Virus record (IMG/VR): IMGVR_UViG_3300027985_001318
Location: 159,651 to 223,650 of that record
Direction: 5' to 3' (one strand)
DNA: 64,000 bases
Shown here: in pieces, positions 1-64,000 of the stretch
Numbering within the stretch: position 1 is the stretch's first letter
Layout: every line of letters begins with the position of its first letter
Translations under genes and position numbers: made by a program
The notes under the pieces: model-generated
What the model was told of the DNA's origin: nothing
The model's database searches: none
The model's input: only the letters and a program-made list of their open reading frames with translations

Positions 1-994
1 GACCAACAACGAACTCCTGATGGCGAAGGGCGTGGACATCTGGAAAGAATGGGCTTTGCCTGAAGAGCAAACCCGGGAAGCTACGGCCCCTAAGAGCCGC
101 GTTCGTTTGATGACCGAACTTGGCCGAGCCAAGGGTGTTTCTGCCGTACGTGCAAACGCCATGATCGGTGAGAAACTTAACATTCTGGAAAGTCAGGGGC
201 TTGGGGAAGAAGCTTTCCATGAATGGCTGCGCGGTGAAGGCGTTGAGCCTTTCATATTGACCACTCACCCCAAAGGCGACTTGGGTCCGATCTACGGCGC
301 TCAGTGGCGTAATTTCGCTGGAGTGGATCAGCTCCGTGACTTGATCCGTGATCTGCGTCTGCGGCCGTTTTCTCGCCGTCACGTAGTTAGTGCGTGGAAT
401 CCCGCAGTACTGCCGGACGAGACTGCAACACATCAGGATAACATCCTGAATGGTCGCGCCGTGCTGGCATCCTGCCACGCGTTCTTCCAATGTCACTGCC
501 GTAAGCTGAACCTGCATCGTCGTGCTGAGATTGCTGATCGTTATCGGCTGTCAGTTGATGTTGATGACTTTATCAAAGTCGGTGCTGATGGCGACGATGA
601 GGAACGTTTCGATGGTTCTTTCGAGAAACTCGAAAACATCCTGGATGCGGCCGGCGTACCGAAGATTGGTCTTAGCCTTCAGATGTACCAGCGCTCCTGT
701 GATATCTGCTGTGGCGCGCGGTTTAATATTGCGTTTTATTCAGCACTGACCATGATGCTCGGTCGCGAACTGAACTACCATCCCGAAGAGTTCATTCACG
801 ATATCGGTAACTTGCACATCTACAAGAACCATATCGCCAATGCCCGCGAGCATTTGAAGCGCACACCTAAGCCGTTGCCGAAACTGCGGATCGCTGTACC
901 GGCAGGTACGAGTATTTTCAACATGAAATACGAGGACTTCAAACTCGAAGGTTATGACCCGATGCCGAAGATCGACTACCCGGTATCTATTTAA
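1..994 (+). CDS. thyA: Thymidylate synthase, 5'-truncated by window edge
   Basis: Motifs GVDIWKEWA, DLGPIYGAQWR, SRRHVVSAWNP, catalytic CH, YQRSCD..FN, HIYKNH; frame is open back to base 2 (TNNELLMAKG). Confidence 0.93.
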   Translation, partial: TNNELLMAKGVDIWKEWALPEEQTREATAPKSRVRLMTELGRAKGVSAVRANAMIGEKLNILESQGLGEEAFHEWLRGEGVEPFILTTHPKGDLGPIYGAQWRNFAGVDQLRDLIRDLRLRPFSRRHVVSAWNPAVLPDETATHQDNILNGRAVLASCHAFFQCHCRKLNLHRRAEIADRYRLSVDVDDFIKVGADGDDEERFDGSFEKLENILDAAGVPKIGLSLQMYQRSCDICCGARFNIAFYSALTMMLGRELNYHPEEFIHDIGNLHIYKNHIANAREHLKRTPKPLPKLRIAVPAGTSIFNMKYEDFKLEGYDPMPKIDYPVSI

Positions 995-998
995 CGAT

Positions 999-1030
999 AA
1001 AAAGAAGGAAGGGTTGTCCTTCCTTCTTTT
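999..1030 (+). terminator. Intrinsic terminator
   Basis: AAAAGAAGGAAGG-GTTGT-CCTTCCTTCTTTT hairpin after the thyA stop. Confidence 0.8.
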
Positions 1031-1055
1031 AACTCAACTGCGAGCTAAAAAAAAA

Positions 1056-1601
1056 ATGATAGATGTCGAGATGGCCTTTCGAAAACGCAAACAAATGACG
1101 ATACTGTCGCTTTTTACAGTTTTTATGTTCTTAACGGTTTGGCTGTTCGGTGTGACAGTCTTGATCTGGACGGATAGTAACGATAATCAAGTAGAGGCAG
1201 AACTCGTACAGTTTGCCGAGTACAACGGTATTTATTACGGGGTTTTCAATTTCTCTGAGTATTCGGAGTACTTGAATTTTCAACTGACTTACAAACAGTT
1301 CGATCAGCTTCGCTATAACCAGAATAAAGTCTGGCTTCTCAGCAGAGACGTAAACCCATTCCTGTTGGATTCCGGCCACCAGCTCCCGATGTTCTCAGAT
1401 AAAGTGAAATACCCGGACTGGTATCGTACTGTACGGCCATTGGTAGAGTATTGTAGACCGCTGTTATTTTATTTGTTTCTACAATTCATTGTGATAATGG
1501 TATTCATCATGATTGATTACCCGGCAGATGTAGGAGGTGGGTATGAAATCCATAGAAATCTCCAAAGGAACCTTAAACGGAATAGGGAGGATAAATCATG
1601 A
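1056..1601 (+). CDS. Hypothetical membrane protein (2 TM)
   Basis: Two hydrophobic segments; start placed after the terminator (ATG 1056 or 1071). Confidence 0.6.
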   Translation: MIDVEMAFRKRKQMTILSLFTVFMFLTVWLFGVTVLIWTDSNDNQVEAELVQFAEYNGIYYGVFNFSEYSEYLNFQLTYKQFDQLRYNQNKVWLLSRDVNPFLLDSGHQLPMFSDKVKYPDWYRTVRPLVEYCRPLLFYLFLQFIVIMVFIMIDYPADVGGGYEIHRNLQRNLKRNREDKS

Positions 1602-2383
1602 ATGAAGATATTGCTCCGAAGAAAATAGCAACCTATTCTACTTGCAGGATTGGCAAAAGACTAACCCAGAGATTATTGGATGTCGTTTTCGAAGACTACT
1701 GGGAGCAAGAAATACCTATAGAAGACCCATTTGAAGTAAGGTTGTTTAAGCGGGAGATGAAAGAATACATCGAAGAAAATAAATTGAAACTCGATGTAGA
1801 AAGCACGACAGAAACAATGGTTGCTGCTTTTAATCACCACAGCCCTTGGCTTTTACGCGAACAGCTTAAATTTATAATCGATGACGATTATAAAGACAGT
1901 TGTCTAATAAGTGGCTATCTCGAGCTAATCTCCTCCAAATATAAAGTAGATAGTTTTGGGCTTAGCCTGATTACGACACTGGAGATAAACGGCGAGGAAC
2001 CTCCTTATTACAGCTTTTCTGGATTTATCAATGGCAATATTTACTTCTATTCGCCGGAATACTTGAAAAAGATAAATAAATCGCTGGAAATGGATTCTGA
2101 AAAATCGGCTCATTTGCAATTAAGTGTTTGCGACGGACCTTACAAAGACAGCTGTGATCGGATAATAAACGCAGTAAAAGCTTTTGCGAAAGAGCACGAC
2201 TGGCATATCTTTTTAAATCGCCAAGTAACTGGACAGAATTGTTCGATCGCGGTATTGAAATGGTTGAGGGTTCTGGACAAATGTGTTTGCGCTAAGATCT
2301 CTGTGGTGTTCGATAACGGTTTAGTGGAGATAGTAACTACCGACAAGAGTAAGGTAGAGAACTCTATCGAATATAAACGATAA
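1598..2383 (+). CDS. Hypothetical protein
   Basis: 261-aa ORF, GGAGG RBS, ATGA overlap with the upstream stop. Confidence 0.75.
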   Translation: MNEDIAPKKIATYSTCRIGKRLTQRLLDVVFEDYWEQEIPIEDPFEVRLFKREMKEYIEENKLKLDVESTTETMVAAFNHHSPWLLREQLKFIIDDDYKDSCLISGYLELISSKYKVDSFGLSLITTLEINGEEPPYYSFSGFINGNIYFYSPEYLKKINKSLEMDSEKSAHLQLSVCDGPYKDSCDRIINAVKAFAKEHDWHIFLNRQVTGQNCSIAVLKWLRVLDKCVCAKISVVFDNGLVEIVTTDKSKVENSIEYKR

Positions 2384-2417
2384 AAGAGGAGGGCTTTCGC
2401 CCTCCTTCTTTTTTTTT
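2382..2417. terminator. Bidirectional terminator (GAGGAGGGC-TTTC-GCCCTCC family)
   Basis: Hairpin flanked by A and T runs between convergent genes. Confidence 0.8.
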
Positions 2418-2483
2418 GTTATTTTATGACTATCTGAAAAAGCAAAGGAGGACCTAAGACAGCGTACGTCCAGATACTCAGCA

Positions 2484-4034
2484 CTATGCCATACTTTCCA
2501 CACTGATACCGCTGACGTAGCTAGACGTTGATGTACTCTGCGTGGTTACTGTCAGGTAGATGTATCCTATCGGATCGGCTATTGCTTCGAGCACCAGGAA
2601 ATCGGCAGGAAGAACATATTCTGCGTCAATAACGTCCAACAGCGGATAAGTGTTTGCACCGTAATTACCTATCTTTGCGCCACTACCGACCACAGCAGAA
2701 CCAGCTACACAGACCTTGTACTTACCGTACGGGGTCAGTCCATTAATTTCAATCCAAGCCGTGCCAGCGCCCAGATAGATATTGCCCTTCAGCAGATCAT
2801 GGTTAGTTAGAGATACGCTAGTATCTCCCGTGTTGCCTCGACCTGTTGTGAAAAAGCTATTCCACGCTATTGCGTTCACCTTAATGGGAGATTGGTTACC
2901 AGCCGTATCTACAATCAGATCAGGATAAGTAAGTATGATATTTCCCGTAGTTGTAGGCGCCACTACCCGGTTAATGTTCGCCGGCATATTGCCTAGAGTG
3001 GTAAGACTACCGAACCCAAATAATGTTTCAGACACATCTGTTGTGGAAACACCAAGCTCTGGCCAAGTTCGCTTAACTACAGGGTCTGGTATTTGTCCTT
3101 TCGACATAGCGTAAATCCGCTCGAAATTAAACCGTCGCAGCGCAGCTATCCCAACGTTGTTAGGATGGGTGTAGTCGCTGTCGTCGAAGAACCAATTGCC
3201 AAGTCCCCACACGTAGTTATAAACATCAAGTATTGGCCGATCGATACTAGCATCCCAACATTCCGGCATGTTCTCCTTTATCCAAGGGTGGAGATAGGTT
3301 TCATCTACAAAACGCGAACCTATGTTCTCGTCGGCTCGACAAGAATCATTCAGTCCGTAATTACGGTATGAATTATTACCCACGATCACTTTGAATCCGG
3401 CGGCCTGTAATTGAGCAACGCCATCGGCAATTAACTCGATTCGTGTTGTCCAGTAAGATGCTGGCGCTGCATCTGCACGACCATACGTTCCAAAAGCATT
3501 CGTTATGTCGTTCCCTAGAGGATTTGCCAACACTACGACCAAGTTTTCTGTTCCAGCCCTCGCTAGGATAACCGGTAATGTTTTAGTATACCAATCACCA
3601 ATAGCCCGACCTGAAACCGCATCGATAGCGAGAGATACGTCCTCGCCAGCAGCAGAGAACATATGTTCGGTCCATGAACGCTTAGTCGAGGTATCGTATA
3701 AGTATTTATCTAGGGAAGCCATCCCAAAACACAGAGTGCCGATAGTAAACCCTACGGGGTCGGGAATCGAAGACTCACTATCTATCACGGTAATATTCTC
3801 TGACTTATAGCCAGTAAGTAGAGGATATATGATCGTACCAACATCAGCAGCGGTTAATAGGTAAGTTGTTTCCGTAGCTCCTTCGATGGCTACATCGTTC
3901 CGCATCCACTGAATCGCGGTTACAGTGAAACCGGGATCGGCTGAAACAGTTAGCGCCTCTCCTTTCACGCGCTTACCGGTGATTTTGACTTGCTCTTGAC
4001 GTCCTTTGAGCTGTAGCCAGTTACGAATACCCAT
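2484..4034 (-). CDS. Virion-associated protein: N-terminal Ig-like module plus SGNH-like esterase domain
   Basis: QWMRNDVAIEGATETTYLLTAADVG Ig-like motif; SGNH-like blocks FGMAS, AVSG, LGND, DYTHPN; AGGAG RBS before ATG 4034. Confidence 0.65.
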   Translation of the reverse strand: MGIRNWLQLKGRQEQVKITGKRVKGEALTVSADPGFTVTAIQWMRNDVAIEGATETTYLLTAADVGTIIYPLLTGYKSENITVIDSESSIPDPVGFTIGTLCFGMASLDKYLYDTSTKRSWTEHMFSAAGEDVSLAIDAVSGRAIGDWYTKTLPVILARAGTENLVVVLANPLGNDITNAFGTYGRADAAPASYWTTRIELIADGVAQLQAAGFKVIVGNNSYRNYGLNDSCRADENIGSRFVDETYLHPWIKENMPECWDASIDRPILDVYNYVWGLGNWFFDDSDYTHPNNVGIAALRRFNFERIYAMSKGQIPDPVVKRTWPELGVSTTDVSETLFGFGSLTTLGNMPANINRVVAPTTTGNIILTYPDLIVDTAGNQSPIKVNAIAWNSFFTTGRGNTGDTSVSLTNHDLLKGNIYLGAGTAWIEINGLTPYGKYKVCVAGSAVVGSGAKIGNYGANTYPLLDVIDAEYVLPADFLVLEAIADPIGYIYLTVTTQSTSTSSYVSGISVESMA

Positions 4035-4158
4035 TCGTATCTCCTTTGGTTCATGATATCTGATCGACAGAATCAACGAATGGATATTCGTTGAAGATGG
4101 CGAGGTCTATTCTGTAAAGAATATTTAATTCATCATAATTATTGAATAGGAAAAAAAC

Positions 4159-7100
4159 ATGGCTATTCGTAATCAATTTCAATACCTAGCCGATCTAAGT
4201 GCTTCCAGTGGATCAGGTATCAAAGTAACTGGTCAATATAAAGTAGGAGAAACTCTTACTGTAAAAGTTACTGGTGGGCTTGTAATATCCTCCATTCAGT
4301 GGGTTCGTTTGGTAGACGATGTCGAGGTAGAGATAGCTGGCGCCAACGCTACCAGCTATACCTTGACGTTGGAAGACGGTACTTACAAGATTTACCCAAA
4401 GATCCTGGCCTATACTCTCGTGGATGCAAAACCGGTAGAAATCACCCCGATTCCTCCGGTCGTAGTTACGGTGCCGATGATTATTCGTTCCGTACTTGGT
4501 GAGGAAGTCCAGTATACTCCGGCAAGCTTCACTGGATTTCCGACGCCAGAAGTTACTAATGAATGGACCATCGACGGACAACCGGTCGGTGGTATTACTC
4601 CGATTGCATCTATTGTCGGCTCGCAAATCATCCTTGCTCAGCGAGCTAGCAACTCTGCCGGCGAAGTAGTGGCTCAGAGTGATCCAGCTACCGTTATCAT
4701 CGAAAACCCAGAGGACGCTATTTTCTCGGCAGCAATCGTAGTTCCCATTACAGACTTCCTGACCGCTGGTGAGGTCCTCGTGACCGACGGTAGTGCGGAC
4801 TACGTGCCGATGATTAACGCTGGCTTCGTAACCCTCAACCAAGCCTTCCAAGCCGATGGTATCAGACGTCAAATTGGATTCCCAGAAGGTCTGTTCAAGA
4901 CCACCACCGATAACCCGAATCTGTTCGGATATAATGGTGTCGGTATAAAGGGCGCTGGGGCTGGGAAAACGATTTTCCAACCAGTGCGTTCTTTGTTCCT
5001 AACCAATCCGGATTACGACACCGCTCAAGTTTACCACGAAGACATGCTTCTTAGCGACTTCGAAGTAGACTGCGTGAACCAAGTTATCGAATCTGGATAT
5101 CTCTGGTATACGTATAAAGCATTCTTTATGCGTCGCTGTCGTCGCCAGTATTACAAGAACGTCGTAGCGCATGATAGTCTCGGTACGTTGTTCGGGTTGG
5201 ATTTCATGGACAGCTGTTACTTCTACGACTGTGAAGCTTACGGCAGTGGTCGCTCTACCGTTATTGGGAGTGGTCCTGGGGCCGGCTTTGGTATTTCTGT
5301 CGGTCGTCAAACAGAAGAGATCTGTGAGTTCTATCGCTGTATTGCCCACGGCAACAAGACCGGCGGTTTCTATTTCGAGCTAGTCGGCGGTGCCACTGTT
5401 AAGCCTACCGGTATCAAACTCGTTGACTGTATTGGTTACGAGAACTACATCGGTGTCGATGACTGCGGCTGTAACGCGATCTTGATTGAGAACAACACCC
5501 AGTACAACAACACGCTAGCTGGAGTTAAATGGGGCGCTAATAGCGTTACCAGCAACACCAAGGGTCCGATCAATGGACGAATTGTCGGCGGTGAGTACTA
5601 CGGCAATGGTTATCTCAGTTCCAGTTCCGGACGTAAAAGCTCCGGTGGGGTTGTTTTCGGTTATGCTCTGAGAGAAGACCTGACTAGCAAGTTCGTGGTG
5701 GAAGATGCTGATATTCACGATAACGTTGGTTTGGGCATTGGTAACCAGGTCGACATACCTCCGTCTCTCTGGCTGAAGGGATCTACTAAACTCCGCTTCA
5801 ATGGCGGGTCAGGTATGTACTTCTATCACCCCACGCAGTTGCTGCAGGATTTCTTGGTAGACGATACCGTAGAGCTAACTAGCAACGGTATGAGCAGTAA
5901 CTGGGAACATGCGGATGGCATTACCCTTTGTTGCAATACCGACAACGCTCGGATCAAAGCAAGCGGGGGTGATGCTCAAGCCATACCTAGACAGCAATCT
6001 GTTGTGGCGTTCAGAGGGCCTTGGTTTACTGCCAAAAACGCTAAAGTCTATGGCGATATGACCACACATACCACAATGACCCCGGTTCGTATGGAACATG
6101 TAGTCGATGGTGATTTCACCGATCTGTCCAAGAAAGCCCAAGGTTTACCGACCTCCGTTAATCTGATTAACCGGGCTAAAAACCCCAGTGGGTTAGGTAC
6201 ATTGGTTCCAACCAATGAAAGTAACGCCGATATATCCGTGGTTGATATCACAGACCATCCAAACGGACGGACTAAGGCTTTCCGTATGACTGCCATAGCT
6301 AATGCGTCAGTAAAGGCTAATTTCTTTACTACGACTGATCATAGCGATCTGGCGGTAGGTGACCTTTACTGTCTCACAGCGCTAGTTAAATGCTCTCTGA
6401 CTGGCGTTGAGGTTGGTGGTTCGGTAGTGACCTCACAGTCTGGGTATGGCTACTCCATTACTCCGGACACGATAACTGACGGAACTTGGCAACGTGTTTT
6501 TATTATAGGCCGTGTCAAATCTTCCACTTTCCCTTTGAGCATCACGATGAGTAGTGTCGAAGCCGGAGTCTATCTGGACATCACTGACATCATGGTAACC
6601 AAAGGACCTAACGTCTACGATTTCTTTGATGGTAGCAATAATGGAGGAACCTGGACCGGTACTGCCGACAACAGTACTTCAACTAAGACTGTAAGTCTGG
6701 CTAGTAACATCAAGCAACCACTCAAGGTTGCTACTCAATGGAACCCTGTAAATAACTCGGCAGAAGCCAGGGCTTTGCCTAACGTAGCTATTCGCTGGGC
6801 CCATTATATCGGTAGCGAAGCGCAAGAAGAACTCGTACTTGCATTTCCAAACTGGTATCTTGGTTCTACCTCCACTGGGATGTGTACCGATATCGCGAAC
6901 GATATGCCAATCGAAGCGGTTTCTGTCGAATGTAACTCTGTAGTAACACCTGTTACTTTTAGTGGAGCTAGAGCGGTTACTTTGGCTAGCGGCGAAGCTT
7001 TGGTTCTTTCAGATCCAATTCCTGCTTCTGCTTTCGGAATGGAGTCACTGCCGGTTAATCAACAGCTCTTTATCAAGATGAAGATTAACTTCGCGGACAC

Positions 7101-7923
7101 TACTTCATTGCTTCCGTTTGCTGCTCCTCGTCGAGCTGAGAATGGACAGCAGGTTTGGTGGTATGACTCTGCAGCCACCGAAGTATCGGATGTCGATGTT
7201 GCTGGGGTCTTCACTAGCACTGGGACAGCGGTCAGTACCAGACTCTCCGGTTACTGTCCGTTCGTGTTTGGTCGTGCGGTCCAGGCGACTAAGAGCATCT
7301 GTATTCGTGGTGACTCTATCAGCGCCGGCACTGGTGATTCTTCTAACCCAGTTTCTGGTACTGGTTGGTTCCAACGTATGGTTGGTGGCTTCACTGTTCC
7401 GTTGGCGAGCCTGAACCTCGCTGTTCATGGCAGTGTCGCTTTGGCTGGTATCAATGACCCCCGTATCAATAATCTCTACGATTACTGCACTGACGGTCAT
7501 GTGTTCTATGGAACCAACGATATCTCAGCTAGCGGTGACGGAACGGCTCCAGCTGCTATGTTGCTTCGTTTGCAGAACATCCGTTCGCAGATGTTGGAAC
7601 ATGACCTTGCAGACATCGGTGTATCGAAGATCCTGGTTCGCAGTGCTTCTACTGACCTCTGGGCCACTGAAGAGAATCAGACTATCAATACCGGATGGGG
7701 CGCTGGTGGCTATCCTGACCAGCTGAACGCTCTCTTGGATGCTGATACTGGCTGGGCTTACGTCCTTAACCACGACAGTATCCGCGGGACTGATCCGTGG
7801 AAGTGGAAAACTAACGGTAGTAGCCGTGGCTATTCCTACGATGGTACTCACGCGTCAAACGGAGGCTACGCCGCCATGGCTACAGATGCCGTTGCGGTTG
7901 TACAAGAGTCAATGTTTGGCTGA
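4159..7923 (+). CDS. Putative polysaccharide depolymerase/tailspike: Ig-like + right-handed beta-helix + carbohydrate-binding-like + SGNH esterase
   Basis: GIKGAGAGKT and G/N-rich beta-helix repeats; C-terminal RGDSIS, NLAVHG, YGTND, DGTH blocks. Confidence 0.7.
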   Translation: MAIRNQFQYLADLSASSGSGIKVTGQYKVGETLTVKVTGGLVISSIQWVRLVDDVEVEIAGANATSYTLTLEDGTYKIYPKILAYTLVDAKPVEITPIPPVVVTVPMIIRSVLGEEVQYTPASFTGFPTPEVTNEWTIDGQPVGGITPIASIVGSQIILAQRASNSAGEVVAQSDPATVIIENPEDAIFSAAIVVPITDFLTAGEVLVTDGSADYVPMINAGFVTLNQAFQADGIRRQIGFPEGLFKTTTDNPNLFGYNGVGIKGAGAGKTIFQPVRSLFLTNPDYDTAQVYHEDMLLSDFEVDCVNQVIESGYLWYTYKAFFMRRCRRQYYKNVVAHDSLGTLFGLDFMDSCYFYDCEAYGSGRSTVIGSGPGAGFGISVGRQTEEICEFYRCIAHGNKTGGFYFELVGGATVKPTGIKLVDCIGYENYIGVDDCGCNAILIENNTQYNNTLAGVKWGANSVTSNTKGPINGRIVGGEYYGNGYLSSSSGRKSSGGVVFGYALREDLTSKFVVEDADIHDNVGLGIGNQVDIPPSLWLKGSTKLRFNGGSGMYFYHPTQLLQDFLVDDTVELTSNGMSSNWEHADGITLCCNTDNARIKASGGDAQAIPRQQSVVAFRGPWFTAKNAKVYGDMTTHTTMTPVRMEHVVDGDFTDLSKKAQGLPTSVNLINRAKNPSGLGTLVPTNESNADISVVDITDHPNGRTKAFRMTAIANASVKANFFTTTDHSDLAVGDLYCLTALVKCSLTGVEVGGSVVTSQSGYGYSITPDTITDGTWQRVFIIGRVKSSTFPLSITMSSVEAGVYLDITDIMVTKGPNVYDFFDGSNNGGTWTGTADNSTSTKTVSLASNIKQPLKVATQWNPVNNSAEARALPNVAIRWAHYIGSEAQEELVLAFPNWYLGSTSTGMCTDIANDMPIEAVSVECNSVVTPVTFSGARAVTLASGEALVLSDPIPASAFGMESLPVNQQLFIKMKINFADTTSLLPFAAPRRAENGQQVWWYDSAATEVSDVDVAGVFTSTGTAVSTRLSGYCPFVFGRAVQATKSICIRGDSISAGTGDSSNPVSGTGWFQRMVGGFTVPLASLNLAVHGSVALAGINDPRINNLYDYCTDGHVFYGTNDISASGDGTAPAAMLLRLQNIRSQMLEHDLADIGVSKILVRSASTDLWATEENQTINTGWGAGGYPDQLNALLDADTGWAYVLNHDSIRGTDPWKWKTNGSSRGYSYDGTHASNGGYAAMATDAVAVVQESMFG

Positions 7924-7926
7924 CCC

Positions 7927-7957
7927 AAAAAAGAGAGGGGAAACCCTCTCTTTTTTT
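7927..7957 (+). terminator. Intrinsic terminator
   Basis: AAAAAAGAGAGGG-GAAA-CCCTCTCTTTTTTT. Confidence 0.85.
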
Positions 7958-7966
7958 ACCAATCCC

Positions 7967-7999
7967 AAAAAATCTCACACAGATATTACTCAGATGAAC
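7967..7999 (+). promoter_or_regulatory. Putative early phage promoter
   Basis: AAAAAATCTCACACAGATATTACTCAGATGAAC; matches the motif recurring at 8 other operon starts. Confidence 0.65.
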
Positions 8000-8076
8000 T
8001 AAAGCCCCTTAGGCTTACGTTAAAAAAGATCTACCACAACTTTCTTTGAACAACAACCCAACTGTAAGGAAACACA

Positions 8077-8967
8077 ATGAAACAATTCTCTCAACCCATT
8101 CACCAACGCGTACATGCGCTGGTATGTTTGGTAATCGTACTGATCGCCGGTTTCTTCTGCAGCCAACTGCATGCCGAAAGCATTTCGGCCGGTGGCGCAG
8201 AAGGCCACTACTACCGTTCTTACGCCCCCAACCTGGCAATGGAAGTCGGCAAGGTCAACCGGACTTACTCCGGTAAGGCTACCCTCCAAGTCACCGAGAG
8301 CGAAGGTTCGCTCGATAACCTGTTCCGCACAGCCAACAACGAAGCCCAATTCGGCCTGACCCAGGCTGACGCCTACATGTACTTCCGCAGTACGCAGCCC
8401 AACGAAACCAACCAGCTGGTGCTGTTGGGTAACGTGCCGGTTGAAGAATGTGTGATGATGGTGGTGGCCGAGAAGTCCAAGATCAAGGAATTCGATGATC
8501 TCGGCAAGGACAATACCGTGAACATCGGCGCGCCCGGCTCCGGTTCCCAGGCTTCCTGGGCTTATTTCAAGAAGCTGATCCCTGGCCTGCGGGACGTTAA
8601 GACCAGTGAGAACTCCAACATCCTGGCACTGGGCGACATCCAGACCGGCGCCGTCGACGCCATGATTTTCGTCACCACCAAGAACCGCAGTTCTGAGGTG
8701 ATGGAAATGGTGAACGCCGAAGACTCCGGGCTCAAGTTCGTCGACGTCGATGACGATCGTTTGAATGAGAAACTCCCCAACGGCAAGCCGGTTTACAGCA
8801 ACGAAAAGGTTCAGGTCGAGTTCGGCACCACCTGGCCGGACAAGGTCCAGGCGCAGTGTATGCGACTCCAGATCGTGGCCAATGTCAACAACGACAAGAA
8901 GCTCAACGAAGCGGTGGTCCGCGCCATCATTCGCAGCGGTCCGTCGGTGGCGACCATTCGCGAATAA
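8077..8967 (+). CDS. TAXI-family TRAP transporter solute-binding protein
   Basis: Signal peptide; AGGAEGHYY, SEGSLDNL, FGLTQAD, NIGAPGSGSQ, GAVDAMIF motifs. Confidence 0.82.
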   Translation: MKQFSQPIHQRVHALVCLVIVLIAGFFCSQLHAESISAGGAEGHYYRSYAPNLAMEVGKVNRTYSGKATLQVTESEGSLDNLFRTANNEAQFGLTQADAYMYFRSTQPNETNQLVLLGNVPVEECVMMVVAEKSKIKEFDDLGKDNTVNIGAPGSGSQASWAYFKKLIPGLRDVKTSENSNILALGDIQTGAVDAMIFVTTKNRSSEVMEMVNAEDSGLKFVDVDDDRLNEKLPNGKPVYSNEKVQVEFGTTWPDKVQAQCMRLQIVANVNNDKKLNEAVVRAIIRSGPSVATIRE

Positions 8968-9028
8968 ACCCAGCTAGAGGAGAGGGGAAACCCTCTCCTC
9001 TATAAACCCTATTTTTTAAGGAAAGAAA

Positions 9029-9292
9029 ATGAGTGAATTCGGTGGTATGTGTGACATCCGCTACAAAGTAGCCCAACAGACCCGAGAGTTGGCGATCTTG
9101 CTAACCCTTGGAGTATTTACTGTGCTCAGTCTTTTCATGGTTCCTGACGATATCCTCGAAGGTATTTTCTGGTACATGGCCCTTGGGTTGTGCTTCATTG
9201 CACTGATCTCTCCCAATAAGGCCTTGAAATACTGGCTGGTAGGGATTGCTCTGATCGGTATTATGATAGCTCTGGCTATCCGTGCGCTTTAG
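9029..9292 (+). CDS. Small membrane protein (about 3 TM)
   Basis: 87 aa, highly hydrophobic, AAGGA RBS. Confidence 0.7.
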   Translation: MSEFGGMCDIRYKVAQQTRELAILLTLGVFTVLSLFMVPDDILEGIFWYMALGLCFIALISPNKALKYWLVGIALIGIMIALAIRAL

Positions 9293-9332
9293 TGGGAGAG
9301 GGCTAAGTCCCTCTCTTTTTTTTGCTGAGAAC

Positions 9333-9366
9333 AAAAAGTTTTTGCGAATATATTACCAAATTGAAC
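9333..9366 (+). promoter_or_regulatory. Putative early phage promoter
   Basis: TATATTAC core at 9349-9356 followed by CAAATTGAAC, just after a terminator. Confidence 0.65.
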
Positions 9367-9445
9367 TATTATAGCAGAAGTTCTTTTTTACTGCGTAATC
9401 TAACTTATAGGGCTATAAACTTCTCATCACATAAGGAAACCAATA

Positions 9446-10087
9446 ATGCTTTTACGTACTTTCTTTGCCAATTCTAAATTCGATCCTACTTTCTTCACTA
9501 CTGACGGCGCTATTGAAGGCATGGCTGGTGTCCTTGGTTTCAATGGTGACACAGAAGCCACTGCGGCCGAGTTCAGTAAGGAAGGGATTAGTTTCCTGGT
9601 ACGGAACTATCTCGCCAACCAACCCTACGGTGAAGGTATCGAGCTCAAGCCTTCTCCTTTCGACAATACCTACGTCGAGATCGTCGGGATGGACAACCCT
9701 CACGGTTTCTATCTCTTCACTGGCGAAAAGATGGAAGAGCTCTACGACTGGATTTCCGGAGAGCCGGATGAAGACAGTAACGAAGAAGTCCCCCCTCCTG
9801 AAGGGACTGAGCTCGTGCTCGAAGAGATCCGTCGACATATCAACGAAACTAACCAGACGTTCCTGATCGAGCCGGTCATCGGGACCATTGGTCTCAGCGA
9901 CGGTTCCGTCAACGAAACCGCCCTGGTGGTGGTTTTCCCTAGCCTTCACGCATCTCAGCTGAATGCCATGAACGCCGTGGAAGAAAGCGATGTCATCTTC
10001 CAGGAGATGGAAGACGAAACCAAGCAGGAACTGGCCGAGTACATGGAAGCAGAACAGGCTTCGGCTAAAGAAGTAGTCGAGGAATAA
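9446..10087 (+). CDS. Hypothetical acidic protein
   Basis: 213 aa, very E/D rich, AAGGAAA RBS. Confidence 0.75.
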   Translation: MLLRTFFANSKFDPTFFTTDGAIEGMAGVLGFNGDTEATAAEFSKEGISFLVRNYLANQPYGEGIELKPSPFDNTYVEIVGMDNPHGFYLFTGEKMEELYDWISGEPDEDSNEEVPPPEGTELVLEEIRRHINETNQTFLIEPVIGTIGLSDGSVNETALVVVFPSLHASQLNAMNAVEESDVIFQEMEDETKQELAEYMEAEQASAKEVVEE

Positions 10088-10090
10088 AAG

Positions 10091-10420
10091 ATGAATGAAA
10101 AAAACAAGTACAGTTTGGAGGAGTTGGCTCGCATAGTAACCCAGCTGGAAAAGCGCGAGAGCGTGTGTGAAGGCAAAGAGCTTGCTAAAGTGCGCCAACT
10201 TCTGAAGCACTGGCGGTCCCTCTACGTAGAAAAACAAGAATCCATCGTTGCTCGTATGGAGACGTTACTGCGTAAAGGCAAAGATGCCAGTCAGCCGGAT
10301 ATTCTTGACGACCCTCGTTTGTCTGGTTCAGCCCCGCCGCTTGTTCGCGGCAGTAAATTCCACGAATTCGCTGTCAATTTACTGTCGCGGTTCGGCTTTA
10401 AGACCAAACGTCCGAACTAA
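10091..10420 (+). CDS. Hypothetical protein
   Basis: 109-aa ORF, GAGG RBS. Confidence 0.65.
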   Translation: MNEKNKYSLEELARIVTQLEKRESVCEGKELAKVRQLLKHWRSLYVEKQESIVARMETLLRKGKDASQPDILDDPRLSGSAPPLVRGSKFHEFAVNLLSRFGFKTKRPN

Positions 10421-10424
10421 TAAT

Positions 10425-10600
10425 GTGGAGGAGGACCGATTGTTTAGACGATTCGGTCCTCCACTTCTAACAGCTCCTAACTAAAGCGAGGTAACCTTAA
10501 CTAACGCCGACCGTAGTATGGTCAATTATCTTAGGGAGCGAACAGGAGCAACGCATCCCTCTCAACCCTCCGTAAGTCGTAGTCCAAAAGGACGAAAACC
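10425..10600 (+). ncRNA. Candidate structured RNA leader upstream of the transglycosylase
   Basis: About 200-nt gap with several complementary stems (GGAGGACCGA/TCGGTCCTCC; GCTCCTAA/TTAGGGAGC; GACC/GGTC; GTCC-AAAA-GGAC). Confidence 0.3.
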
Positions 10601-10621
10601 CAAGCACAAAGGAAGAGCTCA

Positions 10622-11260
10622 ATGAAACTCCAGTATTTTATTGCAACCTTGTTGTTCTGTGTACTTTCTATTTTCGCAGGTACGGTTCAAGCCAGCGGCT
10701 GGACTAAACATCAATCCGTCATCGTAGACGCGGCGCAGTACGCTCCTATCGAGGCCTCTCAGCTGGCCGCTATCGCTGAGATCGAGTCAGGTTTCCGGAG
10801 TCGCGTTACTAACCGCTACGGGAGTAGCGCCGCCGGGTTGTTTCAAGTCACCAAGGGTACTTGGCGAGCCACGGTGAAACGACATGGTTACAAGCATGGC
10901 ATAACCACAAAGACCAGCCGTTTTAACCCCAGAGCCAATGCTCTGATGACGGCCGAACTTCTCAACGACAATGCTCGTTATATTCGTAAGGTTCTGCATC
11001 GTAAACCTACTGGTGGGGAAATGTTCCTCGCCCATCTTCTCGGTGCTGGCGGTGCCAGCAAACTCTTCAAAGCCAAAGGTTCGGCTAAGGCCGCGTATCT
11101 TTTACCTACGGCCGCTCGAGGTAATAAAACCTTCTTCTATACTTCAGCAGGTAAACCGAGAACCGTTCAACAACTTCGCCTGTACGTCGATTGGAAAATC
11201 AATCAACTGGCTCGCAAGTACGAGCCGTCCGTACAAGAATACCAACTTGCGAAACTTTAA
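10622..11260 (+). CDS. SLT-family lytic transglycosylase with signal peptide
   Basis: IAEIESG catalytic Glu motif, SSAAGLFQ, AHLLGAGGA; N-terminal Sec-type signal ending VQA. Confidence 0.85.
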   Translation: MKLQYFIATLLFCVLSIFAGTVQASGWTKHQSVIVDAAQYAPIEASQLAAIAEIESGFRSRVTNRYGSSAAGLFQVTKGTWRATVKRHGYKHGITTKTSRFNPRANALMTAELLNDNARYIRKVLHRKPTGGEMFLAHLLGAGGASKLFKAKGSAKAAYLLPTAARGNKTFFYTSAGKPRTVQQLRLYVDWKINQLARKYEPSVQEYQLAKL

Positions 11261-11303
11261 AAGAGAGGGGCTAAGCCCCTCTCTTTTTTACGCCTAAGAG
11301 GAA

Positions 11304-11723
11304 ATGGATATGGATTACGTTGATACTAGCAAGATGAGCGATATAGAAACCATCTCTTTGGTGGTATCGTCTGTCGAAGATGGGATCTATAGAACTGAAA
11401 ACAAAAATCTACCGAGCACTACAAGGATTGGCCTGACCAATGATACCGTTATCGAGCTGGTTTCTGTAGTACCGATCTTTCCATCTAAGGGACCCGAACC
11501 TAACCCGATCTCTCGCGATCAGCTAATTTCACTTTTTAACGACTTCGAATTCCTCGGTGAGATTTACGATTTCATAACCGAACGGTATCCTGAGATTCGT
11601 TGTGATCGGATAACAGGTAAAGAGGCCGTGATCTTTTACTGCACTAAATTGACGATCGCAATAGTTAAATATCCAGTCAAAGAATCAAATAACGACATGG
11701 AACAGCCCAGGATACTCCATTAG
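11304..11723 (+). CDS. Hypothetical protein
   Basis: 139-aa ORF with GAGG RBS. Confidence 0.65.
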   Translation: MDMDYVDTSKMSDIETISLVVSSVEDGIYRTENKNLPSTTRIGLTNDTVIELVSVVPIFPSKGPEPNPISRDQLISLFNDFEFLGEIYDFITERYPEIRCDRITGKEAVIFYCTKLTIAIVKYPVKESNNDMEQPRILH

Positions 11724-11807
11724 TTAATTTTTACGAGCTAGATCGTTATATGACCAGAGGGAAGGTTTCGTACCTTCCTTTCTTATTTGCTTCGCTGAGG
11801 AAAAGAA

Positions 11808-12164
11808 ATGGAAGAGAAAGAAAAAGAGTTATCAACCGACCCTTCAGTGAATACTGAGGACAAAGTTAATCGGCACCTTGAACTAATTAATGCCAATATT
11901 AAAAAGAAGGCTTTACCTGGAGCTATGTGGCTTGTGCTGGTAATAGAAGGGCGCGAACCAATACGTCCGCTGACGTTCATATTTAAAAATAACCAGTACG
12001 GCAGCTCGAGCGGTATCTATCGCTCCCTCTTCCAGGTAGAGTCTTTAGATTTTGTGTTTGATATTTCTAAAATCAACCAGCGACGGTGCGTTGAGCAGTT
12101 TGCTAATTTCACCAGCAAACTACTGGCTACCGAAAAAAACTTTGTTTGGGGACCAAACCTTTAG
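11808..12164 (+). CDS. Hypothetical protein (possibly the 5' part of a frameshifted gene)
   Basis: GAGG RBS; overlaps the next ORF across an A7 run. Confidence 0.55.
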   Translation: MEEKEKELSTDPSVNTEDKVNRHLELINANIKKKALPGAMWLVLVIEGREPIRPLTFIFKNNQYGSSSGIYRSLFQVESLDFVFDISKINQRRCVEQFANFTSKLLATEKNFVWGPNL

Positions 12165-12846
12165 AGAAAACATTTTTTACTTAGCCGAAACATTTGGGTT
12201 AGTGTGCGACGATATCGAAAAACCGTTGAGAGAATTCATTGCCGAGCTCGAATCAGAACCAGGATATAATAGTCGGGAACCAGTTCGTTGGAAGTTCCTC
12301 TGCGATACTAACGATAGTGAGCATTTAGGAGGGTACGTTAGCATGTTACTTTCCCAATTAGCTATCAGCAGCAGACGGAGAGATTTGCCGAACATCTCAG
12401 CCATTCCCTCATCCAATTTAGCTAATCCACATCAGATGAGTCGTCGAATGGTCGGTATTAAGAGATATGGCCAGTGTAGTCTTGGAATTTTCAAGGATGC
12501 TAGAATTTACTTTGTAGATTCTTTAAAAGGGCTGGTGGATTTGGAATCTGATCTGAAGCGCCAGGATTTGGTGAGATCGGATAAGCGCAATATGAAGCGC
12601 TGGTTCGATTATCCAGAGCTGCGTGGTAAGACTATCCGATTGAACAATTTTGACTTTGCGATCGTACTGAATCCAGCAATGGCGCGCGAAGGGGAACTTT
12701 GCGGAGTGGTTTCGCATGAAGCGTTCCACGTCGTGGCCTCGCTATGTAAACAGATTGGCTACAACCCACTTAACGAGCAAGAGCCAGCAGCTTATCTGCT
12801 AGAATATCTGGTGAGTCAAGCCATGGGCTTCTACCAACCGCGATAG
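12052..12846 (+). CDS. HExxH-motif protein, putative zinc metallopeptidase-like; start uncertain
   Basis: SHEAFH...EQEPAAYLLEYL. Confidence 0.5.
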   Translation: MCLIFLKSTSDGALSSLLISPANYWLPKKTLFGDQTFRENIFYLAETFGLVCDDIEKPLREFIAELESEPGYNSREPVRWKFLCDTNDSEHLGGYVSMLLSQLAISSRRRDLPNISAIPSSNLANPHQMSRRMVGIKRYGQCSLGIFKDARIYFVDSLKGLVDLESDLKRQDLVRSDKRNMKRWFDYPELRGKTIRLNNFDFAIVLNPAMAREGELCGVVSHEAFHVVASLCKQIGYNPLNEQEPAAYLLEYLVSQAMGFYQPR

Positions 12847-12855
12847 GAAATTTCC

Positions 12856-13392
12856 ATGAACAATCTGAACTTATTACTAGTGCCTTGGACTATCGAGAAA
12901 ACAGCAAAGAACATCGCCAAGGCAGAAGTATTGGATTCTAGCTGTATCGTACGCACTGGGGTAAAGACCACGTCAGAGGCTCTAGAAGCCGCTGTAAGCG
13001 AAGTCCTCGTAAACCACAACACTTTGCTCGATAAGTTGCTCAAAGTCATCCACGATGGCGCTAAGGAGGCTGTAACGAAACACCGGATTCCTAAGGAGAA
13101 TTTCGATAACTTCCGTAAACGTGTCTTTGTCGAAGTTAATGAAGAGCCTATTTGTAACGGTAGTCGTTACATCAAGAACTTAGTGTCCGAGGTCTTTGGT
13201 CGTACTAAAGAGATTTCTACGAGTAACATGCTGTTGCTGTTGACTTATTTCTACGTGGCTCTCGAGAAACATCATACAGGCAAACAACCTAAGCAATACA
13301 AGATGCCAGGAGATGGGCTATTAAGCAATCTTCACGACCCGTTTCTTTACCAAAAACTTCAACAGGAGATCTCAAGTGAAACAATTAAGTGA
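12856..13392 (+). CDS. Hypothetical protein
   Basis: 178-aa ORF, AGGA RBS. Confidence 0.7.
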   Translation: MNNLNLLLVPWTIEKTAKNIAKAEVLDSSCIVRTGVKTTSEALEAAVSEVLVNHNTLLDKLLKVIHDGAKEAVTKHRIPKENFDNFRKRVFVEVNEEPICNGSRYIKNLVSEVFGRTKEISTSNMLLLLTYFYVALEKHHTGKQPKQYKMPGDGLLSNLHDPFLYQKLQQEISSETIK

Positions 13393-14026
13393 TTCCTTGT
13401 TACTTAAGCTGTTCCAAGCCATGCGTTATTTGCAAAGAACTGGCAGTGATGTTGCAAGTCTCGATCTCGACAGCCTGGAAGAACTTTGGGAGTTTGATGA
13501 TTTCGTCAAAGATAGCGATCGGTTCTTTAGATACGCCAGTGTTCGCACAGTAATGGTTGACCTGAAAGATAAAAAACTACAATACAACTTTGGGGTATCT
13601 AGTGCCGCAACTGATCGAGCTTTACGTGCCGCTCGAAAGTATCCTGACTTTATCGAGTTATCCATTCGGACAGCTTTCTTTAAACAAGACGGCGTAGAGC
13701 CAGCTGAAAATCTCCACCTACAACTGGCTCGTTCGAGGACCGAGAAAGACCCCGGTATAGGACAGATGTTTATCGAGCACCTGGCGCCGCTAGAAGTACT
13801 TCTCGCAACCGCTTACATCTACAATCAGTTGCGAAACAGACTGATAGGCGATAAACCCACTATGGTGATCGACGGGCTCAGTTCCACTATCGAGCTCTCA
13901 GGTGATGAATTCGAAAAGCTCGCCTTTGTGGCTACTATCGATCCCCCAAAAAACGGATTTCCTAATTCACATACGCTGAGTTTCACTTACGCTGGAACTG
14001 AGCGATCTATTGGAGTGTCCTCATGA
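13376..14026 (+). CDS. Hypothetical protein
   Basis: GTG start with AGGAG RBS. Confidence 0.7.
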   Translation: MKQLSDSLLLKLFQAMRYLQRTGSDVASLDLDSLEELWEFDDFVKDSDRFFRYASVRTVMVDLKDKKLQYNFGVSSAATDRALRAARKYPDFIELSIRTAFFKQDGVEPAENLHLQLARSRTEKDPGIGQMFIEHLAPLEVLLATAYIYNQLRNRLIGDKPTMVIDGLSSTIELSGDEFEKLAFVATIDPPKNGFPNSHTLSFTYAGTERSIGVSS

Positions 14027-14313
14027 CTTTAAACCTACGTAACTTTCATGACGAATTTGCCGCCGAAGTTGAGCAAAAAGCTGAAACTGAAGAGCAAAAG
14101 ATCGCCGGCAAGAAAGTCCTGTGGATGATCATCGAAAGAGGGTTTAGTTTTACGCACTCTACTAAGTCTATGGCCAAAAAGCACGGCATTAAATGCGCGC
14201 CACTGATGCGCTTGATACGTGGTATTTTGCCAGAAGAATACTTCGAGGATCAGCAACGCAAAGGATTGGAAACGGCGCGTGCAATACGCGCAGCCAAAGC
14301 AAAAACAAAATAA
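14023..14313 (+). CDS. Hypothetical basic protein, possible HTH
   Basis: STKSMAKKHGIKCAPLMRLIR resembles a helix-turn-helix; ATGA overlap. Confidence 0.55.
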   Translation: MTLNLRNFHDEFAAEVEQKAETEEQKIAGKKVLWMIIERGFSFTHSTKSMAKKHGIKCAPLMRLIRGILPEEYFEDQQRKGLETARAIRAAKAKTK

Positions 14314-14335
14314 TCCATTCTATCAAGGAGCTTCT

Positions 14336-14737
14336 ATGCTACTGCAACTACTAGACCCTACTACAGAGCAAGAAGCTCTCAGCGGAACCCCAATCGCATC
14401 AGCACGCGTTAGACTGTCGCATAGCGAGCGTGCCGATGCAGAACCTATCGTGTTTGTCAATAGTTTGTCGCCGCGCCTGTTGTATTTCAGGGCGTTCTGG
14501 ACCGACGCTAAAACAGACACCTGCAACGGCAATCCTTTAGGGATTTCTGAAACGGAAGTCTACGAGATTCTCGGAGTGCTTGGACTCACCGCCAGATCAG
14601 TCGAAAAAACCGATGAGTTTACCGACGAACTTTACTATTTCCCGATCATCCGTCCGGAAGAAATCCTGCTGCGTTACGGATGGTGGCAAGTAACCATTAC
14701 AACCGACGTTGACTATGGAGTAATCAATGAAGATTAA
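14336..14737 (+). CDS. Hypothetical protein
   Basis: AAGGAG RBS before ATG 14336. Confidence 0.7.
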   Translation: MLLQLLDPTTEQEALSGTPIASARVRLSHSERADAEPIVFVNSLSPRLLYFRAFWTDAKTDTCNGNPLGISETEVYEILGVLGLTARSVEKTDEFTDELYYFPIIRPEEILLRYGWWQVTITTDVDYGVINED

Positions 14738-15602
14738 ATCAATTCATGTAGAATTGGTGCGAGCCACTGGAGCTGGTGGAGAACCAGCTCCAGTGATCAT
14801 TCAGGTTCGAGAAACCAGAGTACCGCTGGAAGAACTGAGCTTCGATTGGCGTAAATCTATCGGTAAAGGTCCTTTCGATATTGACAGTTTCATTGAACAG
14901 ATGGTGCGGTCAGTAATGGTGACGGCCGGTAAAGGTGAGTGTGAAAATAAGAGCGGGAGAGCTTATCGGCTTGGTAAGTTTCTGCGGCTCTGGAAACAGT
15001 TAATACATCGGCAGTATCAAAACGAACGTTTCCTTGAGCGACGCCACGCAACCATAGTGACGGGCTGCGTTTTTGCAGTATATGTCGAAACGGACACCGA
15101 TAAGTACACTTTCACCGGTTGTATGAACGAGTTTTTCCCTGAAGACCCAGAAGAGCTACTGACACATATCGGTACCTATATTCCGTTACTGATGAAAATC
15201 GGAACTCCAAGGAAAGGCTCCGAGGATCTGGTCCGAACTCGCCGTTCTGTCGGCGACGGTGAGCATTGCATCGATTTCTCGCTAACGGATAGCTACGAAG
15301 TAGTGAGAAACTTTACCAAGGAGCGTTTCAGTGAACCCTGGCAAGGTACCGAGTTGACCGATAGTTGGTGGAACCTAATCAGCGCCTGGAATGAACAGCG
15401 CGGCGAGTACCCGCTCACTGTAGGCGGTAAACTCAAGTATCACCAAACCATCGTAAATGATGTACGTCGAGCGATAGATGCCAAGGAATATCGCGCAGAT
15501 GCTCCAATCGGTTATCTTTGGCGTAAACTCCTTCCCGAGTTTGACTGGGAAGATTTCTTCTACTTTTACAACGATGATATTCATTACTTGGAGCAAGATT
15601 AA
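14727..15602 (+). CDS. Hypothetical protein
   Basis: 291-aa ORF, GGAG RBS. Confidence 0.75.
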   Translation: MKIKSIHVELVRATGAGGEPAPVIIQVRETRVPLEELSFDWRKSIGKGPFDIDSFIEQMVRSVMVTAGKGECENKSGRAYRLGKFLRLWKQLIHRQYQNERFLERRHATIVTGCVFAVYVETDTDKYTFTGCMNEFFPEDPEELLTHIGTYIPLLMKIGTPRKGSEDLVRTRRSVGDGEHCIDFSLTDSYEVVRNFTKERFSEPWQGTELTDSWWNLISAWNEQRGEYPLTVGGKLKYHQTIVNDVRRAIDAKEYRADAPIGYLWRKLLPEFDWEDFFYFYNDDIHYLEQD

Positions 15603-16255
15603 TGCGCATTTCTGATTCACTTCTAAGACAACAGCTTCTCGGTGTGGAATCTGACGATATCCTTAACTCGGTCTATTGGATTATAAACGGTGAGCAAATG
15701 GAAGCCGTTAATGGGTTGTCAATAACCCCTAAGCCGGCCAGTGAGGATATCAGTGGTGTCACAGTGGATGTACATTTGGATAGCGAATTCCAAGTCCCTC
15801 GTTACAACGATGACTATAGCCTGAATACTACCGAGATCGATCTGTCGCTACCTCGGGCCGAGCTGTCGGCACTAGCTGCACAAGTCTTTCAGAAACATGA
15901 AGGTGACTACGTTCTTCAGCCCGGTGAGTTCTGTTTGGGAAGTACTCTCGAGACTATCAATATCCCACGGACTCTGGTTGGATGGTTGGATGGACGTTCT
16001 ACGTTGGCTCGCTTCGGCTTGTTGGTGCATGTAACTGCCCACCGCATCGATCCCGGTTGGAATGGTAAAGTAGTCCTGGAATTTTACAATGCCGGTAACT
16101 GCCCGGTACGTTTGGTTCCAGGAATGAAAATTGGGGCAGTTAGCTTCGAAACCATCCACGGTGCTGTCGTCAGCGCCTATGGTGAGCGCGCCGATGCTTC
16201 TTACAAAGATCAAGATTCCGTACTGCTTCCTGGTGGTATGAAACAAGAGGCGTAA
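15602..16255 (+). CDS. dcd: dCTP deaminase
   Basis: LQPGEFCLGSTLE, GWLDGRSTLARFGLLVHVTAHRIDPGWNGKVVLEFYN. Confidence 0.95.
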   Translation: MRISDSLLRQQLLGVESDDILNSVYWIINGEQMEAVNGLSITPKPASEDISGVTVDVHLDSEFQVPRYNDDYSLNTTEIDLSLPRAELSALAAQVFQKHEGDYVLQPGEFCLGSTLETINIPRTLVGWLDGRSTLARFGLLVHVTAHRIDPGWNGKVVLEFYNAGNCPVRLVPGMKIGAVSFETIHGAVVSAYGERADASYKDQDSVLLPGGMKQEA

Positions 16256-16292
16256 AAGAGGAGGGCTTTCGCCCTCCTTCTTTTTTTGCCTT

Positions 16293-16697
16293 TTACTTGA
16301 AAAGCTTGGTTACGGCAGCGGTCAGGTTCTTGAACCATACGGACTTGATACCGAAATAGTTCAGCACTACTACTGCAGGCGAATATGCCTTAAAACCAGC
16401 GTATTCTTGACCAGGTTGCTCAAACGGTACGCGCTGGATGTTATCGCAGTAATACCCACCGATCTTCACGACCATATGGCCGACACCGTAGTAGGTGCAG
16501 TGATACAGAACGGCTTTTTTCTGAAAGATTGGTTTCCAGAATTCGCCGAAATGGCGCAACACCAGGTTCAGAGAAAAGCCATCACAGTCATCCTTAACGA
16601 TACCTTTCTTCGGCCAGAGTTTCCAATGGTCGATTTTCTCCGGGGTATAGATGAAGTTGCTTTTCAGGTCAGCAACTGATTTGAACAGGTCCATCAT
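16293..16697 (-). CDS. Transglutaminase-like cysteine proteinase (BTLCP/LapG-like)
   Basis: DHW..DDCDGF..GHMVV..CDN gives a Cys-His-Asp triad; GGAG RBS before ATG 16697. Confidence 0.6.
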   Translation of the reverse strand: MMDLFKSVADLKSNFIYTPEKIDHWKLWPKKGIVKDDCDGFSLNLVLRHFGEFWKPIFQKKAVLYHCTYYGVGHMVVKIGGYYCDNIQRVPFEQPGQEYAGFKAYSPAVVVLNYFGIKSVWFKNLTAAVTKLFK

Positions 16698-16736
16698 ACG
16701 TTTTCTCCAACAGAGTTTACTCACAGTATGCACAGT

Positions 16737-16770
16737 AAAGATTTTTTAAAACCTATATCACTCTAGTGGT
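16737..16770 (+). promoter_or_regulatory. Putative early phage promoter (variant)
   Basis: AAACCTATATCACTCTAGTG upstream of the ligase. Confidence 0.5.
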
Positions 16771-16822
16771 TAAAGATTACGTTGCGATACAATTTATACT
16801 ACACAGAGATGTGGAGGTGGAG

Positions 16823-18865
16823 ATGACTGAATTGATGAAGAAGCAGGAAGAGCTTACTAAGCTCTTGAAAAAGCACTGTCGTGCGTACTATCGCGACGAC
16901 AACCCCGAACTCTCTGACTGCGAGTACGACCAGCTCTTTCTGGACCTTAAGGCAATGGAAGCAGCTACCGGTGTAGTTTTTCCCGGCTCGCCAACTCAAA
17001 CTGTTGGTGGTGACTGTTTGGAGTTCTTCGAAGAAGTCCGACATAACACCCCGATGCTCTCACTAGATAACGTCTTCAACTCAGAAGAACTGTTGAAGTG
17101 GCTGAACGGACTTAAAGCTACTATTGGTCGAGACGTTGAGTACTTGATCGAACCTAAGCTGGATGGCTTGGCTTTGCGAGTACTTTATCGTAATGGTATC
17201 CTGGAAACCGCAGCTACTCGCGGTGACGGGGTCGTTGGTGAGAACGTAACTGCCAACGCCAGAACGATCTGGAACCTACCGCAACGTTTGGATACCGACA
17301 ACCCACCTGGGGTTTATGAGGTCTCTGGTGAAGTAGTGATGTCCAAGAAACGTTTCAATGCACTTAACCAAGCTCGGGTTGAACGCAGTGAAAAACCGTT
17401 TGCTACTTGCCGCAATGCTGCAGCCGGTAGTATTCGTCAGCTGGACTCTAAAGTAGCAGCTAGTCGCGGTTTGGCGTTTTACGCCTACCAAGTATCTAGC
17501 GGTACAACCAGACTGGAGCATGTGGCGGCGATGGAGGAGGCTGCGTCGTATGGCTTCGAGTTAGCTCTCGATGTAGTTAAACTCCCCATGCGCGATCAAC
17601 TGGGTTGCGCTGATCTGGAAGACTTGCTGGAACTGTGGAATGGCGTCCGCAAAGAAGCGGCGTACGATACTGATGGCTTGGTTTTCAAAGTCAACGAGTT
17701 CGTTGATCAGGAACAGCTGGGTTTCACTGGCCGCGTGCCGCGCTGGGCCATTGCCTACAAGTTTCCGGCCAAAGAAGCTACCAGTAAGTTGCGGACCGTA
17801 GACTTTCAAGTTGGACGTACTGGAGTTATCACTCCGGTAGCTAACTTCGATACGGTGAACATCGACGGAGTTCTGGTAAGCCGCGCGACTATTCATAACG
17901 CTGACGAGTTGGCTCGTCTCGGTATTCGTTATGGCGATATGTTGGTAGTACACCGTGCTGGTGAAGTTATTCCGCAGATACTCAGACGGTACGCAGATCC
18001 TTCAGTGGCGGAGTTGGGAGCGCCGGTGGTGTTTCCGACGAACTGTCCGGAGTGCGGTAGTTTGCTGGAACGAATCCCTGGCGAAGCTGAAACCTACTGT
18101 CCGAATAGCAACGGTTGTCCGGCACAGCAACAGAACTCTCTGATCCATTTCGCTTCACGAAAAGCTCTTGATATCCAGGGCTTCGGTGACCGTACGGTAG
18201 AGACGTTCTACAACGAAGGTCTGTTGGAGACGGTGACTGATTTCTTCACCATCTTCGAAGATGAAGATAAGAAAGCCATCATTCGCGATTTACCTGGTTT
18301 CGGACAGCGTAGTATCGATGTGCTGGAGAAATCCGTCTATCGCGTACAGTCCGATAAACTGGAGCTTGGTAGACTGATCTACGCTCTGGGAATCCATAAC
18401 GTAGGTTGGTCCACTGCCCGCGACTTCGCTCGCTGGGTACTTGCCAACGATCGTTTCGAAGATCTGTTCAAGGTAGGTGGTTTTACAGCTGAAGAGCTGA
18501 TGACCATTAAAGACATTGGTCCAGTAACTTCTCTGGCTATTGTCGACTACCTCAAACGTCCTGAGAACATAGCGATCCTGAAAGACCTGCGTGAGAAGCT
18601 GAATATCTCCTTGGTTAAGGCGGAAGTACAGCCTCTGGCCGGTAAGGTGATTGTTATCACTGGATCGTTTGTCCAAGTGGATCGAGAAGTACTTAAGAAC
18701 CACCTGGAATCGCTGGGGGCTAAGGTAAGTGGTTCCGTGTCCGGTAAAACCGATTTCTTGTTGGCCGGTAACGACGGCGGTAAAAAGCTCAGTGAGGCTT
18801 TGACGCTTGGCGTGACGATACTGCAAGGTGAGGAGTTGTTTAAGCAGGACTGGTGGGTGTTCTGA
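16823..18865 (+). CDS. ligA: NAD-dependent DNA ligase
   Basis: PMLSLDN, EPKLDG adenylation motif, TRGDG, PRWAIAYKF, Cys4 zinc finger, HhH, BRCT; GGAGG RBS. Confidence 0.96.
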   Translation: MTELMKKQEELTKLLKKHCRAYYRDDNPELSDCEYDQLFLDLKAMEAATGVVFPGSPTQTVGGDCLEFFEEVRHNTPMLSLDNVFNSEELLKWLNGLKATIGRDVEYLIEPKLDGLALRVLYRNGILETAATRGDGVVGENVTANARTIWNLPQRLDTDNPPGVYEVSGEVVMSKKRFNALNQARVERSEKPFATCRNAAAGSIRQLDSKVAASRGLAFYAYQVSSGTTRLEHVAAMEEAASYGFELALDVVKLPMRDQLGCADLEDLLELWNGVRKEAAYDTDGLVFKVNEFVDQEQLGFTGRVPRWAIAYKFPAKEATSKLRTVDFQVGRTGVITPVANFDTVNIDGVLVSRATIHNADELARLGIRYGDMLVVHRAGEVIPQILRRYADPSVAELGAPVVFPTNCPECGSLLERIPGEAETYCPNSNGCPAQQQNSLIHFASRKALDIQGFGDRTVETFYNEGLLETVTDFFTIFEDEDKKAIIRDLPGFGQRSIDVLEKSVYRVQSDKLELGRLIYALGIHNVGWSTARDFARWVLANDRFEDLFKVGGFTAEELMTIKDIGPVTSLAIVDYLKRPENIAILKDLREKLNISLVKAEVQPLAGKVIVITGSFVQVDREVLKNHLESLGAKVSGSVSGKTDFLLAGNDGGKKLSEALTLGVTILQGEELFKQDWWVF

Positions 18866-19215
18866 TGGGAAAACAAGATACCAGTAGAGGTTTTGCCGGT
18901 ATCACCTTAGTGAGTTCAACGAAGACTGAAGGTTTTCATGTAAAGAAAGCTATCAGACAAAAAACTCCGCTTGGGCTCACTAAGGTTAAAATTGTTTTGC
19001 CGGTCGATTTATTCGAAAGACCTTTCAGATGGCAAATCAAGATCTGGGCTAGAACCGCAGACCTAGAGCAGAGTAAGTACGAGACAGAACTCGAAGTAAA
19101 GTCTCCTTCTACTATCACGGAGCTGGAACCAGCTATCGAAGAATTGTTAATGGAATTATTACTCGAAGCTAAAGAAGTAGTCGAGTACGGTTACAATGCA
19201 ACTATTGTTAAATAA
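18865..19215 (+). CDS. Hypothetical protein, paralog of 40272..40652
   Basis: TGATG coupling to ligA; shared P-x-x-W...KS..TI.E..P...ELL.E...G...TI.K pattern. Confidence 0.65.
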   Translation: MGKQDTSRGFAGITLVSSTKTEGFHVKKAIRQKTPLGLTKVKIVLPVDLFERPFRWQIKIWARTADLEQSKYETELEVKSPSTITELEPAIEELLMELLLEAKEVVEYGYNATIVK

Positions 19216-19226
19216 GGAGAGTTGTT

Positions 19227-19817
19227 ATGTCCGTTTATCTTATCGCCGCTATGGATGACTGTGGCGGTATTGGCAAAGAAGGTAACTTGCCCTGGCGTTC
19301 GTCAATGGATCTGCAATTCTTTAAACACATGACAAAGGGTCAGATCGTGGTGATGGGGCGGAAGACTTACGAGTCTCTTCCTAACGGCCCGTTACCTGAT
19401 CGCATCAACTGGGTAGTTAGTCGAAACGGACCGGAAGGCTTCGATGGTAAAGTTCATTGGTTCCAAAGCCTGGAAGCAATGCTTGGTCATTATTTCTGTT
19501 CCTGTGCCGACCAGAAAGAACTCTGGGTTATCGGCGGCGCTGAGATCTATCGGCAAGCCATCTACTGGCCTTGTCTTGACGGCATTGTGAGAACCTGGTT
19601 CAAAACCAAGGTGGAAGACTGCGATGCTTTTTTCCCGTTCGATGTACAGAAACCTTATCAGAACCTGAAGCAACATGTCTGCGAAGGAGAACCAGAAATA
19701 GTTTTCTCTTTCCTCTACAAAAATCTCGACCAAGCGTTTAAGAGATTCGGTGAGTTCCAAGAAACGCTAGAGCAACTCAACAAAGATCCACTCAAGCGTT
19801 TTAAAGTTAACAACTGA
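19227..19817 (+). CDS. folA: Dihydrofolate reductase
   Basis: GIGKEGNLPW, VVMGRKTYESL, PLPDRINWVVS, VIGGAEIY, DAFFP. Confidence 0.95.
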   Translation: MSVYLIAAMDDCGGIGKEGNLPWRSSMDLQFFKHMTKGQIVVMGRKTYESLPNGPLPDRINWVVSRNGPEGFDGKVHWFQSLEAMLGHYFCSCADQKELWVIGGAEIYRQAIYWPCLDGIVRTWFKTKVEDCDAFFPFDVQKPYQNLKQHVCEGEPEIVFSFLYKNLDQAFKRFGEFQETLEQLNKDPLKRFKVNN

Positions 19818-19866
19818 CACCTTTCTGGGCGTATAACAAACAACACCAGAACTAAGGAAATAACAA

Positions 19867-21606
19867 ATGGAAATCAATGCTATTGTGGCTGTTAAAGACA
19901 ATTTCAATTGCGCTGAACACGCTCGTGAAATCGGTGAAATGCTCGATGCGCTGGGCGGGAACAGCGTGGCCTTCGATACTAACTGTAAAGATAAAATCTG
20001 GGAGACCTTTATCGAAGCTCTTCCTGAAGATCTCCGTGGGTACTGGAGCTGTAACTGCTGCAGAGATTTTTTCCGTGAACATGCCAGTAAGATCGTTGTA
20101 ACCGAGATCGCTCTCAACAAGTTGGATGTTCGCCCATTGTTTTTGTTCAAGACAGTAGCATCTACGCTGGACGTCAATATCGACAAAGCGTTCTCTGTTT
20201 GTCGGGAACTAGTGCTGAACGCCAAGATCAACAACTGCACCGGTATTGCAATACCGGGAGCAACCGTTCATGGTCGCGGTGGTAAACCTACTACAGTAGG
20301 TTTACCCTTCCGTGGGATTCGTTCCGCTAGCACCGAAACTGAGCCGGCCGTATATTGGGAACATTTCCACCACCATTCCAACATCCGCGTCCAAATCCGC
20401 GACGACCTTGTCAACAGCGACTGGTCTGAACATATCGCCAAGGCTTACAGTCTGTTCGGTCCCGCCGTTCTAGAAAAGAAGATCAAGGCTACGAACGAGC
20501 TGCGCCGCTACTTGAGTGACGTTAAGAACAGAGGTTCTGGCGAACTGGATCTCTTTGTTGAAAAACTTCAACGATTCAACACCAATGACTCGCTGCTTTT
20601 CAAGTACCGAGCTGTGATAGATCGCCGTTTCGTGATACATTACAACAGCCGTGCGATCACCGAAGTAATTGATAGCCTTATAGAAGCTGCCGAGATCCGT
20701 GGTTTTAACGAAGCTACGCTAGGTATGGCAGCTGGGAGACTTGCGGTCTTAACCAACTTTACGACTTTCCGTCGTAAGGCCGACGCCGACGCCAACCAAC
20801 TCGCTGCCGCTGAAAAGGCGCTTAATGAAATGGGCTATATGCAACATCTGGCTCTGCGGCACATGACCGACGCTGATCTGGACTGGAAACCCATTAATGT
20901 CAGCGAACCAGAGGTTCCTGTTGAGAAGGACTTCTCCCAACTTTTCAAGGAGGCCATCGAGAAGAAAAGCGAAACTGCTTTCGATAAGCCAGTTCGCCGA
21001 CTGGTCGGTCAGCAACGACTGATATCCATGAGTAAGTTTGTCGAATTGTTGGAAGCAGGGGAGGTGGAGGAGCTGTACTGTCGCTCCACTGAGCTGCTGC
21101 TCTCTGAAATGCGCCGCCAGGTCGATAACAGCCGTCCGATCACCAGCAAGACCGATGTCGATGTACATTCGGTTTGCTGGGTCAGAGACGCTACCGGAAT
21201 CGGCAACCATCGCCCGGCATTCAGCACCAAAGACTACGGGATCACTACCACTCGCCTCTACGACATTGAGGTAGTTAAGCCTGTCGGCTATCATGTTTTC
21301 GATAGCTCGAACGGTAACAAAACGGTAATGTTCAAGTACGACGCAACTAAGGCTCCGTTGATCGAAAACGGTCCGTATCAGATCGCTACGGAAACTCTCT
21401 GCAAGGAACTCTACCCGTATCGGGCAGCGATCCGTGCAGTAAGCCTGCGCGTACCTAGCGACGGTAAAATTCCTTGCGTTGTTTACAAGGTCTCTTTGCG
21501 TCCCGGAACAGTCGATGACCTGGAAGTCCCGATTCAGTACGATGAGCGTTTGATCGTTCGTTTCAAGGACTCCGATAGCTACTACATCCTCAAGATCGCC
21601 GGTTAA
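19867..21606 (+). CDS. Phage protein of unknown function with CxCC and WxHFH motifs
   Basis: 579 aa; WSCNCCRDFF and YWEHFHHH; AAGGAAA RBS. Confidence 0.75.
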   Translation: MEINAIVAVKDNFNCAEHAREIGEMLDALGGNSVAFDTNCKDKIWETFIEALPEDLRGYWSCNCCRDFFREHASKIVVTEIALNKLDVRPLFLFKTVASTLDVNIDKAFSVCRELVLNAKINNCTGIAIPGATVHGRGGKPTTVGLPFRGIRSASTETEPAVYWEHFHHHSNIRVQIRDDLVNSDWSEHIAKAYSLFGPAVLEKKIKATNELRRYLSDVKNRGSGELDLFVEKLQRFNTNDSLLFKYRAVIDRRFVIHYNSRAITEVIDSLIEAAEIRGFNEATLGMAAGRLAVLTNFTTFRRKADADANQLAAAEKALNEMGYMQHLALRHMTDADLDWKPINVSEPEVPVEKDFSQLFKEAIEKKSETAFDKPVRRLVGQQRLISMSKFVELLEAGEVEELYCRSTELLLSEMRRQVDNSRPITSKTDVDVHSVCWVRDATGIGNHRPAFSTKDYGITTTRLYDIEVVKPVGYHVFDSSNGNKTVMFKYDATKAPLIENGPYQIATETLCKELYPYRAAIRAVSLRVPSDGKIPCVVYKVSLRPGTVDDLEVPIQYDERLIVRFKDSDSYYILKIAG

Positions 21607-21656
21607 CCAAATATAGGAGAGGGTTCCCCCTCTCCTACTTTTTAAGGAATAAAAGA

Positions 21657-22556
21657 ATGAGAATCTACATTTCAGATAGCTTGGATTCAGTAAAAGAGCA
21701 GTTTCAAATCGAACTCCCGATGACCTATAGCTCAGGAGCTGAACAAGTGTTCATAAGAGCTGTCCCGCACCCAAGTGTTCGGGGCGCTCTGGAGGCTCTA
21801 TCTGCCTCTGGTTGGACAGCTTTTATGTTTATGTTTAAGAAAACACAAGGGTTTCCGAAAAACTGCTTCGAATTCGAGGCTTTCAGCGGAACATTTCATC
21901 CACTGCCTAAAGCGGAAATTACTTCGCTATTCCAGGCAGCCGAACAGATAGATTTTTACTGGCCTGGTGCAAGTCTGTTCTCGTTCCATACAGCGAGTTT
22001 GAAAGCGTTGAGCGAAGAAGAGATCGATATTGCTAAAATCATCGATGACCGTTTCTTCTCTCAACTTTTTAACCTCAAAGGCAGTAAGCTGAGTTATACC
22101 AAACTGCAAAAGGCGGTAATTCTTAGCGGTAGCCATAAAAATGCGGTTACCTTTGCCGGGAAGCTTTATCTGAAGAATCCGACTTTCTGTTTGGATGCCC
22201 AAGATAACGGCTGTGTCTATATGCAGCTAACTCCAAGCCCACAGATGGAAGCTCTTTGTAATATCATTGAGGCAGCTGAAGCACAGGGTGTCGAGGATCT
22301 TGTCAAGACTTGTCTGACTAAAGACGCTTTGAAACTCGTCAACGTAAAAATTGAAGCGTTTGATTCCACCTTGGAACTACAGCCCATCGAAAAGATCGTT
22401 GAAGTACTTCGCAAAGCCACTGAGATCCACGTAGAATACCAAGGGCTGGTATGCAGTACGTTGGAGCTCAAGCGAGAGTGGGCAGCTCTTAACGACATTG
22501 ATTACTTCGATGTAGTTAGCGAGGCTGTAAATAACTGCTTTCTTGAACAACTTTAA
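21657..22556 (+). CDS. Hypothetical protein, tandem paralog family member 1 (two domain copies)
   Basis: Similar to the next two ORFs; internal repeat. Confidence 0.75.
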   Translation: MRIYISDSLDSVKEQFQIELPMTYSSGAEQVFIRAVPHPSVRGALEALSASGWTAFMFMFKKTQGFPKNCFEFEAFSGTFHPLPKAEITSLFQAAEQIDFYWPGASLFSFHTASLKALSEEEIDIAKIIDDRFFSQLFNLKGSKLSYTKLQKAVILSGSHKNAVTFAGKLYLKNPTFCLDAQDNGCVYMQLTPSPQMEALCNIIEAAEAQGVEDLVKTCLTKDALKLVNVKIEAFDSTLELQPIEKIVEVLRKATEIHVEYQGLVCSTLELKREWAALNDIDYFDVVSEAVNNCFLEQL

Positions 22557-22570
22557 CTAAGGACAAGGAA

Positions 22571-23578
22571 ATGACATTACGTCTTTACATCGGTGCTTCT
22601 ATCGAGGCTGTCCGTGAACAATACGGCGAACTACTTAATGACCTGTCAGGTAAAGGCCTCAGTGAGAGCTACGGTCCTGACGAAACGGACGTGTTCGTAA
22701 AAGCCATTCCTGGACGGTTACTCAAGCAATTCCTTCTACTTCTAGGTAAGGTTAAGGATGAAACCCTGCCTGATTTCGTCAGAGATTTCTTGAAGATAAG
22801 GAAAGATTGTTTCGAGTACGAAATTGTCGACAAAAATGGGAAGGCTTTGTCTGAGGAAGAAACGGATAAAATCTTCACTGAAGCCACTCTGGCGTATTTC
22901 TGCTGGGAGGATGGAACCAAGTTGGAATTTCCTGGGGTAGTTGAAGAAGAACTCTGGCTTGCCCTGCCTTTCTTATACAGGAAAAAACTCATCAGCAGCT
23001 GTTTTATCAGAGATCTACGACGTGAACAATATCGATTGAGGGCTATGAAAGTGGAACAGGCTACTGAAAGTATTGGTAAAGCCAAGAAAATTATCCTGGC
23101 CGGCTGTCATAATGACGCAGTCGATTACGCTAGACGCAATGGACTGAACACTCCGGACTTTTCACATGTCGGCGAGACCGATGTCCTATTCCTACGGTTA
23201 GTGCCAAATAAATCACTGGAAGGCGTCTGTAAGTTGATTCGCCTGGCTAAACTGGAAGGGCTCTACGACCATCTTCGTCTGATCTACAGTGCCACCGAAA
23301 TCGAGCAGTTTCGGTTGGCTATTTGGGTATACGATAACAAGATGGGAACGAAAAGCTGCGTCGATACTGGTTATCTGTTGAAAAACGCCGAGGAGATTCA
23401 CTATTGTTGCTCTGATCTGTTCGAGGGCAAGCTGGCTATCCCAGAGAACTGGCAGACGTTGCCCGACACTGAGGTTTGGCTAGACGCTGAAAGGGTGTTG
23501 GAAAAGATTTTCCTCGGGGAACTGATTACTGTCAACTTCTACGACGATGCTGTTCTAAAGACAGATCTCGGGTCATAG
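22571..23578 (+). CDS. Hypothetical protein, tandem paralog family member 2 (two domain copies)
   Basis: LYIGASIEAVREQY..VFVKAIP..CFEYE and IILAGCHNDAVDYA mirror member 1. Confidence 0.75.
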   Translation: MTLRLYIGASIEAVREQYGELLNDLSGKGLSESYGPDETDVFVKAIPGRLLKQFLLLLGKVKDETLPDFVRDFLKIRKDCFEYEIVDKNGKALSEEETDKIFTEATLAYFCWEDGTKLEFPGVVEEELWLALPFLYRKKLISSCFIRDLRREQYRLRAMKVEQATESIGKAKKIILAGCHNDAVDYARRNGLNTPDFSHVGETDVLFLRLVPNKSLEGVCKLIRLAKLEGLYDHLRLIYSATEIEQFRLAIWVYDNKMGTKSCVDTGYLLKNAEEIHYCCSDLFEGKLAIPENWQTLPDTEVWLDAERVLEKIFLGELITVNFYDDAVLKTDLGS

Positions 23579-23636
23579 TTCAACTAACGGTTAGGGAAGG
23601 AGATCTCCTTCCCTAACTAGAAAAAGGAATAAAGAG

Positions 23637-24092
23637 ATGGTTAAGGAAATTTTTATCAGCACCTCTATGCGCTCTATCAATGTAATGACCCAAAATGTGG
23701 ACATGATACTTTTAGACGGTAAGACGGAGCGTTTGTTTGTTGGTCTACATTTATCTCCCCCAATGAAAGCGATTCTGGAACTGGTGATGAGCTGCCATCA
23801 TTCTGGGCTAGTAAACGAGGTCAGTTTCGCCCTACCTTCACGTAGTTCTCTCTGGGCCAATTTGTTCGTTCTTAATCGCACTGGTCAGGAGGCTATGCGT
23901 GACTTCGCCATGAATGTCTGTTATGAGGCGGAGTCCATTTACTTTGGATATGCCGGCGGGGTATTGCCGTTGCGTAAACTGGAGATAACCGATGACATGC
24001 GTAAATACCCAAGTGATCGTTTTTATCGCACGCTCTGCGGTTTGATAGAGGAGCGTTTGATTAAGGACTTAAAGATTAGCTTCGATTCTTAG
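23637..24092 (+). CDS. Hypothetical protein, tandem paralog family member 3 (one domain)
   Basis: IFISTS..LFV.L..SPPMKAILELV..AESIYF pattern. Confidence 0.65.
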   Translation: MVKEIFISTSMRSINVMTQNVDMILLDGKTERLFVGLHLSPPMKAILELVMSCHHSGLVNEVSFALPSRSSLWANLFVLNRTGQEAMRDFAMNVCYEAESIYFGYAGGVLPLRKLEITDDMRKYPSDRFYRTLCGLIEERLIKDLKISFDS

Positions 24093-24122
24093 GGCCTAAA
24101 GCTTTTTCTTATGGTAAAATCG

Positions 24123-24161
24123 AATCCCAAAAAATCTCAGACCTATATGCCTTAGGTGAGC
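24123..24161 (+). promoter_or_regulatory. Putative early phage promoter
   Basis: Shares 17 nt with 7961-7977 and 22 nt (ATCTCAGACCTATATGCCTTAG) with 41795-41816. Confidence 0.65.
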
Positions 24162-24222
24162 TTAAGGTAGAGAATGGGTTGTCCGCTCTCCTTTAACTCC
24201 TACTCCTTAAGGGGAACGCATC

Positions 24223-24675
24223 ATGAACAACAACCAACACCTGTTCCAAAGCTGGGTTTCTGTCAACATCAACGCCGAAAGCCAGGAAGCTGCTAAGAGC
24301 AACCCTCTGATCGAAGGTGGGCTCCAATGTAGCTTCCAGACCCGTTACAAGGATCTGGAACGTGTAACAGTTACCAACGCGTTCAGCATCAATATGCTGA
24401 GCGAAACCAGTAACCTTAAGTTCATCCAACTGGATGAGTCTGAGGCTAAGTGGGTAGTTAGTAATTTTGGGCACGATAGCGCTGTCGGTCACGCCGATAC
24501 CGCCGCCGTGCTAAGCAGTGTACTCGGCATCGAAGTGCCGATGAACCGCACCACGTTGCAGATGCAGCGCGGTACTGCCCTGCTGGTTGGGCAGTACAAA
24601 GGTCCTCGGTTAGCCGAGGGCACGATGGAGCTTCCGGAAGGGGCTTCCATCGAATGGTGGTTGGTGCGCCACTAA
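24223..24675 (+). CDS. DUF1874/AcrIII-1-family viral ring nuclease (anti-type III CRISPR)
   Basis: NAFSINML, SAVGHADTA (catalytic His), NR and GPRLAEG motifs characteristic of the family. Confidence 0.85.
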   Translation: MNNNQHLFQSWVSVNINAESQEAAKSNPLIEGGLQCSFQTRYKDLERVTVTNAFSINMLSETSNLKFIQLDESEAKWVVSNFGHDSAVGHADTAAVLSSVLGIEVPMNRTTLQMQRGTALLVGQYKGPRLAEGTMELPEGASIEWWLVRH

Positions 24676-24770
24676 GAGAAGGGGACCTAGGTCCCCTCTC
24701 TACAAATTCAAAAGAGGAGGGCTTTCGCCCTCCTCCTATACCCTGGTTTTATTAGATAAGGAGCAATGCC

Positions 24771-25082
24771 ATGTCCCAATTCCGGACTTTGGTAGAAAAC
24801 TCCCTGGCCAATACCGGCCTGGGAGCGCGCGAGTGCTTGGGCAACCCCCAGGTACTCAACGACTTTATCCGTAAAGTCGTGTTGGCCATAAAGACCCCGT
24901 GTCTTTATGGGGCTGACGAAAGCTCTGCTATCTACAGCATTGACTGTGGTAAGAGCTTCGTCATGATGTCTTCAGGGCACTGCGATCTCGGTCGCGACGC
25001 CCTCGACATCAGCACTTTCGACTTCGAGTACGAAGTCGAAAGCTGCCTCGACAGCATCGCTGAAGGTCGAGACGAAGACTAA
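24771..25082 (+). CDS. Hypothetical acidic protein
   Basis: 103 aa, AAGGAG RBS, flanked by hairpins. Confidence 0.7.
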   Translation: MSQFRTLVENSLANTGLGARECLGNPQVLNDFIRKVVLAIKTPCLYGADESSAIYSIDCGKSFVMMSSGHCDLGRDALDISTFDFEYEVESCLDSIAEGRDED

Positions 25083-25127
25083 AAGAATGGGGAGGGTCAC
25101 CTCCCCATTCTTTTTTTACTTAAACCA

Positions 25128-25159
25128 TAGTTTTATAGACCTTTATTACTTAGGTGTAG
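25128..25159 (+). promoter_or_regulatory. Putative early phage promoter
   Basis: TTTTATAGACCTTTATTACTTAGGTG. Confidence 0.6.
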
Positions 25160-25206
25160 TAATAAAGATAAACTAACTTTTTGTAACGTAACTAAGGAAA
25201 CCAAAG

Positions 25207-25938
25207 ATGGAATTCGAAAGCATTAAAGGTTTTTCTGTGGCTCAGGAAAAAGGGTTTTGTTTTGATATCGACAATATTCACAATATCGATATCTTTGCTA
25301 AGCATCAGTCGATTGCTACAGTAAGTGCGTTCCAAAACAAGCTTAGCTGGATTTTACATTGGCGGAATGTTTATTTTGATAAAACCTGTAACATTCAACA
25401 TTACTTCAAACAAACTGGTAATATTGGCTCATTGCTATCCAGTTATCGAGAACTTCCTAAGTTGTGTGTCGAATCACTCAACGTGCAAGAATGTTTGATG
25501 ATCGAGGCTGTCCGTAAAATCAGATCTTTGTTTGACGATGAAATCGTTCATCGACTTTACGCCACAGTCAGCGATGGAGACATAACCCCTTTACGTCTCC
25601 AGACTTTCCAAGACGGGGAACTGACCTGCGACTGCGTTTATCAGACAAGTAGTGAACGCTGGTTCTATTATCTCGACGAACCCACTGCTATATACGAGTT
25701 GATGTGCCGTAGCAATGGCTTTGTTCGAGCAATTAGCAAAGAGGGTCTACAAGTAGGACATATCGCCGAAATGATCGGTGAAAAACTTATCGAGCAGTGT
25801 CCTGAATTTGAAACATTGAATTACAGGAAAGGTAAGGGCGAACGTATCGTCAAGTCCATCCGTAAGGCTATCGGTTCTGCCTTCTGGCACCAGAACTCTC
25901 TCGCTTCCAAACTCCATGACTTCTGTCAACGTCTTTGA
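25207..25938 (+). CDS. Hypothetical protein
   Basis: 243 aa, AAGGAAA RBS. Confidence 0.75.
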   Translation: MEFESIKGFSVAQEKGFCFDIDNIHNIDIFAKHQSIATVSAFQNKLSWILHWRNVYFDKTCNIQHYFKQTGNIGSLLSSYRELPKLCVESLNVQECLMIEAVRKIRSLFDDEIVHRLYATVSDGDITPLRLQTFQDGELTCDCVYQTSSERWFYYLDEPTAIYELMCRSNGFVRAISKEGLQVGHIAEMIGEKLIEQCPEFETLNYRKGKGERIVKSIRKAIGSAFWHQNSLASKLHDFCQRL

Positions 25939-25965
25939 CTTGCAGTTACTAAAGAGGATTAGTCA

Positions 25966-26385
25966 ATGAAAGATCTCGAGCAGCCGCCACTGCTTGGCAT
26001 GGCGGTCTTTAACGCCATTTACAGCTGGCTGGCCGATAAAGGGTATCGTGTCTACGTCTATGTTCCCGATAGCCGTGCTGAAGGTGTGATGGTCCCTGAG
26101 CGCTCCGTGGGCGAGAACGGCAGTATAACGCTCTGCATAAGCCCGAACGCAGTCCTGAAGTTCAGCGTAACGGTTTACGGCATTGGATTCGAGGGTCGCT
26201 TTAATGGCATGGTCTCTCACGTTTCTTTGCCGTGGGGTAGTTTCAGCATTGGCACGCCGGATGCGGACATCAGACCATTCCCATTCCCGGCTTTTCCGTT
26301 CTATGAATTTAACGGAAAAGAACCAATCATTCCCGGTGAAGAACAGCCGCCGAAAGGCAAGCCCAAGCTGTCCGTAGTTAAATAA
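25966..26385 (+). CDS. sspB: SspB-like ClpXP adaptor
   Basis: AIYSWLAD, ITLCISPNAV, FEGRFNG core; C-terminal KPKLSVVK resembles the SspB ClpX-binding LRVVK. Confidence 0.85.
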   Translation: MKDLEQPPLLGMAVFNAIYSWLADKGYRVYVYVPDSRAEGVMVPERSVGENGSITLCISPNAVLKFSVTVYGIGFEGRFNGMVSHVSLPWGSFSIGTPDADIRPFPFPAFPFYEFNGKEPIIPGEEQPPKGKPKLSVVK

Positions 26386-26402
26386 CAGGAGTCGATACGG
26401 AA

Positions 26403-27764
26403 ATGGATATTTTTCAACAACTCATTCAACAAATCACGAACTTGGCCGGAGACAACCAGTTCCTCTCCGGGGGTCTGGCCGTTTACGCCATGGGGATGCT
26501 GACCTATCTGGCGCGCAGAGTACCGTCTGCGCTGATTGGCTGGTTCCAACAGCGTTTTATCGCCAGGATGACTTTCGATAACAGTTCTTGGGAGCGGAGG
26601 CAGATTCAAGAACAATTTGACAAATGGTACGGTAGCACCAAATGGATGGCTGGAGTTCGTAACTTCCGGATGATGGCTGATAATGGTAAGGTGGTGATAT
26701 CTCCCGGCGGCTCCTTGAATTTCTTCATGCTTGGTCGCCGTCTGTTCTGGTTTCGGACCAGTCGAGACAATAGTGAGAGAATGAGTCAGGAAACTGTTTA
26801 TGTAACTGACGTTGCCACGTTCTCTCTCTGGGGCAGCCATAAGGTATTTGATAGCTTTGCACGTCAGTTCTCTGAGACTTTCGATAAAAAGCTTGACGAC
26901 GATTCGGTCTGGGTAATGGGTGAGCAGAACGGCGATTGGTTCCGCCGCCAACGCCTCATGCGACGTAAATGGGATAAAGTAGCTTATAGCCATAAGGTGC
27001 GTGAAAGCATCGATAAAGCTATCAATAACTTTATCGTGAACAAAGATAGCTTTCGGGAGTTAGGGCTCTCTCGTAAACTGACGTTTTTGTTCCACGGCGA
27101 GCCTGGTACTGGCAAGACAGATTTGGCTAGGGTCATCGGCTCCATCACTGGCTTCGATATCTACCCTGTTTCACTTGAAAGCCGTTCGTTGAATAACTTA
27201 GAGCGGGCGTTCTGGGGGATGTCTGACGAAGCTATCGTTCTTTTCGAAGATATTGATAGTTTCGTAGGGAAGCGTGCTCTTGATAACGCCAATGAACAGG
27301 AAAGTCAGGTAGAAGTTCCCCTAGGTAAAAACAATCCTACTTCCAAAACCCAACTGAGTCTCTCATCTATCCTCAATATGCTGGATGGTGTTGCTCAATT
27401 GGAAAACAAGATTGTTATCATTACCACCAACGCCATCAAGGACCTAGATGTAGCGCTTTATCGTAAGTCTCGTGTTGACGTCCTGATGGAAATCAAACGC
27501 TTTGACTCGAACGAGGTTTGGGATTATGTAGGTCGTCTGTTCCCGGAACTCAAGCTCGAGTATAAAATTGCTCTGGTACCGGTAGCTGGCTGTGAGCTCA
27601 GTGAGCTGTTGAGAGAACATCTCTACGATGCGGAGGGTTTCGTTAACAGTCTCTGCGAACGTTATGCTGTGCGTGAGGTTAGTCGAGATTTTGTTAATAA
27701 ATGGGGCTGTGACGATACCGAAGTTCTCAGCTTCATTAAGGAACCAGTTGCTATCGACAAATAG
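26403..27764 (+). CDS. BCS1-like membrane-anchored AAA+ ATPase
   Basis: N-terminal TM; Walker A GEPGTGKT, Walker B IVLFEDID, LSSILNMLDG, TTN..LDVALYRKSRVD. Confidence 0.8.
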   Translation: MDIFQQLIQQITNLAGDNQFLSGGLAVYAMGMLTYLARRVPSALIGWFQQRFIARMTFDNSSWERRQIQEQFDKWYGSTKWMAGVRNFRMMADNGKVVISPGGSLNFFMLGRRLFWFRTSRDNSERMSQETVYVTDVATFSLWGSHKVFDSFARQFSETFDKKLDDDSVWVMGEQNGDWFRRQRLMRRKWDKVAYSHKVRESIDKAINNFIVNKDSFRELGLSRKLTFLFHGEPGTGKTDLARVIGSITGFDIYPVSLESRSLNNLERAFWGMSDEAIVLFEDIDSFVGKRALDNANEQESQVEVPLGKNNPTSKTQLSLSSILNMLDGVAQLENKIVIITTNAIKDLDVALYRKSRVDVLMEIKRFDSNEVWDYVGRLFPELKLEYKIALVPVAGCELSELLREHLYDAEGFVNSLCERYAVREVSRDFVNKWGCDDTEVLSFIKEPVAIDK

Positions 27765-27824
27765 GATGTAAGAAACTAAGAGGAGGGCGAAAGCCCTCCT
27801 CTTTTTTTGCTTAAACATATCCCA

Positions 27825-27856
27825 CGTATTTACAGAACTATATTACCAAGTTGATA
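27825..27856 (+). promoter_or_regulatory. Putative early phage promoter
   Basis: TATATTAC at 27839-27846 followed by CAAGTTGATA. Confidence 0.65.
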
Positions 27857-28071
27857 TGGCCGTCACCAGGACAAAAAGTAATGAAGAAAAGAACTACAAA
27901 AGATATCCATACACTGGCTCCTCGCTGTGTTGAATCATGCAAGATATTACTCTGGCGCAGCCAATCAAATTACAACCAAGAGAGTTGTTAGCTCGCTTCT
28001 AGTTCTACCCTTAAGTTTAAAACTACACCAACCACTCTTATATACAGCAAAATGAGACAGGAGATTCAACC

Positions 28072-29166
28072 ATGAAACAAATGACTATTTCTTTCGATAA
28101 CAGTTCTGTAGAGAACGACCACATTCGGTCAGTTGGCTTTGCTAGCATCGAAGCACTGCGCCGTAATTGCGAAGCAGTCATTATCTCACCCGAAGACCTC
28201 TGCGAGTCACTGGTCGGTAATCGGGCATCCTACGGCACTACGATAAGCGAGATCTGTGCCGACTATCTCCGTTTCGAGCTGTTCACGAAAGCTCCGCCTA
28301 AAGAGCTCTTGATTGTTAATCAAGAGCTCTTAAACTATGCTTGTAAATCTACAGAGCGCGGCAGTATAGGCAAGATTCTGGGCGGGTATGAAGTCGCGAA
28401 TGATTCTATCGTGCTTTATTTCTCCGAAAATAACCAACGTCATCATCTCTGTTACCGTGAAAAATCCCCAGAACTGATGAAGTTGGTCGAGGACTGTGGC
28501 GGAAAAGAGCCTGGCTCTGACAGTAACGTAAGCCTTTATTCAATTTCCATCGCCGAGATCCTCGAACGCGGTAAGTTCACCGATCAGCGAGTTAACGATT
28601 ATCTGACCCTGCGGGATATTTTGCGGGAGCAACTGCCGGAAACCAACCTTCTGGTTAAATACGGAGATCCCGATCAACTGCTCTCCGGGTTGACTGTAGC
28701 TATCCGGAAGCTCTACGATAATGAGAAGTGGCAAAAAGGGGTCAGTAAGGAGCTCGTTAGCTACATACTCCACCATTTGTACGACCATTTCAACCAAGGC
28801 AAAAACTGCCAGCAAGTCGGTACTGTCCGTTTTCGGCAAGAAAGTCCTTACACGGGTTTCGGTAACTATTTCATTGGGGTCGACTACGAGCTCTTTTCTT
28901 CAATCAAAGAAGATAACCGCACGAGCCAAGAGTTGCAGCGGCTGAACAAATACAAAAGCTGTATTAAGGTGCTGGAATATTATTACTCTGAGGCATCTAG
29001 TCGGCCGATGAAGTACATGCTCGGCGATCAAGATACTCCTGCAGTACAAAAACTGCTTAGCGGTTTTGTGGAAAACGGGAGAATCTCTGATGAGAACTGG
29101 GAGAAGTTCAAAAAGATTCGCATCTTCGCGGCTATCAGCGAACCCATCGAGTTCATCCAATGCTAG
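28072..29166 (+). CDS. Hypothetical protein
   Basis: 364 aa, AGGAG RBS. Confidence 0.75.
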   Translation: MKQMTISFDNSSVENDHIRSVGFASIEALRRNCEAVIISPEDLCESLVGNRASYGTTISEICADYLRFELFTKAPPKELLIVNQELLNYACKSTERGSIGKILGGYEVANDSIVLYFSENNQRHHLCYREKSPELMKLVEDCGGKEPGSDSNVSLYSISIAEILERGKFTDQRVNDYLTLRDILREQLPETNLLVKYGDPDQLLSGLTVAIRKLYDNEKWQKGVSKELVSYILHHLYDHFNQGKNCQQVGTVRFRQESPYTGFGNYFIGVDYELFSSIKEDNRTSQELQRLNKYKSCIKVLEYYYSEASSRPMKYMLGDQDTPAVQKLLSGFVENGRISDENWEKFKKIRIFAAISEPIEFIQC

Positions 29167-29213
29167 GCTTAGGGAGGACTAGTCCTCCCTATTACTACCA
29201 CAACGTTAATTAG

Positions 29214-29245
29214 AAACAACCAACAAGGAAATGACAGCAATGAAA
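29214..29245 (+). repeat. 32-nt translation-initiation repeat, copy 1
   Basis: AAACAACCAACAAGGAAATGACAGCAATGAAA, identical to 56082-56113. Confidence 0.9.
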
Positions 29246-30301
29246 AAACTGACCTCTAAGGAAGTTATCCTGGCTGCCCCCGGTACCGCCGCGCTCATCT
29301 TCCCCCAACTGAATCTGATCAAGGCTCTGCGTAACTTGGACCGCGAAGCTATCGGTGAGTACGAAAAGAAAGTGATCGCGATCCCGGCCGTTGAAGTTGC
29401 TATGGCGCGCAGCAGTAAAACGAAGTACTTGGGCTTCGATATTTTGCCCAGCATGGATGACATGGTCGAACAAATGGAAATCTTCGATCTGGAAACTTTG
29501 GACTCTATGACTCTCAATGGGCTCGTCTGCCAAAAACTTGGGCTTCAATTACATCCGTTTTTACCGATCCCGTTGGAATTCCAGCTGGTTGGCGATAACG
29601 TCCACGTTAAATATCCTGTCTGGATGCTGGACCTCGATACTGCGCTGAAAAACAGTATCTTACAACGAGTCAGCGATACCGAGGTAGGTTATACCACAGG
29701 TACTGTGCACAAGTTGGGCGATCTGGTGTTTGGAGGATGGTGTGCAGATCCTGCCTATGATCGCGAAACTTTGCTGAAAGAAGCCAAGCAGCTTTTCTGC
29801 AATATCGCCACACTGACCACTGGTGTTGAAAGCGTGGAAGATCTTCAATCGGACACTCTGTTTCACGAGCCGGGGCTGGTCAAAACGATACTCAATTCGG
29901 CTGTCGATGCAGTGAAGTCGATTACCGGGCGAGACGATATCGACGCCGACCAAATTATTTCGGTCGCCTACAGAGCCATGGGCGAAATGGTACTCCGTCT
30001 AGAGCCCTATGATCTCTCCAACGAAAAGGTCATTGAAAACGTCGGGGATATGTTCTATCAGCTCATTCATTTCAGCGACAACGAAAGCCGTTTCGTTAAC
30101 GTAAAAAATGGGATCCCGCGCTGGCCGGTCGCTGTCGGCGTAAACGAACAGGAACAGCGAATTCTGTTCAATTACCGTAAGGGCATTTACAACGAGACCG
30201 ACAAAATCACGATCGGAGATAAGACCGGGCTGGTCAAGCAGTGGTATGACTCACTAGTCGAGCGAGTGGTCAATACCGAAGTTATGATCTTCGAGTTGTA
30301 G
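29231..30301 (+). CDS. Hypothetical protein
   Basis: 356 aa; start 29231 or 29240. Confidence 0.78.
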   Translation: MTAMKKLTSKEVILAAPGTAALIFPQLNLIKALRNLDREAIGEYEKKVIAIPAVEVAMARSSKTKYLGFDILPSMDDMVEQMEIFDLETLDSMTLNGLVCQKLGLQLHPFLPIPLEFQLVGDNVHVKYPVWMLDLDTALKNSILQRVSDTEVGYTTGTVHKLGDLVFGGWCADPAYDRETLLKEAKQLFCNIATLTTGVESVEDLQSDTLFHEPGLVKTILNSAVDAVKSITGRDDIDADQIISVAYRAMGEMVLRLEPYDLSNEKVIENVGDMFYQLIHFSDNESRFVNVKNGIPRWPVAVGVNEQEQRILFNYRKGIYNETDKITIGDKTGLVKQWYDSLVERVVNTEVMIFEL

Positions 30302-30356
30302 TCGGTAGAAAGGGGGCGGTCTTTGCCGCCTCCTTAATTAATCAGAGAGTGAAAAA

Positions 30357-30596
30357 ATGGAAGAATATCCAAGCGCTTTGCATGGCTTTGATTTCACTGG
30401 CGATGTTTTGCTCGGTAACTATGTTTACAAAGGGGTTAAACTCCAGCGAAAGCGCGGTATCGGTAAGCGACGCATCTCTCGGCCGCGGACGTATGTTCCG
30501 ATAATTTCAAACTCAGTGGTAGATCTGGTAAACAAAAAGCTAAGTAATGCAAGTATGTTAACCACCACTGCCGTAGACAATACCATTTATTTTTAG
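30357..30596 (+). CDS. Small basic protein with RGIGKRR motif
   Basis: Motif shared with 34369..34743. Confidence 0.55.
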   Translation: MEEYPSALHGFDFTGDVLLGNYVYKGVKLQRKRGIGKRRISRPRTYVPIISNSVVDLVNKKLSNASMLTTTAVDNTIYF

Positions 30597-30607
30597 GAAG
30601 ACCAACA

Positions 30608-31261
30608 ATGAATACTTTTCGTTATACGCTGGCGGCTACTTCAGCCAAACCTTTTGAACTACACCTACCCGCTAATATTTTCACCCTCCATCCCGATCAC
30701 CTGACCGCAGCCACCGCCATCCTCTTGAAGGATAAGCTCAGTGCTAAAGAAAGCAGCGATTTGCAGAACTGTTACTATCTGGACTTTACCAACCAGACGG
30801 TTCTCAGCACAGTCAACGAAGCTATCGTTGACCAAATCGACCTGGTACGTTACAAGACTGAAGTGGTCGGGAACCGGAGCAAGAATCCGTTCCCATTCAA
30901 AGCACTCTGGTGGCATAATCGCCCAGTAACTGAAACCCCGGAAAATCCAACTCGGCCGGAAAATCTCTACGACACCAAGTACTCACTGAACATCCAGGTT
31001 TCCGCTCGACTGGAATACCTCGTAGCTAAGTACGGAATGGATGCTATCGTACTGGATGGTAGCCAGCTCTGCACTATCTACAAAGCTGGTTATCGCCACT
31101 TCAACATGCACTACAGCAAGTCTCCGAGGAAAGATCTTGGTTATATCGCCAAGTTCTTTCCTGATGCAATGGCGGAGATCACTAAGGGGGTTATCGGTAC
31201 CGAACCGCGTTATAAAGAACCGCAGTTCCTGTCCCTTCAACTGCCAGTACAAGTAGTCTGA
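30608..31261 (+). CDS. Hypothetical protein
   Basis: 217 aa, AGGA RBS, ends at a terminator. Confidence 0.75.
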   Translation: MNTFRYTLAATSAKPFELHLPANIFTLHPDHLTAATAILLKDKLSAKESSDLQNCYYLDFTNQTVLSTVNEAIVDQIDLVRYKTEVVGNRSKNPFPFKALWWHNRPVTETPENPTRPENLYDTKYSLNIQVSARLEYLVAKYGMDAIVLDGSQLCTIYKAGYRHFNMHYSKSPRKDLGYIAKFFPDAMAEITKGVIGTEPRYKEPQFLSLQLPVQVV

Positions 31262-31350
31262 AAAAAAGAGGAGGGCTTCCTCCTCTTTTTTTAGTTCACC
31301 ACAATCAATAAATATGAACTAAGTCTTCTTTTTCATAAGGGCGAAATACG

Positions 31351-31641
31351 ATGGGTAATCCCACACTCAAGAACGTGACTGTTCCAGCAGGAAAATGGTT
31401 TTCTTTGTACGATCTCGTTAATAGCGTGAGCGAATCTCCGGTTGCTGTTGGTACACCCTTGGGTGTGTCTGCTATCGAAGGAGTTGGTATCATCAACGTA
31501 GGTGCCGATGAACCGACCGACGAATCGGGTTGGGAGTGGTTGCGTCAGTATACCTATGCTGAAAACGAAACTGGCGATGCTGGTTTCTGGATCAAGGCTC
31601 CGTACGTGAATGCGGTGATCAACATCAAGGTGTTGTCTTAA
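31351..31641 (+). CDS. Small beta-rich protein, possibly virion
   Basis: Stand-alone unit between terminators; TATG at 31313. Confidence 0.65.
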   Translation: MGNPTLKNVTVPAGKWFSLYDLVNSVSESPVAVGTPLGVSAIEGVGIINVGADEPTDESGWEWLRQYTYAENETGDAGFWIKAPYVNAVINIKVLS

Positions 31642-31733
31642 AAGAGGAGGGCTTTCGCCCTCCTCTTTTTTACGCCTTTCGTTAAAAATAATTTTGTTCA
31701 CCAATCTTTAGTAAACCAATAGAGGATAGAGAA

Positions 31734-32876
31734 ATGGCTTTTATGAAAATGCTTGGTTTCGGCTTTTTTACCAAAAAAGAACTTACGGCCACCGAACCTA
31801 CCGCAGACGATACACTCATAAACGAACTAACTAAGGTAGTAAAAGATCTAGAGCTCCGTCATGATTGGCGAAGACTCAGTCCTTTCGATATCCTCAAGCT
31901 CATTTCTCCTAAATTTGAACTTCGTGTTCGTTATGATGTACTGAACGGTTCTTTTCACTTTTATATCGGTTATAAAGTAGAACAATATAAAAGATATCAG
32001 ATCCTATCCCGTTCTAAAGCTGAGCTGGAGGTAGAGCTGATTTCAACACCAGTAAATGAAAAATGCATTAACGATATCTGCTCCGCCACTCCCTCCAGTA
32101 TCCTTGAAACTATGCACAACTCAGAGTTTGAAGATCTTGGTTTCGTAAGAGCAGCTAATCGTTTAATTCTAAATGGTGGTGTTCCTGTAAAGAAAAAGAA
32201 CTACATGGTTTTACCTGACCAGAACCACCCGAACTTTAAGGATCTGGTGGAGAAAGCAGGTTTGGGTGGGTATTACGGACGCTTCGTTAAAGAATCTTTC
32301 TTACGTGAAGATATACCCTTCCACTATTTCATACCGCTTGGAGTTAATGTTCTCTCAGAAGCTATTTTGAAAGAGAAGGAACTTCACGACTGGTTCTCAG
32401 CAGAGAACGGTAAGATTCTTCTTTACGTTTTTCAAGACGACGCTTACGAACAACGTAACTGTAGAACTGAACTTCTAGACCGGGTTGACTTTACTTCTAT
32501 CTATGCAAATTTAGATTTCAGCTGTATCGAGCAAATCATTGCCGATAAGTTGGCGTTGGAAGTTAAAAACTGGTTCAGTGAAACAGCGGTCAGGATCTAC
32601 TGGAGAGGAGAAGGTTTTGTTGGGCGGGTGCTTCTCGAGGATAACGAACTGGTTTTCCTGGCTAGTTGTAAGCCGGACGGCGACGAATTCTATCGAAGGG
32701 TCATTGTCGATAAAGACCTTCGTTCGATCTTTATTGAACGAAAGTTACCAACCAAGCGCGGTTCTATTGACATCCTAGATAAAATAATTGATTACTACTT
32801 GGGTAGCGAGTTTTTTCTCCCGGTAGATTTCAGCGACGATGATTTTGCAAAGGTTAGCTTTATCAAGCGAGGTTAG
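31734..32876 (+). CDS. Hypothetical protein
   Basis: 380-aa ORF, GAGG RBS. Confidence 0.75.
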   Translation: MAFMKMLGFGFFTKKELTATEPTADDTLINELTKVVKDLELRHDWRRLSPFDILKLISPKFELRVRYDVLNGSFHFYIGYKVEQYKRYQILSRSKAELEVELISTPVNEKCINDICSATPSSILETMHNSEFEDLGFVRAANRLILNGGVPVKKKNYMVLPDQNHPNFKDLVEKAGLGGYYGRFVKESFLREDIPFHYFIPLGVNVLSEAILKEKELHDWFSAENGKILLYVFQDDAYEQRNCRTELLDRVDFTSIYANLDFSCIEQIIADKLALEVKNWFSETAVRIYWRGEGFVGRVLLEDNELVFLASCKPDGDEFYRRVIVDKDLRSIFIERKLPTKRGSIDILDKIIDYYLGSEFFLPVDFSDDDFAKVSFIKRG

Positions 32877-32878
32877 TT

Positions 32879-33538
32879 ATGCAGATAGTTGAGTTAAAAA
32901 GTTTTGAGCTTGGCGGTAAGAACTACCGCCAGGATGACTTTTACCGACTCATGACAACGGAGCTCCCCAATGAAGGCGGTACGTTAGTCGCCGTATCTGT
33001 AGAAGAAGGTAATGTATGCCTGATATTCCAGGTGAGTAAAGCTGGGGATTTAGAAGTACCGCATTCAGTTACTAACTTGGTCGTTAATGTTTTTAACAGC
33101 AGACTCGCCGTAACTGTTAACTATTTGTTCCATAAAGGACTTATTGTTCTCAGAGATGGCGATTCTAAAGCCCCATCGGACATAGAAGATCTAATGGTCG
33201 CTGGTAGAACTGTAATGTGTGAGTATTTCTATCGCACGAGAGACGACCTAGACGGTTACGAAATCGTAATGCGGGCAGACCAAGGGCGGTTGGAAGATCG
33301 CGTGGTCTTAGAAATCAACCACGGTACTGGAGTTATTACTTTAAAGAATGATCCTCCGTGTTTTGTCGACGTGGAGATGAACTTTTCTGTAAATATCAAC
33401 CAAGACAGACTTGAAAGCACCACGGTCGAAAAAATAACCCATAGTTATCCCGGAGGAAGGAATGGCAGTAAATACTTTCGTGAGATCAGTAAAAGAGATT
33501 CTAAGGCTGCGCAAAGAGCCTCGCGGAGATCTCGCTGA
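32879..33538 (+). CDS. Hypothetical protein
   Basis: 219 aa, GAGG RBS. Confidence 0.7.
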   Translation: MQIVELKSFELGGKNYRQDDFYRLMTTELPNEGGTLVAVSVEEGNVCLIFQVSKAGDLEVPHSVTNLVVNVFNSRLAVTVNYLFHKGLIVLRDGDSKAPSDIEDLMVAGRTVMCEYFYRTRDDLDGYEIVMRADQGRLEDRVVLEINHGTGVITLKNDPPCFVDVEMNFSVNINQDRLESTTVEKITHSYPGGRNGSKYFREISKRDSKAAQRASRRSR

Positions 33539-34355
33539 ACAGCCGACCATTAACGCTGTCAGATACCTAAACTTTACCGAGTTCATGGTTCGTAAGGAAG
33601 GGATTTCTATTCCAGTTCGTTTCCAGGTTATTCGTACACAAGACCACAAGCTAGGTAAGCGGCTAGATGGTTACTACATCCGGAAGGTGGACCAGGTCGA
33701 GTGGCTCGATATTTTGCTTAACGAACTCGGTGAATCCATTGAGAAATTTCTGGTTTCCGAACTGGCCGGGTTCCTGGCTAAATTTCCGGACATCGCGTCT
33801 ACCGCAAGCTACGCCGTGATGCTGCGGGCCGGTAGTAAACCAACCCCTTACGGGGCCATGATTGAACTGGAAGGTGCATCTAAGCCTATGTTGTTGGTTA
33901 GTATCGGATCACGTAAGCCGCGCTACGATTTGACGATCGAGCGTCTCAAGAAAGATTGGCTGAAGTGGCGAGTCAGTGAGAGGGTTAACTTCCAGAAGTT
34001 TGTAAGTCGAATCGGTGCCGGTGAGCGAGCAATAGCTATGCGGGCTGTTTACGGACACCGACCGGCCCTTACGATACTCGATAGAGTAAACTCAGCTAAA
34101 GTGATCAGTAAAACCTTTATGGTACCAGAGAACTCAGTGAAGGAAGTGGTACTGGCGCGTTATTGCGAGGAAGAGCAAGCTCTGGATGAGTTTATGCTTT
34201 ACCCTGAGTCTCGTGCTGTAATAAAAGCAGCGATCAGTGAAGAGCTTTGGTCGGATTACTTTGCTGACCTTACTGAAGAAGAAAGTTCCACGCTAGCGGC
34301 TCAGTTATGCGCTTATATCGACACTAAACTAAAGATACGCAGTAAGCGTTATTAA
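33462..34355 (+). CDS. Hypothetical protein
   Basis: 297 aa, GGAGG RBS; 77-nt overlap with the upstream gene. Confidence 0.7.
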   Translation: MAVNTFVRSVKEILRLRKEPRGDLAEQPTINAVRYLNFTEFMVRKEGISIPVRFQVIRTQDHKLGKRLDGYYIRKVDQVEWLDILLNELGESIEKFLVSELAGFLAKFPDIASTASYAVMLRAGSKPTPYGAMIELEGASKPMLLVSIGSRKPRYDLTIERLKKDWLKWRVSERVNFQKFVSRIGAGERAIAMRAVYGHRPALTILDRVNSAKVISKTFMVPENSVKEVVLARYCEEEQALDEFMLYPESRAVIKAAISEELWSDYFADLTEEESSTLAAQLCAYIDTKLKIRSKRY

Positions 34356-34368
34356 AAGGAGATTTGTC

Positions 34369-34743
34369 ATGGATAACGTAATTGACCTGGGTAAAGTGAA
34401 AATGATGGACTCTGTAGATAAATCGATAGATGTTGATGTAGAGGCCATCTGGCCCTATCGTGACTACAAGGCTCTGATTGATACATGGGGAGATCTTGCT
34501 TGCGATCAAGATCAGTCTGTAGAGCCCTGCAAATTCATCAGAGATATCCGAGGGATCCAGATACCGTCTTACAAGCATCGAAAGATCAAGAAAATCCGCG
34601 GTATCGGTAAGCGACGCTCTATCATTTACCGAAAGGGACGCTACAAGGAATTTATGTTCACCAACTGCTACCCTCTCTCCATGCCGACAAAAAACACAGA
34701 CGGTACGACGTCAGTAGAGTTCCGGGTTGGCGTCACTAGCTAG
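34369..34743 (+). CDS. Basic protein with RGIGKRR motif
   Basis: AAGGAG RBS; KHRKIKKIRGIGKRR. Confidence 0.7.
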   Translation: MDNVIDLGKVKMMDSVDKSIDVDVEAIWPYRDYKALIDTWGDLACDQDQSVEPCKFIRDIRGIQIPSYKHRKIKKIRGIGKRRSIIYRKGRYKEFMFTNCYPLSMPTKNTDGTTSVEFRVGVTS

Positions 34744-34760
34744 CTAGAAGGAAAGATAAC

Positions 34761-35099
34761 ATGTACGTTTTTAGTCAAGAAGAACGCAAACTAATCCGTC
34801 AATGGAAAGTAAATGCTTTCAAGAACAACGCATTGGAGTATCTAGAAGCCGTGATACTCTGCGGTACCGATACCGCTAACTCCCCTGATATAGTTGTCTG
34901 TCGCCCTAACGGTTACATGACGGAAGAAAACGATGGGGTTTGCGATGTCGCTGCTATTGCGGAAAGTTTGCAGGAAATGACAGAACAGCTAAACGCCAGT
35001 GTTTCTAAAACTCACGCTGGCTTGCCGTTTGGTTTGCGGCTGATCTGTACCGAAGCTGAGCTTCGGCTCTCTATCCTGAATAAAGAATCTAGGGAGTAA
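34761..35099 (+). CDS. Hypothetical protein
   Basis: 112 aa, AAGGA RBS. Confidence 0.65.
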   Translation: MYVFSQEERKLIRQWKVNAFKNNALEYLEAVILCGTDTANSPDIVVCRPNGYMTEENDGVCDVAAIAESLQEMTEQLNASVSKTHAGLPFGLRLICTEAELRLSILNKESRE

Positions 35100-35102
35100 C
35101 TG

Positions 35103-35822
35103 ATGCTAACAGCGTATAAAGTAAAGCTGGTTCGCGATCTGCGGGAATTGAATGGGGTAGTCAAATCTGAGCTGGCCGGTAACTTATCGTTATCTGAAAA
35201 TTTTCAGACTAAGTTGGGGAGACTTATCGATAAGTGCTTGGCTACAGAAAACGATGACTTCGAGAAACTGAAAGTAATAGATAAGATCAAAACTTCGCTC
35301 AATTATAACTATCGAGTTCGACTCGATATTTACCTTAACAAGCTATATCGGCAATCCGAAGAGCTAAGAAAGCCGAAGCTGGTAGCTGAAAGACCTAAAG
35401 CTAAATTCGTCACAGTTAGCGAGGAGGTTTTAAAAGAAGTTAAGAGTCGCACTGTAAATACAGATGAAAAAGACCTTGATCCATTTATTCGCGGTGCCGT
35501 TAAGGTACTTAATTCAGTACCCTGGTTGGCTACCGTCTGGAGTTGTCAAGGTCATGTAAAACTAGATAGTTACGAAACAGCCTATATTCAAGTAGTCGTA
35601 CTTGAAGGTAACTTAGATAAGTTGATGACGCTCTGGGGCGGTTTATTAAGTAGAATAACGATGAGTCATTACGCTAAACTTGTTCAGTGGGTATCGCGAA
35701 TAAGTTTTTATGACCTAAGTTCTAGTCCGCTATGGATTATGGACTTTGGTTATCGGCTAGATTCGTTTGAGGATGGTGAACATCTGTCAAACGTTCTAAA
35801 AGCGATACTGAAAGAAACCTGA
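35103..35822 (+). CDS. Hypothetical protein with TxxSCxGH motif
   Basis: DPFIRGAVKVLNSVPWLATVWSCQGH. Confidence 0.7.
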   Translation: MLTAYKVKLVRDLRELNGVVKSELAGNLSLSENFQTKLGRLIDKCLATENDDFEKLKVIDKIKTSLNYNYRVRLDIYLNKLYRQSEELRKPKLVAERPKAKFVTVSEEVLKEVKSRTVNTDEKDLDPFIRGAVKVLNSVPWLATVWSCQGHVKLDSYETAYIQVVVLEGNLDKLMTLWGGLLSRITMSHYAKLVQWVSRISFYDLSSSPLWIMDFGYRLDSFEDGEHLSNVLKAILKET

Positions 35823-35830
35823 GGTAAGCA

Positions 35831-36379
35831 ATGCACAAAGTAGTTTTCATCGCAGACGCCCACCTAGCTCACGGTGGAGTGCGATCAGATGGTAGTCCGC
35901 GAGGAATACTGGCTGCCAGAAAGCAGTTCAAGACAGAAGCAGAACATGACAGTGAAATCATCGCTAATATCGATGCTGTAGCTAATCCGACCGATACTCT
36001 TGTACTCGCTGGAGATATCGTTATTGGTACTGCCGGATATGAGCTGATCAAGAATCTACAATGTCGTAATAAGATCTTGGTTGCAGGTAATCACGACGGC
36101 GAGCGTGCTCGTATTGAGCATTACGTTTATCAACAGATACGAGGCGCTTATGAGTTTAAGTATCAAGGGCTCTGGTTCGTAGTTACTCACATCCCGGTAC
36201 ATCCGTCGCAACTTGATCGCTGGGATGTGAACGTTCACGGTCATTTGCACGAAGATGAAATTGATGACTGTCGTTACATTTGTATCAGCGCTGAACAGAC
36301 GGACTACCAGCCAGTTACTAAGGAGTGGATCTACCAGCGTTACCTCGCAAAAGGGGGTGTAAGAAAAGAAGAGGGTTGA
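35831..36379 (+). CDS. Calcineurin-like metallophosphoesterase
   Basis: DAH, GD, GNHD, THIP, HGHLH motifs. Confidence 0.9.
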   Translation: MHKVVFIADAHLAHGGVRSDGSPRGILAARKQFKTEAEHDSEIIANIDAVANPTDTLVLAGDIVIGTAGYELIKNLQCRNKILVAGNHDGERARIEHYVYQQIRGAYEFKYQGLWFVVTHIPVHPSQLDRWDVNVHGHLHEDEIDDCRYICISAEQTDYQPVTKEWIYQRYLAKGGVRKEEG

Positions 36380-36447
36380 GCCCTCTTCTTTTTTTTGCTC
36401 TCTTTATATGACTCTTAAACAGCATTTGTTTTTTTAAGGAATTAGCT

Positions 36448-37668
36448 ATGGCTATTAAAGTAACTAACCCGATAGGTGGTTTCCTTACGGCAGCTTTGGA
36501 AGGGGCTGAGGTAGAAGAACAGGATCCGTACTACATGGACGCGGTGGACGCTGACTACGATATCGATAGCGACGATGAACGGGAAGGCAAAGAACTGCTG
36601 GATGGAATCGAGAAGGCCGATGAATTTCTGACTGGCATGGAATCTTTGATTGCCACTATGGAAGCCGCACAGGCCGATCCGCAGTTTGGTAAGTACAACT
36701 TGCCGCTCTACCATAAAGAGGCGGTGAGACTCCACAAACTCATGGGCCTTTCTACCTTTGGCATGTCTACGGAGAACTTCGAGTCCGAGTACGTACTTTC
36801 CACTGAAGGTTTCAAGGAGACCGCCAGTAAAGTCTGGGAAGCCTTCAAAGCCATGGTTAAGCGTTTTCTCGACTGGCTCCTCGGTAAGTCAGGTAAGGAG
36901 TCCAAGGCCGAGAAAGCCAAAGCTTTGGCTGAGAAAGAAAAGCAAGCCGTCGAAGAGCAGGTAAAGAAACCTGAGTTTATCAAGATGGTCAAGGAAGTAC
37001 ACAAGATCGATTTTGAGGTTACTCTGAAGGGTGTTCTTGGTGAACATGTTCGCGACCATGACAGTTTCGAGAAAGTAAAGACTGCGGTGATGTTCGCCGA
37101 AGACGATCTCCAGAAATCTTTCGAGAAAGTTGCTGACTTCTTTTCAGATATCGCAAAAGCCGAATCTGAAGAAGAAGTCGATGGAATGGTCGTCGGCCAT
37201 GGTCTGACCAAAGATCCTAAAAAGACCATTGATAAAAAGAACGTGAAGTTTAGCTGGGAGCCTAAACTTGGCCAAGTATTGGATGGGACCTTGGGTGAGG
37301 TCGGTAAGTCCGTTACAGTGGACCTGTATCTGACCGCAGTTAAGGAGAGCAGAGAGAAACTCGAAAAAGTAAAAGATGATATCGAGAAACGATTCATTGC
37401 TGCAAACAAGGAGTTCTCTGGCGAATTTAATACCCAGCTATCTAAGTTCGGTGATCCCAAACAACAGATGTCCGCTGCTAAAACAGATGAGCTTCATGCC
37501 GAGATAAAGTTACTCGCCGCTCAACGAAAAGCTATCGTAAAAGCTATCGGTTATCTTTCGAAGACCGTACACGACTACGATCTGTTTGTTAATGACTGCA
37601 CCAATATCTACCTGAAATACAAACAGGCGGTAATTGATGCACGTAATGAAATCAATAAAGCCGACTAA
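36448..37668 (+). CDS. phiKZ-type internal head protein
   Basis: Acidic propeptide with ALE/GME/STE sites, then LSTEGFKETASKVWEAFKAMVKRFLDWL; TATG at 36407. Confidence 0.75.
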   Translation: MAIKVTNPIGGFLTAALEGAEVEEQDPYYMDAVDADYDIDSDDEREGKELLDGIEKADEFLTGMESLIATMEAAQADPQFGKYNLPLYHKEAVRLHKLMGLSTFGMSTENFESEYVLSTEGFKETASKVWEAFKAMVKRFLDWLLGKSGKESKAEKAKALAEKEKQAVEEQVKKPEFIKMVKEVHKIDFEVTLKGVLGEHVRDHDSFEKVKTAVMFAEDDLQKSFEKVADFFSDIAKAESEEEVDGMVVGHGLTKDPKKTIDKKNVKFSWEPKLGQVLDGTLGEVGKSVTVDLYLTAVKESREKLEKVKDDIEKRFIAANKEFSGEFNTQLSKFGDPKQQMSAAKTDELHAEIKLLAAQRKAIVKAIGYLSKTVHDYDLFVNDCTNIYLKYKQAVIDARNEINKAD

Positions 37669-37680
37669 ACGAGGTTTATC

Positions 37681-38904
37681 ATGGCTATTTTTGTTGAAAC
37701 GCTGCTTAATGGCGGTAATGTTAAACAGGCACTGGAAGATCAAGCTATTCTGGATGAGTTGGATGGAGACTCCGGTGTTGATAACTCCACAGCGCTGGCG
37801 CTCGCTAAGGCTAAGGCCGATCAATCCGAAGACCCGGTAGTTACTACCGCTCAGAACGTACTCACGGTCTCTCAGGAGTTCGAGGACGAACTCGAAGGTG
37901 CTGAGATCGCCCGTAACGCCGTAGCGGCTCTGGAGGCTCTTGAAGTCACTATGTCCAGAGACAAGACTGCTGTTGGCTTTGCTGCTGACTATCAGCAGTA
38001 CCAAGCTATTCGTGGCTTGATGGGTATCTCTCCCGCCCGTAAAGTCTCTGTGGAGGATATCGATGCGGATCTGGAAGCCCAGCGTAAACTGGCACTGGAA
38101 GACATATCCGCAATCAAGGAAAAACTGAAGACTTTCCTGACTGGCACCTACGAGCGCGTAGCTAAGCTGCTGACTAAGTCCGGTAGTGCCGTTGCGATCG
38201 CCGGTAAAGAGCAGTCAATTCGTAGCAAATCGTTGCTAGGTAGCCTGTTTGGTGGCCGTAAGTGGAACTCGGAAGCAATCGTCGTTATCCCGAAGGATGG
38301 CCTGGAAAAGTACGGTGAGGCGGCAGCCAACCCCATGGAGTTCTCAGCCGTGGCAGTAGGAGCAATCGCTGGACTGTTCAACGGCGAGGGTTCTCTGTGG
38401 AATGATTTCGTGGCCGACTACCTGGGCTGGATCAAGGCTGGTGGACCGGCAGATCCCGACCGCTTTGGTCGTTACGTAGTTCCGGATAAATTCACTGCTA
38501 AGTTGCCGCTGCGTCCTCGCGTAGAAAACAACAAAGTGGTGTTCGACAAACCGAAGCCCTATAGTGGCGACGGTACCACTAAGGTTGGCGATAAGAACGC
38601 CATGAAGACTCTGCTGAGTAACACCAAGGTTCTCGCTAACATGCTGGCCAATATGGACAAATACTTCGGCAACTTCGATGAGCACTACGCCGAAATCAAG
38701 AAAAACCTGGACGCGCATGTCGAGAAACGTTCCGCTGAAGACGAGTACTTCAAGTCGCGGACAGCTGAAGACTTCCGGGAAATCGAACGCCGGATTGAAC
38801 GAGCCGTTGAGTTCTTCATTTCTCTGGCTAAGTACTTCACTGAAGTCAACAAGTTCCTCCTGGACTTCGCTACGGCCGCTGTAGCCGCTGCCGAGGAAGC
38901 TTAA
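37681..38904 (+). CDS. phiKZ-type internal head protein
   Basis: Several ALE/SVE sites followed by an amphipathic helix (ALEDISAIKEKLKTFL). Confidence 0.72.
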   Translation: MAIFVETLLNGGNVKQALEDQAILDELDGDSGVDNSTALALAKAKADQSEDPVVTTAQNVLTVSQEFEDELEGAEIARNAVAALEALEVTMSRDKTAVGFAADYQQYQAIRGLMGISPARKVSVEDIDADLEAQRKLALEDISAIKEKLKTFLTGTYERVAKLLTKSGSAVAIAGKEQSIRSKSLLGSLFGGRKWNSEAIVVIPKDGLEKYGEAAANPMEFSAVAVGAIAGLFNGEGSLWNDFVADYLGWIKAGGPADPDRFGRYVVPDKFTAKLPLRPRVENNKVVFDKPKPYSGDGTTKVGDKNAMKTLLSNTKVLANMLANMDKYFGNFDEHYAEIKKNLDAHVEKRSAEDEYFKSRTAEDFREIERRIERAVEFFISLAKYFTEVNKFLLDFATAAVAAAEEA

Positions 38905-38954
38905 AAAAAAGAGGAGGGCGAAAGCCCTCCTCTTTTACGCTTTGTGAAATATTT

Positions 38955-38988
38955 AAAATTATCACAAACACATATTACTAGAGTGAAC
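38955..38988 (+). promoter_or_regulatory. Putative early phage promoter
   Basis: ATCACAAACACATATTACTAGAGTGAAC. Confidence 0.6.
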
Positions 38989-39023
38989 TTACTACAACCA
39001 CCTACTTAAAGGTTCCGATTAAG

Positions 39024-39896
39024 ATGGATATTAAAGAATACGGGGATAGATTTAAAGCGTACTACAGTGAGATCATTGATGGTCTTTTTGTCAATATTCA
39101 TCCTGGTTTTATAAAACAAGTTATCGAAATACTCGGTAGTTACGGAGCAACTCTCTGGATAAGCTCGAAACAAATCGACTTGGGATTTAAAAGTTTCCTT
39201 TTTGAACACCCTGTATTTCCAGACTTTGTGATGAAAGAACTGGTTTTAGCTCGCCAGTTACGTTGGGAGGATTTCATAGCTAGGTACGGGGAATTGGTCG
39301 GAGGTAAGCCGTTCCCTAACACGAGTCTGAATGTAGGGAGGGAAACCTACGCGATGACTCCAGCGGCTTCCAATGACAGCATTCAAGACGCCATAGAGGA
39401 AAAAGTAAAGATCATTATCGAAAGAATTAGTATTTTTATTAAGTCTAGGTTACAAGGCAATAAGGTTAAACAACTTAGTTTTCCGTTATCAGGCTTTGCT
39501 GGGGAAAAAGCAAACGTTCGTTTGAGTTGTAGAGTAGGTCCCACACTCCCATACGTTTTGGGAGACGTTGAAGATCGAACGATAGATACCACACGCTATC
39601 CTTCTGACTTTAGTTTTAACGCAGCCAAACAGTTCGCTTATTTGATCTTAAATGAACTGAAGAGAGCGTTGGAAATAGAGGACCAAGACAGCGTCTACAG
39701 TTTCGATTTTGAACCACTCCCTCCAGAACCTAGGGGTTCTCGCGGGATAGTACGTTATCGCGAAGTACGCTTGCAGTGGTATACGTGCCTTTCTAAAAAA
39801 TTAGAACTGGCTCTCTACCTAACGTTGAAGTTTGAGCTAAAGGACAGTCTGGCCTTTGATTTCACCATTGTTGATAGAAACGGAAGATTCTGCTAG
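39024..39896 (+). CDS. Hypothetical protein; N-terminal domain paralogous to the next gene
   Basis: IKEY..RF, NIHP, LGSYGATLWI shared. Confidence 0.72.
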   Translation: MDIKEYGDRFKAYYSEIIDGLFVNIHPGFIKQVIEILGSYGATLWISSKQIDLGFKSFLFEHPVFPDFVMKELVLARQLRWEDFIARYGELVGGKPFPNTSLNVGRETYAMTPAASNDSIQDAIEEKVKIIIERISIFIKSRLQGNKVKQLSFPLSGFAGEKANVRLSCRVGPTLPYVLGDVEDRTIDTTRYPSDFSFNAAKQFAYLILNELKRALEIEDQDSVYSFDFEPLPPEPRGSRGIVRYREVRLQWYTCLSKKLELALYLTLKFELKDSLAFDFTIVDRNGRFC

Positions 39897-39906
39897 GGAG
39901 AAACAA

Positions 39907-40272
39907 ATGAGCAAAGTAGTTACAATTAAAGAGTACGACCAGGGGAATCGTTTTAGTATTGCTGGGACTCTTTTCTACAGTTACAACAATATATCGCCGG
40001 AGATCACTAGCCTCATTTACGGCTATCTTGGCGAGTACGGCGCCGGGCTTTGGATAGATAAGAAATTTGGCTTTGTTGAACAAATTGCTGTACTGACTCC
40101 AGACGACTTTATGGAGCTTCAAGAAGCGGCGATGATGGACCATACGGAGTTCAAGGCCAAGTATTTCTCTAAGGAGTTGGTGAGGGTTTGTCTGGTAGCG
40201 AAAGAAACACCCGAACTCTTTCCTGGGGTAAAGACCGACATCGATACTACTGACTGGATGGTGAGCTTCTGA
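39907..40272 (+). CDS. Hypothetical protein
   Basis: GGAG RBS before ATG 39907; LGEYGAGLWI. Confidence 0.7.
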   Translation: MSKVVTIKEYDQGNRFSIAGTLFYSYNNISPEITSLIYGYLGEYGAGLWIDKKFGFVEQIAVLTPDDFMELQEAAMMDHTEFKAKYFSKELVRVCLVAKETPELFPGVKTDIDTTDWMVSF

Positions 40273-40652
40273 TGGACTTGCGAAGATTAGCTGTTGGACT
40301 GACTGTAGAACACTGGGATGACAAAGATATCGACAGTGAAGGTATGCCAACCAGTCGGTATTGGAAAAGTTATTGCGGTACTCGGCTATTTGTCTCACCA
40401 GACCACTACCAAGCTATTCTCCAGAAACCCTGGTTCTGGAAGCTAGAGTTCTTCGTAAAGAAATCAGAGGACGAGACAGTTCGTCAGGAGATCCAGATCA
40501 AATCTGCGATTACTATCGAAGAGATCAGCCCTAATCTGGCCATCTACCGGAAAGAACTACTCGAAGAACATCCGGAACGTATCGCCACCGGTTGGCGTTT
40601 GACGATAATCAAAGCCCCTGGAGTATCTAAACAAAAGAAGATACGCAAATAA
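40272..40652 (+). CDS. Hypothetical protein, paralog of 18865..19215
   Basis: TGATG coupling; shared pattern. Confidence 0.68.
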   Translation: MDLRRLAVGLTVEHWDDKDIDSEGMPTSRYWKSYCGTRLFVSPDHYQAILQKPWFWKLEFFVKKSEDETVRQEIQIKSAITIEEISPNLAIYRKELLEEHPERIATGWRLTIIKAPGVSKQKKIRK

Positions 40653-40676
40653 AAAAATCTTTTTAGGAGTAAGGCC

Positions 40677-41024
40677 ATGGACCAAGACGAATTTGACGTT
40701 AAACTAGCTTATCTGTTCGGTAGTATTGCCGGATGGCTGTTTCGTAATAAAGCCGATACCAATGAGTTCTTCAGTAAGGACGGCGCACATCAGCAAGAAT
40801 TTACGAGGAAAATCATGGAACAGGAACCAGAAACCTGGGTAGAGGAAGAAGCCCGTGGGTTACTGGAGCATATGGACGAGCTGGCACTACAACCAGCTAT
40901 CTCGGTAATATTCGAGAACTGGTTTGAACGCTATCCTGACGAAAGCGATTATCCCGAACTCTATCTGGCGATTCGCCAGAAATATAGCCAACTTTTTGTA
41001 CTACAACAACCTCGACTTCATTAG
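40677..41024 (+). CDS. Hypothetical protein
   Basis: 115 aa, AGGAG RBS. Confidence 0.7.
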   Translation: MDQDEFDVKLAYLFGSIAGWLFRNKADTNEFFSKDGAHQQEFTRKIMEQEPETWVEEEARGLLEHMDELALQPAISVIFENWFERYPDESDYPELYLAIRQKYSQLFVLQQPRLH

Positions 41025-41033
41025 GAGTTAAAG

Positions 41034-41315
41034 ATGACCAACCATACCGTGAAAGGAAGCGGTTATATCACGCAACGTGATATAGACGATGCCGAGAAAG
41101 TTTGCGAACACCTGTCAGTAGGTAATCTCGCTCACTTCGTCGGTGAGCAGGACTCCTTTGGTCCTGTTACCAGATACTGGTACTGCACTGAATGCTACAA
41201 GGAATTCATACGGGGACAACTGGCTCAAGACCTTGACAGCGTCGAGTCAGATCCCGAAGAAATCGATGAATTCGAACCGGCTTGGGGATGTGAAGATCTA
41301 CTGGACCTTGATTAA
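41034..41315 (+). CDS. Small putative metal-binding protein
   Basis: CEH...CTECY; AGGAG RBS. Confidence 0.6.
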   Translation: MTNHTVKGSGYITQRDIDDAEKVCEHLSVGNLAHFVGEQDSFGPVTRYWYCTECYKEFIRGQLAQDLDSVESDPEEIDEFEPAWGCEDLLDLD

Positions 41316-41443
41316 GGAATGTAACCAAAAGAAGGGGCTGGTCTTCGGTTTGCTCCTAATTGGAGAATCTTCTTACCAATGATCTTGGTAAACAAGCAGA
41401 TACCTTGCAATAAAAATACTTCTACACCTCGAGGTAAAGAACC

Positions 41444-41734
41444 ATGGAACATGTAGCTAAGATCAAACGTCTCGCTAACGTACTACGCGATCTGAACCAA
41501 TGGAGCGGACAAGACCAGTTGAGTGGGGTCTATAAACTGGCCACCGAGTTACTCAATGAGATTGGGGTAGATCGTTTTATCGACGATGTCTCTGAAGCAA
41601 GCGGTTTTAAGATCTCGGCTAAGGAACATGAAACTCGTTTCGATGTAGGAATTAACCTCGGTCGGCGTGGTTGGAAGGATTTGATATTTACCTTCCAGAC
41701 TATCAAGACCAAGAAGAAAATCAACATCGTTTAG
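41444..41734 (+). CDS. Hypothetical protein
   Basis: 96 aa, GAGG RBS. Confidence 0.65.
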   Translation: MEHVAKIKRLANVLRDLNQWSGQDQLSGVYKLATELLNEIGVDRFIDDVSEASGFKISAKEHETRFDVGINLGRRGWKDLIFTFQTIKTKKKINIV

Positions 41735-41789
41735 CTTAAAAGAAAGGGTCTTGAGACCCTTTCTTTTTTTGACCCTAAAAGTTAAAACT

Positions 41790-41822
41790 AGAATATCTCA
41801 GACCTATATGCCTTAGATGAAG
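41790..41822 (+). promoter_or_regulatory. Putative early phage promoter
   Basis: 22 nt identical to the promoter in front of the ring nuclease gene. Confidence 0.65.
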
Positions 41823-41870
41823 TAGAGAAGAGAATCTTCTTTACAATTACCCTTAAAAGAGGAAATGAAC

Positions 41871-42041
41871 ATGGAAACTATCAACCCAGAAGAACTCGTG
41901 TATTGCGCTTCATGCGATCGTCAGTTTAAGCGCAAGGAAATGGTCAGCTGGTTTTCGACAGATACTCGTGAGGAGCATATCTGTCCGCATTGTGCAGAAG
42001 CGGAAGCGAGCTACGTTGATGGAGACGGTAAGGATGAATAG
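41871..42041 (+). CDS. 56-aa zinc-ribbon protein (absent from the ORF track)
   Basis: METINPEELVYCASCDRQFKRKEMVSWFSTDTREEHICPHCAEAEASYVDGDGKDE; CxxC..CxxC; GAGG RBS. Confidence 0.7.
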   Translation: METINPEELVYCASCDRQFKRKEMVSWFSTDTREEHICPHCAEAEASYVDGDGKDE

Positions 42042-42645
42042 TGAGATCGTTGAGATACTGGGCTGGTTGCCAGTTGGGTTTGTGTCGAAAGTATGCTCTT
42101 ACATAGAGCGCAACGATGCTGGCCATCAACACGACCATGTCTTTGACGTGGTGATGGAAGCGGCACGATTGAGTGGTGGTAATAGAAATGCAACACTCGC
42201 AGCATTTCTACATGACATTGGTTGCGGTTTTGATCGTGACCGTCATCATGAAATCGGTGCCGAGTTATCGGAAGGGTTGCTGCGATATAATGAGATCGAG
42301 TGCGACCTGGACATGGTCGTGAAAGCCGTGCTGGAGCATCGTGCGAGCTGGAAGGGTGGTTATAGTAGTAAGGTATCTGAATGGGTATCTGCTGCTGACC
42401 GAGGTAAGCCGGATGCAGATCGTTACTTGAAGCGGAGTTATCTTTACGCTAAGAGTAAGTTGGGTAAGAACCATGAGCAGTCTATTCAGCATGCGCTGGA
42501 AACGATACGCGGAAGGTTTTTGCTGAAGACTCCGGAAGCTCCTGAGTGGTACTTTGAACTTTACGCGGAAGAGTGGAAGCAAATGCGTGAAGATCTGGCG
42601 AACGAGACCTTGGAACGTACCGCTGAGCGAATGCGTTTTATGTGA
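42034..42645 (+). CDS. HD-domain phosphohydrolase
   Basis: HQHDHV, FLHDIG, HHEIGA, LEHRAS, AADR; start 42019 or 42034. Confidence 0.85.
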   Translation: MNSEIVEILGWLPVGFVSKVCSYIERNDAGHQHDHVFDVVMEAARLSGGNRNATLAAFLHDIGCGFDRDRHHEIGAELSEGLLRYNEIECDLDMVVKAVLEHRASWKGGYSSKVSEWVSAADRGKPDADRYLKRSYLYAKSKLGKNHEQSIQHALETIRGRFLLKTPEAPEWYFELYAEEWKQMREDLANETLERTAERMRFM

Positions 42646-42689
42646 TGTTGGGAGGAGTCGAATAAGAGGAGGGCTTTCGCCCTCCTCTT

Positions 42690-43022
42690 TTATTTGCCTA
42701 ACGCTTTCTTTTTTTGCTCTTCGTTGAACGCCCGGACCTTTTCGACAGTATCTTCAACAGCCAGCCTGTAAGCCACCAGTTCGTTATTGATACGTCTGAG
42801 TTCCCCACGTAGGGAGTTGTTCAGCATCAGAGAACCGGTGTAGGTATTGTCAACTGCTTCGATGTCAAGGTTTGGTACTGGTAAGAGTTCCAGAGGTACC
42901 GAGATCATCTCCTTTTCCTTCACCACCACGACACTTTGATGGTTGGAGCACGCAGATAGCAATATCAGGCACAGGCTCGTTAGCACAAGGTACGGTACTG
43001 AGGGCTTTACGGAGGTCTTCAT
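42690..43022 (-). CDS. o-spanin (Rz1-like lipoprotein)
   Basis: Lipobox LLSAC after a hydrophobic stretch; overlaps the i-spanin 3' end. Confidence 0.75.
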   Translation of the reverse strand: MKTSVKPSVPYLVLTSLCLILLSACSNHQSVVVVKEKEMISVPLELLPVPNLDIEAVDNTYTGSLMLNNSLRGELRRINNELVAYRLAVEDTVEKVRAFNEEQKKKALGK

Positions 43023-43281
43023 TTTGTTTATTAACTCCCTGTTGAAGTGCTTGCAATGAAGCTGCATTCTCGGCAGCTACTTTAGCGAACCCACTGGAGA
43101 GTTTACCCTGCAACTCTTCTAAGGCGCTCGCGTACTCGTTTGCTTGGGTAGCGACTTTGAGGTCTCCTTCCAAGCTACCGATTTCTTTGTTGAGGGATTG
43201 GATCTGTTGCTGTTGAAAATAAACACCCAAACCAAGACAGATGATCACAGCAGCTACGACTGCCAGACCTATCAATTTCAT
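42865..43281 (-). CDS. i-spanin (Rz-like)
   Basis: N-terminal TM, coiled coil, C-terminal CANEPVP..IC. Confidence 0.75.
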   Translation of the reverse strand: MKLIGLAVVAAVIICLGLGVYFQQQQIQSLNKEIGSLEGDLKVATQANEYASALEELQGKLSSGFAKVAAENAASLQALQQGVNKQNEDLRKALSTVPCANEPVPDIAICVLQPSKCRGGEGKGDDLGTSGTLTSTKP

Positions 43282-43344
43282 GTAAATCTCTTTCATAGTC
43301 GAACTCCCATGAATCCTATGACTTTTGGCTAAGGATTTATTAAA

Positions 43345-45405
43345 ATGAGCAGCATCTTGAAACGATTGCTAGGTACTATTGAAGTAGAAGAGAAACGCGG
43401 TTTCATTAGCGTTACTGGCTTCAATATGCCAAATACTGGGAGACTCATAACTGAGTTATGGAGTACATCCAGGGTGAACGCGCACATGTTCACCAAGTTC
43501 TCGAAACGTGAATTCAGGTTCGAGAGCTTCTTTGCTATTGAGGTACGCTATATAATCGAGAAGCTTCTCGAGAAGTGTCCTCGCCAGGTGAACCAAAGAG
43601 CTTTACGTAGAATCGTCGAGCTACTGAACGAAAACACTTGGCTGAAAAATATCGAATCGGATCACAAACCGATCCTTAACCGCGCTAGACTGAATGACTT
43701 TACCGTCAAGCCTTTAGATTCTCAGCTCGAGTTTCTGAACACTTACGATACGTTGGTGCCGAAACTTAATTTGAAAGGCTATATGTTGGCTAGCCCAGCA
43801 GGCACCGGTAAAACTCTGACGTCTCTGTTTACTGCAAGATGTATCGAAGCGGACGCTGTGATTGTGATCTCCCCTAACAATGCCGTGCGTAGAGTCTGGG
43901 GCGCTACTTTTGATAGTCGCTTCAAAAACAAACCGGAATATTGGATTTCTGATCAATCTGGAGTACCGGCTAAAGCTTACGATTACGCAGTGTTCCATTA
44001 CGAAGCCTTGGATCGCGCTCTGGTTTATGCTGACTACTTGGTTAAAGAAACCAATAAGAAAGTGTTCATTATCCTCGACGAGTGTCATAACTTCAACAAC
44101 GAGGAATCTCTTCGTACTCAGAAATTCGTTGATCTCTGCAAGTTAACCAAACCACTTGGGATCATCTGGATGTCTGGTACTCCGATTAAGGCGGTGGGTA
44201 GTGAGTGCGTGCCGTTCTTGCGCACTGTCGATCCTCTCTTTACCGATAGTGCTGCAGTGGCTATGTACAAGATCTTCGGGAAGTCAGCTTCCCGAGCTAC
44301 CGACATTCTCGCCCATCGGATTGGTCACATTAGCTTCAAGATAGAGAAGGCTACTGTGGTAGCCAACGTCTCCGATACGGTAGAATATAAGTTTGGTTTC
44401 AAAGGAGCCGAGCGCTTTACTTTGCAGGTAATCAGAGAAGAGATCGTTTCGTTTATCATTGAGCGAAGCGAGTATTATCGCCGTGAACGGCCGATGTTCC
44501 AGGCCATTTACGACAAGGCTATCGCTGAGCATAAAACCAGGATAGAAAGAAACCCTGCCCTACAGAGGGATTTCTTGAAGTATCAGTCTTACGTACGTAC
44601 TATCTCTCGTGGATTCGATCCAGTGCAACACAAAGAGATGGCTAAGTTCTGCAACATCTACGAGAAAACTCAGATTATTCCATACCTCTCTAAGGAGCTC
44701 AGAAAGCCGTTTGGGGAGGCTCGGTCGGTAATCAAGTACGTACAGCTCAAAATACGTGGAGAGGCTTTAGGACGCGTTCTAGGCCGCCGTAGAATCGAAT
44801 GCTTTGTAGAGATGGCGCAGCATGCTGACTTGACTGGTTATATTGATAACTCTGAAAAGAAAACAGTGATTTTCACGAGTTATGTCGAGGTATTGGAACA
44901 GTTGCAAAGAAAGGCAGTGGCCGATGGCTACAAGCCGCTAGTGGTCTATGGAGCTACTAACAAGAACCTCGGCTCTATTATTCAGCAGTTCGACAGAGAT
45001 CGCGACGCTAACCCGTTGATCGCCACCTACGATTCTCTTTCTACTGCCGTGCCATTGATCATGGCTAACACTGCGATTATGTTCAACCAGCCCTTCAGGC
45101 AACATGAGATCGAGCAAGCTCAAGCTCGTATCGATCGTCTAGATCAAGACTCTCCAGTACATTTCGTAAATGTACTGCTAGATACCAATGGGGTGGAAAA
45201 CATTTCTACTCGTAACTTGGATATAGTGGAGTGGTCTCGCCAGCAGGTTGATGAAATCATGGGTAATGGCGACGGTATTGATAACGTTACTGTCGAATCT
45301 TTCTTGGCTGAGTTTGGTCTTTCCTTCTCAACTGAAGCTATTGATTTGTCTAGTTTTAGAAAGAAGATCGATAGCTCTACCTCATTCTTCTATTTCAAGG
45401 AGTAA
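43345..45405 (+). CDS. SF2 (SNF2/DExH-type) helicase
   Basis: PAGTGKT, DECH, SGTP, QAQARIDR. Confidence 0.9.
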   Translation: MSSILKRLLGTIEVEEKRGFISVTGFNMPNTGRLITELWSTSRVNAHMFTKFSKREFRFESFFAIEVRYIIEKLLEKCPRQVNQRALRRIVELLNENTWLKNIESDHKPILNRARLNDFTVKPLDSQLEFLNTYDTLVPKLNLKGYMLASPAGTGKTLTSLFTARCIEADAVIVISPNNAVRRVWGATFDSRFKNKPEYWISDQSGVPAKAYDYAVFHYEALDRALVYADYLVKETNKKVFIILDECHNFNNEESLRTQKFVDLCKLTKPLGIIWMSGTPIKAVGSECVPFLRTVDPLFTDSAAVAMYKIFGKSASRATDILAHRIGHISFKIEKATVVANVSDTVEYKFGFKGAERFTLQVIREEIVSFIIERSEYYRRERPMFQAIYDKAIAEHKTRIERNPALQRDFLKYQSYVRTISRGFDPVQHKEMAKFCNIYEKTQIIPYLSKELRKPFGEARSVIKYVQLKIRGEALGRVLGRRRIECFVEMAQHADLTGYIDNSEKKTVIFTSYVEVLEQLQRKAVADGYKPLVVYGATNKNLGSIIQQFDRDRDANPLIATYDSLSTAVPLIMANTAIMFNQPFRQHEIEQAQARIDRLDQDSPVHFVNVLLDTNGVENISTRNLDIVEWSRQQVDEIMGNGDGIDNVTVESFLAEFGLSFSTEAIDLSSFRKKIDSSTSFFYFKE

Positions 45406-45408
45406 AAA

Positions 45409-48243
45409 ATGGCTGAGGATATTCAATACGTAGAAGAGGCTCCAGAGAGTCAGCCCTCGGTACGTGAGTCTGGCACCTGGGTACCTGGTATCCCCAGAGA
45501 CCGTCTAGACGAGTTTCTGGATGATATTCAGCTGTTGCTGAACCAATGCCGACTGCAGGCCGAACTGGCCGCCACTCGTGCCACTCAGGCCACTCTGGAA
45601 GCAACCAACGCAGCGGCTTCCAGACAGGCCGCTGAACTAGCCTCAGTGGAAGCAAGTGGACATCGTGTTGCAGCTGGAGCTTCGGCCACCTCAGCTTCTA
45701 GCTTCGCTGGTGACTCTGCTAATTCCGCCTTGGATTCCAGCGAAGAAGCCGATCGCGCTAAGGAGGAGGCAGATCGGTCGGTTATGGTGATGGAAGATCA
45801 CTTGAATGCCGAGGATCCACATCCGCAGTATATCAAGAAAGCTCTTCCTAGCGAAGCTACTGAAAGTGATCAGTTCGTTTTCACTCTGAATGGGCTGCAG
45901 CTATTATCCAGCGAAGGCTCCATCAAAATCACTACTTACACCGAAGCAGATCTCGACGGTGGTCTGGGCTGGAATGATCCAAAGCTGGCATTTACTGGCG
46001 ATTATATCTTGCAGGTAAATGGTATTGCAAATGGTCCGGAAGTCAGCTCTGGGATTGTCAAGGCCTCTACCAAGTGGTATCTCTCCGTTCGCGCTATGGG
46101 TAATGGAACTTACTTGCAGTTTGCTTACAGTGAGAAAGGTGACTTGGTTAGCCGATATATCGATACTGTTCAGGGAACCTATAGTCACTGGTTGGTGTTC
46201 GCCAACGGTTCCGCTTACAACAAAAGCAGACAAAAGAACATCACTGGACCAAGTGTTGGTTTCACTAGCACCTATCAGCTTTCCAGCATCGATATGGTTT
46301 ACAACCACTTGATCGTAAGTGCGGACATTGATGGCTTTACTGTACGGTTGCCGGTTTCAGTTGGTGGCGTTAATGAAATTGAGACTGCCAGTAAGTTCTT
46401 GGTCACTAACGATACCGCAAACCAGCTGCTGATTGAAACACCATCAGCTGACGTGAAACTGAACGGCGATAATGTGGCGGTTAGTATCCCCGCTTACAGC
46501 ACCGCTGTGTTGATCAACTATAACGACACCGTAACCTGGACTATCTTTGGTTTCGGTTTGGGTGGGATCAATAAAGCTCGTTTTCTCAATAACGTTGAAG
46601 TTGGTGTTCGTAACTACACCAAACACCGTATCATGCGCTCGAGTGCTGATGTGGAAGGTACATGGCACGTTTATGAACTGCCTGCCGATAGCGATGGTTG
46701 GATTGATTTCTCGGTAGATCACCTTTGGGAAACTGACGCCACCGGCAAATTGAATACTCCTTTGGTGCTGAAGGCACCGGGCGACGAGAAGATTTCTACC
46801 GGCGACGGTGAGTTCGAAGCCGTTAGAATCCTCTACCGTGTCGACTTCACTGCTTTCCGCTACCAAAGTCAGTGGCGCGTCAATGACTGCATTGAATTCT
46901 CCTTGGAAGAACCGGATAATACAGTCTATAACCTGTTAACCTTCGAAGCCCAAGAAGAAGTTTCAGCTACCAAAGCCAAAAATGTGGTACAAATTCCACA
47001 TCCTACCGGCATGTATACCGATGCTGTTGGGTTCATCTGGTGGAACGACACCACTTATTGCGTACATCGAATAGTTCCGCTAGATATCAATGTCGAGACC
47101 CATTCAGCACAAGGGCTCTACATAACGAGCTTAGGTCAGTACGCTGCAAAGATCCACTGCATCTCTGCTGGTTATAGTGGCGGCGTTATCAAGTATGCGG
47201 CTATCGTTACGACTACCAACGGTAAACACTATTTAGTAAAAGGTTACGACAATCCTAGCGGTTATTTTATTTGGATGCCTCTGGCTGAGCTTAGCTACCC
47301 ATACGGAATCATGGGGACTGATCGCAAATCTAACTTTGTAGCCCTTTATAGTGATGGCGGTGACCTCAAGACGGTTCGTTACCATATGGCCACCGAGGCT
47401 GTTACTGAGCAAACTTGGGCCGGTACCGCTTCAGCTAACTCCAACAATAAGTGGGAGCTCTATACTCCGCTTAGAGGCGTCTATGGCTCTAGTTCGATAA
47501 CCAGCCCACTTAGCGATGGTAGTACGGTTACTTGGGCAGTTGCTAGCACAGATAGCATGATTTTTGCCACCACTGACGGTATTGCGGTGATGATGTTATA
47601 TTTCAGTCACCTTGGTACCGACGATTTGTTTGGTTTGTTCAATGAACTTACCACCGAACAGATCTCTCAAGCTGAGAGTGAAGGATGGCTTGGTAACGGT
47701 ATTGAATTTAGCAGTATGATTTTCGATTACTACACCCCAGGTAAACTGCTACTTGGTCGCAATGACGATACCACTACCTTAGTGGCAAGAGCGCACAATA
47801 CCGAAGAGGCGTCCGTCGTGCCGTTCCCGGCCAGTCGAGGAAAGAAAGGTTTGAAGTTGGTGGATCTTTCTTACTGGTCTCCAATTACTACCGACGCGCC
47901 GCTCTATGCCGCAATGATCGGTAACGACATGGTGGTTGGTCTCAGCCCCCGAATGACTGAGCATTTCTGCTACAATCGTGGGCCTGCTGACTACTATTAC
48001 CGTAGTGTGGAAAATAAGTCCGAGACCAGAAACTTCCCGTTCTATCAAGCAGACGGTAGCCTCGAAGATACTCCGTTCTTTATTGTAGCGACGTACTATG
48101 GCCCGAACAGCACCGAAAGAATAGCCAATCCTCTGTTCTATATTGGCTTCCCTACCGACGCAGATCCGGTTAGTTATGCGTTTCGAATCGGGGCCGATGC
48201 TGTAGCTAATTCGGCATATACTCAAATTGGTCTTATCGTTTAA
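45409..48243 (+). CDS. Putative tail fibre protein
   Basis: Ala/Ser coiled coil, HLNAEDPHPQY motif, beta-rich C-terminus. Confidence 0.65.
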   Translation: MAEDIQYVEEAPESQPSVRESGTWVPGIPRDRLDEFLDDIQLLLNQCRLQAELAATRATQATLEATNAAASRQAAELASVEASGHRVAAGASATSASSFAGDSANSALDSSEEADRAKEEADRSVMVMEDHLNAEDPHPQYIKKALPSEATESDQFVFTLNGLQLLSSEGSIKITTYTEADLDGGLGWNDPKLAFTGDYILQVNGIANGPEVSSGIVKASTKWYLSVRAMGNGTYLQFAYSEKGDLVSRYIDTVQGTYSHWLVFANGSAYNKSRQKNITGPSVGFTSTYQLSSIDMVYNHLIVSADIDGFTVRLPVSVGGVNEIETASKFLVTNDTANQLLIETPSADVKLNGDNVAVSIPAYSTAVLINYNDTVTWTIFGFGLGGINKARFLNNVEVGVRNYTKHRIMRSSADVEGTWHVYELPADSDGWIDFSVDHLWETDATGKLNTPLVLKAPGDEKISTGDGEFEAVRILYRVDFTAFRYQSQWRVNDCIEFSLEEPDNTVYNLLTFEAQEEVSATKAKNVVQIPHPTGMYTDAVGFIWWNDTTYCVHRIVPLDINVETHSAQGLYITSLGQYAAKIHCISAGYSGGVIKYAAIVTTTNGKHYLVKGYDNPSGYFIWMPLAELSYPYGIMGTDRKSNFVALYSDGGDLKTVRYHMATEAVTEQTWAGTASANSNNKWELYTPLRGVYGSSSITSPLSDGSTVTWAVASTDSMIFATTDGIAVMMLYFSHLGTDDLFGLFNELTTEQISQAESEGWLGNGIEFSSMIFDYYTPGKLLLGRNDDTTTLVARAHNTEEASVVPFPASRGKKGLKLVDLSYWSPITTDAPLYAAMIGNDMVVGLSPRMTEHFCYNRGPADYYYRSVENKSETRNFPFYQADGSLEDTPFFIVATYYGPNSTERIANPLFYIGFPTDADPVSYAFRIGADAVANSAYTQIGLIV

Positions 48244-48279
48244 GAAGGAGGGCGAAAGCCCTCCTAGGAGTTTACTAAC

Positions 48280-48735
48280 ATGAGAGACGTAATTGAATTT
48301 TTACGAGAGGCTTTGGCTAGCAACCAAGTCAAACCAGCTGAGATAGCTGCTTTGGTGGTTGAGGTATTACCGAGAGCGATATCGTTTAATACTGTCAACG
48401 ATAACGGTTATGTGGCAGGTAATGTGGTGGGGTGGTGGATTCCTGAAACGGCAGTAGTACTGAAAGCTGATTTGCCGGGAGCAAAAGCTCTCTATAAGCT
48501 CGATGCGCTACATACAGTTTTGCCGACCACAGCACGGATCGGTATTCGTAAATACGACACGGCCGAGCTGTTGGGTTATTTGCGCTTCGATACAGATGGT
48601 AGTGCTATGGTCCCGGAGTTTACTAATGATGTGACACTCAGTGCTGGCGAATCTATCGAATTCTACGTGGAGTCTATGCCTGCAGTGGTGGCTATTAGTG
48701 TCACCATCCCGCATTTTATTCAGCTCTCTAACTAG
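48280..48735 (+). CDS. Putative tail-associated protein
   Basis: AGGAG RBS; lies in the fibre cluster. Confidence 0.6.
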   Translation: MRDVIEFLREALASNQVKPAEIAALVVEVLPRAISFNTVNDNGYVAGNVVGWWIPETAVVLKADLPGAKALYKLDALHTVLPTTARIGIRKYDTAELLGYLRFDTDGSAMVPEFTNDVTLSAGESIEFYVESMPAVVAISVTIPHFIQLSN

Positions 48736-48745
48736 GATAATTACC

Positions 48746-49861
48746 ATGGAAATTTTTGCTAACGCCTGCGAGCCGCATAGCTGGCTTAAATATATCTTAG
48801 ATGAAGGAACCGATTACGCAGTTTCTAATCTAGGATTTTTCGAGAGTGGTTTGATGAACCCGGGTCTCTTGAAACAGAAATTGCCGAGTAATCCTATCAC
48901 CGTTGACGTTACTGGACATTCTGTCTTTTCTAAACTCTTTATACAGTTCATACGGATGCATAGATCGTATTACCAGGATGGCGATTACAGGCAGTTCATT
49001 AAAATCTTAAATAGTTCAGGGGTTTTGTTGGTCAGTATTGGTTACAATGGTACAAGCAACACGACAGACGCTCAGCCGCTAGCGGTCTACAGTTATAATG
49101 CTGATGGTAGCCAGAAAACTAAGGTGGTAGAAACAGCTCTATATCGACCACTAGCCGTCGACTACGATTATGGATCAAAAAACCCAGATCGCGCTCTGTC
49201 TTTTCAATACACGAACGATCCAAACGATTCAACTTTGAGTAAGTTCGATGTTTATTACGGAACTGAGCTGATCGCCACGATGTCCGGCTCAGAACTAGGC
49301 GAACACGTAGATGCAGATCCTGCAAAAATTGTGTTTTTCTCAACAGTGGCTAATCTCAGCGGCGCCGAGACTTACAAACATCTTTTATCTTACATAATCG
49401 TTACTGACGAACTGGACTTTTCTCTAGAGCCAAGAATTCTACGACCAAGTTCGCTAATTACTACCGGAGAATTTACCGGCACTGTTTCAGCGCTGGCTGA
49501 AATTTTACAGGACGACGTTTACATGTCTTGTTCTGCGGAGAGCGATCAGTATATCGAATTTACTTTAGCAAGTAGCTCAATATACGGGACTAATTCTGCC
49601 AATAACAGCGTAGCTATAGAAAGTTCGTTCATTAGCTATTTCGGCAGATATTTGGAGATTGGTGCAGAATCAGCTACGTTCGAAATCACGCTTTATAACG
49701 GATCGGAGATTTTCTATTCCGAGGACGTAGTGGTAGCGGCCAACGAGGACTCTAGCTATTATAAGACAAAGGTTCTGGAATCAATTAATTCAGGTCTTCT
49801 CGGGACTGAGTTCTCTGTTTTAAAAACGTTTACTGTACGCATATCTTTAAAGGCGGTCTAA
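48746..49861 (+). CDS. Putative tail-associated protein
   Basis: AGGA RBS before ATG 48746; S/T/Y-rich beta composition. Confidence 0.6.
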   Translation: MEIFANACEPHSWLKYILDEGTDYAVSNLGFFESGLMNPGLLKQKLPSNPITVDVTGHSVFSKLFIQFIRMHRSYYQDGDYRQFIKILNSSGVLLVSIGYNGTSNTTDAQPLAVYSYNADGSQKTKVVETALYRPLAVDYDYGSKNPDRALSFQYTNDPNDSTLSKFDVYYGTELIATMSGSELGEHVDADPAKIVFFSTVANLSGAETYKHLLSYIIVTDELDFSLEPRILRPSSLITTGEFTGTVSALAEILQDDVYMSCSAESDQYIEFTLASSSIYGTNSANNSVAIESSFISYFGRYLEIGAESATFEITLYNGSEIFYSEDVVVAANEDSSYYKTKVLESINSGLLGTEFSVLKTFTVRISLKAV

Positions 49862-49862
49862 T

Positions 49863-51044
49863 ATGACTATTTTAGCTTATGTTTACCCAGCAGACATTGC
49901 TGGAACAGACAACCAGCTTGCACAAACCACCGAGCCTAAATTTACTAACGATCCGTATTCGACTCCATTGGCGTCGAATGTCGCCAACACTACTTATACC
50001 ACTAACTGGTATCGGCAAATAGCCTACGACCAGAACGATGCGAATGGTTTGGGTTTCTTTAACGAAAGTTCTAATGCTTACCCTATTGCGGTTGCCGAAA
50101 TACCGTCAGATAGTACGGAAATTTGGTTACGCTGCTTAGATTTTGGTGGGAGTACCTATAAAGCCTATTGGAGTGGGTCTGATAAAAATCTTCTTGCTTT
50201 TTATAACATCCAAGATGGCGTTAAGAGGTTGGTTAGTAAACTCTACTTCCCGTCTGGTTCTGGCACGTTAACGTTTGCAGTATATGACGATGCTGGGACC
50301 AGTATAGTTAAAAGCCATGCTGTTAGCGCAGCGGATAACTTTAGAGCCGATGCTACCAGTAAAGACTGTATAGCAGATTTTCGCTTTGTCTTTGATCAAG
50401 TGGCTGGTTTTATACAGCATTATGATTATAGCACAGAACTGAAATCCGAGGTATTAGGTAAAACCATAGGAAATTACCCAGTAACTCATGCGGTACTCTA
50501 CGACGCGTTCATAATACCGCAACAAGCTGTATATGGGCCGAAAGTAGTGTTTAGAATACTGGCCAATGAGCCAACTTTCGGCATGTACGTAATGCCCTTT
50601 TTAGCCAAGGGTGAAGGTAGTGATCAGGACCACAAATACGGCACTTACGCTAGATTTGCAAAGTGCCGTAAAAACTTTGCGCTCTCTTACGGGATCGCTT
50701 TAGAAAAAGCCGAGGAAGGGATCGATTATCGCTATAGCTATCTACCGAATAACCTGACCGAACAAGGCCTGCCGGAAAATCATACGGTGCTCTCTTTGTC
50801 TATTAGTTCGATCATTGCGACCACAGCACCAACGGCGGACTTATTATACCCAACTACCTACTTGAAGGACATAGCTACTGGCGAGTACTACGAGCAGACA
50901 ATGGTACCTACCAAAAATAACGTGGATTATGCGACAGGTAATAATCCGGCGGTTCGTAGGGAGCGTTGGGATAAGAACCCAGTTACTGGTCAGAACTGGG
51001 AACCTACAGACCTATCTAATTTCGAGATCGGTTTCAAGATCTAG
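49863..51044 (+). CDS. Putative tail-associated protein
   Basis: C-terminal NPVTGQNW..DLSNFEIG motif; context. Confidence 0.6.
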   Translation: MTILAYVYPADIAGTDNQLAQTTEPKFTNDPYSTPLASNVANTTYTTNWYRQIAYDQNDANGLGFFNESSNAYPIAVAEIPSDSTEIWLRCLDFGGSTYKAYWSGSDKNLLAFYNIQDGVKRLVSKLYFPSGSGTLTFAVYDDAGTSIVKSHAVSAADNFRADATSKDCIADFRFVFDQVAGFIQHYDYSTELKSEVLGKTIGNYPVTHAVLYDAFIIPQQAVYGPKVVFRILANEPTFGMYVMPFLAKGEGSDQDHKYGTYARFAKCRKNFALSYGIALEKAEEGIDYRYSYLPNNLTEQGLPENHTVLSLSISSIIATTAPTADLLYPTTYLKDIATGEYYEQTMVPTKNNVDYATGNNPAVRRERWDKNPVTGQNWEPTDLSNFEIGFKI

Positions 51045-51056
51045 GGAGTACAGGAC

Positions 51057-51536
51057 ATGGCCGTAGTCCCACCAGGAAATAAACAGATAGGGTCGTTTGG
51101 CCTGGTTAGTTTGACCTCAGCTAAAACGACCCTAGTGGTAGAGTCTCAGCTAGGTTTAGCGCTAGTTAAAGACCCCAACACCTACACGCCAAGAGAACCG
51201 TATAATGTTTCCATTGGTAGTTTCGGAATAGTGGGTCTTTCTAGTGCAAAGAAGACGGTAATCGTAGAATCGGTAATCGGGTTGGCAGTCGTTAAATACG
51301 TACCGCCAACCGTGCTCTTTGTGGAATCAGCTATTGGGTTGGCTGCTGTAAAGAACAACGACACCACCTACAGCCTAGCTCTACCACTCTCAGTAGGTAT
51401 TGGTTCTTTTGGGATCGTCTCTCTCACTAAAGCCAAACCCACTGTACTGTTCAACTCAGTTATTGGATTAGCAGTTGTACAGAACTTTGTACCTCGCAAC
51501 GAATCCGTAATTCATTCTCTCAACTACGGTCTTTAA
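51057..51536 (+). CDS. Repeat-containing putative virion protein
   Basis: Three IGSFGxVxLxxAK and four SxIGLAxV repeats. Confidence 0.6.
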   Translation: MAVVPPGNKQIGSFGLVSLTSAKTTLVVESQLGLALVKDPNTYTPREPYNVSIGSFGIVGLSSAKKTVIVESVIGLAVVKYVPPTVLFVESAIGLAAVKNNDTTYSLALPLSVGIGSFGIVSLTKAKPTVLFNSVIGLAVVQNFVPRNESVIHSLNYGL

Positions 51537-51545
51537 GGAGCCTGT

Positions 51546-53210
51546 ATGAAAGAGGTTTTTGATAGGTTGTGGGAGGCTATCAATAGCCTTCGCCCCATAA
51601 CCGTGCCAGCCAATGGCGATACTGTTAAGTATCGATCACTAAATCTTCTGCTTGACAACCAGGGAGAAGAGGAGCTCATTTTCTACCTCCCTCCCGTAGA
51701 GGGAGTTACAGAGCCATCTCTCTGCGAGTTCCAAGTAGACCATGAATTTTCAAGGCTCGAAAATAAGGATCTCGAGAAAAAGGTTTTTCTCGCCACCAAT
51801 GACGGAACCCAGATATCTTGCTGGAGCGGCTTAGGTAATAAAGTTCTCTTGCCTATGGTAAGTCACTACAATGCCTTTTATGTGCCAGGAGGTACCTGGC
51901 ATATCTCCGATGCCATATTAGATACGTTGGTACTTCAGGGTTATGCAATAACCTGGCTTGGTGGGGCTAGTCCAAACCAAAATCCTGGAATGCGCGACTA
52001 TATCGGCAATCCAGATCGCCTATGGTTGATGGATGCCTTAGTTCCATCCTATCATCCAGACGCCCATCGCTTCTTTATCAGTAGCGATGACGACGGATGG
52101 TACTCAACAGAAGACGAAGGTAATTCCACCGATCCGATACAGATCAAGTACTTCCAATACGACAGCAGTATATGTTCTATAGAACATATTTGGCCGCACT
52201 ATTCAGCTAATGCTGCACCTGAAGTACATGGTGCCGGTGTAAATGCAAGCAATCAGCGGTTTTTCTTTAGTTTTTACCCAACAAACACTGCTGCCTTCGT
52301 AGGCCCTACCGTAGACACTAGCGGAGAGACCCCCTACGTGTTCGCAGATGCCGTTAGTAGGTATTATTACTACAATGATGGCAGCAACGACTGCGCAGCT
52401 ATTCTGATGTTAAAGGATCAGAGTACCGATACTTTCTCTATACGCTATCGAGATGGGGATGTCGAAGGTACTGAGTTTGGTTCAATGCAGAGCTTTACGT
52501 TTACTGATGTCGCCACACAAGGCATTTGGGACGAGCTCGCACTGGATCGTAAGAAGAAAGGCGTCTTTGCGGCCATGAACTCGACTCGTAGTAAATTGGT
52601 CCTGGGGTTCACTAAAGATACAGTGGTGCGGCTCACTAGCGATACGTTTACGACAATGTTGGCCGGTAGTGCTTTCGAGATAGATATTTCTCTGAACATT
52701 GCCCCGGTTGGTTGGGAGTGGAAGATTGCAAGATACGACTCTTATGATGGCGTTGTTTGGTTTAGTCTTAAACGTGATGCATCGCAACACGATGTAGATG
52801 AAAGCGAAGTACCTCTCTCTCAATTGTTCGTTTATCAGCGGTTGAATGGCGGGGTGGTTAGCGAAGTACTCTATTGGGATGATACGGACTCTACGGTCTA
52901 TTTGGACTACGAGTACTATTACGACCCACATCTCGCCAGAGGTTTCTGGCTATCTAGAGCAATAGAACCAATCACCGGTAAGATGTCTATTTTTGTTCAG
53001 GAGGGGTTCGGTAACTTTGAATCCAATATCACTTACGATAAGCCGATTTTGGTTGCTGACCAAACCAATTACGACTTCGACGTTGCATGTTTTAAATTCA
53101 TGCCTAAGTTGGAAGTGAGTGGTGGATTTTTGGGTATGAAGTCAACGACTGGTCAATGGGCTGTGGCTGATTTCGATGTCAGCGTCTTGATGCCGATAGT
53201 GGAAGTATAA
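51546..53210 (+). CDS. Putative tail fibre/receptor-binding protein
   Basis: N-terminal LP..VDH..W module shared with other fibres; beta-rich body. Confidence 0.6.
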   Translation: MKEVFDRLWEAINSLRPITVPANGDTVKYRSLNLLLDNQGEEELIFYLPPVEGVTEPSLCEFQVDHEFSRLENKDLEKKVFLATNDGTQISCWSGLGNKVLLPMVSHYNAFYVPGGTWHISDAILDTLVLQGYAITWLGGASPNQNPGMRDYIGNPDRLWLMDALVPSYHPDAHRFFISSDDDGWYSTEDEGNSTDPIQIKYFQYDSSICSIEHIWPHYSANAAPEVHGAGVNASNQRFFFSFYPTNTAAFVGPTVDTSGETPYVFADAVSRYYYYNDGSNDCAAILMLKDQSTDTFSIRYRDGDVEGTEFGSMQSFTFTDVATQGIWDELALDRKKKGVFAAMNSTRSKLVLGFTKDTVVRLTSDTFTTMLAGSAFEIDISLNIAPVGWEWKIARYDSYDGVVWFSLKRDASQHDVDESEVPLSQLFVYQRLNGGVVSEVLYWDDTDSTVYLDYEYYYDPHLARGFWLSRAIEPITGKMSIFVQEGFGNFESNITYDKPILVADQTNYDFDVACFKFMPKLEVSGGFLGMKSTTGQWAVADFDVSVLMPIVEV

Positions 53211-53252
53211 ATGAAAAGAGGAGGGCTTTCGCCCTCCTCTTTTTTATGACAC

Positions 53253-53286
53253 AAAACTTTTACAAACATATATTACCGAGTTGATA
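53253..53286 (+). promoter_or_regulatory. Putative early phage promoter
   Basis: TTTTACAAACATATATTACCGAGTTGATA. Confidence 0.65.
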
Positions 53287-53305
53287 ACCTATCGAAGAGG
53301 GTTGT

Positions 53306-53788
53306 ATGAAAAGTTTTAAAGAGTTGATCGATCATCGTTTCTTGCCTGAGTTAGTCGAGTACGATCCCAACAAGCGCTTACATAAAGTCGCTTTACGAAA
53401 GCTGATCCTCGATTTTCTCGACATCGATAAAGACGATCAAGAGAGCAAGAAATACTCTTCTACTAAAACGGCTTACCTTTTGCAAAAGAAAGGCGAGTTT
53501 GTAGCTGCTCTCATTTACAGAGATCTTCCTGAAGACAGTACTGTGGCATACATCCGAGCACTTACGGTGCTAAGTACTGAACGACGCAAAGGCTATGGTT
53601 ATGCGTTGCTGTTAGGTTTCATTGGTAGTTGTCAGCGTAAGGGCACTTATCGCACCATTCAGTTAGCTGCCAATGCAGATAACTTCGCCGCCATCGCTCT
53701 TTACAAGCAACTCGGGTTTATTGTGGTGAAGGAAGGGGTAGATGAGGGGAGGAAGTTTCTTTGCATGGAACTAACCCTTACGAAATAG
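53306..53788 (+). CDS. GNAT-family acetyltransferase
   Basis: RRKGYG acetyl-CoA motif; NFAAIALYKQLGF. Confidence 0.88.
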   Translation: MKSFKELIDHRFLPELVEYDPNKRLHKVALRKLILDFLDIDKDDQESKKYSSTKTAYLLQKKGEFVAALIYRDLPEDSTVAYIRALTVLSTERRKGYGYALLLGFIGSCQRKGTYRTIQLAANADNFAAIALYKQLGFIVVKEGVDEGRKFLCMELTLTK

Positions 53789-53867
53789 AAAAAACATAAA
53801 AAAATACGAAACAGTTAGAACCTATGAAAAAACAACAATCTTTCTTAACTAAACAAGGATCTTTCAG

Positions 53868-54329
53868 ATGTCTCCTCTTTATGTACAAGTAAAAACTCTG
53901 GATAGCGAAGTGGCTAGATTCGGCCGTCTTTCCCAGGGCAGTCCTGACGCCGCCGGTTACGATCTGCGCGCAGCTATCAAAGAGCCGCTGGTTCTCCAAC
54001 CTGGTCAAGCCGAGCTGCTCTCTACTGGGCTCTCCGTATACATCAAGGACCCTGGCGTCTGTGCTACTATCCTGCCGCGTTCTGGTCTGGGTTCCAAGCA
54101 AGGGATTGTGATCGGTAACTTGGTGGGTCTGATCGATGCCGACTATCAGGGTCCGCTGAAGATGTGTATCTGGAATCGCTCCGACGTACCTTTTACTATC
54201 CAGCCGTACGATCGCTTGGCTCAACTGGTATTCCTGCCGGTTATCAAGCCGGTATTTGTTGACACCAGCGAATTCGACACCACCAGTCAACGCGGTGAGG
54301 GTGGTTTTGCCTCCAGCGGTATTCAGTAA
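53868..54329 (+). CDS. dut: Trimeric dUTPase
   Basis: AAGYDL, PRSGLG, GLIDADYQG, RLAQL, RGEGGFASSG. Confidence 0.96.
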   Translation: MSPLYVQVKTLDSEVARFGRLSQGSPDAAGYDLRAAIKEPLVLQPGQAELLSTGLSVYIKDPGVCATILPRSGLGSKQGIVIGNLVGLIDADYQGPLKMCIWNRSDVPFTIQPYDRLAQLVFLPVIKPVFVDTSEFDTTSQRGEGGFASSGIQ

Positions 54330-54340
54330 GGACCTGTAAG

Positions 54341-54883
54341 ATGTATAGTGAAAAGGATTTTTTCACAGTAAAAGCCAGAAAGTCTTCTCGTATCGAGCCG
54401 GGGACCGAAAAACTTTTGAACGATCTTTCTTCAGATCTGTCAACTGAAATGCTGGCCTTGACAGCCCTCGTTGCAGAAGCTTATAAGGAAGAGCGTGCTC
54501 CTGACGGTACTCCTCTCACCTGGCGGCTTTGTTCGGATCCAGTTAAGGCCGGTTGGATCACTCATGATAAAACCGAGGTTTTGTTGGAGTTGGTTGTTTA
54601 CGAGAAAGTTCCGTCTCCCAAGAACCAAACCAGCGCCGAAACTATGGTAGCTCTGTTATCCAAACCGATCGGGCAGTTGGTTGATCTCAATCAATTGCGA
54701 CACATCGATCATGTTTTCGGGAAGCCGGCAGTATGGTCTTCCTATAAACTGGTTTCCAGTAAGAAGGGTTCTGCTGAGGTAGAGTTCTTGGTTGATTTCC
54801 CAGCTATGAAGTTTGGTTTCAAAGTAACCATTCGTCAACTGCCACTGAAAGCCAAACTTCCGGCGATAGTTCTGGAGGAATAA
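54341..54883 (+). CDS. Hypothetical protein
   Basis: 180 aa, AAGGA RBS. Confidence 0.7.
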   Translation: MYSEKDFFTVKARKSSRIEPGTEKLLNDLSSDLSTEMLALTALVAEAYKEERAPDGTPLTWRLCSDPVKAGWITHDKTEVLLELVVYEKVPSPKNQTSAETMVALLSKPIGQLVDLNQLRHIDHVFGKPAVWSSYKLVSSKKGSAEVEFLVDFPAMKFGFKVTIRQLPLKAKLPAIVLEE

Positions 54884-54888
54884 GTAGG

Positions 54889-55443
54889 ATGGAATCTACT
54901 TTATCTATCGAGGATGGGGTAAAACCCATCCTTTCTTTCGAGCTTGTGGAAAGACTGAAGAAACGTCTATATCACGCTAGGAAGAAAGGCGAGATTGATC
55001 CTGAATGGCGCGATTCTTCTAAGTTCGTCGATTGGGCTGTTCGTCGTGGTTTTAAACACTACGACTGGCTAATACCTAACCTCTATTCTGTCGGTAATAA
55101 GCTATATGGTCCTGAGACAGCGGCTATAGTTCCTCCTGAGGTGGGTGAGTGGCTTAACCCACTAAAGAAGGAAGGTTTTTATCTCGGAGTTAGACTACGT
55201 AGACGCAATCCTAGCGGTTTTGATGTCTTTATGACCAGCTCTAGTCTATGTAGAGAGAGTATAGTAAAAGCTACGTTCTATACTCAGATAGAAGCCCATA
55301 TGAAGTTTTTGGAATTTCGTCTGGAAATTGGTTACGAGTTGGCTAAGAAAATTAGCAATTATAATGATCGAGTCGCGTTCTTAAAGCGAGTGGAACGCGT
55401 AGCTCAAGCCTTGCAAGACCGGAAGGTCTTAGTGGATCTCTGA
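54889..55443 (+). CDS. Degenerate HNH-like/AP2-like homing-endonuclease derivative
   Basis: EWRD..FVDW, GNKLYGPETAAIVP, YLGV..F.TQIEAH. Confidence 0.5.
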   Translation: MESTLSIEDGVKPILSFELVERLKKRLYHARKKGEIDPEWRDSSKFVDWAVRRGFKHYDWLIPNLYSVGNKLYGPETAAIVPPEVGEWLNPLKKEGFYLGVRLRRRNPSGFDVFMTSSSLCRESIVKATFYTQIEAHMKFLEFRLEIGYELAKKISNYNDRVAFLKRVERVAQALQDRKVLVDL

Positions 55444-55452
55444 GGGTTTGAA

Positions 55453-56121
55453 ATGGAACTGAAAACTTTGAGAAGAATGGATAACGTTAGACGGGTAGAT
55501 GACTGCGGTTATCGTGCCGCTAACGGTAAAGGTGAAGATCCAGCTCTGATTCTTTCTAAAGAACTTTTGGCTAAAATCCGCAAGTGGTTGGAAACCAGAA
55601 AGGAACTGCGGGCTGTTTTTAAAGGCGCCTTTAAAAATCAAATGGCGTTTCATCGTTGGAGAATGGAGCGCTATCCGCACCCTCGTTCTGATTTCAGATT
55701 CTTTCACCTTTGCACTCCGGAACAATTCTGTCCAGTAAACGTAAATAGCTTTTACTGGATACCTAAAGACTTGGTCGACTTTTTTACCATGATAGGTAAA
55801 CAGCCATCCGATGGCTGCGAATATCACGGAACTGTTAAAAGTAAGAATGGTGAGAGTTTCTATGCTACTATTAGTTATTTAAAAACGCGCAGTCATTTAG
55901 GGACTATGTCTACCGAACTGGGCGCTCACTATCTTTGGCAAGAAGCCAAACTTAAAGCCCTCCGTGACTTACATCGTCGCTACCGCCACGAGGTTCACGA
56001 ATGTGTGGCTGTCTGGATCGAGAGTTGGATAATAACTTTCGAGAATGACATCTACCATAAACGCCCCACCCTATTTAACCAAAACAACCAACAAGGAAAT
56101 GACAGCAATGAAAGTATTTAA
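55453..56121 (+). CDS. Degenerate HNH-like/AP2-like protein, paralog of the upstream gene
   Basis: YHGTVKSKNGESFYATISYLKTRSHLGTMSTELGAHYLWQEAK AP2-like block. Confidence 0.5.
   Translation: MELKTLRRMDNVRRVDDCGYRAANGKGEDPALILSKELLAKIRKWLETRKELRAVFKGAFKNQMAFHRWRMERYPHPRSDFRFFHLCTPEQFCPVNVNSFYWIPKDLVDFFTMIGKQPSDGCEYHGTVKSKNGESFYATISYLKTRSHLGTMSTELGAHYLWQEAKLKALRDLHRRYRHEVHECVAVWIESWIITFENDIYHKRPTLFNQNNQQGNDSNESI
56082..56113 (+). repeat. 32-nt translation-initiation repeat, copy 2
   Basis: Identical to 29214-29245. Confidence 0.9.
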
Positions 56122-56602
56122 CCTGATCGCCCACGTACTCCCACGTACTCCCGCTGAAACCAAGCCGCTGGCCGTGTTCAGTCTGCTTCGCACCATGGTA
56201 CCGCAAATTGAACTGGCCGACTCGCTGACCGCTCTGCTGAGCGAGATGTCCGAGATCCCCTACCAAATGGTCCTGCGCAACGCGCTCTATGTCCAAGAAG
56301 ATCAGTCCAATGAAGACATCGATCTGCTTTGCTTCGCCGCGTTCATGGCCACGCAGAAGCTGAACAGTTACGGTATCGAAGATACCAAACTGATCGAAGG
56401 TGATGTAGTTGAAGTCGACGTTAGTGAAAGTCAGTACAAGGTTGTTTTCACCATCGAAGATCTGACCGCCAAGTACGCGGCCGAGGACTACAGTTCTCCG
56501 AAGCCGAGCTACTTCATCTTCTGCAATCTCCGCAATCCGAACGTCTCCGGCGAAGTAGCCGAGTATCCGGAAGAGTTGCCTGAAGAAGGCATCGACGAGT
56601 AA
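56099..56602 (+). CDS. Hypothetical acidic protein
   Basis: AAGGA RBS; start 56099 or 56108. Confidence 0.72.
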   Translation: MTAMKVFNLIAHVLPRTPAETKPLAVFSLLRTMVPQIELADSLTALLSEMSEIPYQMVLRNALYVQEDQSNEDIDLLCFAAFMATQKLNSYGIEDTKLIEGDVVEVDVSESQYKVVFTIEDLTAKYAAEDYSSPKPSYFIFCNLRNPNVSGEVAEYPEELPEEGIDE

Positions 56603-56626
56603 GTTAACGAAAAGGGAGGTTTCGTT

Positions 56627-56971
56627 ATGGATCTGGAAGGATTGTCGTTATTTGCAGAATCTGTAGCGGAAGCCGTTACCTGTCGTTTGCAATCCTGGAA
56701 AATGGAGGACATAAAGTCCTCCATGCTTTATGCTCACTGTTACGATAAGGACGGGACTATTCGAGTCGATATCTATCGACCTCTCGATAAACCACTTTTT
56801 CGTTTGGGGAGCATGCGATTAGCTGAATGTGATCTCATAAACGGAGTTGGGCTGAAACTCATGCCTGATGGTAGCTGGCGTCCGCTTTACGATGAGTTCG
56901 AACGACTGTTTGGGAAAGAGTTCGATCCAACTTTTCCTGATTTTGAACGCATAGCTTACGTCGACTTGTAA
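56627..56971 (+). CDS. Hypothetical protein
   Basis: GGAGG RBS, 114 aa. Confidence 0.7.
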   Translation: MDLEGLSLFAESVAEAVTCRLQSWKMEDIKSSMLYAHCYDKDGTIRVDIYRPLDKPLFRLGSMRLAECDLINGVGLKLMPDGSWRPLYDEFERLFGKEFDPTFPDFERIAYVDL

Positions 56972-57046
56972 AAAATAAGAGGAGGGCGAAAGCCCTCCTC
57001 TTTGTTCAGTCCTCAATTTTATGGTTGTTTATGAAGCTTTGAGGCC

Positions 57047-57940
57047 ATGATGTACGAAGAATATCTGAAAAAGAGAATGGACTCACATGGCAATGGAATC
57101 ATTACCCAAATAAGTCCATCCACACCATTCAATACGCCGCACTCGACGACAAAGGTGCGTTTTGAAATATATAACAAAGAAGGGGGTTATGAAATTACCT
57201 TCGGTAACTTACAGCCTTTGCTGGTTACCGAAACTAGCCGAGCCAATGCTATTTCTAGCGTGGTTGGCTATGGTTGGGAACTGATAGGGATGGGCGCAAC
57301 CTGCGTAATTGTTGACATTCTTGACTACAGATTTTTCTGTGTTCCAGAACACAAACTTAAGCCCAAGATCGATTACCTACAATACGTACTCGGAGCTCTC
57401 AGCGAGCGTATTAACTTTGACGTACCTGGAGCTAAAAAATCCGTAAAGATTTGGGCCCCAGATCTCCCATTCGATGGCATCGAACTGCAGTACTTGCCTC
57501 CGGAAAGGCAGGGTTCGGTAAATCCTTATCTGGGAAACCTTGGTAAGTATTTGTCGGCGGTGTTCGACAAGCCAATCCAACTTAACCATAAATCGACAGA
57601 GAACCTGGCTGTCGTTAATAATCAAGTTTTACCTGGCTATACAACTATAACACATTTCGAGCAACTGGAAGGTTTTGTTAAATATAGAAATCCTACCTAC
57701 AAGATCGCGATATCCAAGTTGGGTTTTGTTGATCTGGTAGAGTCCAGACGCTTGCGTATTACGGGGCCCTCAACAGCTTATTACGATATCTCTATCGCCG
57801 ATCGAACTTACCGACTACATCTCTGGTCGGTCGAGACCCCTGCTCCGGAAACTTTGGAGAAGGTCCGTAAAGTATTGGTGGAGATGTTACGGGACTTTAT
57901 CGTACATGTATCTGTACGGTACGAGTCTTCGTTAACTTAA
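57047..57940 (+). CDS. Hypothetical protein
   Basis: 297 aa between two terminators. Confidence 0.72.
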   Translation: MMYEEYLKKRMDSHGNGIITQISPSTPFNTPHSTTKVRFEIYNKEGGYEITFGNLQPLLVTETSRANAISSVVGYGWELIGMGATCVIVDILDYRFFCVPEHKLKPKIDYLQYVLGALSERINFDVPGAKKSVKIWAPDLPFDGIELQYLPPERQGSVNPYLGNLGKYLSAVFDKPIQLNHKSTENLAVVNNQVLPGYTTITHFEQLEGFVKYRNPTYKIAISKLGFVDLVESRRLRITGPSTAYYDISIADRTYRLHLWSVETPAPETLEKVRKVLVEMLRDFIVHVSVRYESSLT

Positions 57941-58024
57941 AAAAAGGAGGGGCGTTCGGCCTCTCTTTTTTTTGCTTGAGAACACTAACCTATGAAGCGC
58001 AATTAATTTTATCGAGGGGTTCGA

Positions 58025-58828
58025 ATGACTAACTTTATTGCTAGCTATCTTAGCAAAGTATTGTCGGTGGAAGATAACGCGCCAGTGAATCAGGAGATTG
58101 AGCACGTTAGCTATTATCGACTTACTGACCTAGGACAGCTTCTGACGGCTGCTCGAATGATCGAGCAGGAACAGTGGGAAATTAAAGTACCTAAAACCGA
58201 ATTGAATAAATACGCGGCTAGCGTCCGAGTAAGACGTGAAGAACGTCGCGATGGCTGTAATCGTGAATTTACACTAACCATCAAATTACAAATCCCAGGT
58301 AAGGCCGGGCGTTTAGAAGTAAATGAACGCATTAATGACGTAACCTTCGATGCTTTTAAATCTCTTAGCTCTAAAGGGATGTTGAAGCTGCGCTGTACTG
58401 TGCCGGTACCTGGGACTGAGAACACCTGGCCTGAAGGTAAATTTGATGATTTCGACCGGGCTCTCTGCTGGGAAATAGATGTTTTCTACGCAGAGGACAA
58501 CAAGACGTTGTTCCCCTGGGTAAAAGTAGATCTTGAAGTACCCAGTCAGGATTATCTGCAGAACCTACCGGAATTCCCATTCTCCCATGAACGGGCCATT
58601 ACTGCCCCTTATGGGCAGCGTACTGAAGAAGACGAAGCGTTGGTTTCCAGTTTCTATAACGGTCCGTTTATCTACACCCACGAACGTGAGGCAATGATAG
58701 CGGCATCGGCTGAAAAGAAAAAGGAACCGGCAGAAAATCCTGAAGGGTATACCGCTACTGCGGTGACCGAACCTACTGAACCGACCACTACCGACGAGGC
58801 GGGTAAGCAAGATGAAATCAGCAGCTGA
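58025..58828 (+). CDS. CYTH-like (triphosphate tunnel metalloenzyme) protein
   Basis: EIE, VRVR, LTIK, RLEVNE, WEIDVF, VDLEV motifs in CYTH order. Confidence 0.72.
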   Translation: MTNFIASYLSKVLSVEDNAPVNQEIEHVSYYRLTDLGQLLTAARMIEQEQWEIKVPKTELNKYAASVRVRREERRDGCNREFTLTIKLQIPGKAGRLEVNERINDVTFDAFKSLSSKGMLKLRCTVPVPGTENTWPEGKFDDFDRALCWEIDVFYAEDNKTLFPWVKVDLEVPSQDYLQNLPEFPFSHERAITAPYGQRTEEDEALVSSFYNGPFIYTHEREAMIAASAEKKKEPAENPEGYTATAVTEPTEPTTTDEAGKQDEISS

Positions 58829-59003
58829 GTTTTTCTATCAAACGTTTCAGCGTAACCGTACTGAGTTGTCTTTATACCGCCTCAGACACTCGTCCTGCGC
58901 TTTCTGTAACACTATCTATGCGAAGCTACTGGCCAGGATTGAAAGCGCCGCTAGCTCCGCTACGGAGCGTTTACTGGCCTTCGTGAAATCTAGCGCCATC
59001 TGA
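58812..59003 (+). CDS. Small hypothetical protein
   Basis: 63 aa overlapping the CYTH stop and ending before a hairpin. Confidence 0.35.
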   Translation: MKSAAEFFYQTFQRNRTELSLYRLRHSSCAFCNTIYAKLLARIESAASSATERLLAFVKSSAI

Positions 59004-59078
59004 GAGCAACCACGATGGGAGGCTTCGGCCTCCCTCTGTTATTTTGCAAAATAAAGGAAGGGCCGAAGCCCTTCCTTT

Positions 59079-59717
59079 TTAGGCCTTATTCAGCAAACCA
59101 ACATAAAACTCATTGGCTCCCAGTACACGTTCGGCCCAGCCGTTAGTGAAACGCTCGTTAGCTTTGCGCTTACGAGAGATCTCGACGTAATGGTGCGAGT
59201 GTTCGCCGATCACCAATTGCAGTAACCGCAACAACCCACGCTGACCGTTTTTCTTGTAAAAAGCATTCAGTGCCTTCACCGTCTCTCCGGTGGCCGACAA
59301 CTTGCCATCTTCAGTAACATCCGGATAGTCTTTCTCTTCTCGATTCAAGACGTTCAGGACGATCTGCAGAGACAGGGCAGCGTTGCTTCGGCCGGCGTTG
59401 ACACCAAAGTCAAAGATACGGTCTGCGATAAACGGATGGATTTCGTGCAAAGCGTCGCAAGCCAAGCGATCCCACCAACTAACCTTGAAAATCCAGATAG
59501 CCATTTCGGTAGTGAGATCGATCATCTTGCCGTTCCAGCCGAACAACTTCACCAGATCTGCTTTGTGTTCGGCAGCAGTTGCGGCGGTAATACCACATTT
59601 GGTTTCACCACCCAAGTCGTTGGGGTCGTTTACATACCCGGCTTCGACGTTAACACAACGACCGATGATTTTATCTCGAACGAGATCTGCAACTTTGGTG
59701 ATTACGATTTGTGCCAT
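59079..59717 (-). CDS. GH108 lysozyme with peptidoglycan-binding domain (endolysin)
   Basis: EAGYVNDPNDLGGETKCGIT, FDFGVNAG, FTNGWAER; GGAGG RBS before ATG 59717. Confidence 0.9.
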   Translation of the reverse strand: MAQIVITKVADLVRDKIIGRCVNVEAGYVNDPNDLGGETKCGITAATAAEHKADLVKLFGWNGKMIDLTTEMAIWIFKVSWWDRLACDALHEIHPFIADRIFDFGVNAGRSNAALSLQIVLNVLNREEKDYPDVTEDGKLSATGETVKALNAFYKKNGQRGLLRLLQLVIGEHSHHYVEISRKRKANERFTNGWAERVLGANEFYVGLLNKA

Positions 59718-60109
59718 AATTTCCTCCACCAGCTCTTCGGCCCAAACCAGACCACGCTGTAATACATCGCGTAAAGATATTTGTTGGAAATACCACAACG
59801 TTTAAGGTTTGTTTTAAACGTAGCTCTGGCCTCTTCGACTGGAAAACTTATGTCATAAACACACATGTAGTCGTGAATAATGACTGCCGGCAAATAACGA
59901 CCAAAGCTCGGGACGAGGTTTTGAAAGAGACGGGGCACGGTGGCCCCGTCGGTGATAAACCCAGCAGGTATCGTAACCTCTGGGCTGTAGAGATCCATCG
60001 ATAACTTAGCTTTCTTTTTGGAGCGCAAGAAAACCAATGGAATCTCTTCTGGGAACTCGAAGACGTCTATGCTTTTACCCTCCAGGCTACAGCCATCTAT
60101 CAGCAGCAC
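59702..60109 (-). CDS. DUF1353-family protein
   Basis: IPAGFITDGATVPR..GRYLPAVIIHDYMC. Confidence 0.8.
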   Translation of the reverse strand: MLLIDGCSLEGKSIDVFEFPEEIPLVFLRSKKKAKLSMDLYSPEVTIPAGFITDGATVPRLFQNLVPSFGRYLPAVIIHDYMCVYDISFPVEEARATFKTNLKRCGISNKYLYAMYYSVVWFGPKSWWRKLWHKS

Positions 60110-63038
60110 TTACGATCTCAACGCTAACTGAGATACTACCGGCCGCCGTACCAGTTTTGATATTGCCATCACTACCCATGGCAGTATTACGATATACGTA
60201 GAGACCACCAGGGAACAACGCCAACCGGCACACCTCACCGTAAGAACCTGCTCCGATAACTACACAACCTTCAGTCCCGGCAGTAGATCCTGATGGAGAA
60301 GCCAATTGCAACCCAGTAGCGTCACCGGTGGGAAATACGCCGTATTTAGGGTTAGATCTACCAGTTATGCTACCGAAAGACAACATACCAGCGAAGTAGC
60401 TCCACCCACCAGTAGACGTACTACCACCCCACTTTACTTTAGCGTGATAAAACGAACCGTCACCGATGACGTTGGTGACGAAGGTCCACTCCCCAGCCAT
60501 TGCGGTAACAGAGCCAGAAAACTTAACGCGCCGGGCTAGCATCTTGTTCAACATCTGATAAACGCCACGCACTGTAGCGTACTGGAGACTTTGGGTCGGG
60601 TAGCCATCTGGGCTGTCTAGATAATCGTACATGTCGCTATTACTAGCCTGAGCGACGTTGACCACACTACCCAATCCCACTTGAGCCTTAGTAACCGAGT
60701 GCGGGTTGTCAGTTCTGGATACGTGAGCAGAAACTGTGCTCCACCCTACGTTGTTCAGGTAACGGGCAATCGCCTGGAAGGTACGCAGTGGGGTCATGTA
60801 GAGCCCGTTACTGGTACCAGCCTCGGCGTCGGTCTGAGCTGCGATGCCGTAGTTAGCGACCGAGCCCAGACCAACCTGCGCCTTAGTAACCGAGTGGGGG
60901 TTACTGGTGTTGCTCAAGTGGGCGGTTACACTACTCCACCCTACGTTGTTCAGGTAACGGGCAATCGCCTGGAAGGTACGCAGTGGGGTCATGTAGAGCC
61001 CGTTACTGGTACCAGTCTCGGCGTCGGTCTGAGCTGCGATGCCGTAGTTAGCGACCGAGCCCAATCCCACTTGAGCCTTAGTAACCGAGTGCGGGTTGTC
61101 AGTTCTGGATACGTGAGCAGAAACTGTGCTCCACCCTACGTTGTTCAGGTAACGGGCAATCGCCTGGAAGGTACGCAGCGGGGTCATGTAGAGCCCGTTA
61201 CTGGTACCAGTCTCGGCGTCGGTCTGAGCTGCGATGCCGTAGTTAGCGACCGAGCCCAATCCTACATGTGCTTTAGTGGTGCCATGTGGATTGCTGGTAT
61301 TGTTGATGTGGTTTACTGCGGACGTCAGCACTGAAGCAGCGTCGGTACGGCCTAGATGTGCCGTTACGGCATAGTAGGTCGACCACGGAGTCATGTAGAC
61401 CGCATTGCTAGCACCGGAAGTCATGACTTGCGCTTGAGCCTGACTTGCTAACCCGTAGTTTTGCACAGAACCCAACCCAACGTCGGCCTTGGTGGTGCCA
61501 TGCGGGTTGGTGGAGATGCTCTGGTTAATGTGGGTAGCGAAATCATTGTAAACGCGTTTGTCAATCGCTTGCAATACCCGCAGCGGCGTCATGTACTTAA
61601 CGTTGGACGAGCTTCCGGTGGAAGTGACTTCAGCCTCGGCCTGGGTAGCAATGCCATAGTTAAGTACGTTACCTAGTCGGTTAATCACATACTCGACAAG
61701 CCTCAGCGGAGTAATATACGCCGCGTTGGAAGCCGTGGATGTGGTTTGTGCCGCAGTTACTTGGGCGCTGGTAGCAATCCCATAGTTTTCCACACTACCC
61801 AGACCCACCTGCGCCTTGGTGACGCCATGCGGGTTGCTGGTGTTGCTAACGTGTGCTTGTAACTGAGTCCCGCCACGAGCATCGATCATTTCAGCCACAC
61901 GGCGAATAGTCATGAATTTATTCGTCGGTAACGTAGAAGTCGCTGCAGTTGCCTGCGCTTCGGCTTGGGATGCCGTGGCGTAGTTATCGACATCAGAAAG
62001 ACCAACCTGAGCCTTAGTAACTGAGTGCGGGTTATCGAGTCGATTAACGTGACTGGAGATCAAATCTCCAGCTAAGGTATTGATAGCTTGCTTGGTCAAA
62101 TACGGGGTCATGTACTTGAGATTAGACGCGCCAGCGGTAGCTTCGGCTACGGTAGCAATGCCGTAGTTTTCCACACTACCCAATCCCACTTGCGCCTTAG
62201 TAACCGAGTGCGGGTTGTCGGTCCTGCTACTATGGCTAGAAACTATCCCACCAGCCAGTACCTGAATTGCAGCAAACGTGTTGTACGGGGTCATAAACAA
62301 AGTTTGCGACAGACCGGCGCTGGCTTCGGCGACAGTGGCAGTTGCAAAGTTATCTACCAGATCCAAACCGATTTGGGCTTTGGTTACTTTGTGGGGGTTC
62401 GCAAAATCTCCCAAATGTAACGTAAGTGCCTCAGCCTGGTCGTCGATAAGTTGCTGTAGTTCAACACGTAAGTTAGATATCCGCTGTCTGAGCAGTTCGT
62501 GGTCGTAGTAGTCGCCATGCATGATCGCGCCAGTCATGCGATCAATGGCAGCTATCATGTACTCGAACCCGTAAAAGTCATCCAGGTCGTGGTAGTGAGG
62601 TGATGGCGGGAAAGCCTCCAGCTTACCGATAATGTCACCCCAGGCGATAGCGCGATCATCAATCTCAAGTGCAGCCACAAGTTCTTGGATAACACTAACA
62701 GAGCTACTGAAACCGCCACCAACTACTTGGTAGTCTACCAGCAGTTCACCTTCGATATCGGCATTGGTGATCAGCACCGCGGCACAGATTTCCTGACCAG
62801 CTACCAAGGTGGCTTCTTGATACTGATGGAGGGCAATGTAATCGACATGCGCTATCAGAGCTTCGCCATCGGAGGCTTTACGAATAACGAGAGACTTGGT
62901 GTAAAAAGGACCGTAGTCCAAAGCAAACCCTCGAGAAGTGTCTCGAGGGACCGTATGAGATTCATTACCGATAGCGTTGCTGGAAGCACTACCGGTAAGA
63001 TCTAACGGATATTTGATAATGATTGGGGTCGCACCCAT
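60087..63038 (-). CDS. Long tail fibre protein
   Basis: Many H..NPHxVTKAQVGLGxVxNY..YMTP repeats; GGAGG RBS. Confidence 0.85.
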   Translation of the reverse strand: MGATPIIIKYPLDLTGSASSNAIGNESHTVPRDTSRGFALDYGPFYTKSLVIRKASDGEALIAHVDYIALHQYQEATLVAGQEICAAVLITNADIEGELLVDYQVVGGGFSSSVSVIQELVAALEIDDRAIAWGDIIGKLEAFPPSPHYHDLDDFYGFEYMIAAIDRMTGAIMHGDYYDHELLRQRISNLRVELQQLIDDQAEALTLHLGDFANPHKVTKAQIGLDLVDNFATATVAEASAGLSQTLFMTPYNTFAAIQVLAGGIVSSHSSRTDNPHSVTKAQVGLGSVENYGIATVAEATAGASNLKYMTPYLTKQAINTLAGDLISSHVNRLDNPHSVTKAQVGLSDVDNYATASQAEAQATAATSTLPTNKFMTIRRVAEMIDARGGTQLQAHVSNTSNPHGVTKAQVGLGSVENYGIATSAQVTAAQTTSTASNAAYITPLRLVEYVINRLGNVLNYGIATQAEAEVTSTGSSSNVKYMTPLRVLQAIDKRVYNDFATHINQSISTNPHGTTKADVGLGSVQNYGLASQAQAQVMTSGASNAVYMTPWSTYYAVTAHLGRTDAASVLTSAVNHINNTSNPHGTTKAHVGLGSVANYGIAAQTDAETGTSNGLYMTPLRTFQAIARYLNNVGWSTVSAHVSRTDNPHSVTKAQVGLGSVANYGIAAQTDAETGTSNGLYMTPLRTFQAIARYLNNVGWSSVTAHLSNTSNPHSVTKAQVGLGSVANYGIAAQTDAEAGTSNGLYMTPLRTFQAIARYLNNVGWSTVSAHVSRTDNPHSVTKAQVGLGSVVNVAQASNSDMYDYLDSPDGYPTQSLQYATVRGVYQMLNKMLARRVKFSGSVTAMAGEWTFVTNVIGDGSFYHAKVKWGGSTSTGGWSYFAGMLSFGSITGRSNPKYGVFPTGDATGLQLASPSGSTAGTEGCVVIGAGSYGEVCRLALFPGGLYVYRNTAMGSDGNIKTGTAAGSISVSVEIVSAADRWL
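60670..61260. repeat. Three near-identical 195-bp coding repeats inside the tail fibre
   Basis: Unit starts at 60670, 60865 and 61060; each encodes 65 aa. Confidence 0.85.
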
Positions 63039-63076
63039 TTTATCCTCCTATGGGGAGGTTACCCTCCCCAGAACCC

Positions 63077-64000
63077 TTAAGAAATCCGCCAAACGCCGTC
63101 CCAACAGTAGAACACGTATTCTTTACCAACGACGTCGCAAGTATAACTGCTAGCCGGACCAGCGTCACCGCTGCTGGTCGAGCCACCAACCTCAATACTC
63201 TGTTCAGCAGGAGGCATTACTATCAGATCGCTGGTAGCATGGTCAACGATTACTCGAATCTCACCTTCAGTGGCTACTGGCAGAGTCATTACAATACCTG
63301 AATACAGGATCCGGTATTTGGCGATGTTTTCTGCTGTAAACGACTCGACTGGCTTCAGTGGCAACGTATTGGCTTTATGTACCACCTGGGCTGCGTACAT
63401 AGCTACTGCCGGAGTAACGAATTTATCGGTTGCGCTAGAATCGACATCGGCATCTACCGCCGTGGCGTAGTTATCGACATCCCCCAACCCAACTGCTTCT
63501 TTCGTGATGCTGATAGCGCCAACGATAGCATCGACGATACGTTTAACTCCATACGGCGATACGTATACGTCTGTGGCGGTACCGGCATCGAGTGTTTCGT
63601 CATCAGCAAAGCCAGCGTTTACTACATCTCCCAATCCAATATCGGCTTTGGTCAGAGAGAATGCGGCCAGTACGTTGTCGATAATTCGCTTGACCCCGTA
63701 CGGCGATACGTTATAGCTGTTGGAGGTAGCCTCGTCCAGAGTGGCGTCGTCGGCAAAGCCTGTATTAACGACATTACCCAACCCGATAGAGGCTGAGGTA
63801 ATACCGTGCGGGTTGTTGGTGTCATTAACGTGATCGGCCAAGGCGATAGTAGTGCTTTGCACTGTGGCGCTAACCAATGCCATGGTGGTAGCCGGCGACA
63901 TGTAAAGATCGTCGGCCGATCCAAGAAGGGCTTCTTCTTGGGTGGCCATTGCATAGTTCTGTACGTTACCTAGGCCCAGTTGAATTGCAGTTACACCGTG
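63077..64000 (-). CDS. Tail fibre protein, 5'-truncated by window edge
   Basis: GLGxVxN repeats; frame open to the window end (HGVTAIQLGLGNVQNYAM). Confidence 0.8.
   Translation of the reverse strand, partial: HGVTAIQLGLGNVQNYAMATQEEALLGSADDLYMSPATTMALVSATVQSTTIALADHVNDTNNPHGITSASIGLGNVVNTGFADDATLDEATSNSYNVSPYGVKRIIDNVLAAFSLTKADIGLGDVVNAGFADDETLDAGTATDVYVSPYGVKRIVDAIVGAISITKEAVGLGDVDNYATAVDADVDSSATDKFVTPAVAMYAAQVVHKANTLPLKPVESFTAENIAKYRILYSGIVMTLPVATEGEIRVIVDHATSDLIVMPPAEQSIEVGGSTSSGDAGPASSYTCDVVGKEYVFYCWDGVWRIS

What the first reader, a model, noticed from the sequence alone, without database searches (positions are those of the whole stretch)
26403..27764. BCS1-like membrane AAA+ ATPase
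Seen: an N-terminal TM (NQFLSGGLAVYAMG), a middle region (SPGG..FF..GRRLFWF.R) and an AAA cassette with EDID and LS.ILN.LDG. Established: this architecture resembles mitochondrial Bcs1, which moves a folded protein across a membrane. Inference: a phage-encoded membrane translocase or extractor, possibly removing host membrane defence proteins or exporting phage proteins.
Basis: partly seen in the sequence, partly recalled or inferred. Interest (0 to 1): 0.62.

Follow-up and report, generated by a model that had tools for sequence, protein, structure and literature searches.

The report
Jumbo-phage BCS1-family AAA+ ATPase
The gene is a real but very divergent phage copy of the mitochondrial Bcs1 ATPase, a type already noted in jumbo phages, encoded by an uncultured nucleus-forming jumbo phage and co-transcribed with an SspB-like protease adaptor; what it acts on is still unknown.

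Summary
It belongs to the BCS1 family, not just to AAA ATPases in general.

- **Sequence:** its clade aligns end to end with phage homologues that carry Pfam BCS1_N (hhalign probability 100, E 6e-60). The joint profile hits yeast Bcs1 full length (E 6e-111, against 5e-53 for the best other AAA protein).
- **Structure:** the full AlphaFold model matches Bcs1 structures at Z 20-24. The N-terminal part folded alone has mouse Bcs1 as its only hit above Z 5 among 48,161 PDB representatives (Z 10.4, 2.8 Å, 116 residues).
- **Catalytic motifs:** Walker A, Walker B, sensor 1 and the arginine fingers are intact. Pore loop 1 is missing, as in Bcs1.
- **Caveats:** the direct Pfam BCS1_N score is below threshold (11.5 bits, cut-off 28.1). 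The presumed membrane helix is only weakly hydrophobic.
- **Setting:** the genome is a 223.6-kb phage that encodes chimallin. The gene closes a three-gene unit bounded by terminators: a conserved unknown ORF, an SspB-like adaptor ending in LSVVK, and the ATPase.
- **Prior knowledge:** BCS1 orthologues in jumbo phages were described in 2021. The phiKZ homologue gp286 cross-links to ribosomes.

This is a new, divergent member of a known kind; its substrate and function are untested.

The parts
25081..25114 (+). Intrinsic terminator (15-bp stem followed by a T-run) that closes the upstream gene and marks the 5' boundary of the three-gene unit
   Evidence: sequence read
25207..25938 (+). ORF243, first gene of the unit, function unknown. 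A 270-aa homologue sits in the same position in related metagenomic contigs L083 and L084
   Evidence: BLASTP E 1e-18, 26% identity to L083:1896-2705. No Pfam, PHROG, PADLOC or Atlas lead
25966..26385 (+). SspB-like adaptor protein (139 aa): substrate-binding domain at about residues 14-92, a Pro-rich linker, and a C-terminal ...KPKLSVVK tail
   Evidence: Profile against PDB SspB structures, E 4e-10. PHROG 8945, E 7e-8. Pfam SspB, E 1.4e-4, below the gathering score. The L-x-[VI]-[VI]-K terminus is conserved in the relatives
26387..26391 (+). Shine-Dalgarno AGGAG, 11 nt before the ATG of the BCS1-like gene. Only 17 nt separate the SspB-like stop codon from this start
   Evidence: sequence read
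26403..27764 (+). BCS1-family AAA+ ATPase gene (453 aa, P0001)
26457..26513 (+). Residues 19-37: uncharged helix at the position of the Bcs1 membrane helix. The N-flank is acidic and the C-flank basic (RR at 38-39), which implies N-out, C-in. Hydrophobicity is marginal
   Evidence: helix 19-37 in the model of the N-terminal part
26559..26960 (+). Residues 53-186: Bcs1-specific beta-rich middle domain
   Evidence: Folded alone: mouse Bcs1 6ukp_A at Z 10.4, rmsd 2.8 Å, 116 aligned, model 33..158 to chain 29..156, next hit Z 4.9. hhalign to homologues carrying BCS1_N
27075..27497 (+). Residues 225-365: AAA nucleotide-binding domain. Walker A is GEPGTGKT (232-239), Walker B is IVLFEDID (278-285), sensor 1 is TTN (341-343) and the arginines are R354 and R357. 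A variable, low-confidence insert lies at about 286-318
   Evidence: (invariant columns)
27507..27665 (+). Residues 369-421: helical lid domain
   Evidence: Structural alignments to Bcs1 run to model residue about 423 and chain residue about 419. Pfam AAA_lid_BCS1 is detected in 8 of the 20 aligned homologues but not in this protein
27778..27803 (+). Intrinsic terminator (11-bp GC-rich stem, GAAA loop, T-run) 14 nt after the stop codon. It is one of 9 copies of a stereotyped hairpin in the window

Best explanation
The gene encodes a catalytically competent BCS1-family AAA+ ATPase of an uncultured chimallin-encoding (nucleus-forming) jumbo phage.

Shown: it has the three-part Bcs1 build, namely an N-terminal helix, a Bcs1-specific beta-rich domain and an AAA module with lid. 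Walker A, Walker B, sensor 1 and the arginine fingers are intact, and pore loop 1 is absent. It is the last gene of a unit bounded by terminators, after a conserved unknown ORF and an SspB-like adaptor.

Inferred by analogy with Bcs1: it forms a ring, probably a heptamer. The ring would be tethered N-out, C-in to a membrane, either the host inner membrane or a membrane derived from it. It would use ATP-driven opening and closing of a large chamber to move or remodel a folded protein client, and would not thread an unfolded chain. The client is unknown.

My odds: BCS1-family membership about 0.95; a ring ATPase acting on folded clients without threading about 0.55; truly membrane-integral in this clade about 0.55.
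For: - Profile-profile: the close clade (A3) against phage homologues carrying BCS1_N (A4) gives probability 100, E 6e-60, 385 columns, residues 10-420. Fourteen of the 20 aligned homologues hit Pfam BCS1_N, best E 1e-36.
- The joint profile hits yeast and mouse Bcs1 full length, E 6e-111 and 8e-100. The best non-Bcs1 AAA protein scores 5e-53.
- The AlphaFold model has pLDDT 79. The top 12 Foldseek hits are all full-length Bcs1, E down to 3.5e-24.
- VIA-align gives Z 20-24 over model residues 6-423, against about Z 16 for other AAA proteins, which align on the AAA part only.
- The N-terminal part folded alone has Bcs1 as its only hit with Z>=5 among 48,161 chains: Z 10.4, 2.8 Å.
- Catalytic columns G232, G235, G237, K238, E282, D283, D285 and R354 are invariant; N343 and R357 are nearly invariant.
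- The alignment to Cdc48 shows a 7-residue deletion where its pore-loop-1 segment lies.
- Flanking charges fit an N-out, C-in topology.
- Bcs1 orthologues in jumbo phages were proposed earlier, on sequence grounds, to be folded-protein translocases (PMC7824862).
Against: - The direct Pfam BCS1_N score is 11.5 bits against a cut-off of 28.1. The N-terminal 225 residues alone find nothing in the PDB by phmmer.
- The presumed membrane helix is weak: Kyte-Doolittle 1.19, and 1.43-1.45 in the five closest relatives aligned, below the usual 1.6. The clade could therefore be peripheral or soluble.
- phiKZ gp286, a homologue, co-fractionates with 70S ribosomes and cross-links to the ribosomal stalk, not to a membrane complex (PMC10449902).
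- Oligomeric state, localisation, ATPase activity and client were not tested, and no client candidate emerged.
Confidence: 0.6

Rival explanations
1. It is a soluble or only peripherally bound Bcs1-fold remodeller that acts on the host translation machinery. It would dock on the ribosomal stalk to alter or protect translation during infection, and would not translocate anything across a membrane.
For: phiKZ PHIKZ286 is the homologue in phiKZ (profile E 1.6e-58 and 1.4e-27 for the two pieces). It was predicted from SEC-MS to sit with the 70S ribosome and cross-linked to rplL, rplK and rplJ (PMC10449902). The N-terminal helix of the window's clade is weakly hydrophobic.
Against: Membrane proteins and large rings can co-migrate with ribosomes. 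The cross-links could come from nascent chains or from membrane-bound ribosomes. Most phage homologues keep a clearly hydrophobic N-terminal helix (Kyte-Doolittle 1.6-2.0). gp286 is only distantly related to this protein and carries an insert of about 107 aa.
Confidence: 0.18
2. The three-gene unit is a proteolysis-targeting module. The BCS1-like ring extracts or presents a host or phage protein at the membrane, and the SspB-like adaptor carries it through its C-terminal LSVVK tail to host ClpXP for degradation. This would resemble a split version of FtsH.
For: The SspB-like gene lies 11-17 nt upstream of the ATPase gene in the window and in the contigs that carry the two relatives looked up, inside one unit bounded by terminators. 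SspB homology is solid (E 4e-10 against SspB structures). The L-x-[VI]-[VI]-K terminus is conserved even in the relative whose binding domain is internally deleted. From memory, it resembles the ClpX-binding tail of E. coli SspB. The phage has no ClpX or ClpP of its own, so a host protease would be the target.
Against: The pairing is confined to this clade. No SspB-like ORF lies within about 6 kb of the ATPase gene in the 80 more distant viral loci. Klebsiella jumbo phages carry the SspB-like gene away from any BCS1-like gene. The complex prediction gave no support, which is not evidence either way. An SspB-like protein in Erwinia phage RAY is described with no link to such an ATPase (PMC10299810).
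Confidence: 0.1
3. It is a virion-assembly chaperone. It would act close to the membrane during prohead assembly, binding folded proteins and loading them into the head, as Iyer et al. proposed for phage BCS1 orthologues.
For: The proposal is published (PMC7824862). The family occurs widely in large phages with complex heads: 180 phage records, 110 of them full length, spanning Pseudomonas, Klebsiella, Serratia, Ralstonia, Erwinia, Brevundimonas, Caulobacter and Tenacibaculum phages.
Against: In this window the gene lies among small non-structural genes of unknown function and next to an SspB-like gene, not in a structural module. There is no experimental support. The phiKZ interactome links gp286 to ribosomes, not to capsid proteins.
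Confidence: 0.1
4. It is a generic classical-clade AAA ATPase (Cdc48-, FtsH- or proteasome-like), and the Bcs1 resemblance is superficial.
For: With the single sequence, the top PDB hits by phmmer are Cdc48 and AFG2 over the AAA region. Some GenBank homologues are annotated 'FtsH' or 'cell division protein'.
Against: Profile, Foldseek and VIA searches all place Bcs1 clearly above every other AAA protein. The N-terminal domain matches only Bcs1. There is no protease domain and no second AAA ring.
Confidence: 0.02

Closest known systems
Mitochondrial Bcs1 / BCS1L (yeast 6sh3, mouse 6ukp and 6uks): heptameric AAA translocase of the folded Rieske Fe-S protein
   Same: The domain order and folds match: N-terminal helix, Bcs1-specific domain, AAA module and lid. 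Model residues 6-423 align to chain residues 1-419 at Z 20-24, and the middle domain alone gives Z 10.4. The catalytic motifs are intact and there is no pore-loop-1 motif. The flanking charges imply the same N-out, ATPase-in topology.
   Different: Identity to Bcs1 structures is only about 17-21%. Pfam BCS1_N and AAA_lid_BCS1 do not detect this protein directly. The membrane helix is much less hydrophobic. Compared with the homologues carrying BCS1_N, roughly 20 extra residues follow Walker B, within the low-confidence stretch at about 286-318. It is encoded by a phage of bacteria; I did not look for a Rieske client or a bc1 assembly context, and oligomer size is unknown.
Jumbo-phage BCS1 orthologues (Iyer et al. 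2021, PMC7824862; PHROG 7485; e.g. phiKZ gp286, Noxifer, RSL2, phiTE, Salmonella phage Munch 'mitochondrial chaperone')
   Same: It is the same family with the same full-length architecture: PHROG 7485 E 4e-85, and tblastn over 88-94% of the length in the 40 records listed. Like many of these phages, the host genome encodes chimallin.
   Different: Identity to every deposited phage homologue is at most 29%. Its own clade, 47-52% identical, is known only from metagenomes. That clade has a weaker N-terminal helix and a clade-specific link to an SspB-like gene. phiKZ gp286 has an insert of about 107 aa at the post-Walker-B position.
Bacillus subtilis YjoB (7w42): bacterial AAA ATPase with a Bcs1-like N-terminal domain
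   Same: The whole model aligns at Z 17.9 over residues 54-422.
   Different: The score is clearly lower than for Bcs1. The N-terminal domain folded alone gives only Z 4.3-4.6 to YjoB, against 10.4 to Bcs1.
SspB, the ClpXP adaptor (for the upstream neighbour, not the ATPase)
   Same: The neighbour's residues 14-92 match the SspB substrate-binding domain (E 4e-10). It ends in LSVVK, which resembles the ClpX-binding tail of E. coli SspB as I recall it. SspB-like proteins are already reported in phages pf16 and RAY.
   Different: It scores below Pfam's gathering threshold (22.4 against 27 bits). It is short (139 aa). It is paired with a BCS1-like ATPase, which I did not find reported.

Membership tests
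BCS1 family (Bcs1/BCS1L-type AAA ATPases) | Bcs1-specific domain between the N-terminal helix and the AAA module | tested here: met
   hhalign to homologues carrying BCS1_N: probability 100, E 6e-60, covering residues 10-420. The joint profile aligns to yeast Bcs1 residues 36-449. The domain folded alone gives Bcs1 6ukp_A at Z 10.4, 2.8 Å, 116 residues, with the next hit at Z 4.9. The direct Pfam BCS1_N scan of the single sequence is sub-threshold (E 0.29, 11.5 against 28.1 bits). That is a limit of detection, not an absent domain.
BCS1 family | Single N-terminal transmembrane helix, N-out and ATPase-in | tested here: inconclusive
   A 19-residue uncharged helix (residues 19-37) lies at the homologous position, with an acidic N-flank and a basic C-flank. 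Its Kyte-Doolittle mean is 1.19, and 1.43-1.45 in the five closest relatives aligned, against 1.56-1.97 in other phage homologues. No dedicated topology predictor was available.
BCS1 family | Classical-clade AAA module with Walker A, Walker B, sensor 1 and arginine fingers | tested here: met
   Pfam AAA, E 2.5e-14. GEPGTGKT at 232-239, IVLFEDID at 278-285, TTN at 341-343, and R354 and R357. These columns are invariant or nearly invariant across the 20 homologues.
BCS1 family | Bcs1-type helical lid after the AAA core | tested here: met
   Structural alignments to Bcs1 extend to model residue about 423 and chain residue about 419. Pfam AAA_lid_BCS1 is found in 8 of the 20 aligned homologues but not in this sequence.
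BCS1 family | No aromatic pore-loop-1 motif (a non-threading ATPase) | tested here: met
   The alignment to Cdc48 shows a 7-residue deletion in the query where the Cdc48 pore-loop segment lies. That Bcs1 itself lacks the motif is from my own knowledge of the 2020 Bcs1 structures.
BCS1 family | Homo-heptameric ring | not testable with these tools
   A heptamer of 453 aa exceeds the size limit of the complex predictor. It needs multimer modelling, or SEC-MALS or cryo-EM.
BCS1 family | ATP-driven translocation of a folded client across a membrane | not testable with these tools
   This is a biochemical property and no client was identified.
SspB adaptor family (upstream gene 25966..26385) | SspB substrate-binding domain | tested here: met
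   Profile of three orthologues against PDB SspB chains, E 4e-10 to 2e-9, residues 14-92. PHROG 8945, E 7e-8. Pfam SspB, E 1.4e-4, 22.4 bits, below the gathering score of 27.
SspB adaptor family | C-terminal ClpX-binding tail | tested here: inconclusive
   The terminus is ...KPKLSVVK, conserved as L-x-[VI]-[VI]-K in the relatives. The likeness to the E. coli SspB tail is recalled from memory, and binding was not tested.
Chimalliviridae (the genome that carries the gene) | Encodes the nuclear-shell protein chimallin | tested here: met
   phiKZ gp54 finds a 667-aa frame at G000:C1:76483-77826, E 6.8e-28. The reciprocal tblastn hits 115 phage records, including the 'nuclear shell protein' of phage Eowyn.
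Known anti-phage defence ATPases (PADLOC: IetA, TRIP13) | Full-length match to a defence-system model | tested here: not met
   Only residues of about 182-256, the Walker A region, match (E 4e-11 at best).

The most novel reading that the evidence does not exclude
ORF243, the SspB-like adaptor and the BCS1-like ATPase form one dedicated machine in a nucleus-forming phage. A Bcs1-type ring would move or extract folded proteins at a membrane, for example the membrane vesicle that early chimallivirus infections are reported to form around the injected DNA (from memory), or the host inner membrane. The SspB-like protein would serve as its adaptor or as the hand-over to host ClpXP. This would be the first bacterial-virus use of the Bcs1 folded-protein translocation principle with a defined partner.
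Probability: 0.08. Interest if true: 0.8.

Novelty: new member of a known kind. Interest (0 to 1): 0.35.

Why it matters
Bcs1 is one of very few machines known to carry a folded protein across a membrane. Nobody has tested why many large phages, including the model phage phiKZ (gp286), keep a copy. This locus adds three things. It shows by structure that even a clade invisible to Pfam BCS1_N keeps the Bcs1-specific domain. It shows that the membrane helix is degenerating in that clade. It also offers a conserved gene partner (the SspB-like adaptor) as a lead to function. The finding itself, a BCS1-like ATPase in a jumbo phage, is already in the literature, so its value is as a pointer for experiments on tractable homologues and not as a discovery.

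Tried and rejected
- **DNA search.** Megablast of the gene against 50,697 phage records found no match.
- **N-terminal sequence search.** phmmer of residues 1-225 alone against the PDB found nothing, even at E 10. Profiles and folds were needed to see the domain.
- **Complex prediction.** The SspB-like protein with the ATPase scored 0.00 (mark 0.32). The verdict was 'no answer', so it counts neither for nor against binding.
- **Defence systems.** PADLOC gave only Walker-A-region hits (IetA, TRIP13). There is no full-length membership, and nothing for the two upstream genes.
- **ORF243.** No Pfam, PHROG, PADLOC or Atlas lead; the Atlas model has pLDDT 0.35.
- **PHIKZ285.** I asked whether this upstream neighbour of phiKZ gp286, also reported at the ribosome, is homologous to ORF243. 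It is not (E 5.5).
- **SspB-like ORFs elsewhere.** An HMM search through all ORFs of the 80 more distant viral loci found none, so the pairing is specific to this clade. In Klebsiella phage MJ359 the SspB-like gene is not next to a BCS1-like gene.
- **Phage-encoded protease.** The phage genome has no ClpP (PF00574) or ClpX (TIGR00382).
- **Promoter motif.** TATATTAC, a phiKZ early-promoter-like octamer recalled from memory, occurs 4 times against 1.7 expected. Six of 100 shuffles reach that count, so it is not significant and no temporal class is assigned.
- **Large protein search.** The search of protein representatives was not used, because the family scans and the word search settled the family.
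Full report
**Observation.** The window holds an ATG-started ORF at 26403..27764 on the + strand, 453 aa. An AGGAG lies 11 nt upstream. Pfam AAA matches residues 229-365 at E 2.5e-14. PHROG 7485, of unknown function, matches end to end at E 4e-85. The gene is real.

**Whose genome.** The window is bases 159651-223650 of a 223,650-bp IMG/VR virus record with direct terminal repeats, rated 100% complete. Nearly all ORFs are on one strand.
- The helicase at 43345..45405 is about 42% identical to those of Klebsiella, Serratia, Erwinia and Xanthomonas jumbo phages.
- phiKZ gp54, the nuclear shell protein chimallin, finds a 667-aa frame elsewhere in the genome at E 6.8e-28.
- That frame in turn hits 115 phage records, including an annotated 'nuclear shell protein', at no more than 28% identity among the records listed.

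The carrier is therefore a deep-branching, uncultured chimallin-encoding jumbo phage.

**Is it Bcs1-like or just AAA?** With the single sequence the evidence is ambiguous. Pfam BCS1_N reaches only 11.5 bits (E 0.29, cut-off 28.1), although at the right place, residues 31-163. phmmer against the PDB ranks Cdc48 and AFG2 first, though the mouse Bcs1 alignment already extends back to residue 98. Residues 1-225 alone find nothing.

Relatives resolve the question.
- The word search returned ten metagenomic proteins at 47-52% identity, plus a 27%-identical protein that carries BCS1_N, AAA_lid_BCS1 and AAA.
- A scan of IMG/VR gave 80 loci, from which I cut full-length ORFs.
- Of the 20 aligned proteins, 14 hit Pfam BCS1_N (best E 1e-36). 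None of the six from the window's own clade do at E 0.01.
- Profile against profile, the window's clade aligns with the BCS1_N-positive set at probability 100, E 6e-60. The alignment spans 385 columns from residue 10 to 420, so it includes the N-terminal helix and the middle domain.
- The joint profile hits yeast Bcs1 at E 6e-111 (profile 4-411 to chain 36-449) and mouse Bcs1 at 8e-100. The best non-Bcs1 AAA protein scores 5e-53.

**Structure.** AlphaFold2 with this alignment gives mean pLDDT 79.
- The model shows a long N-terminal helix, a beta-rich domain (about residues 53-186), the AAA core and a helical lid. Low confidence is confined to residues 301-315 and the C-terminal tail.
- The first twelve Foldseek hits are full-length Bcs1 structures (E 3.5e-24 to 4.6e-17, about 380-444 aligned columns). 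The isolated Bcs1 AAA domain follows, then B. subtilis YjoB, then other AAA proteins.
- VIA-align gives Z 20-24 for Bcs1 with 313-391 aligned residues over model 6..423, YjoB at Z 17.9, and about Z 16 for other AAA proteins aligned on the AAA part only.
- To remove the pull of the AAA domain, I folded residues 1-192 alone (pLDDT 73) and compared the model with 48,161 PDB representatives without a Foldseek prefilter. The only hit above Z 5 is mouse Bcs1: Z 10.4, rmsd 2.8 Å, 116 residues, model 33..158 to chain 29..156. The next hit has Z 4.9.

The Bcs1-specific domain is therefore present, and BCS1-family membership is well supported.

**Catalytic features.**
- Walker A (G232, G235, G237, K238), Walker B (E282, D283, D285) and R354 are invariant across the 20 homologues. 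Sensor-1 N343 and R357 are nearly invariant. The protein should hydrolyse ATP.
- In the alignment to Cdc48, the query has a 7-residue deletion where the Cdc48 pore-loop-1 segment lies. That fits a Bcs1-type enzyme that does not thread its substrate.
- The segment after Walker B (about residues 286-318) is low in confidence. Compared with the BCS1_N-positive homologues it carries roughly 20 extra residues.
- phiKZ gp286 carries about 107 extra residues at the same site.
- By my own inference, this site corresponds to the pore-loop-2 region facing the central chamber. It may be where client specificity varies.

**The membrane question.** Residues 19-37 form an uncharged helix, with D17 before it and R38-R39 after it. 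The N-flank has no K or R and the C-flank has four, which implies N-out, C-in as in Bcs1. The helix is poorly hydrophobic, however. Its Kyte-Doolittle mean is 1.19, and 1.43-1.45 in the five closest relatives aligned. The other 14 homologues score 1.56-1.97. Membrane anchoring is thus plausible but not secure for this clade, and no dedicated topology predictor was available.

**Neighbourhood.**
- A strong terminator lies at 25081-25114 and another at 27778-27803, 14 nt after the stop codon. They bracket three co-oriented genes: ORF243 (25207..25938), a 139-aa gene (25966..26385) and the ATPase. Only 17 nt separate the last two.
- The 139-aa product is SspB-like: PHROG 8945 E 7e-8, Pfam SspB E 1.4e-4 below threshold, and a three-sequence profile against SspB crystal structures at E 4e-10 over residues 14-92.
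- It ends in ...KPKLSVVK. The relatives end in TLTVVK, TLMIVK and TLTVIK. From memory, this resembles the LRVVK tail by which E. coli SspB docks on the ClpX N-domain.
- The phage has no ClpX or ClpP of its own.
- The SspB-like gene sits directly upstream of the ATPase gene in all three contigs that carry one ~50%-identical relative. In the contigs of another relative it is an internally deleted 74-aa form that keeps both termini.
- ORF243 has a homologue in the same position in two of those contigs (E 1e-18).
- The pairing does not extend further. No SspB-like ORF lies in the flanks of the 80 more distant loci. In Klebsiella phage MJ359 the SspB-like gene sits apart from any BCS1-like gene.
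- A complex prediction for the pair returned no support, which is uninformative.

**What is already known.**
- Iyer, Anantharaman, Krishnan, Burroughs and Aravind (2021, PMC7824862) reported BCS1 orthologues in all three major jumbo-phage groups. They proposed that these bind and translocate folded proteins during membrane-proximal head assembly.
- tblastn finds the family in 180 phage records, 110 at full length and all below 30% identity to this protein. A few are already annotated 'mitochondrial chaperone' or 'complex III assembly protein'.
- The phiKZ homologue is PHIKZ286. A co-fractionation and cross-linking study placed it and its neighbour PHIKZ285 with the 70S ribosome, with gp286 linked to the stalk proteins (PMC10449902). 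PHIKZ285 is unrelated to ORF243.
- SspB-like proteins in phages have been noted for pf16 and for the chimallivirus RAY, where the protein is cytoplasmic.
- I found no paper that links Bcs1 with chimallin or tests a phage BCS1 homologue.

**Interpretation.** Family membership and catalytic competence are shown. The following are inferred by analogy: a ring, probably a heptamer, tethered by its N-terminus; ATP-driven handling of a folded client without threading; and co-expression with an SspB-like adaptor. The client is unknown. The rivals I keep are:
- a soluble, ribosome-associated remodeller, supported by the phiKZ data and the weak helix;
- a hand-over module that feeds host ClpXP through the SspB-like protein;
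- the published virion-assembly idea.

PADLOC similarity is limited to the Walker A region.

**Verdict.** The function remains open. This is a divergent new member of a family already recognised in jumbo phages. The modest additions are the structural proof for a clade that Pfam misses, the degenerate membrane helix, and the clade-specific SspB-like partner.

Noticed in passing
window 25966..26385 (+): A phage-encoded SspB-like adaptor (139 aa) with a conserved C-terminal L-x-[VI]-[VI]-K tail, and no phage ClpX or ClpP. It is likely to dock on host ClpX. One relative (L085:1017-1241) has lost the core of the binding domain but keeps both termini.
   Followed up: yes
window 2386, 16258, 24714, 27780, 31644, 38911, 42666, 53218, 56979 (22-nt sites): A stereotyped palindromic hairpin, GAGGAGGGC-(TTTC or GAAA)-GCCCTCCTC, occurs 9 times at gene ends (0 expected in 100 shuffles). 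The copy checked in detail (27778-27803) is followed by a T-run. It appears to be a phage-wide, near-identical intrinsic terminator, used with either loop (TTTC or GAAA).
   Followed up: partly
G000:C1:76483-77826 (outside the window; locus L088): A chimallin (nuclear shell protein) homologue in a 667-aa open frame, at most 28% identical to those of the cultured phages listed. The genome is therefore a deep-branching nucleus-forming jumbo phage of only 223.6 kb.
   Followed up: partly
window 24223..24675 (+): A 150-aa protein with a STIV B116-like domain (Pfam PF08960, E 8e-11; PHROG 5063, E 1.5e-17), a family first seen in an archaeal virus.
   Followed up: no
window 16766..18865 (+) and L082:836-2887: A full-length NAD-dependent DNA ligase (PHROG 3869, E 2e-184). 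In the related contigs the ligase and a DHFR gene lie a few genes upstream of the SspB-like and BCS1-like pair, so this region is partly syntenic across the clade.
   Followed up: no
window 60087..63038 (-): A 983-aa protein with many repeated matches to tail-fibre and virion-structural PHROGs (phrog_2163, E 2e-208, 8 stretches). It lies on the opposite strand to most genes, in a region of higher GC (0.53).
   Followed up: no
window 9349, 27839, 53269 (+): The octamer TATATTAC, which I recall as the phiKZ early-promoter core, lies in three intergenic gaps. One is 75 nt downstream of the ATPase stop codon, ahead of the next gene. The overall count is not significant (4 against 1.7 expected).
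   Followed up: partly
NC_004629.1 259685-261211 (locus L093:3686-5212), phiKZ PHIKZ286: The phiKZ BCS1-like homologue has an insert of about 107 aa between Walker B and the sensor-1 strand, at the site where the window's protein has a shorter variable insert. tblastn also splits several listed Pseudomonas jumbo-phage matches (PA1C, PS119XW) into two pieces, consistent with a similar insert.
   Followed up: partly
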